From a virus (taxonomy: Duplodnaviria > Heunggongvirae > Uroviricota > Caudoviricetes), in the IMG/VR virus record IMGVR_UViG_3300037067_027627: 25,868 bases of DNA, one strand, 5' to 3'. Below are positions 1 to 25,868 of this stretch, piece by piece; position 1 is the stretch's first letter, and each line of letters begins with the position of its first letter. The notes beneath the pieces were generated by a model. That model ran no database searches. It was not told the origin of the DNA and saw only the letters and a program-made list of their open reading frames with translations. A program made the position numbers and the translations under genes.

Positions 1-1603
1 TCGGTTTTTTTGATAATACTTCCTGAAGGATTATCTTCATAACCGGGTTGTTCATGGGGTCATCGTCTTTCTTCTTCTCTAGGGTATGCGTGAGTAATTT
101 CCCAAGAAGATCAGACTGATTCTGCATCATCATGGCAACCTGCGGGTTCTGCTGGGGTTGTGTCGAAGGTGATACTGCTGATGACATGCGTTCCTTCATC
201 ATTTCCATCATCATCATACGCAGTTCTTTCGCCTCAGTTGCAATCGCGTCCTCGCGCTTGGTTTCGCCCATTGCCTTTGCAAGTTTCTCTACAACACCAT
301 CGAGTTTCGAATCGATCAATCGCTCGACTTCGTATGCACTTACGCCCCGTGGCTGATTTGCACGGTATCCCATGCCATATCCATCTGGATCGCGTCTCGG
401 CGCATACGGATCAACCGCCCCCTGTGGTGGGAACTGGTGGAATCCCGGCTGCTGAAAACCTCCGGCACCATAACCACCCTGCGGAGGGAATGATGCGCGC
501 TGCGGGTTCATCCCGGGGTTTATAAATCCCTGCTGCTGTAATGGAGCATTCATTGGAGGCAGATTCATCCCGGCGGAAGTGTCGTTCAACCGCATATTCC
601 CGGATGGGGTTCCGATCAGATTCATCATCTGCTGCTCGCGCGTGCGCTTCTTGTCTTCCTTGTATATCTCTGCTTGGTATCTCTGCGATATTTTCTGCGC
701 AGATGCCGGAGAAAGATATAACTGGAGCACACCTTGCGCTGCTGCCGGTTGCCACCCGTCTGGTTGCATATCGATATAATCGAAAATTCTTCCGACAGTG
801 TTCTCGTCAAGACCGCTTTCTTCAATGAGATCTTTTAGCACCTCATTCGGATCAAAAACATCCTCTTCAAGCACAGTTGGCGATCTCCGGTGGGCACTGC
901 GTTTGCGTGATCTCTGAGGTTCCTCTTCGTCCATATCTTCTTCCTCATAGTCTCTGCGACTTACTTTGCCGCGAGTCTTCTTAACTGGTTGTCTAACTTT
1001 TTTTGGACTCTGGATGGGAGTTCGATCTCGCGGATCATCTTCTTCGGAATCATCTTCTGGTTCGTCTTCATCTGATAACACCCTGAATCGTTTTACAGTT
1101 TTCTTCTTTCCCGTTATATCCGGGGTTGTTTCTACGACTGCTGTATACTCGGTGTCGTCATCTTCGTCTTCGTCGTCATCCTCGTCGTCTTCGTCATCTT
1201 CATCCGCGTCACTGTCATCCCCATCATCGTCTCCGGATTCGTCAATTTCGGGATCGTCGTCATCAGACGGATCTGCGGAAACCGGAGTCCCGGGAACATC
1301 AGCAGATACTGTCGGTGGAACCGCGCTTGTTTCTCCAGTGCGTGGGACATTCCCTATGGCAAGAGAACTGAACAGGTTACCAACAGCGATGTGATCGCGT
1401 GGGTTTACTCCAAACAGGCCATACACCTCATCCTTTTTCAGTCTTGCAACCCCGTTACACTTCGGGCATAGTGTTACAAAACTTTTTCCAGTACTGCTTG
1501 TCTGTATCTTCTCTTTAGGGACTTGGAATTTATGACCCTTGATACATCTCGTAGATATCGTCTTATCGATATCTCCATCGATCTCTTCTCCTATTTCAGT
1601 CAT
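1..1603 (-). CDS. Large low-complexity, probably disordered protein (partial, >534 aa): N-terminal Zn-ribbon-like motif, acidic tract, Q/P/G/M-rich region, coiled coil
   Basis: My translation of the minus frame from ATG 1603 finds no stop to the window edge, which explains its absence from the ORF track. It begins MTEIGEEIDGDIDKTISTRCIKGHKF...LCPKCNG. The start overlaps the upstream stop (ATGA) and is preceded by GGTGA. Confidence 0.85.
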   Translation of the reverse strand, partial: MTEIGEEIDGDIDKTISTRCIKGHKFQVPKEKIQTSSTGKSFVTLCPKCNGVARLKKDEVYGLFGVNPRDHIAVGNLFSSLAIGNVPRTGETSAVPPTVSADVPGTPVSADPSDDDDPEIDESGDDDGDDSDADEDDEDDEDDDEDEDDDTEYTAVVETTPDITGKKKTVKRFRVLSDEDEPEDDSEEDDPRDRTPIQSPKKVRQPVKKTRGKVSRRDYEEEDMDEEEPQRSRKRSAHRRSPTVLEEDVFDPNEVLKDLIEESGLDENTVGRIFDYIDMQPDGWQPAAAQGVLQLYLSPASAQKISQRYQAEIYKEDKKRTREQQMMNLIGTPSGNMRLNDTSAGMNLPPMNAPLQQQGFINPGMNPQRASFPPQGGYGAGGFQQPGFHQFPPQGAVDPYAPRRDPDGYGMGYRANQPRGVSAYEVERLIDSKLDGVVEKLAKAMGETKREDAIATEAKELRMMMMEMMKERMSSAVSPSTQPQQNPQVAMMMQNQSDLLGKLLTHTLEKKKDDDPMNNPVMKIILQEVLSKKP

Positions 1604-2160
1604 TTGTGTTCACCATCTTCCTCAGATACGACGGACATTGGGCGATCCACGGGATCTCCTGCAAATTTCATATATGTGAGATATGCAGCAAGAAGACCAC
1701 CCGCAAGAACACTTGCACCCTTCATCGTTAGTTTCTGACGATCCTCATACGGTAGATCCTCACGGGTAAACCCTTGCATGAGAGTTGCCGCACCCATTCC
1801 AATAACAGATCCACCCGCCGATGTAATTCCTGATAATTCTCCAAACGTTTCAAGTGCGAGAAACGGATTTTCTCGCGGTAACGCAAGCGATCCACCGCTT
1901 GCGTCCGGTGTCGATACTGTAACACTTTTGCGTTGCAGTATCACTTCTCCAGATTTAACTCCCTTTTCAAGATCGGATAGAATCTTCTGAACTTTCTTTA
2001 CACGTCTCGAAACGGTTACCGGTGATTTAACACCATACTTCGTTGCGAGATCCTTGTAATTAGATCCTTCCCCTCCAGCCATACGATCGTTAAACATGGA
2101 AATATCACGTTCTTTGACACCTTTCTTCTTTAAAATGTCAATAGTTGATATGCCTTCCAT
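1600..2160 (-). CDS. HTH DNA-binding protein with C-terminal hydrophobic, probably membrane, helices
   Basis: HTH-like segment YKDLATKYGVKSPVTVSRRVKKV; hydrophobic segments GGSVIGMGAATLM and GASVLAGGLLAAYLTYMKF. ATG 2160 lies about 28 nt downstream of TTTATATA; the ORF track starts at GTG 2181. Confidence 0.72.
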   Translation of the reverse strand: MEGISTIDILKKKGVKERDISMFNDRMAGGEGSNYKDLATKYGVKSPVTVSRRVKKVQKILSDLEKGVKSGEVILQRKSVTVSTPDASGGSLALPRENPFLALETFGELSGITSAGGSVIGMGAATLMQGFTREDLPYEDRQKLTMKGASVLAGGLLAAYLTYMKFAGDPVDRPMSVVSEEDGEHK

Positions 2161-2253
2161 ACAAGATGTATGATAATGCACTAACCATATATAAAGTTTG
2201 TGTAATACTTAACAACCAAAAGTTTTTTAACGGCTACCAATATAAAGGTATCC

Positions 2254-2484
2254 ATGAAAGTACCATTCGATCTTGTAACACTCCACGGTATTCTTGGTGG
2301 TGCGGGTGGAGATTCCCCAGACGAGATGTTCGATCCCATATGGCTAGCCCGTGGAATAGAAATAGAAATGGAGCACACCGATTTCAAGGTTGCTGCAAAG
2401 GTTATCGCGAAGCAGCACCTTACTGAATTCCCAAGATATTATGAATTTCTAATAGAGATGGAAGAAAAATTAAAGAGTTTATAA
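2254..2484 (+). CDS. DUF5661-like small phage protein
   Basis: GIEIEMEHT...AKVIAKQHLTEFPRYYEFLIEME matches the DUF5661 consensus as I recall it (G.xVEMEHT...IA.DHL.E.P.YY..L..ME). Confidence 0.72.
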   Translation: MKVPFDLVTLHGILGGAGGDSPDEMFDPIWLARGIEIEMEHTDFKVAAKVIAKQHLTEFPRYYEFLIEMEEKLKSL

Positions 2485-2898
2485 CTCATCGAGTGCATTG
2501 CGTGGATTGCCACCGCATGTAGATTCCCCGATCATCAAACTCTTCGCACGTTGGGGGGATGCCCACCCGTAGCATATTTTATCAACCTCGCCCTCGAATG
2601 CAATAAACTGACCGGAACGAATATCGTTGCGGCTTATTTCAGTGCCTTCTGGAAGCCGAACTGCGTATACATCCTCTATTCGTGAATCGTCAAAGTCTAC
2701 AAGTAGATAAGCATATTCTCCACGGAACTTCGGATTCCCAAGATATCTCCATATGTCAGCTATCTCATTGCGATCTGTAACATATTGGAGTTTTATTCCG
2801 GATGCTGCAAGGTCTGCAATTGATCCAAATCTGTTAGCAACGCAAAACCACTTGGGTTTTACGCTTTTCAGCGATTTCTTTGAAATTCTTCGTGTCAT
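2479..2898 (-). CDS. Hypothetical protein
   Basis: Intact ORF; ATG 2898 lies about 23 nt downstream of a TTTTTATA box (leaderless pattern). No recognised motif. Confidence 0.62.
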   Translation of the reverse strand: MTRRISKKSLKSVKPKWFCVANRFGSIADLAASGIKLQYVTDRNEIADIWRYLGNPKFRGEYAYLLVDFDDSRIEDVYAVRLPEGTEISRNDIRSGQFIAFEGEVDKICYGWASPQRAKSLMIGESTCGGNPRNALDEL

Positions 2899-2948
2899 AC
2901 CCTGTATTCCGACACACAATTATAAAAATGTTTCTACAAGAAAACAAA

Positions 2949-3245
2949 TTATTTTGTTTTCTTTGCAAGACCAATCGTAGTTTTCTTAAACTCTTTCTCA
3001 ATTTCTGTAATAGAAACGAGATATTTCATCACTTCTTCTTCCGTAATCGTGCCATTATAAGAGAGAATAGTCCCGCTGATTGCACCGTATCCTGTATAAA
3101 ACTTGTTCATACAATCGACAATAGACGGAATATCCTTCTCTTTTATAGCATCATACGCACATTTGGCTATCTGTGTTAGATTTGATGCAAACATAGATAT
3201 GTCAGCAACACAATCTGCCCGCGTTCGTGGTTCTTTAACTGTCAT
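2949..3245 (-). CDS. Hypothetical helical protein
   Basis: 98-aa ORF in the co-oriented minus-strand run, overlapping the upstream gene end. Confidence 0.62.
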   Translation of the reverse strand: MTVKEPRTRADCVADISMFASNLTQIAKCAYDAIKEKDIPSIVDCMNKFYTGYGAISGTILSYNGTITEEEVMKYLVSITEIEKEFKKTTIGLAKKTK

Positions 3246-3531
3246 TTTGTTTGTCGTCTCCAGATCTTGCGCATTGATCTATTATATGCGATGTGAGTTT
3301 CCATTTGCGATAGGGTTTCCCCTTTATCTTTTCCCACCCATCGTGTTCCACAAGATTGCGGTGTTTGAACCGGTTCATGTTTACGACAGACAGCTCTTCT
3401 TTTGTAAGTATAGTTCGCAACTGCGAAGATATAAACCCACCGCGTCCAAACGTATGCCATATCTTTTTAATCGCGCTTACCTTTTCATCGCGGTTCCCAT
3501 AACTGCTCATTACAAAAGTACCATACCCCAT
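3235..3531 (-). CDS. Putative winged-helix protein (paralog of 3534..3833)
   Basis: FGRGGFISSQL...NLVEHDGWE...PYRKWKLT gives a helix-helix-helix-wing pattern; GGGGGT SD upstream of ATG 3531. Confidence 0.58.
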   Translation of the reverse strand: MGYGTFVMSSYGNRDEKVSAIKKIWHTFGRGGFISSQLRTILTKEELSVVNMNRFKHRNLVEHDGWEKIKGKPYRKWKLTSHIIDQCARSGDDKQNDS

Positions 3532-3533
3532 TA

Positions 3534-3833
3534 TTAAACCCCCTTGCATCCCGGTTTGAGATTTTTATTAATTGCATATACGGTACGATCTGTTATTCTC
3601 CACACATACGGAGAAGCAACCGATGACTTATTGCGCAACGGATTCGTGATTTCTCTACCCAAGCACTCCAAAATTCCGTGTCCTTCCCATCGAACAATAT
3701 CCCCACTGGTTATCTGCGGAAGCGATGCATCCGCAACAACTTTCGATCGAGTAAATCCATTCTGTCCAAACTTCTCGAAAATAGGAGTAATCTTCTCCAT
3801 ATCATCGAACGGAATACGAAATTTATAGTTCAT
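3534..3833 (-). CDS. Putative winged-helix protein (paralog of 3235..3531)
   Basis: FGQNGFTRSKV...GILECLGRE...PYVWRIT; ATGA overlap with the HD gene stop. Confidence 0.58.
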   Translation of the reverse strand: MNYKFRIPFDDMEKITPIFEKFGQNGFTRSKVVADASLPQITSGDIVRWEGHGILECLGREITNPLRNKSSVASPYVWRITDRTVYAINKNLKPGCKGV

Positions 3834-4435
3834 GTCGTCACCAATTCATATGCTGTTGATGGATCTCTACTACGTGCTGCAACAACACCACGATGTCTCG
3901 CCCATGCAAACCACTCCCGGAACGAAGCATTTGGTCGAATGCCTTTCTCTACTCCAAGCGCAACGGCATCACCGTAGTACTCCCATATCTCTCCAGACAG
4001 CCATGCTCGTAGGAGATAGAACCACCACGGATCATATAAAATCGATAGTTTATCCGCCCAACAAAGATCAGACGGTTGTTTTCCATATCGTTTGGCGTAA
4101 GAACGAGAATGATACCGGCACATATAATAATATTTCCACTCTATTTTCTTAGCTTCGGTATCCCATTTATCATCACCTTCGATAAAACCAACCCCGTTGT
4201 GGAAATTATGATCCAGAAGGGAGTTTGCAATGCGAGCTCCGCGTTCTGGGTGTTCGTCGCCATCCTTTCCGTCCATACTCTCACAACCCCAATACCCGAG
4301 ATCATGAACAAAAATGCAAACGCACATCTTCCAATCTGGATTGCCATACAGATCCAGCCATGCTCGCAAAACGGTGACGGGATGCCACCAGAACGCGTGA
4401 ACCCCGTATAGTACACTTTTGGTTCCAACCTTCAT
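3830..4435 (-). CDS. HD-superfamily phosphohydrolase-like protein
   Basis: His/Asp pattern GVHAFWWHP...CIFVHDLGYWG...HPERGA...YHS...WADK. Likely start ATG 4435 overlaps the ligase stop (ATGA). Confidence 0.72.
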   Translation of the reverse strand: MKVGTKSVLYGVHAFWWHPVTVLRAWLDLYGNPDWKMCVCIFVHDLGYWGCESMDGKDGDEHPERGARIANSLLDHNFHNGVGFIEGDDKWDTEAKKIEWKYYYMCRYHSRSYAKRYGKQPSDLCWADKLSILYDPWWFYLLRAWLSGEIWEYYGDAVALGVEKGIRPNASFREWFAWARHRGVVAARSRDPSTAYELVTT

Positions 4436-5316
4436 TGCAATCCCTTCCTGATCTCTTCTACCCGATCCTGATAGTAGCTGAACAACTTCCGTTCTGGAGC
4501 AGAACAGTTGTGCTTCTTGCACTCGATTTTTACGTATTCTGCCACACGCGGCATTGCTTTGCCAACATCAAAGAAATCATTTCCGAGATCCGCATATACC
4601 TTTTCCACACTCCCAAAGACCTCGCTATCTGGAAGTGAAGGGAGAAGTATCCGCGCATTTTCAGGATCTTCAGCGCGCGGTACTTTCTCGTACTTGGGTG
4701 TGTCGTTCTTCTCCTTGAAGTAAATCCAGTCAGCCCCGTTCACGTACTTGCCCACAGTGCCCTCGCGGTGCAGTTCTACGGTCTTTTTTAGCATCTGATC
4801 GCGGAACTGCATCAGAGACTCAAGATCGTTCAACCGGGTCGTTCCAAGCAGGTCTACAATGGGTATCTTGTGATGATAGCATTCCTGAAACACCTTGGTA
4901 TAATGGAAAAACCCTCCAAGTTTCGCAGACCAGATATCAAACACAATAAATGAGTGATCATCGTGAGTCTCGATCTTTGTAGGAGATTTCCCTTTTATCA
5001 GAAGTTCTCCGAATACCATATACGCGTCGTTCCAGTTTTCTGCATCTTTCAGGAGTTCGATCACATTCACGAACTGCGGGGTCATCTTGAAATAGTTATG
5101 AAACTGATCCGAAGCAACGTCCATATTGCGGCTGCGCGCATGCCAATTCCCGTCTGCATCAAGATACACCCCAAAGTTGCTTCCGTCATACTTGAGCGTC
5201 CACACGACTTCCTTTCCCAGAAGTATATGGGGGTTCGGATGCAGTTGTGATATACGATCAAGATCCGGGTATTTTACTTTTGTTGGGTCTATAACCCACC
5301 GTGTTGGTTCATCCAT
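4432..5316 (-). CDS. ATP-dependent RNA ligase, Rnl2-like nucleotidyltransferase
   Basis: Motif I TLKYDGSN, motif III VFGELL, IIIa FIVFDIW, IV REGTVGK, V YFKEK. No OB domain as in DNA ligases; the helical C-terminal tail resembles that of Rnl2. GGTGA SD. Confidence 0.83.
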   Translation of the reverse strand: MDEPTRWVIDPTKVKYPDLDRISQLHPNPHILLGKEVVWTLKYDGSNFGVYLDADGNWHARSRNMDVASDQFHNYFKMTPQFVNVIELLKDAENWNDAYMVFGELLIKGKSPTKIETHDDHSFIVFDIWSAKLGGFFHYTKVFQECYHHKIPIVDLLGTTRLNDLESLMQFRDQMLKKTVELHREGTVGKYVNGADWIYFKEKNDTPKYEKVPRAEDPENARILLPSLPDSEVFGSVEKVYADLGNDFFDVGKAMPRVAEYVKIECKKHNCSAPERKLFSYYQDRVEEIRKGLQ

Positions 5317-5338
5317 TGTGTTTTCACCTGTTTTCTTT

Positions 5339-5695
5339 CTATTTTACATCCACACGTCTGAGGTTTCCAAACTGTAATCGCGAGTAATCGAAAGCGAGCT
5401 TCGTTATGCGATCGATCTTCGTTCTGAGTGCGCGCGCAAGCTCGGCATCTTCGAACCCATATATATACATCAGTTCGTCGCACATGAATATCACGTCTGC
5501 GATCTCTTCAAGCACCTTTTCGGACGGGACACGCCCTCTTCGTTCGTGATTAATCGCAACAATAAGCTCTCCGCATTCTTCCTGCGCCATATCCTGCTGA
5601 TCGCGAATGCCCCAATTAGATACGCATGTCGCGTATAACCTGCGAAGTTCCTCGGACGACTGATCATTATTTCCAATTAGTGGCGGAACTATCAT
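5339..5695 (-). CDS. MazG-like all-alpha NTP pyrophosphohydrolase
   Basis: EECGEL...EEIADVIFM acidic helix pair typical of the MazG/all-alpha NTP-PPase superfamily. Confidence 0.85.
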   Translation of the reverse strand: MIVPPLIGNNDQSSEELRRLYATCVSNWGIRDQQDMAQEECGELIVAINHERRGRVPSEKVLEEIADVIFMCDELMYIYGFEDAELARALRTKIDRITKLAFDYSRLQFGNLRRVDVK

Positions 5696-5716
5696 ACTAT
5701 AGTATTTGTTAAGTGG

Positions 5717-5728
5717 GTTTATATAAAC
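5717..5728 (-). promoter_or_regulatory. Palindromic TATA box (GTTTATATAAAC) upstream of the MazG-ligase-HD-wHTH run
   Basis: Perfect 12-bp palindrome 22 nt upstream of ATG 5695, matching archaeal leaderless promoter spacing. Confidence 0.6.
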
Positions 5729-5745
5729 GCTTGCAAAAGAGTGGG

Positions 5746-6117
5746 TTATGTTGGAATGCCGTTGTCAATGCTGACACGATGCCTGTCTTTCAATTCCTGC
5801 TGCTTACCGCGATTCCATCCAGTTACATCTGATAAATAACCGGTCACACGACTCACGACATTAACATCGTGCGATCCACATTCAGTGCACATCGGCTGCC
5901 CACACTTTGGGCAATACGCAGTTCCCTGATGTATGGTGCTAATGCATGTACATTTATGATCGCTTGCACAAAGCGGGATCAGTTCTACTCCGCAATCGGC
6001 GCAAACCGGGCATTTCCCGTCGTCTCCACCAAATGCTGATATTTCATCTTCGTATTCCACGGCGTAACACGCCGGGCACTTCAATCGTTTTCTTGATGCC
6101 GTACCGTCTGCCATCAT
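5746..6117 (-). CDS. Small multi-zinc protein ending in a class III RNR (NrdD) C-terminal glycyl-radical-like motif
   Basis: CPAC, CPVCADC, CASDHKCTC, CPKC, CTEC clusters followed by VVSRVTGYLSDVTGWNRGKQQELKDR. Far too short to be a full NrdD. GGGGGTG SD before ATG 6117. Confidence 0.8.
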   Translation of the reverse strand: MMADGTASRKRLKCPACYAVEYEDEISAFGGDDGKCPVCADCGVELIPLCASDHKCTCISTIHQGTAYCPKCGQPMCTECGSHDVNVVSRVTGYLSDVTGWNRGKQQELKDRHRVSIDNGIPT

Positions 6118-6192
6118 ATGCACCCCCATCGTGCAAGATACATTGGCAATCCCGGTAAATATAGGTTGCTATCACGTTTAAATCAGACGGAG

Positions 6193-6726
6193 TTAACACC
6201 GCATTTCCGGGAACTTTTTATACATAACAACCTTGTATCGATCCATCTGTGTTACCCCGGTATTGTAACCCTCAGGTCTGCTTTGTTTTTTACTCACCAG
6301 ATACCCGGCATTCCTGAAAAAAGTAAGAGAAGCAGTGTTTGAAGCACGAACATCAAGAATGATTCCACGATATCTTCCGGTACTGCGCATGTAATTTTCG
6401 AGCACCGTAATCAAAGATTTCCCAATGCCCCGTCTCCGGACTTTATATTTTACAGCAAACCTCGATACATAGACATACCCTTTGTATGCACTCGAATGAG
6501 AATATATTTCATTGGGTGTGCCGACGATATATCCGTAAACAGGTTCAGATCTGTCGGGCAACCCGCACCCGGTTGCAACCAGAAACATCTCCCCGTGGTG
6601 CACAACGTTGCGAGCAAACGAAGTTTCTGCAAAGCTCGACACCATAGACTCGGAATCTATCTTATAGACATGCGGAACATCTGACAGTTCCGATTGCCGC
6701 ACGTTGAACCACCCGAAATTGATCAT
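6193..6726 (-). CDS. GNAT family N-acetyltransferase (RimI-like)
   Basis: YVSRFAVKYKVRRRGIGKSLI (motif A, R/QxxGxG) and LDVRASNTASLTFFRNAGY (motif B). Start uncertain (6726, 6735 or further upstream). Confidence 0.8.
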   Translation of the reverse strand: MINFGWFNVRQSELSDVPHVYKIDSESMVSSFAETSFARNVVHHGEMFLVATGCGLPDRSEPVYGYIVGTPNEIYSHSSAYKGYVYVSRFAVKYKVRRRGIGKSLITVLENYMRSTGRYRGIILDVRASNTASLTFFRNAGYLVSKKQSRPEGYNTGVTQMDRYKVVMYKKFPEMRC

Positions 6727-6763
6727 TTCAACCACACAACTATTCGGCACCCTCGTATTTATA

Positions 6764-7111
6764 TCATTCTCCTTTGTGATTGCGAAGAGTCGCCGGGAGT
6801 TTAAACGACGATCTGCGTATTTTTGGAATGGCAACCACGCCAGAACCTACTATCTTGTCCATTTTATATTTATTTCTTCTGTGCGCGTTAACCTTGCCGC
6901 GATTTCTACGATAGTACCTAAGCTGTTTGGATGTCAACTTGACATAAAACGGCGCGTCTTCTATATGTGTCTTAAAAACCGACTGATACCAGTAGCAGTG
7001 GTGAAGATGCCCATACAACGATATCCGTGATTTCATAACGCGCCCGCATGAAAAGCATCTCCACACCGGGCTTCCGGGCACACCGATCCGGAAATTCTCT
7101 ATTTTCGACAT
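6764..7111 (-). CDS. Basic protein with a C2H2/C2HC-type zinc finger
   Basis: RCFSCGRVMKSRISLYGHLHHC followed by the basic segment YYRRNRGKVNAHRRNKYK; TATATACT about 25 nt upstream. Confidence 0.6.
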   Translation of the reverse strand: MSKIENFRIGVPGSPVWRCFSCGRVMKSRISLYGHLHHCYWYQSVFKTHIEDAPFYVKLTSKQLRYYRRNRGKVNAHRRNKYKMDKIVGSGVVAIPKIRRSSFKLPATLRNHKGE

Positions 7112-7231
7112 AACTAAATCGACATTGATTGTTATAGTATATACGCTTTACCATAGTTGCGCTCACAACCCTGTTGTTTTACGGAAATATGCTTCAAAAC
7201 GATACGTTTTTGAGTTTGTAAAATCAACATT

Positions 7232-7492
7232 ATGAGTATGCAAGATCTAATAACATCGATTATACCGATGATTCAATACCCGGCATCAGCATGTACAGTA
7301 ATCGCGTACTACTTTATTGGAAGCAACAAATCAGACACTACTAAAATTAGGTTCGGATTTGTGTTAGGACTACTTGGAAACTTGGTGTGGATTTTGTACG
7401 CGTTGTTCCCGATTCAGTGGGGACTGATCATAACAAATGCATTCATTCTCAGCTTTGGGATTCGCGGGTACCTGAATAACACTATAAAGTAA
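7232..7492 (+). CDS. Small 3-TM membrane protein (PnuC/SemiSWEET-like topology)
   Basis: Three hydrophobic helices, including GFVLGLLGNLVWILYAL and QWGLIITNAFIL. Confidence 0.7.
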   Translation: MSMQDLITSIIPMIQYPASACTVIAYYFIGSNKSDTTKIRFGFVLGLLGNLVWILYALFPIQWGLIITNAFILSFGIRGYLNNTIK

Positions 7493-7516
7493 TATAAAAA
7501 AGAATGAAAAACACTA
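7490..7516 (-). terminator. Possible oligo-T terminator at a convergent junction
   Basis: The minus strand reads GTTTTTCATTCTTTTTTAT immediately after the MTase stop. Confidence 0.4.
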
Positions 7517-8314
7517 TGGCGCGACAATTTCATGCGCATCATTCTTTTTCTTGTATTTTTCTACAATGACATCTATTTCAGTTCGCGCAATATTGTTGTA
7601 ATTTTCAGAAATATCAATGCCTATGTACTTTCTCCCGAGTACCTTACACGCAGATCCGGTTGTTCCGCGCCCACTGAACGGATCTAAAACCGTATCCCCT
7701 GCATATGAAAGGATATTTATCGCGCGCAAAGGAAGATCAATACTGAAACTCGCTTGTGTTTTTGTAGATGTTTGTGCGCGATACTTCCAAACTCCTTTCA
7801 CAGAAGTCATAAATTCGTCTCTGTCTATCGTTGAAACTCCGCGATGTTGTTTTTTCCAGATCGGTTTGGACGCAATAAGTACACATTCCTCCGGGTTGTA
7901 AATATATGGAGCAGACGGAGACTTCCACGAACCCCAAGCGCAGTAATTTATGCGTTCTGATTGATCTTCGTCCAGTCTGACAATGCCATGAAACTCAAAT
8001 CCGACCTCTTTCATAATCTGCCAAACATCCGAAATTACAAAAACGCGACCTCCACGACCGGGCTGACTGATTTCGTAGAACAGATTTAAAGCAATACGAC
8101 CGTCATCTTTCAAGACATTATACGCTGCAACCAACCACTCGCGCATAAATATCAGATACTCTGCGTATTGCTTCTCATCGTCCCAACTGTCATACTTTAT
8201 CTTACAGTTGTACGGAGGGGAAGTTACGATCAAGTCTATAGACTTTGGTGGAATTGTTGTCCCCATCACAACACGCGAGTCGCCGGTTATTAAAATTGGA
8301 TCAAACTCTGTCAT
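7514..8314 (-). CDS. Beta-class N4-cytosine/N6-adenine DNA methyltransferase
   Basis: Motif IV DLIVTSPPY precedes motif I VLDPFSGRGTT. SPPY favours m4C. Start ATG 8314 overlaps the SLOG stop. Confidence 0.92.
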   Translation of the reverse strand: MTEFDPILITGDSRVVMGTTIPPKSIDLIVTSPPYNCKIKYDSWDDEKQYAEYLIFMREWLVAAYNVLKDDGRIALNLFYEISQPGRGGRVFVISDVWQIMKEVGFEFHGIVRLDEDQSERINYCAWGSWKSPSAPYIYNPEECVLIASKPIWKKQHRGVSTIDRDEFMTSVKGVWKYRAQTSTKTQASFSIDLPLRAINILSYAGDTVLDPFSGRGTTGSACKVLGRKYIGIDISENYNNIARTEIDVIVEKYKKKNDAHEIVAP

Positions 8315-8811
8315 CTCAACACCTTGTGACCTTGGGTTTTGTACTTCCACATCTTCAATGCACCTGCAACAACACGTTCAGTACGTTCTCGTATTCCGGG
8401 TGCTACAGACTCACGATTGCCAGCGATATTGATTACAAACACCGCATCTCCATCTAGAATCTTGTTCATCTTGCTAAGTACCGTAAGTATCACATACGAA
8501 GCCGGATTAACACGGTATGGCTTTTTTAGTTCCCGGCACGTCCTGATTGTAAGTTTTGTACCCGGACTTTCTAGATGATCTGCGAAAATCAATGTCAAAT
8601 CAGATGTGCGAACGTTCTCTTTCGTTCGTTCCACATAATCATATCCCTTGTCTTCGAGAAAATAGAACGTTTCTAATTCCTTGAAATAACCATCTTCTGT
8701 TTTAAACTGTTTTGCCGCACATCCGCCGGTTGGTATATCGTGTGCTTTAGCAGCGCGCAATCCTCCGATATCTGCTCCGGTTTGTCCACCCGAAATAATT
8801 TTGAGTTTCAC
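8311..8811 (-). CDS. SLOG-superfamily protein (putative molybdenum-carrier/YpsA-like)
   Basis: KIISGGQTGADIGGLRAA, RTKENVRTSD, SPGT, INIAGNRES. GTG start overlaps the thymidylate synthase stop (GTGA). Confidence 0.85.
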   Translation of the reverse strand: MKLKIISGGQTGADIGGLRAAKAHDIPTGGCAAKQFKTEDGYFKELETFYFLEDKGYDYVERTKENVRTSDLTLIFADHLESPGTKLTIRTCRELKKPYRVNPASYVILTVLSKMNKILDGDAVFVINIAGNRESVAPGIRERTERVVAGALKMWKYKTQGHKVLR

Positions 8812-9629
8812 AGCTCCCACCACACTTTTCCATACATCTTCGCCTCGTTCTTTTTCCTGTTGATCAGAATCGTAAACTCCGATAAGAGGTTTGACTGAGC
8901 ATCACAGTAAATATGCGCGCTCGACGACCATGTGATCAGTGACCCAATACGAACTTCTACTCCAAGATTAAGAGCAACACGTGATGCCACATACTCCATC
9001 AAACCTAGAAGACCAATTGCATTCGCACTGTACCCGGATAACATATCGTGTGACCGGAACGGGAATCTCCCTGACAAATACCATATGGCCGGGTCTTGCC
9101 CATGCGCAACAACACCCTTGCGGATAAGGAAATGCGTAAATTGCAAGCATGGAGGCTCGATTGCATCCGCATCAAGTAATGGATTCCATGTAATTGCAAG
9201 CGCGCGGCGATTTGTCGGGTTCCCGGTGAGTTTCTCTATGATCTTCGCAATCTGATTATATCCAGTTCCATTCCCATTCCCCCACATTATTGGATCAGAT
9301 GATGATTTGGACGGGTAATCACTCGCTTCTATCTTGTATATCGGGTAATCGAATAACCGTATAGGGTATTCGTAAACGAATCCACGGTTCTGAACAGTGC
9401 ACATATCCTTCTTATACTGCGCGATAAAACCGTCCCCAAATTCGCAAGCTGCGCTTATTTGTTTCCCTTCGTTTGGATGACGCACAATAATCATCACAGG
9501 ATCTGTAAGTTCCCATGTGTTCATCCATTTCCCGGGCTCAACTTCGATGCTCGTAAGTGCTCCTTCGTCTACAATAGCATCGACAATACGTTCATGTGCT
9601 TCCGATATGTGTTGTGCAATAATTTCCAT
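8808..9629 (-). CDS. thyA: Archaeal-type thymidylate synthase (ThyA fold) or related dUMP-modifying enzyme
   Basis: Catalytic PPCL, RSHD, SAN (Asn at the dUMP-specificity position), SAHIY, and NPTNRRA. Confidence 0.85.
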   Translation of the reverse strand: MEIIAQHISEAHERIVDAIVDEGALTSIEVEPGKWMNTWELTDPVMIIVRHPNEGKQISAACEFGDGFIAQYKKDMCTVQNRGFVYEYPIRLFDYPIYKIEASDYPSKSSSDPIMWGNGNGTGYNQIAKIIEKLTGNPTNRRALAITWNPLLDADAIEPPCLQFTHFLIRKGVVAHGQDPAIWYLSGRFPFRSHDMLSGYSANAIGLLGLMEYVASRVALNLGVEVRIGSLITWSSSAHIYCDAQSNLLSEFTILINRKKNEAKMYGKVWWEL

Positions 9630-9632
9630 GAT

Positions 9633-9812
9633 TTAATCCCCGAGAACCAAAGTCAATGCATCACGCTCTGCAACAAGCGAATCCAAAGCCTCATAAGCTT
9701 CCATAGACAGATCGAGATCAAGAGCGATTTTATTGTCAATGTTCCTGATTTCCCCTACCACTTCCACAAGCCTTTCTCTTATTACCGATTCCATTTTCAT
9801 AACACTGTTCAT
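9633..9812 (-). CDS. 59-aa hypothetical helical protein, below the ORF-track cutoff
   Basis: MNSVMKMESVIRERLVEVVGEIRNIDNKIALDLDLSMEAYEALDSLVAERDALTLVLGD, with a strong GAGGTGA SD; it fills the gap in the operon. Confidence 0.62.
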   Translation of the reverse strand: MNSVMKMESVIRERLVEVVGEIRNIDNKIALDLDLSMEAYEALDSLVAERDALTLVLGD

Positions 9813-9825
9813 AATCTAGTTCACC

Positions 9826-10452
9826 TCACGACCATTCAGACGAAGGGCACCCATATCTCCAACGAAGTTCGGGCATCCCGACAATCATTTTTTTCATAAC
9901 CCCGTCTAACTTAACGTCCTGTAATATCACATGCCCGGGATTTACATCAGTCCCGTATAACAATGTGAAGAATACGGTAGACGCAGAATACACGTCAAAC
10001 GATCCCGCGTCCTCTGGATCGTCATCATCACCATCGTTGATCACAATACGGGATGCCGTGTGATACGACACCTTGTTAAATAGTTTAAGGAGACGGGAAT
10101 CACCACCGTGGTATGACAGAAGATGATTCTCTCCACGATCTTGCGGAGCATCGAAAAATTCATTCTCTTTGATTCTCTTTATGATGTTATTTCGACCTGC
10201 TCCACAGAAAAACACCTGCAAGTTGATATCACGAAGATCATCCATGTTGGAGACAATCCAATCTATACCGCGCGCCATCGCATCGATCTCCACGTGATCG
10301 TCTATCAGGTAATCGTGGCAATCGCGGAAACTCCGTTTTAAAATCTTCCCATCTTCGATAACTATGAAAGCTCCAATCACCACACGTTGTTTCTGACCCC
10401 AGATATACGGATAGAAAGATCTGGAATACGCGCACAGTTTTACTTGCCCCAT
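9826..10452 (-). CDS. Hypothetical protein, possibly a degenerate RNase H-like fold
   Basis: Intact 208-aa ORF with its own TATA box. The pattern GAFIVIEDGKIL...HVEIDAMARGIDWI...LQVFFC is weakly RNase HI-like. Confidence 0.6.
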   Translation of the reverse strand: MGQVKLCAYSRSFYPYIWGQKQRVVIGAFIVIEDGKILKRSFRDCHDYLIDDHVEIDAMARGIDWIVSNMDDLRDINLQVFFCGAGRNNIIKRIKENEFFDAPQDRGENHLLSYHGGDSRLLKLFNKVSYHTASRIVINDGDDDDPEDAGSFDVYSASTVFFTLLYGTDVNPGHVILQDVKLDGVMKKMIVGMPELRWRYGCPSSEWS

Positions 10453-10495
10453 CTGATCCCCACAATACGTTTGTTAAGTGTGGATATAAATGTTC

Positions 10496-11035
10496 CTAAA
10501 TGTGGCAAATCTCAGTGAGATCAGACGCTTTCAAATTCCAGCAATCGGCATGAGCCGTAAAATTGTTCGATGTATCAACGTCTCCTTTCTTTACAAATCT
10601 TGCCTTGGTGTGGTAGTCATGCACTGGTATGTACCCGAGAATATACGCTCGCGCATACAACTTGTCATGCCGTAATAAAGACACAAATATATAATAGTCA
10701 GCCTGTTGATGGAAACTGGTATTAGCAACCGAACATTCGTAATCTGGATTCGGAAGAACAGTCCTGTCTTTTGTTTTGATCTCTAAACGGTATCCATCGA
10801 TTTTCGCATCGTAATCAAACGTATCCTCGCGTATCACCCCATAGATTGCACGCTCGACTGCCTCCTGCCCGATATACCCGGCAAGATTTCCGGAACCCTC
10901 ACGTATGGAATCTCGCAATGATCCAAGACCGATTGCACGCTTAGTGCATTTGAAAAGAATATCGTCTGTTATAGGAACAACGATATTCCCATATTTATCC
11001 TTCGGGTATGTATATCTTGCATAAAGGGAAATCAT
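10496..11035 (-). CDS. PD-(D/E)XK restriction-endonuclease-like protein
   Basis: GYIGQEAV (helix Glu), FDYDAKIDGYRLEIKTK (D...ExK core), ADYYIFV. Confidence 0.73.
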   Translation of the reverse strand: MISLYARYTYPKDKYGNIVVPITDDILFKCTKRAIGLGSLRDSIREGSGNLAGYIGQEAVERAIYGVIREDTFDYDAKIDGYRLEIKTKDRTVLPNPDYECSVANTSFHQQADYYIFVSLLRHDKLYARAYILGYIPVHDYHTKARFVKKGDVDTSNNFTAHADCWNLKASDLTEICHI

Positions 11036-11038
11036 TCT

Positions 11039-12496
11039 TCACACTACTGCTTGCACAATCCTTCTGCGCGCGTCCTCAAACGTGGTTGTATTCTTCTCAA
11101 TTCCTATGAACTTTCTCACAGTGAGCTTGGACGCTATTCCATACGTTCCAGTTCCCATGAACGGATCGCAAACCACATCTCCGGGTTTGCTGAACGCATC
11201 TACCAGCGGAAGAATCTCTTCCACAGACTGCTGCCACTCATGTTCTGTCTTCTCGCGCCCGCTTCCCTCAACAAGATCGTTATACATCTTGTATGGTTTA
11301 TGAATCGGACTCTTCATCCCAATAATGATCGGCTTAAACCCGTTCATTGCACCAACATGGTGCATTGCTGCAAGATGCCCTTTATGCGCAAGCGCGCATT
11401 CGTGATAAAACTCCAACGCTTCGTCTTTGAAATCGGATTTACACTGCGCAAATCCTTCAAACACTTCCGGGAGCCGCACGTGTCCTACAACCATTATCAT
11501 AACTCCGCCGGGTTTGAGTATACGATTAAACACGCTCATGCACGGGGCGATGTTTTCCTTCCACTCATCCACATACGGGACATCGGTGAGAACAAGATCT
11601 ACGGAGTCGTCTGTGATGGACGATTCATACTCGAAAAAGTCGTCATTTACGAGTACCATCGTATCCGGAAGTTTCTTGGCTTCCTCTGCAAGTGCATTAA
11701 ACTCGTCACGCTGCTTCTCGCGCGTTGTCAAAGCCGTGCCTTCTTTCACAGTTTTGATCATACCGCCTTTGATTTTTGTGATGACAGACCGCTGCTCAGA
11801 AGGAGTGAGTTTGATAAGACGAAGAAGTTCAGCTTTGTTGTCTGCGATATCCATTCCGCGAATAAGCTCACGAACCTCCCCGTCTATACCGGTAGCAATC
11901 TGCATACGATACTGAACGTCACGTTCTCCCATTCCCATTTCGTGAGCTATATTTTTCGTAGTAACTTTCTGGCTTGGTTTCTTCTTTGTGGTGGTGAACG
12001 TTTGTTCACCACCATTTTCGATCTCTACAAGTTGGTCGCCGTTGGTTACGTGCTGGTTGTCCCCGCGCTTTGCTCTTTCTCCAAGCGCTGTCAATAACTG
12101 ATCTCTGCGTTTTAGATGTTCTCCTTCCTCAAGCACGGTCAGGTTATGACGAAGAAGATTCTCGTCTATTGTAACAAGCTCGTTTAGAATATCGTCTGCC
12201 GGTATAATTTCGGCTTTGATCTCTTTCCACCCGAGAGCCCTAGCAGCAGCAAGCCTGTGGTTTCCAGCGACAAGAACCATATCCGAGGTTACAGTAATAG
12301 CATGATGAAGTCCGATGAGTTTCATACTCCCGGTAAGCATCTGAATCTTTTCCGGACTCATCTTCCGTTTGAGTGTTTTGGGAAGAACGATGTCGTCTAT
12401 AGGGATTATAATCTCTCTACACGCAGGAAGATTCGCCCACGATGGAACGTCTTCGTCAGCACCCGTGGTTTTTACCTCTATTTTATTTTTAACCAT
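11039..12496 (-). CDS. ParB-N domain fused to a beta-class DNA methyltransferase
   Basis: ParB-N: LHHAITV...LVAGNHRLAAARALGWKEI, DENLLRHNL. MTase: DLVLTDVPY (motif IV), VVCDPFMGTGT (motif I). Start either ATG 12496 or GTG 12517. Confidence 0.9.
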   Translation of the reverse strand: MVKNKIEVKTTGADEDVPSWANLPACREIIIPIDDIVLPKTLKRKMSPEKIQMLTGSMKLIGLHHAITVTSDMVLVAGNHRLAAARALGWKEIKAEIIPADDILNELVTIDENLLRHNLTVLEEGEHLKRRDQLLTALGERAKRGDNQHVTNGDQLVEIENGGEQTFTTTKKKPSQKVTTKNIAHEMGMGERDVQYRMQIATGIDGEVRELIRGMDIADNKAELLRLIKLTPSEQRSVITKIKGGMIKTVKEGTALTTREKQRDEFNALAEEAKKLPDTMVLVNDDFFEYESSITDDSVDLVLTDVPYVDEWKENIAPCMSVFNRILKPGGVMIMVVGHVRLPEVFEGFAQCKSDFKDEALEFYHECALAHKGHLAAMHHVGAMNGFKPIIIGMKSPIHKPYKMYNDLVEGSGREKTEHEWQQSVEEILPLVDAFSKPGDVVCDPFMGTGTYGIASKLTVRKFIGIEKNTTTFEDARRRIVQAVV

Positions 12497-12577
12497 AACC
12501 CATCTACCCTCAGACACAATGTGTACACTGTTTTGTTTGTAAACACCGTGTGTGGTATAAGTTTAAAAAGAGATGCA

Positions 12578-13117
12578 TTATAATCTGGTTGTAAGTTTGC
12601 GTGTATCCCAACGTCTGTTGATAATATCTATATCATCGGACGTAATCGGTTCTGTTATTCCAACATCTATATAAACGTTTTCGTACTTCAAATCACACAT
12701 TCCCCACCCTTCGTTAAATCTATTACGATATAGCACGTCTGTTACAGCGTCGCTTAGCAACCACGCATATACCCGTTCCTTTGCATACGGAGGTTGTGGA
12801 ACCAATTTACTTGGGTCAAAACACGTGTGAATAAACTCCCGCGCATGCCACGGCGGGGTTGATTTTCCGGGAGACTGCGGAATAAATGCAACCATTGTCC
12901 CGAGACGAATATACCCATACAACGTCTTCTCAGCTCCGTGAGCATCGTGCTCCAGAGGAACACCGTGAGTAAATGTAAGTGAAGAATGCCACGGGTGCCT
13001 CGGAGAACATGCCCCGTATAGATCCGCAGGTGTATCACTGATCATCATTGGGACATTTACGTGTTTCTTTCCTTCTCCTACGGATAAAACATAACTCCCG
13101 CGCAGGTCAATCATCAT
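12578..13117 (-). CDS. Hypothetical protein, possibly a divergent ASCH/PUA domain
   Basis: GEGKKHV, LYGYIRL and VYAWLLSD echo ASCH motifs (GxKxxExR, GxIIGxV, YAWxL), but the ExR is absent. Confidence 0.5.
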   Translation of the reverse strand: MMIDLRGSYVLSVGEGKKHVNVPMMISDTPADLYGACSPRHPWHSSLTFTHGVPLEHDAHGAEKTLYGYIRLGTMVAFIPQSPGKSTPPWHAREFIHTCFDPSKLVPQPPYAKERVYAWLLSDAVTDVLYRNRFNEGWGMCDLKYENVYIDVGITEPITSDDIDIINRRWDTRKLTTRL

Positions 13118-13530
13118 TCTTCATCATCATCCGATATCATTTCCGAGTAATCTATCACAAGCGTGTTGCGTTCTACCAGATCTGCTTTGTATTTCTCATA
13201 GTCTATATTAAACGCTGGAAGAAGATCACGTATCATTGTTTCCATTTGTTTTACTGCAAGGAGAAGCATATGCTGCTGCGCAATAATCTCGTTTATTTTA
13301 TCAATTGCGAGTTCTGTGTCAATCCGCATATCGAGAATTGTCATCCCGATTTCACCGAGTTCATTCTTGGTTATGCCTTCGTTGAGTAAATGCGAGTTTA
13401 AAAATACAATATTGTTCAATGTATCTGATGTATCAAGTTCCGATGATATCAGTGCATCGTATGCATCGGCACACTTGTTTCCAGTTGTATCAAACATCTT
13501 TATAAATTTGTCTTTGCTAATACCGGGCAT
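13114..13530 (-). CDS. Hypothetical acidic helical protein
   Basis: 138-aa ORF; its stop overlaps the next start (ATGA). Confidence 0.68.
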   Translation of the reverse strand: MPGISKDKFIKMFDTTGNKCADAYDALISSELDTSDTLNNIVFLNSHLLNEGITKNELGEIGMTILDMRIDTELAIDKINEIIAQQHMLLLAVKQMETMIRDLLPAFNIDYEKYKADLVERNTLVIDYSEMISDDDEE

Positions 13531-13536
13531 GATGGT

Positions 13537-13785
13537 TCACCGTTCTTGTTTCTCTATTTTCGCAAGTTCTTGTATAGCAACTCCCAATGGTTCGTAACAA
13601 AGATCTATTGATACGAATGTCATTCCAGCAGATTCGTCATAAACCGTATATGGAAGTCGTCTGGCTGGTATAAAGAGTATTCTAGCAACCACAGATCTGA
13701 CTTTATCGACATTTTTGGTATTAACACCAATCCTCAAATGTGGCATCTGCCCCAGACCCCAGTAATTAACATACTCGATTATCAT
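13537..13785 (-). CDS. Hypothetical protein
   Basis: 82-aa ORF starting 5 nt after the primpol stop. Confidence 0.58.
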   Translation of the reverse strand: MIIEYVNYWGLGQMPHLRIGVNTKNVDKVRSVVARILFIPARRLPYTVYDESAGMTFVSIDLCYEPLGVAIQELAKIEKQER

Positions 13786-13790
13786 CGCAA

Positions 13791-16700
13791 TTACCAATCC
13801 GCATCAGATGTATTTGAAGCTTTCGCGTTTTTCGGGGGATCCCCATACAACGATTTGTCTGGCAACCGATAATATCTCTGCACACCATCATACTCGCTTC
13901 GTAGTAACCCGGCTTTTACCATACCTTCCAGTGTTGCAGCAATCTTTTTTCGTGAAACTTTCCCATTACCTCCAATCTTGCGTACATCTGGTGCCAACCC
14001 CCCACTTTGATCCCGGTTGCGTTGGAAGCCTTCTTCCCCCAATATAAAGCCAGATGGTTTTGTTAAAACAAGTTTACTTGTTTTATCATCTTCCTCCTTT
14101 CTACGACGTGAAGTGCTCACGTCGATGGGTGCCTTTTTTGCGCAGAATCGGCTGACCCCTGAAATAAGCCCAAATAGGGCTTTTTCGGATCTTTTCCACC
14201 CACACTTAATGTTCGGATCTGCAAGAATATAGTCCCGAATGCCTGTATCTACCAGATTTAGTGCTTCAAGATTGGACGACAGGTACTTGTCAGATTCCAT
14301 GATCGGACTTATATCTTTGAAATAAACCCCTTTCAAGGCAGAATCAGATACTTTATTTTTCAAAAACTGTCTTAGTACTTGTTCACAGTAAGGCTTAATT
14401 TGTAAGTTCGCATTTCTGTCTCTGTTTTTAATTTGCTCGTGTCTGGAGACTTTTTTTGCGATTCTACGGATCACCTGTGCCACAGATTCCAATTTGGGGT
14501 TCATTTTAGTGCTCGCATCCTCTGACGCAACAGCAACCATGTGATCATGCATTTGTGTACGAACTGTTGGAAGAATTTTTGTCACATCAGATTCCCGGAT
14601 CACAATAATCTTAGCATCCATCTCTTTCGTGGATAACTCACCCGGGCTGTTGATAGGATCGAATTCTGTGTCTTTTGTAGGACTGCATCTCAAAACACTG
14701 TTTGTGACTTCATCGCTGATAATCTTGGTAATAATCGTGTTGCATTCAAAGACACCAACCGTGTTTCCTTCGAGTTTATAGTATTCTCGCATCGCTGACC
14801 AGTACGGCACTGAAAAGTTCAAGGAATCTGCGAATATGACATCATAGAACGGAACATCAAGCCCGCGACTAAGTGTGGAATTCGAGTAGAATATATTGGC
14901 TTTTCCAGTTGTCCAGTTGAAGAACTGATCAATTTCACTATCGTTAGTACTGATGATACACTGTGACTTCATGTGCTTTTGTAACGATTCCTGCTTCATT
15001 TTACTCGATTCGAGCACGAGGAACGGAACTGTGGGATCTCCAATCTTGTTGTTCCTTGCGTTTTCGTGAGCTATTATATTCATAAGCGTATACATCATGC
15101 GGGTTTCTGTCTTTTTCTTATCTGATGCCAATCTAATCAGAATGAAATTCTTTGAATACTTGAAGTTGTTTATTTCAACAATCTCACTTTCGTTTTCATA
15201 ATCTTTCCCACATGCATCGCGGATATACATCTCGGATTCTGTAGCTCCGATAATTATACAATGCTTGTAATACTCCTCTGGTATATACAACACTTCGCGG
15301 TTTGCTACAAACTGCAACGTCTTTGGATGGTTCCCGATCCATACAAATGGCATTTTACCCACGTGTATCAACGGTGCGAAGATATCATAGATCGTGGTAT
15401 CGTGTAATCCGTCTATTTCTCTCTCGTATTCTGCGAGTTTCTTTTTGAGAATTCCTTTCTCTTCAAACGTATACTGGTTTGATATATCTATTTTCCCAAA
15501 TTCTACAAGCAGTTCCTCTGCCCTTTCACTATTCGGGTTATCTATAAATTTGTTGATGGAGTCATTCATCAGATTTATAATACTTGTCATCCGAACGAGT
15601 TCTTTGTCCCACCACGGTTTGCGTTTCTTGTCGCTTATCATCTTATCAATGGCGTCGCATATCTTGATTTTATCTCCAAGTTCGTTGTTGCATATAAATG
15701 ATTTCTTTCCGACATACGAATACGACATCAACTCGTAACCCTGAGGGTAGAATGTTGCGCACACCGGGTCTTCGTCTATAATAAGAAGATCCCTCTGCTT
15801 CTTTACTCCACGAACGTGATCCTTATTCATTAGGAAGAATGGAATAGTGAAACAATAATCCGCCTCGGTTTCGGCGAGCATCAGAGTGAAATACGGACAT
15901 ACATCTTTATTATCCATCAACAGATCTGGAGTGAGGATCTGTTCTTTGTGCAGGAGTGTGAGCGAATCGAGTATTGCTTTAGATACCGATAACGTCTCTG
16001 TATCCCCAGCAGCAACGAATGTGTGCGGAGCTTTTGGACAGTTTTCACAGTTGACTCCACCGTCGCGATTGCAGCACTTGTCTTTACCTGCAAGATATAC
16101 TGCTGTTTTCCCGGATCCGATGTATTTTCTAAAAATCTCTATGGCATGAGAGATGATTTCATGCCGGTTTGTACAATATACACCGCCTCCGTTTTTCGCA
16201 AGCCACTCCATAGCGCGATGTGTTTTTCCAAGTCGTGGTGGAGCCTTAAGGAGAGTCCATCTGTGAGCGATTGGTATCTCTACTGGAAGTTCGTCTGCAT
16301 CAACTTTTTTTATCTTTGTAATCTGGTTTTCAAGAATTTTTGTATAATCTGGATTATATTTTTCATTACTACGCGCTTTCTCTACGGTTTGTAGTAGATA
16401 ATCAAGACGGAATACCTTGTCATACGGGCGATACCGTTGAAGAATGGAAGCCCTCTGGTTGTCGTCGAATCTCCAGAAATCGAGTCGTATACATGTTCTG
16501 AAATCTGCTTCACTACGACTCTTCCTATCACCGATGTGGTCTGCCCCTGATAGAAGATCGTTTAGTTCTTTGTCTTTACTACGGACTTCTTCGAGAGTCA
16601 TCCCTACTTCGTTGATCATCTTCTCGGTGATTCCAACGGTTGTAATTTTATTTACGTTGATATATGATTTTATTTTTTCACGCTTATAGGATTTCTGCTT

Positions 16701-17342
16701 GTCTTGTTCGATGACAAACCATTTCGGGAGGTCATCCGGCGTCATTTTCTTTAATGGAACATTGCGGATAACGGTATACATACCAGTTGCTTCTTTTGTC
16801 CATCCTTTCTTGTCGTAATCTTTCGGGACGAAACTCCCCGGGAACAGGACGTACTGGTTGTGAGTACGAATTTCTCCAGAGTCTTTTCCCTGATACATAA
16901 GCTTTGGATTTTCAGCGAATCCTTTTTCAGCAAAATGACGGGTAAGCCCTCCGTTTATAAAATATAGCTGCAACCCTCCGCTTTTCGTCATTACAGTGAA
17001 TGTGTTGTATTTTTCTACGAGTTCACTTACAATTTCTTTTGGTATGGAGAACTTACCTGCGGTAAGATCGATATCCATAATACAGATACCATCCAGTCTT
17101 GCTACGATTGCAATATTATAGTTTTTCTTGGATACGAGTTCTCTTCCATATTCAAACGAGAACGTTCTGGATTTCCAGCTATCGCTTCCATGCGGAGTTT
17201 TTTCATTAGGACGGATTTCCACGAGCTGAATTTTAACATCAGACGGAAGTTTTTTAAGTGTTTCTACAGATTTGTCGTACTCTGCGAGTCTCTTTATTAA
17301 ACGTTCCGAAACGTTTATATCTGTTGTAGAACCAACACTCAT
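13791..17342 (-). CDS. Primase-polymerase (Prim-Pol) + helix-bundle domain + Fe-S/SF2 helicase-like domain + C-terminal wHTH
   Basis: Prim-Pol: ICIMDIDL, TKSGGLQLYF, GEIRTHNQYVLFPGS. Helix bundle: SRSEADF...FW...DY..TVEKA. Helicase: APPRLGKT, GKDKCC...CENC...VCPYF, LLIIDEDP, STLSRGLDVP. AAGGTGA SD. Confidence 0.85.
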   Translation of the reverse strand: MSVGSTTDINVSERLIKRLAEYDKSVETLKKLPSDVKIQLVEIRPNEKTPHGSDSWKSRTFSFEYGRELVSKKNYNIAIVARLDGICIMDIDLTAGKFSIPKEIVSELVEKYNTFTVMTKSGGLQLYFINGGLTRHFAEKGFAENPKLMYQGKDSGEIRTHNQYVLFPGSFVPKDYDKKGWTKEATGMYTVIRNVPLKKMTPDDLPKWFVIEQDKQKSYKREKIKSYINVNKITTVGITEKMINEVGMTLEEVRSKDKELNDLLSGADHIGDRKSRSEADFRTCIRLDFWRFDDNQRASILQRYRPYDKVFRLDYLLQTVEKARSNEKYNPDYTKILENQITKIKKVDADELPVEIPIAHRWTLLKAPPRLGKTHRAMEWLAKNGGGVYCTNRHEIISHAIEIFRKYIGSGKTAVYLAGKDKCCNRDGGVNCENCPKAPHTFVAAGDTETLSVSKAILDSLTLLHKEQILTPDLLMDNKDVCPYFTLMLAETEADYCFTIPFFLMNKDHVRGVKKQRDLLIIDEDPVCATFYPQGYELMSYSYVGKKSFICNNELGDKIKICDAIDKMISDKKRKPWWDKELVRMTSIINLMNDSINKFIDNPNSERAEELLVEFGKIDISNQYTFEEKGILKKKLAEYEREIDGLHDTTIYDIFAPLIHVGKMPFVWIGNHPKTLQFVANREVLYIPEEYYKHCIIIGATESEMYIRDACGKDYENESEIVEINNFKYSKNFILIRLASDKKKTETRMMYTLMNIIAHENARNNKIGDPTVPFLVLESSKMKQESLQKHMKSQCIISTNDSEIDQFFNWTTGKANIFYSNSTLSRGLDVPFYDVIFADSLNFSVPYWSAMREYYKLEGNTVGVFECNTIITKIISDEVTNSVLRCSPTKDTEFDPINSPGELSTKEMDAKIIVIRESDVTKILPTVRTQMHDHMVAVASEDASTKMNPKLESVAQVIRRIAKKVSRHEQIKNRDRNANLQIKPYCEQVLRQFLKNKVSDSALKGVYFKDISPIMESDKYLSSNLEALNLVDTGIRDYILADPNIKCGWKRSEKALFGLISGVSRFCAKKAPIDVSTSRRRKEEDDKTSKLVLTKPSGFILGEEGFQRNRDQSGGLAPDVRKIGGNGKVSRKKIAATLEGMVKAGLLRSEYDGVQRYYRLPDKSLYGDPPKNAKASNTSDADW

Positions 17343-17398
17343 AGTTCACCTTTCCGTATGGTCACCATCTATCCCCCTATATTGTGCGGTTTGGAGAA

Positions 17399-17433
17399 CT
17401 ATAAATCTTTTCCCGGGTGCGGATTCACCCGGG
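17399..17433 (-). promoter_or_regulatory. GC-rich inverted repeat abutting the BRE-TATA of the primpol gene
   Basis: CCCGGGTG-N6-CACCCGGG (17412..17433) is followed on the minus strand by AAAAG ATTTATAG. Confidence 0.55.
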
Positions 17434-17446
17434 TAATTTTGATCCA

Positions 17447-18139
17447 TCAGTCGCTCCCGATCACCGGTTTGTCTTCAAGCATCAACCCGTTTTCTTTCAC
17501 GAGTTTTTCAGTAAGGCACATGTTGTGGAACTGATCTACGAGCTGTAAAAACCGTTCACGGTATCCTTCGAGCTCATCCTTTGTTATTGTAACAACGTGC
17601 GCGCGCAGATGCGGGTTGGAATATGGATCCGGATGCAGTGATACAAGCATGCACTGCTCTGGAGCACATCCGAGTAATTCGTAATATCCACCCATCTGCA
17701 AACGGTGTGATTCATGGATATCCTTTGACGTTTTGAGATCAACCAGTGTATAAACGTTGGAGATCGGTGCTACAAGATCCGGGGATCCTGCGAACACGTA
17801 TTTTTTACTGTATAACAGCGTTTCGATTTTTCTTGGATACCCGACTTCGAGACCAAGATTATCCCACATGATCTCGCACATCTCTACTTTTTTTGATGCG
17901 TCTTTCGGGAGATCGTCTGGTGAGAAATCTGTAGGATCGAGTAGTTGCGGTGCGAGTTTGTTTAGAATTCTGTAATGAGCAAGCGTTCCAATGATCTGTG
18001 ACGCTTTCATTTTTGCTACACCGCTGGCACCGCTTGCAATCTTCCACCGCGCCAGCCCTTCCGGAACAGGCATTGTGTTACTAATAATCGTAGTTACACT
18101 TGGAAAATATATTCCATCTCTCTTGTAAATATGAACCAA
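17447..18139 (-). CDS. PD-(D/E)XK exonuclease (phage recombination exonuclease, lambda-exo/Cas4-like fold)
   Basis: FPSVTTII, GTLAH, IETLLYS...FAGSPDL...LVDLKTS...LQMGGY. TTG start with an AGGAG SD. Confidence 0.85.
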   Translation of the reverse strand: MVHIYKRDGIYFPSVTTIISNTMPVPEGLARWKIASGASGVAKMKASQIIGTLAHYRILNKLAPQLLDPTDFSPDDLPKDASKKVEMCEIMWDNLGLEVGYPRKIETLLYSKKYVFAGSPDLVAPISNVYTLVDLKTSKDIHESHRLQMGGYYELLGCAPEQCMLVSLHPDPYSNPHLRAHVVTITKDELEGYRERFLQLVDQFHNMCLTEKLVKENGLMLEDKPVIGSD

Positions 18140-18388
18140 TTCTTCATCGCTCCTTCGTCAAGTTTCGTGGAGCATGTATTGCGTTTATGAACTAATATAC
18201 GTTTGGGTTATCGAGGTAAAATGGTCATGCGTGGCGTACTCCGGTGCGATTTCTTCCAGAGAAAGAAACATGAGTTTTCACAGATGGGAAGTATAACAGA
18301 ATACTGTTTCGTGTTGCGAATACAACGTTCGCCCATCCCCACGTTTTATAAATTCCTGTTGTTACGCGTAATCTTCTACAGTTACGTA

Positions 18389-18877
18389 TCATATCGCGCG
18401 TTCTCTCCGTCTTTTGACCGGGGGTGAGCTGGTGCTGTAGAGATTGTTCGGGGCGTATAATATTGGAAACCGGGGTATATTTCCCACGGAGTCTTGTGGA
18501 CTGTGCTTGGATGCTGCTGATACTGTATCACTCCTTGTTACATCTATATGATTGAGTTCTGCTGAAACCCACGAGTACATTCCAATTCCGGTTGCTGCCA
18601 TACATATCGACGGGACGTATCCGCTGCGACCATAAATTGCTGTAAGCCCGAGAGCCATACCGAAAATTACCAAAAGAGAAATATTCATGTTGCGTTCAAG
18701 CCCGGTTTTTTGGTCTTGATAAAGGGGGTCTGTTAATAGTGACGGGCGTAGATTAATGGCGTTCCAGAACGTAAACACGAATCCGCTTGCCACCATAGAT
18801 AGAACAAGATCACGATTTTCCGGATGCAGAAACTTATTCGTTCGCTTATTCGGTAAATCAACAAGAGATTTTCCCAT
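18389..18877 (-). CDS. Membrane protein with about 3 TM helices and a basic tail
   Basis: Hydrophobic segments LVLSMVASGFVFTFW, ISLLVIFGMALGLTAIYG, VPSICMAATGIGMYSWV. Confidence 0.7.
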   Translation of the reverse strand: MGKSLVDLPNKRTNKFLHPENRDLVLSMVASGFVFTFWNAINLRPSLLTDPLYQDQKTGLERNMNISLLVIFGMALGLTAIYGRSGYVPSICMAATGIGMYSWVSAELNHIDVTRSDTVSAASKHSPQDSVGNIPRFPILYAPNNLYSTSSPPVKRRRERAI

Positions 18878-18888
18878 CGTATATTAAG

Positions 18889-18908
18889 TTTATGTGGTAA
18901 CACATAAA
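18889..18908. promoter_or_regulatory. Perfect 8-bp inverted repeat (TTTATGTG-GTAA-CACATAAA) in a divergent intergenic region
   Basis: Seen directly between divergent starts at 18877 and 18949; operator-like. Confidence 0.5.
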
Positions 18909-18948
18909 TAGTTTACTCCCATATACCATTTAATAGTTTTGCGAGGTA

Positions 18949-19410
18949 ATGAAAATGGTTAAGATAACATGCCCTGTATGCGGGGGCAAAGGACATGTAC
19001 CAGTTGATTTTGGTACACCGTATGAGTATCATCCGATTCCGTTTTGGTGGGGTTGCCCTACGACATCGTATACAACGAACCTGCAACACAATCCAACGAT
19101 AACTACCACAACGCAATCGGCAACAGCATCGTGTACGTATTACACGAGTTATGGAAGCAAACCATGTCCGGCTTGTGGTGGAACCGGGTTGCAAGAGTGT
19201 GATCACACGTGCTGCAAGTGTCATAGGAAGTGTTGTTGCCACCACATTAAACCACACGATGAAAAAGAACCGTGTATGACCCCTCAACCGTATATACCGT
19301 TTGAAGGATATATATCAACCGACGTTGGTAATACGTTCACTCTATTTTGTGGTTGCGTGTCTGATCCGTTGCAAAAAACACGTACAAAAAAGAAAACCGA
19401 AGATTTGTAA
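18949..19410 (+). CDS. Cys/His-rich protein with two DnaJ-type CxxCxGxG motifs
   Basis: CPVCGGKG and CPACGGTG flank a Thr-rich linker, followed by CDHTCCKCHRKCCCHH. GAGGT SD; the start may be 18955. Confidence 0.7.
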   Translation: MKMVKITCPVCGGKGHVPVDFGTPYEYHPIPFWWGCPTTSYTTNLQHNPTITTTTQSATASCTYYTSYGSKPCPACGGTGLQECDHTCCKCHRKCCCHHIKPHDEKEPCMTPQPYIPFEGYISTDVGNTFTLFCGCVSDPLQKTRTKKKTEDL

Positions 19411-19413
19411 TTT

Positions 19414-19439
19414 AGGTGGTGAATGTTTATTCACCACCT
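19414..19439. terminator. Perfect 11-bp hairpin between convergent genes, probable bidirectional terminator
   Basis: AGGTGGTGAAT-GTTT-ATTCACCACCT lies exactly between the stops at 19410 (+) and 19442 (-). Confidence 0.7.
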
Positions 19440-19441
19440 GT

Positions 19442-19669
19442 TTACCGTTTTTGATATTTTGTAAGATCAACACCGCGTATGCGGGGCTTTGGTTTGAGTA
19501 GTCCATATGCCCAGTACCCGGCGAGTGCTAATCCAAGACCCAGAATGCCAAACGTAACCAGTGCCGGAGTTTGTGATGAATATTCATCAGACACGGATCT
19601 GCTTCGTATTGGAGTAAGACCATCCCCAAATGTTGGTTCCGGGCGCGGGTTGTAAGTGTGTAATACCAT
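19442..19669 (-). CDS. Small single-pass membrane protein
   Basis: TM ALVTFGILGLGLALAGYWAYGLL followed by a basic tail. Confidence 0.72.
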   Translation of the reverse strand: MVLHTYNPRPEPTFGDGLTPIRSRSVSDEYSSQTPALVTFGILGLGLALAGYWAYGLLKPKPRIRGVDLTKYQKR

Positions 19670-19672
19670 GAG

Positions 19673-19831
19673 TTATCCCCGTCTCGCGTACTTTGATTTC
19701 TTACGGGATCCGAGTGTTGATCCTATAAGTGCAAGTGCTGCCACTCCTCCGATGAGTAGTATGAGGACTGGAATTTTTGTCGTGGGGTCTTCAAAACTTG
19801 CCGCCGATGCATTACCGTTACAGTTGCACAT
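19673..19831 (-). CDS. 52-aa single-pass membrane protein, below the ORF-track cutoff
   Basis: MCNCNGNASAASFEDPTTKIPVLILLIGGVAALALIGSTLGSRKKSKYARRG, with a GAGGT SD. Confidence 0.7.
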   Translation of the reverse strand: MCNCNGNASAASFEDPTTKIPVLILLIGGVAALALIGSTLGSRKKSKYARRG

Positions 19832-19836
19832 GTGAT

Positions 19837-20097
19837 CTACCTCTTCGATGCGTATGATGCGAATTTCTCAGCAGCGATCCATCCGAATACAAGACCGAGC
19901 CCGATGAACGCAAGCGATGATCCTCCGCACACAGCGTCGTCTATAATACTTGCTGCTCGTATTGGGTACCCGTCTTTCGAAACACCGAGAATCGTCCCGG
20001 GAACATACGCTGCCCGAATCGGGTACCCATCTTTTGAGAACCCAAGAACGGATCCAGTGGCGTATGTAGCTCGCATTGGATCATAGAATTGTGCCAT
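19837..20097 (-). CDS. Small single-pass membrane protein with an internal 19-aa tandem repeat
   Basis: MRATYATGSVLGFSKDGYP / IRAAYVPGTILGVSKDGYP / IRAAS, then TM LAFIGLGLVFGWIAA. Confidence 0.75.
   Translation of the reverse strand: MAQFYDPMRATYATGSVLGFSKDGYPIRAAYVPGTILGVSKDGYPIRAASIIDDAVCGGSSLAFIGLGLVFGWIAAEKFASYASKR
19945..20076 (-). repeat. About 2.3 copies of an imperfect 57-bp coding tandem repeat
   Basis: The amino acid repeat is clear; synonymous differences at DNA level. Boundaries approximate. Confidence 0.7.
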
Positions 20098-20289
20098 TTA
20101 TCTCACCAGAAATCCCTTTGCTTTTCCGGATGCAAATTTTGCAGCCCGCGCTCCCAGACCAGCTCCAATAACGCCCTCGTTAACAGCCCATGTATACCCC
20201 ACGTATGCAATAGCTCCGACAAGCGCTGATTTTACCAATGTATCAACAACCTTTGATTCTGCGCAGGTTGTAGTAGTACTGTCAGCCAT
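20098..20289 (-). CDS. Small single-pass membrane protein
   Basis: TM TLVKSALVGAIAYVGYTWAV; the stop TAA is directly adjacent to the next ATG. Confidence 0.72.
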   Translation of the reverse strand: MADSTTTTCAESKVVDTLVKSALVGAIAYVGYTWAVNEGVIGAGLGARAAKFASGKAKGFLVR

Positions 20290-20300
20290 AGGTAATCCTT

Positions 20301-20329
20301 ATCAGTGCGCATATTTAAATATTACTGAT
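20301..20329. promoter_or_regulatory. Symmetric bidirectional promoter centred on ATATTTAAATAT
   Basis: A 12-bp palindrome (20311..20322) flanked by ATCAGT/ACTGAT, nearly equidistant from the divergent ATGs at 20289 and 20342. Confidence 0.65.
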
Positions 20330-20341
20330 GAATAAAGGTCT

Positions 20342-20896
20342 ATGATGGACGAACAGAATGTTGTATACCCGGATGCAATATCAAAAGAGTATACTGCATA
20401 CTTTGACGGAATAGTGACATGGGATCTTACCGGGACTACAGACCCGTTTTATAACAATGTGTTACGCGAATCATTTCCTGTTCGTGGAGATCCGGGAAAA
20501 TTTGATGGGGATCGGTTTCATTGTGAACTCGTGTGGATGCCCGTTGATAAATATATAGATTATCAAATAAGTATTTTACGATATGATGATCCTGCGCGTA
20601 GGGCATATGATGTGGCACTTAGTAATTGTGATCCCGAAGATTTTTTGGATGATCCTGATTATGACCCGTTCGAGGCGTTCGTACTATCGGCAGATTGTGA
20701 TATAATAGAAAGTCTTATATCTGGAATCACAGGAAAATCGTCGGTAATTCCGGCTGGTATACTCGTATACGGGGAAGAGGGTCTGCTTACGGATTATCAG
20801 GAGGGGAGGCATCGCAGTATTGCACTTCATGATTTGGGAATTGGTCTCATTGCGGTGTGGATATTCGAATCTCACCCGAGATCCGAATCTTTATAA
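20342..20896 (+). CDS. Acidic protein with a ParB/Sulfiredoxin-like motif
   Basis: QEGRHRSIALHDLGIGLIAVWIF fits the ParB-N (D/E)GxHRxxA...LG...IPV signature. Confidence 0.62.
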   Translation: MMDEQNVVYPDAISKEYTAYFDGIVTWDLTGTTDPFYNNVLRESFPVRGDPGKFDGDRFHCELVWMPVDKYIDYQISILRYDDPARRAYDVALSNCDPEDFLDDPDYDPFEAFVLSADCDIIESLISGITGKSSVIPAGILVYGEEGLLTDYQEGRHRSIALHDLGIGLIAVWIFESHPRSESL

Positions 20897-20968
20897 ATGT
20901 AGACTACCAACATAAGTAATGTCGAAAATGACCCAATGACGATTCACATTAGTATGGGGTGATCCGAG

Positions 20969-22276
20969 GTGATTCGATATATCCACAACCGTTGGAGAAG
21001 CGCTATGGTAGATAAAGTTAAAGATATTAATCTTGACGAGTTTGTTCAGATGGTTCTTGACCACGACGACGAACTTGCAAAACAGGTATCGGCAAGTGAA
21101 CTGGACGCAACATCAATCATCGGGAAGGCAAAGCCCGGGATTGACCGGTATGGTGTTGCAACAGGTGTGGCATATGCAATTGCTCGCCTGAAAGAAGCTG
21201 TTCTTGAAGCGAATTCCGAGAGTCTGAAAGGACTTCTTGTTGGTCAGCGGGATATGTTCGGAACTAATGCTCCGATTCGTATGCCAGTTCTCAGTTCCAA
21301 GGGAGATCACTCCGAGGTAGTGAACTGGGGTAGCACCGTCAAGTGCGGAGACAACAAGATCGAGATTCCATTCCCGTGCATAGCGAACCTGAAAGTTCTG
21401 CATGACGGGGACTACAAGGGTGTTCCGAATATCCGCGTTGTGTCTGTAGAAAAGTACGAGAATATAAGCATCCCGGATACGATTCTCAGGCTTGGAAAGA
21501 TCGCGAAGCGTGCAGGTGATCTCAGCGGAGCAGATGAACTCAGTGTCGTTGTAGTGCGCGGCAAAATCTCGTATATCGCACCTGCAACCCGGTGGAAGGG
21601 CAAGGAGAAGGACGGATCATGGAACCTTTGGATGCCCAACCAGAGAGACAACCCGGTGAGCCACCCGGTTATGCAGATCAGTCTCGAAAACGAGAACAAC
21701 AACACGGTTCGTGCGGTTTTCGGTCGGCAGCGCATTGCAATCCCCACGATTGCAGTGGAAGACTTTGCAGATCTTTGTCTTGATGCATCGAAGACAATGA
21801 GCGACCCCATCGAACAGGCACGATTCTTTGGAGAGATTTTCAGAGGACGCGAAGTTATTATCGTCGGGTTCATGACGAAATACAACCCGCAGCCCGAGAT
21901 CAACTACATCGAGATCGGTGCATACGCCATCTTCGATGCGAATGTTGGTAAGTCAGAGCCCGCAGAATCACACGCGGATAAACCAACAAAGAAAGTGTCA
22001 AAGCCAGATCCCAAACCATCAACAGATGATGAGGATCAGGACGACGAACCAGCACCAGAAGAGAAAAAGAAGTCGTCTCCTAAGAAATCTGACGCGAAGC
22101 AGAAAGAAGGCACTGGCAGCGTAGAGAAACTCAAGGAGAAGATTCGTCAGTACTGCGAAGTTCTTGATATCAAGGTTGGAGACCTCACACCAGAGAAGGT
22201 AATCGACAACCTCGCAAGGGACAAGAGCAAAGGGTTCGTGATCGAAGTTCTCGAAGAGATGAAGAAAGAAGAGTAG
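20969..22276 (+). CDS. Putative tandem OB-fold ssDNA-binding protein with a charged, disordered C-terminal tail
   Basis: Beta-rich segments (VVVVRGKISYI, GREVIIVGFM...IEIGAYAIF), D/E/K/P tail, position ahead of the SSAP and helicase genes. Start GTG 20969 or ATG 21005. Confidence 0.55.
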   Translation: MIRYIHNRWRSAMVDKVKDINLDEFVQMVLDHDDELAKQVSASELDATSIIGKAKPGIDRYGVATGVAYAIARLKEAVLEANSESLKGLLVGQRDMFGTNAPIRMPVLSSKGDHSEVVNWGSTVKCGDNKIEIPFPCIANLKVLHDGDYKGVPNIRVVSVEKYENISIPDTILRLGKIAKRAGDLSGADELSVVVVRGKISYIAPATRWKGKEKDGSWNLWMPNQRDNPVSHPVMQISLENENNNTVRAVFGRQRIAIPTIAVEDFADLCLDASKTMSDPIEQARFFGEIFRGREVIIVGFMTKYNPQPEINYIEIGAYAIFDANVGKSEPAESHADKPTKKVSKPDPKPSTDDEDQDDEPAPEEKKKSSPKKSDAKQKEGTGSVEKLKEKIRQYCEVLDIKVGDLTPEKVIDNLARDKSKGFVIEVLEEMKKEE

Positions 22277-22286
22277 GTGCCCAAGA

Positions 22287-22910
22287 ATGGCACCAATTTT
22301 TGACAAATCCCGACTTACATCGGACGAGTTCAAGAAATATATCTACGAGATCCCTTTCAAGAACAAGGGCGGGGGCGTGAAGAAAGTAAAAGGCATGACT
22401 GCCGCAGGTTACATTCATGCAATTCACCCGCACCTTAGATCTATCAAGTCAGAGGTTATTTCTCATGGAACCGTAGGCGCACGGAACATACTTGCGTGTG
22501 TTGTAAAAGTTACGGTAACAATATCTCCAGATCTCGATCACCCGGATCGGGTTGTTATGATCGAAGGGCTGGCAGATGGGGATTTGACCGGGGTTCCGTC
22601 TGCGGATACACTTGTCAGAACAGTAGAGACACGGGCTCTCAACCGAGCGCTAGGGCGTGTGCTTGATGTTTCGAATGCAGACCTGAATAATCCTGATGGA
22701 GAACCAGACGAAGAAGAATCCGGGACTCCTGTGTATAGACCGTCTCCATTTGCAGAGAAAATGATCGAACGCAAGGAAAAGACAGAGGCCGAACGCAAGC
22801 GTCTTGCGGAATTAGAGGGTTCGAGTGATGATAAAACCAATCCGGGGCGACTACCTGATAACACGGGATCCGAAGCCAAGGAAGGTTCATCAGAAAAAGA
22901 CGATTGGTAA
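22287..22910 (+). CDS. Rad52/Rad22-like single-strand annealing protein
   Basis: CVVKVTVTI...IEGLADG...VRTVETRALNRALG resembles the Rad52-like SSAP core; acidic C-terminal tail. Confidence 0.62.
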   Translation: MAPIFDKSRLTSDEFKKYIYEIPFKNKGGGVKKVKGMTAAGYIHAIHPHLRSIKSEVISHGTVGARNILACVVKVTVTISPDLDHPDRVVMIEGLADGDLTGVPSADTLVRTVETRALNRALGRVLDVSNADLNNPDGEPDEEESGTPVYRPSPFAEKMIERKEKTEAERKRLAELEGSSDDKTNPGRLPDNTGSEAKEGSSEKDDW

Positions 22911-22962
22911 GAGGGTTGAAAAACCCCTTACCAAATTGTTACGAAACCGTGGTGTAAAGAGA

Positions 22963-25482
22963 ATGTCCGTTTCTATAAATCGATGGAGTGCGCATCCATA
23001 TTTCTTCATAAATGGCGATCTCGATTTTCGTGTTATAAAAGCATTGACACGCGAGATGAGCTTCTATGTAGAAGGATTCGAGCGCACGAAGAAGTATAAG
23101 GAAGGGAGATGGGATGGTACAGAGTGTTTACTGTACAAGTCAAAGAAAGGTGTATATTTCTTCCCGGTCGGGATGCTTGACAAAGTGAAGCAGATATTCG
23201 GAGATTTCGAAGTAGAATACTTTGTTCAGGATATTCAGTTGAAAGACGTTCAGAAGAACTACAAGCAACTTGATCTGAAATGGACTGGGTATACCCTTCG
23301 TGATTACCAGACAAAATCTGTGATGACAATCAAAAACAACGGTGGGGGAACGATCAACCTTCCAACTGGTGCCGGGAAGACATTGATCATGATACGACTC
23401 ATGTACGAGTACAATCTTCCATGCCTTGTCATAGTTCATACGAAGGAGCTTTTGTACCAGTGGGAGAAAAACATCAAGACATACTTGAACGGGCGATGTC
23501 CGGGTCTTATTGGGGATGGGAATATGAGTTTCGACCCCATCACTGTTGCAATGATGCAAACGTTATCCCAGAAGATCGTAAAAGACAAGATGGAGAATCT
23601 GGATTATCCGATTCTCATGATCGACGAGTGCTTCCCGTACAACACCGAGATCATAACTGAAAGTGGGGTTATGAAGATTGGAGACATAGTTCGTGGGAAA
23701 CTCGAAGTAAAGGTTCTGACTCATACCGGGCAATTCAAGCGGGTTGTGGGATGGTATGAGAAACCGGTTGTAAAGAATATGGTTCGTGTAACCCACGAAC
23801 GTGGATCGTTTGAATGCACAGAGGATCACAAGATACTCACTGACATAGGGTGGGTTAGAGCAAAGTATTTGGTCTGCGGGAGCGTAGTGTATAATTACAA
23901 TGACATTCACGCAGAATACAGACGTTGTTCGATGCAAAACATGCGGGAAGGAGTTCCCAACATATCAGGCGTTGGGAGGTCATGTGAATGTGGTTCACAA
24001 ACATCCAGAAATACAGAAGGTGCGTGGAATGCGGTATGTCGCACTTCGCACTCCGGAACGGGATTCGAAGAGAACCGAGAAGTTCTTAGAAACAACGAAG
24101 TCAAAACTGGGAACCGTTTCTCTAACGGATACCCAGTATCAGATGGTACTGGGAAGCTTATTAGGAGATATGAACATTGGATACGCGAATTCACGAAGCC
24201 GGTTTCCGAGGTTGAGAATAGTTCACGGTTCGAAACAGTCAGAGTATGTTCAGTGGAAATACTCGGTGTTGCAGAATATCGTGAAAACTTCTCCAAAAAC
24301 TACGAAGAACGGGGGGTTTGGGGATTTTCAGACATGGTTCAACACACAGAGTCTCCCATGCTTGGTTCCGATTTACAATCTCGTAATGACAAACAACGGA
24401 AGAAAAACAATCACCAAGGAATGGTTGAGTCAGATATCAAGCCCTGCGGCTCTTGCGACATGGTTCATGGACGATGGAGGTCATACGGGGAAGACATTGA
24501 CGTTTTCTCTTGGGAGGGTATCTCCGATGGAAGCTATTACAATATCAGAATGGTTAAAAAACAGGTGGGGGGTTCAGTCCATGATATACAATCGGACGAA
24601 GCAATGGGTTCTTGTGATAATGCGGAAGCAGGAAGTGAAGAATTTCTTGGATCTGATCAAACCATACGTGATACCAACGATGGAATACAAGATGGACACT
24701 CTGTATTCGATATAACAGTAGAAGACGATCACTCGTATACTGCGAACGGGATTGTGGTAAGTAATTGTCATCGTGCTCCGGCTGATACGGCATATCTTGT
24801 TGCTATGCACTGTAACGCTCCGGTTCGTATAGGAGCTAGTGCAACCCCAACCCGAACCGATGGTGCTCAGATTAAGATATGGGCGTGCTGCGGGGAGATC
24901 AAGTCTACGATCACAGCGGCTGAGTTGATAGAACGTGGCATACTTGCGAAGCCAGAATTCGTGTTTCTCAACCCTCCGCCGGTATACTGCGGGAAACGAT
25001 CTCACTATTCCGATGTATACCTGCAAGGTATAGTTATAAACGAAGGGCGCAATGCACTGGTTATAAAGAAAGCAACCGAATACGCATCGGCTGGAAATAT
25101 CGTATACATTCATGTCGAACGGGTTGATCACGGGGAGATGCTGAAAGAACGTATACCCGGGTCTGTATTTCTAAGTGGGAAGGATGGGACAACCGTGCGG
25201 CAGGGTGTGCTAAAGAAATTCGCAAAAGGCGAAATCAAAGTTCTTGTGTCAACACTTTTGAAAGAAGGTGTAGACATACCGGTAATGAACGTGTTTATTG
25301 CAGCGGGTGCCGGGAAATCGCCAATCGGAGTAATTCAGAAAGCAGGTCGTGCGCTTCGGGTTGCTCCCGGGAAAACAACTGCGATCATTGTGGATTTCCG
25401 TGATAGTGGACGGTATCTGGGAGATCACTGGTCGGATAGATACAACATATACAAGGCTACATTCGGGGAATATTGCCCATAA
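22963..25482 (+). CDS. SF2 DExH helicase (UvsW/XPB-like) interrupted by an intein; about 460 aa after splicing
   Basis: Q motif LRDYQ, motif I LPTGAGKT, motif II IDE|CH split by the intein, motif III GASATP, motif V LKEGVDIP, motif VI IQKAGRALR. The ORF track start at 22825 overlaps the SSAP gene; ATG 22963 is more plausible. Confidence 0.92.
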   Translation: MSVSINRWSAHPYFFINGDLDFRVIKALTREMSFYVEGFERTKKYKEGRWDGTECLLYKSKKGVYFFPVGMLDKVKQIFGDFEVEYFVQDIQLKDVQKNYKQLDLKWTGYTLRDYQTKSVMTIKNNGGGTINLPTGAGKTLIMIRLMYEYNLPCLVIVHTKELLYQWEKNIKTYLNGRCPGLIGDGNMSFDPITVAMMQTLSQKIVKDKMENLDYPILMIDECFPYNTEIITESGVMKIGDIVRGKLEVKVLTHTGQFKRVVGWYEKPVVKNMVRVTHERGSFECTEDHKILTDIGWVRAKYLVCGSVVYNYNDIHAEYRRCSMQNMREGVPNISGVGRSCECGSQTSRNTEGAWNAVCRTSHSGTGFEENREVLRNNEVKTGNRFSNGYPVSDGTGKLIRRYEHWIREFTKPVSEVENSSRFETVRVCSVEILGVAEYRENFSKNYEERGVWGFSDMVQHTESPMLGSDLQSRNDKQRKKNNHQGMVESDIKPCGSCDMVHGRWRSYGEDIDVFSWEGISDGSYYNIRMVKKQVGGSVHDIQSDEAMGSCDNAEAGSEEFLGSDQTIRDTNDGIQDGHSVFDITVEDDHSYTANGIVVSNCHRAPADTAYLVAMHCNAPVRIGASATPTRTDGAQIKIWACCGEIKSTITAAELIERGILAKPEFVFLNPPPVYCGKRSHYSDVYLQGIVINEGRNALVIKKATEYASAGNIVYIHVERVDHGEMLKERIPGSVFLSGKDGTTVRQGVLKKFAKGEIKVLVSTLLKEGVDIPVMNVFIAAGAGKSPIGVIQKAGRALRVAPGKTTAIIVDFRDSGRYLGDHWSDRYNIYKATFGEYCP
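23629..24765 (+). mobile_element. Intein (379 aa) in helicase motif II
   Basis: Block A CFPYNTEIIT, block B FECTEDHKILT (TxxH), block F VFDITVEDDHSY, block G ANGIVVSN followed by a Cys +1 nucleophile. Removal restores DE-CH. Confidence 0.95.
23900..24715 (+). CDS. C2H2 zinc finger + two-motif LAGLIDADG homing endonuclease, nested in the +1 frame of the intein
   Basis: CKTCGKEFPTYQALGGHVNVVH; first motif QMVLGSLLGDMNI; HGSKQSEYVQWK; second motif ALATWFMDDGG; C-terminal IKPYVIPTMEYKM. These match the LAGLIDADG_2-type family. Confidence 0.9.
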   Translation: MTFTQNTDVVRCKTCGKEFPTYQALGGHVNVVHKHPEIQKVRGMRYVALRTPERDSKRTEKFLETTKSKLGTVSLTDTQYQMVLGSLLGDMNIGYANSRSRFPRLRIVHGSKQSEYVQWKYSVLQNIVKTSPKTTKNGGFGDFQTWFNTQSLPCLVPIYNLVMTNNGRKTITKEWLSQISSPAALATWFMDDGGHTGKTLTFSLGRVSPMEAITISEWLKNRWGVQSMIYNRTKQWVLVIMRKQEVKNFLDLIKPYVIPTMEYKMDTLYSI

Positions 25483-25526
25483 AATACCCGTAACATTTTT
25501 ATACATCATTGCCAGTACGTTCATAT

Positions 25527-25868
25527 ATGATTTCAACTGGATTCGGTAAGGATGATGATAGGGCACCGTGTCCAAAATGCAAAGAGTACATAGAGCATGC
25601 AGAAACAATCATGGAAAGCATAGATGACATAGAACGCAGAATGAATGAACTCAAGATGTTCTTTTCAACTCACGAGTGGGTTCTTGTAGAGAACTCGGAA
25701 AATATTAAAAAACTCCACGATCCATCGAAAGATATGGATATGAACTCGTTGCAGGAAGCATATGCGCAAAGTGTGCGGTTCAAGCGGCTTGTCGATTCGG
25801 TATCAAGGTCGCTTGACAGGATACGTTCCCAGTGCGATGACTTTGGTGGCATCGATGAAAACTTGTAG
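25527..25868 (+). CDS. Hypothetical coiled-coil protein with a CPKC motif
   Basis: ATG 25527 lies about 25 nt after TTTTTATA; stop TAG at the window end. Confidence 0.6.
   Translation: MISTGFGKDDDRAPCPKCKEYIEHAETIMESIDDIERRMNELKMFFSTHEWVLVENSENIKKLHDPSKDMDMNSLQEAYAQSVRFKRLVDSVSRSLDRIRSQCDDFGGIDENL

What the first reader, a model, noticed from the sequence alone, without database searches (positions are those of the whole stretch)
23629..24765. Dual-coded intein: homing endonuclease hidden as a separate +1-frame ORF inside a helicase intein
Seen: the intein frame has intact splicing blocks at both ends, but its central ~270 codons have no recognisable domain. The +1 frame over the same bases (ATG 23900 to TAA 24715) encodes a complete C2H2 + LAGLIDADG nuclease. 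That frame is closed by TAG at 23885-23887 just upstream of its ATG, and its stop falls inside intein block F. Both frames are stop-free for about 272 codons. If the intein frame were a random by-product, about a dozen stops would be expected (rough estimate at ~5% per codon), so two compensating sequencing errors or neutral decay do not explain it. Known: canonical inteins carry the endonuclease in-frame between blocks B and F. Inference: the nuclease is expressed independently of splicing, by internal initiation, an internal transcript or programmed frameshifting, which would decouple homing from host-protein expression. I cannot check whether this architecture already has published precedent.
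Basis: partly seen in the sequence, partly recalled or inferred. Interest (0 to 1): 0.92.

Follow-up and report, generated by a model that had tools for sequence, protein, structure and literature searches.

The report
Helicase intein with out-of-frame homing endonuclease
A viral helicase gene carries a self-splicing intein whose DNA-cutting "homing" enzyme is a separate gene read one base out of step through the same DNA; the layout is real and kept by selection, but it was described recently in other genes, so this is a new example rather than a new principle.

Summary
The UvsW-like helicase ORF (22963-25482) holds a 379-codon intein (23629-24765) in motif II (DE|CH). A 271-codon ORF in the +1 frame (23900-24715) encodes a C2H2 finger plus an I-SceI-like LAGLIDADG_2 nuclease.

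The intein frame has no stop across the overlap, where 12-15 are expected (0 of 20,000 resamplings reached zero). Nine helicase loci at 36-84% extein identity keep both frames open, so sequencing error is excluded. Substitutions move to the nuclease's wobble position exactly within the overlap.

AlphaFold2 folds the nuclease frame well. The intein frame folds as a HINT domain plus two disordered linkers.

The expression route is not shown. A frameshift is unlikely and initiation at the ORF's own ATG is most likely.

The architecture has precedent: Gorbalenya 1998 as cited, the cyanobacterial dnaX intein (bioRxiv 2026) and actinophage inteins (bioRxiv 2025). This scan has also met split-intein versions at the same helicase site on other DNA.

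New here:
- the same +1 layout in four host gene families;
- coexisting nuclease-bearing and mini-intein alleles;
- a possible HINT strand encoded inside the nuclease ORF.

The parts
22963..25482 (+). UvsW-like SF2 helicase gene with intein. The ORF is open from GTG 22825; the likelier start is ATG 22963, preceded by a GGTG Shine-Dalgarno-like motif.
   Evidence: Pfam ResIII 6.9e-20, Helicase_C 1.6e-08, UvsW_N 7e-4. The database protein P0011 has 839 aa, matching a start at 22963.
22963..23628 (+). N-extein, ending in helicase motif II ...MIDE
   Evidence: 79% aa identity to L007, with substitutions concentrated at codon position 3 (0.50), which indicates purifying selection. Junction.
23629..23907 (+). 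Intein N-terminal splicing domain (residues 1-93; Cys1, block B TEDH)
   Evidence: AF2 pLDDT 82-92. 92% aa identity to L007. Conserved in 15 relatives.
23885..23887 (+). TAG that closes the +1 (nuclease) frame just upstream of its ATG
23888..23899 (+). A/T-rich 12 nt before the nuclease ATG (GTATAATTACA-like), with no GGTG or GGAGG Shine-Dalgarno motif. A similar A/T-rich stretch precedes the ATG in relatives.
   Evidence: seven helicase-type loci; other genes of the window carry GGTG
23900..24715 (+). Homing endonuclease ORF in the +1 frame, 271 codons. C2H2 zinc finger at residues 11-33 (23930-23998). I-SceI-like double LAGLIDADG core at residues 77-265 (24128-24694).
   Evidence: Pfam LAGLIDADG_2 2.6e-30 and zf-C2H2_6 1.6e-08. 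AF2 mean pLDDT 81, core 85-95. Foldseek top hits I-WcaI 6X1J at 1.1e-15 and I-SceI 1R7M. D90 and D191/D192 are invariant.
23908..24222 (+). Intein-frame linker 1 (residues 94-198). It is the -1 reading of the nuclease N-terminal part, has no stop and is predicted disordered.
   Evidence: pLDDT 27-32; poorly conserved
24223..24291 (+). Intein-frame 'island' (residues 199-221, SRFETVRVCSVEIL...), a candidate penultimate HINT beta-strand. The same bases encode the conserved nuclease motif HGSKQSEYVQWKYSVL.
   Evidence: AF2 strand 201-212 at pLDDT 70-78. 132 residues superpose on the 139-residue Mtu RecA mini-intein, more than the 119 that the N and C parts supply. A similar segment is kept in nuclease-less mini-inteins. 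The sequence is also a by-product of the nuclease motif in free-standing homologues.
24292..24687 (+). Intein-frame linker 2 (residues 222-353), with no stop and predicted disordered
   Evidence: pLDDT 29-39
24688..24765 (+). Intein C-terminal splicing region (blocks F and G, ending ...VVSN)
   Evidence: pLDDT 63-90; conserved; the next residue is Cys
24766..25482 (+). C-extein, starting CHRAP (the rest of motif II)
   Evidence: 82% aa identity to L007, position-3 substitution rate 0.57

Best explanation
This is a contiguous class-1 intein in motif II (DE|CH) of the UvsW-like helicase of a large, probably archaeal, virus. A free-standing-type homing endonuclease gene is nested in it in the +1 reading frame. 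The nuclease has a C2H2 finger and an I-SceI-like LAGLIDADG_2 core.

Shown:
- Both frames are intact here and in relatives.
- Within the overlap, purifying selection acts on the nuclease protein.
- Within the overlap, the intein frame is kept free of stops by avoiding T at the nuclease wobble position.
- The splicing domains and the exteins are under their own purifying selection.

Inferred:
- The helicase precursor is translated straight through the overlap. The overlap yields two long disordered linkers, and possibly one short strand that completes the HINT fold. The intein then splices itself out.
- The nuclease is made separately, at a low level, from its own ATG at 23900 on the helicase message.
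- It cuts intein-less helicase alleles at the DE|CH junction and so drives copying of the whole intein-plus-nuclease unit.
- The layout most likely arose when a free-standing nuclease gene invaded a mini-intein. The +1 phase is the one in which every stop in the host frame can be removed by a silent NNT-to-NNC change in the nuclease.
For: Anatomy and domains.

Stop avoidance:
- 0 stops observed against 12.4-15.5 expected; 0 of 20,000 resamplings reached zero.
- 0 of 66 at-risk wobble bases are T, against 58 of 204 elsewhere.
- Nuclease position 3 is G-enriched and T-depleted relative to the window's other genes (p = 7e-5).
- Natural control: 97 free-standing homologues carry 8.1 stops per 100 codons in that frame, and none has zero.

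Conservation:
- L007, L008, L009, L010, L012, L089, L169/L170 and L174 all keep a 264-277-codon nuclease ORF inside an open helicase-intein ORF.
- About 28 further protein clusters carry 346-403-residue inteins at the same site with no in-frame nuclease domain.

Selection, window against L007 (2520 nt, no gaps, 77% identical):
- Substitution rates at host codon positions 1/2/3 are 0.18/0.10/0.50 in the N-extein and 0.16/0.08/0.57 in the C-extein.
- In the overlap they are 0.32/0.13/0.11.
- 84 changes are silent in the nuclease frame only and 28 in the intein frame only.
- The nuclease is 80% identical, against 62% for the intein frame over the same bases.

Structure:
- Nuclease pLDDT 81, matching I-WcaI and I-SceI.
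- The intein frame folds as HINT (Z 19.8 to the Mtu RecA mini-intein) with linkers below pLDDT 35.

Origin: the nearest nuclease relatives include free-standing genes in virus-like contigs.

Mobility:
- An empty DE|CH site exists in a helicase with 87% extein identity (L173).
- Nuclease-bearing and mini-intein alleles coexist with 99.9% and 98.6% identical flanks.

Own start: the nuclease frame is closed 0-9 codons upstream of the ATG in the helicase-type loci.
Against:
- The nuclease ATG has no GGTG-type ribosome-binding motif like the window's other genes, and no promoter-like site was found. Initiation there is therefore inferred only.
- The penultimate intein residue is Ser, not the usual His.
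- A 260-residue mostly disordered insert inside a HINT domain might slow or impair splicing.
- The window-L007 comparison is a single pair, and no formal overlapping-gene dN/dS model was run.
Confidence: 0.82

Rival explanations
1. Artefact: this is a canonical in-frame LAGLIDADG intein broken by two compensating sequencing or assembly indels near 23890 and 24715.
For: In-frame LAGLIDADG_2 inteins do exist, including one at the same helicase site (P0097). Raw reads were not available.
Against: - Nine independent assemblies at 36-84% extein identity show the same two frames.
- The intein frame is stop-free against an expectation of 12-15 stops.
- The nuclease frame is closed by a stop just before its ATG.
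- The window and L007 align over 2520 nt without a single gap.
Confidence: 0.01
2. Relic: the +1 ORF is a nuclease gene that no longer functions. It is intact only because it is young or because the host frame shields it, and the intein now persists vertically as an oversized mini-intein.
For: - Homing cycles predict decay.
- A related terminase intein in a Bathyarchaeia MAG contig (L175) has one stop in the nuclease frame while the intein frame is open.
- Nuclease-less mini-inteins exist at the same site.
Against: - Substitutions in the overlap are concentrated at the nuclease wobble position, and nuclease identity is 80% against 62% for the other frame.
- The catalytic Asp residues and both LAGLIDADG motifs are invariant down to 36% identity.
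- The ORF is intact in all nine helicase loci.
- Selection on the host frame does not protect the +1 frame from stops.
Confidence: 0.07
3. Recoding: the nuclease is made by programmed +1 frameshifting from the helicase-intein frame. This would give an N-extein/intein-N/nuclease fusion rather than an independent protein.
For: The two ORFs are on one strand and the nuclease start lacks a clear ribosome-binding site.
Against: - The +1 frame carries TAG four codons before the ATG here, and a TAG directly abuts the ATG in L089. A shift would therefore have to occur inside a 0-12 nt space.
- No slippery run is visible in 23888-23900.
- An ATG is conserved at the same place in the helicase-type loci (L008 also has an earlier in-frame GTG), and free-standing homologues begin with the same zinc finger.
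Confidence: 0.04
4. Non-splicing insertion: the element stays in the mature helicase as a tolerated loop, as proposed for the ShiLan out-of-frame HNH insertion in a phage methylase.
For: The ShiLan precedent (PMC11855218). The penultimate His is missing.
Against: - The insert sits inside catalytic motif II (DE|CH).
- Cys1, TxxH, the terminal Asn and the +1 Cys are all present.
- The N splicing domain is more conserved (92%) than the exteins (79-82%).
- The model superposes on solved mini-inteins at Z 19.8.
Confidence: 0.03

Closest known systems
Cyanobacterial DnaX intein with an out-of-frame LAGLIDADG homing endonuclease (Phillips, DeSimone & Gogarten, bioRxiv 10.64898/2026.09.14.751524; first proposed by Gorbalenya 1998, as cited there)
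   Same: - A contiguous intein whose frame stays open across the nuclease.
- A LAGLIDADG nuclease in a shifted frame on the same strand.
- The in-frame stretch is predicted disordered.
- Purifying selection sits on the nuclease frame and is relaxed in the host frame.
- The best structural match is I-WcaI (6X1J) in both cases.
- Mini-intein and empty alleles coexist.
- A secondary invasion of a mini-intein is proposed.
   Different: - The host gene here is a viral UvsW-like helicase, motif II, not bacterial dnaX.
- The host is a probable archaeal virus.
- This nuclease carries an N-terminal C2H2 finger and has close free-standing relatives, whereas the preprint could not find a source.
- The same layout recurs in three more host gene families.
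- A possible HINT strand lies inside the overlap.
- Whether the dnaX nuclease is a close relative, or sits in the same phase, was not tested here.
Non-canonical actinobacteriophage inteins (Gosselin, Arsenault & Gogarten, bioRxiv 10.1101/2025.01.02.630785)
   Same: - Phage inteins whose nuclease is encoded in another frame or strand.
- The in-frame region has no recognisable fold.
- Origin by invasion of a free-standing nuclease gene is proposed.
- The authors predict that annotation pipelines miss such genes. Here the +1 ORF is indeed absent from the protein database.
   Different: Their same-strand out-of-frame case is an endonuclease VII-like gene in frame 3, and their LAGLIDADG and VSR cases are antisense. 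Their hosts are terminase, DNA polymerase, minor capsid and thymidylate synthase genes.
Fractured genes: split inteins with a free-standing nuclease gene between the halves (Dassa et al. 2009, PMC2677866), and this scan's earlier notes on split helicase inteins at DE|CH with an overlapping LAGLIDADG gene
   Same: A free-standing-type nuclease gene sits between the N and C splicing parts. In the scan's T1-like phage cases the insertion site is the same helicase motif II.
   Different: Here the intein is one continuous ORF in all nine DNA loci. Splicing would therefore be in cis, not in trans.
Canonical LAGLIDADG inteins (such as PI-SceI and PI-PfuI) and in-frame LAGLIDADG_2 inteins such as P0097
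   Same: The same HINT splicing blocks, and the nuclease lies at the same topological place between block B and block F. P0097 uses the same DE|C site.
   Different: In those the nuclease is in frame and is part of the intein polypeptide. P0097 also keeps a separate penultimate strand downstream of the nuclease, which this intein lacks.
I-SceI / I-WcaI (monomeric LAGLIDADG_2 intron-encoded endonucleases)
   Same: The fold matches (Foldseek E 1e-15, target TM-score 0.78). It has two LAGLIDADG motifs; the second motif here reads WFMDDGGH. From my memory of I-SceI, not checked here, that motif is almost the same in I-SceI.
   Different: This one is nested in an intein rather than in a group I intron, and has an extra C2H2 finger and about 40 further residues at the N terminus.
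ShiLan out-of-frame HNH insertion in a phage methylase (Arsenault et al. 2025, PMC11855218)
   Same: A hidden nuclease ORF in another frame of an insertion that keeps the host ORF open.
   Different: ShiLan has no splicing domains. This element has a complete HINT domain.

Membership tests
Class-1 intein (HINT splicing domain) | Nucleophile Cys/Ser at position 1 and Cys/Ser/Thr at +1 of the C-extein | tested here: met
   Cys at 23629 and Cys at 24766
Class-1 intein (HINT splicing domain) | Block B TxxH, and C-terminal blocks F and G ending in Asn | tested here: met
   TEDH, VFDITVEDDHSY and NGIVVSN are present. T64, H67 and H368 are invariant and N379 nearly invariant across the 15 relatives. 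The penultimate residue is Ser rather than His.
Class-1 intein (HINT splicing domain) | HINT fold | tested here: met
   The AF2 model superposes on the Mtu RecA mini-intein with Z 19.8, rmsd 1.7 and 132 of 139 residues. This is a predicted model, not a solved structure.
Class-1 intein (HINT splicing domain) | Protein splicing activity | not testable with these tools
   Inferred from purifying selection on the splicing domain (92% identity) and from the position inside catalytic motif II.
LAGLIDADG_2 (I-SceI-like) homing endonuclease | Family profile match above the curated threshold | tested here: met
   PF03161, 106 bits against a cut-off of 25
LAGLIDADG_2 (I-SceI-like) homing endonuclease | Two LAGLIDADG helices, each with a catalytic acidic residue, in one chain | tested here: met
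   LGSLLGDM (D90) and WFMDDGG (D191/D192) are invariant in six relatives. The model shows two alpha-beta-beta-alpha-beta-beta-alpha halves and matches I-SceI and I-WcaI.
LAGLIDADG_2 (I-SceI-like) homing endonuclease | Site-specific cleavage of the intein-less allele | not testable with these tools
   A natural empty allele with a near-identical junction exists (L173).
Non-canonical intein with an out-of-frame, same-strand nuclease gene (dnaX type) | The intein ORF is continuous across the nuclease ORF, which has its own start and stop in another frame | tested here: met
   also in eight related helicase loci
Non-canonical intein with an out-of-frame, same-strand nuclease gene (dnaX type) | Selection on the nuclease frame and relaxed protein constraint on the host frame in the overlap | tested here: met
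   Codon-position switch and 80% against 62% identity. One close pair only; no formal dN/dS model.
Non-canonical intein with an out-of-frame, same-strand nuclease gene (dnaX type) | The in-frame reading of the overlap has no folded nuclease domain | tested here: met
   No Pfam domain. pLDDT is below 35 except for a 23-residue island.
Split intein / fractured gene | The N and C intein halves lie on separate ORFs | tested here: not met
   There is a single ORF from 22825 to 25482 with no stop. The same holds in the relatives.
Canonical intein with an in-frame endonuclease | The endonuclease domain is translated in the intein frame | tested here: not met
   The nuclease is only in the +1 frame.
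Programmed ribosomal frameshift gene | An open path from the upstream frame into the shifted frame, with a slippery site | tested here: not met
   A stop closes the +1 frame 0-9 codons before the ATG, and in L089 it directly abuts the ATG. No slippery run is visible.

The most novel reading that the evidence does not exclude
The overlap may be more than a nuclease gene threaded through a junk linker.

1. About 45-70 nt (24223-24291) could be bifunctional. In the nuclease frame they encode the invariant KQxEYVxWKY motif. In the intein frame they encode the penultimate HINT beta-strand (RVCSVEIL). That strand is retained when the nuclease is later deleted to give mini-inteins.
2. The +1 phase may be a general rule. 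It is the only phase in which every host-frame stop can be removed by a silent NNT-to-NNC change. This would explain why I-SceI-like nucleases sit in the same phase in inteins of four unrelated host genes: UvsW-like helicase, large terminase, Hel308-like helicase and UvrD-like helicase.
Probability: 0.35. Interest if true: 0.7.

Novelty: new member of a known kind. Interest (0 to 1): 0.5.

Why it matters
- It adds a well-supported viral example to a class of "non-canonical" inteins so far documented only in two preprints and a 1998 prediction. Comparative evidence covers nine diverged helicase loci.
- It suggests the class is wider than reported. At least 22 metagenomic loci in four host gene families carry it, all missed by gene callers.
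- It offers natural material for testing how a nuclease nested in another gene is translated.
- It also offers material for testing how a HINT domain splices across about 260 mostly disordered residues.
- Nuclease-bearing, mini-intein and empty alleles in near-identical backgrounds allow a test of whether the homing cycle runs through them.
- For annotation, long helicase or terminase inteins "without a nuclease domain" should be checked in the +1 frame.

Tried and rejected
- Whole-genome tools: no genome is held for this window.
- DNA search of the helicase against cultured phages found nothing.
- A protein search of the nuclease against phage records gave only matches under 30% identity.
- The search for related loci with the whole helicase in viral contigs found no relative. 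The nuclease alignment worked instead.
- The sigma-70 promoter scan found no site at the nuclease start. The perfect TATAAT at 23890-23895 lies only 4 nt from the ATG and is not conserved as such in relatives, so I dropped it as evidence for an internal promoter.
- Profile-profile alignment of whole mini-inteins against full inteins returned only the N-terminal domain. A second run on the linker alone matched the island at E = 0.0044 over 13 columns, which is weak.
- Conservation of the island as proof of intein-frame function was rejected. The same -1-frame peptide pattern appears in 26 of 41 free-standing homologues as a by-product of the nuclease motif.
- A single origin of the dual-coded state is not supported. 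The nuclease tree needs at least 2-4 changes of state, and free-standing genes are interleaved with the dual-coded ones (quick tree, midpoint root only).
- DNA for P0014 and P0015 could not be fetched. P0003 is not on record.
- The genome-collection scan did not bring in cyanobacterial dnaX among its best 80 loci, so kinship and phase relative to the dnaX nuclease remain untested.
Full report
**1. What is in the sequence**

The window holds one long ORF, open from 22825 to 25482. Its likely start is ATG 22963, behind a GGTG motif, which gives the 839-residue protein found in the database as P0011. Pfam identifies an SF2 helicase with ResIII, Helicase_C and a weak UvsW N-terminal domain.

Motif II is interrupted after ...MIDE by 379 codons (23629-24765). 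These start with Cys, contain TEDH (block B), and end in VFDITVEDDHSY...NGIVVSN, followed by CHRAP.

The +1 frame carries nine stops between 23654 and 23887. It is then open from ATG 23900 to TAA 24713-24715, and closes again at 24719 and 24758. That ORF scores 106 bits on LAGLIDADG_2 and 34.7 bits on zf-C2H2_6.

**2. Is it more than chance?**

I kept the nuclease protein fixed and redrew synonymous codons in three ways: from the window's codon usage, from the ORF's own usage, and by permuting its own codons.
- The intein frame then carries 15.5, 12.7 and 12.4 stops on average.
- It reached zero in none of 20,000 draws under any of the three schemes.

A stop in the intein frame arises only when a nuclease codon ending in T is followed by AAN, AGN or GAN.
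- None of the 66 codons so placed ends in T, against 58 of 204 elsewhere.
- Nuclease third positions are G-rich and T-poor compared with the window's other genes (p = 7e-5).

As a natural control I used 97 free-standing homologues from metagenomes and viral contigs. They carry 8.1 stops per 100 codons in that frame, and none has zero.

**3. Relatives**

The nuclease ORF itself is absent from the protein database, because gene callers report only the helicase. Searching with the helicase gave a family of 826-875-residue proteins that align across the whole intein.

Where DNA could be fetched, both frames are open. The loci are L007 (76% identical protein), L008 and L174 (56%), and L009, L010, L012, L089 and L169/L170 (about 36-40%). 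Independent assemblies this far diverged exclude a pair of sequencing errors.

Scanning with the nuclease alignment returned 168 loci in all.
- 22, the window included, have the nuclease inside a longer ORF.
- That ORF is always in the frame that makes the nuclease +1.
- 36 have the nuclease in frame with a long protein.
- 97 are free-standing.

The enclosing ORFs are UvsW-like helicases, large terminases, Hel308-like helicases with an HhH domain, and UvrD-like helicases. Each has Intein_splicing hits that span the nuclease.

**4. Which frame is under selection?**

The window and L007 align over 2520 nt without a gap, at 77% identity.

| Region | Substitution rate at host codon positions 1 / 2 / 3 |
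|---|---|
| N-extein | 0.18 / 0.10 / 0.50 |
| N splicing domain | 0.04 / 0.04 / 0.44 |
| C-extein | 0.16 / 0.08 / 0.57 |
| Overlap | 0.32 / 0.13 / 0.11 |

In the overlap the variable position is the nuclease's wobble base.
- 84 changes are silent only in the nuclease frame, 28 only in the intein frame and 37 in neither.
- The nuclease is 80% identical, against 62% for the intein frame over the same bases.

The nuclease protein is therefore conserved, while the intein frame is mainly kept open. Both LAGLIDADG motifs and the acidic residues D90 and D191/D192 are invariant down to free-standing relatives at 36% identity.

**5. Structure predictions**

- The nuclease frame folds with mean pLDDT 81, and 85-95 in the core. 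Its best matches are I-WcaI (6X1J, E 1.1e-15) and I-SceI.
- The intein frame gives pLDDT 82-92 for residues 1-93 and 63-90 for residues 354-379.
- Residues 94-191 and 222-353 score below 35.
- A short island at 199-221 scores 70-78, with a strand at 201-212.
- With the low-confidence parts trimmed, the model superposes on the 139-residue Mtu RecA mini-intein over 132 residues (Z 19.8, rmsd 1.7). The N and C parts supply only 119 residues, so the island is part of the superposed HINT fold.

**6. The island**

The island (SRFETVRVCSVEIL) is the -1 reading of the invariant nuclease motif HGSKQSEYVQWKY. The same peptide pattern appears in the -1 frame of 26 of 41 free-standing homologues. Its conservation alone therefore proves nothing for the intein.

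Two observations point towards a role.
- This intein has no room for the usual penultimate HINT strand between the nuclease stop and block F. The in-frame relative P0097 keeps such a strand downstream of its nuclease.
- Nuclease-less mini-inteins at the same site (131-143 residues) carry, just before block F, a segment such as SIFRPSGVCRVDIS. This is close to the islands of full-length relatives, for example SLFRPSRVCAVEIL in P0027. It is the single best profile match of the mini-intein linker within the overlap region (E = 0.0044, 13 columns).

I rate this a lead, not a result.

**7. Signs of mobility and turnover**

- A helicase with 87% extein identity (P0019, locus L173) has an empty DE|CH site. 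On the 3' side its junction differs from the window's spliced junction at five of 30 bases. It carries a different, in-frame intein 24 residues downstream.
- P0035 (403-residue intein with the nuclease ORF) and P0037 (143-residue mini-intein) have identical exteins. At the DNA level 955 nt upstream are 99.9% identical and 789 nt downstream are 98.6% identical. In between, 860 nt are replaced by 80 unrelated nt.
- A terminase-type example in a contig binned with a Bathyarchaeia MAG has one stop in the nuclease frame while the intein frame stays open. That looks like the first step of decay.
- On a quick maximum-likelihood tree the dual-coded nucleases group by host gene. Free-standing genes are interleaved in the window's own clade (support 99), and at least two changes of state are forced.

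**8. How the nuclease is expressed**

This is inference only.
- The nuclease frame is closed 0-9 codons before the ATG in the helicase-type loci. In L089 a TAG abuts the ATG. An ATG is conserved at the same place, although L008 also has an earlier in-frame GTG. The N terminus is the same zinc finger as in free-standing relatives. This argues against frameshifting and for initiation at the ORF's own ATG.
- The 12-15 nt before the ATG are A/T-rich in all loci but lack the GGTG motif seen before other genes of the window. That would fit weak translation.
- No sigma-70-type promoter was predicted. The element looks archaeal, with GGTG motifs and TTTATATA-like boxes. Earlier notes of this scan on the same genome reached the same view.

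**9. Comparison with what is known**

The architecture is not new.
- The cyanobacterial dnaX intein has just been described with an out-of-frame LAGLIDADG gene, a disordered in-frame stretch, frame-dependent selection, the same I-WcaI structural match, and coexisting full, mini and empty alleles. That preprint credits Gorbalenya (1998) with the first proposal.
[quoted passage not shown] It predicts that many more are overlooked.
- A peer-reviewed paper describes an out-of-frame HNH gene in a non-splicing insertion.
- This scan's earlier notes describe split-intein versions at the same helicase DE|CH site in T1-like phages. Here the intein is contiguous.

I therefore file this as a new member of a known kind. 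Three additions are worth following: the breadth across host genes always in the +1 phase, the allele series, and the possible bifunctional island.

**10. Limits**

- No reads, transcripts, peptides or assays were available.
- The selection analysis rests on one close pair.
- The AF2 alignments were shallow (15 and 6 sequences).
- The tree was a quick search with a midpoint root.
- Relatedness to the dnaX nuclease was not tested.

Noticed in passing
L013, L014, L091-L093, L117 (terminase); L094, L095, L097, L106, L040 (Hel308-like); L077, L133, L146 (UvrD-like): The same layout occurs in three other host gene families of viral and metagenomic contigs: an I-SceI-like nuclease ORF in the +1 frame of a contiguous intein. 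These nucleases lack the zinc finger, and several have longer C-terminal tails.
   Followed up: partly
L169:1501-4104 against L171:1501-3324: Two alleles of one helicase have identical exteins. One has a 403-residue intein with the nuclease ORF and the other a 143-residue mini-intein. An 860-nt segment is replaced by 80 unrelated nt between flanks that are 99.9% and 98.6% identical.
   Followed up: yes
L173:501-3341 (P0019); also P0021, P0047, P0060, P0080: There is a second intein insertion site about 24 residues downstream of DE|CH in the same helicase family. It holds an in-frame LAGLIDADG_3 intein or a mini-intein, while the DE|CH site is empty.
   Followed up: partly
L175:2287-4155: A contig binned with a Candidatus Bathyarchaeia MAG has a terminase-type dual-coded intein. 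Its nuclease frame has a single stop in the KQ motif while the intein frame is open. This may be early nuclease decay, and it is a weak hint at the host group.
   Followed up: partly
window 11051-12097 (+), opposite 11039-12517 (-): A 348-codon ORF lies antisense to the ParB-like/N6_N4 methyltransferase fusion gene. It has no Pfam match and was not examined further.
   Followed up: no
window, upstream of starts at 5316, 13530, 17342, 22287, 22963; also near 2181 and 18877: GGTG(A) motifs lie 5-10 nt before many start codons, and TTTATATA or TTAATATA boxes lie before others. This fits an archaeal host, as earlier notes on this genome also concluded.
   Followed up: partly
window 20969-22910 and L007, L008, L169: Two genes upstream of the helicase (435 and 207 residues, with no Pfam or PHROG match) are syntenic in the related contigs. 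This is a conserved replication-module neighbourhood of unknown function.
   Followed up: no
L008:6196-6628: A TnpB/Cas12f-like (OrfB_IS605) gene lies about 1.5 kb downstream of the helicase on the related 122-kb contig.
   Followed up: no
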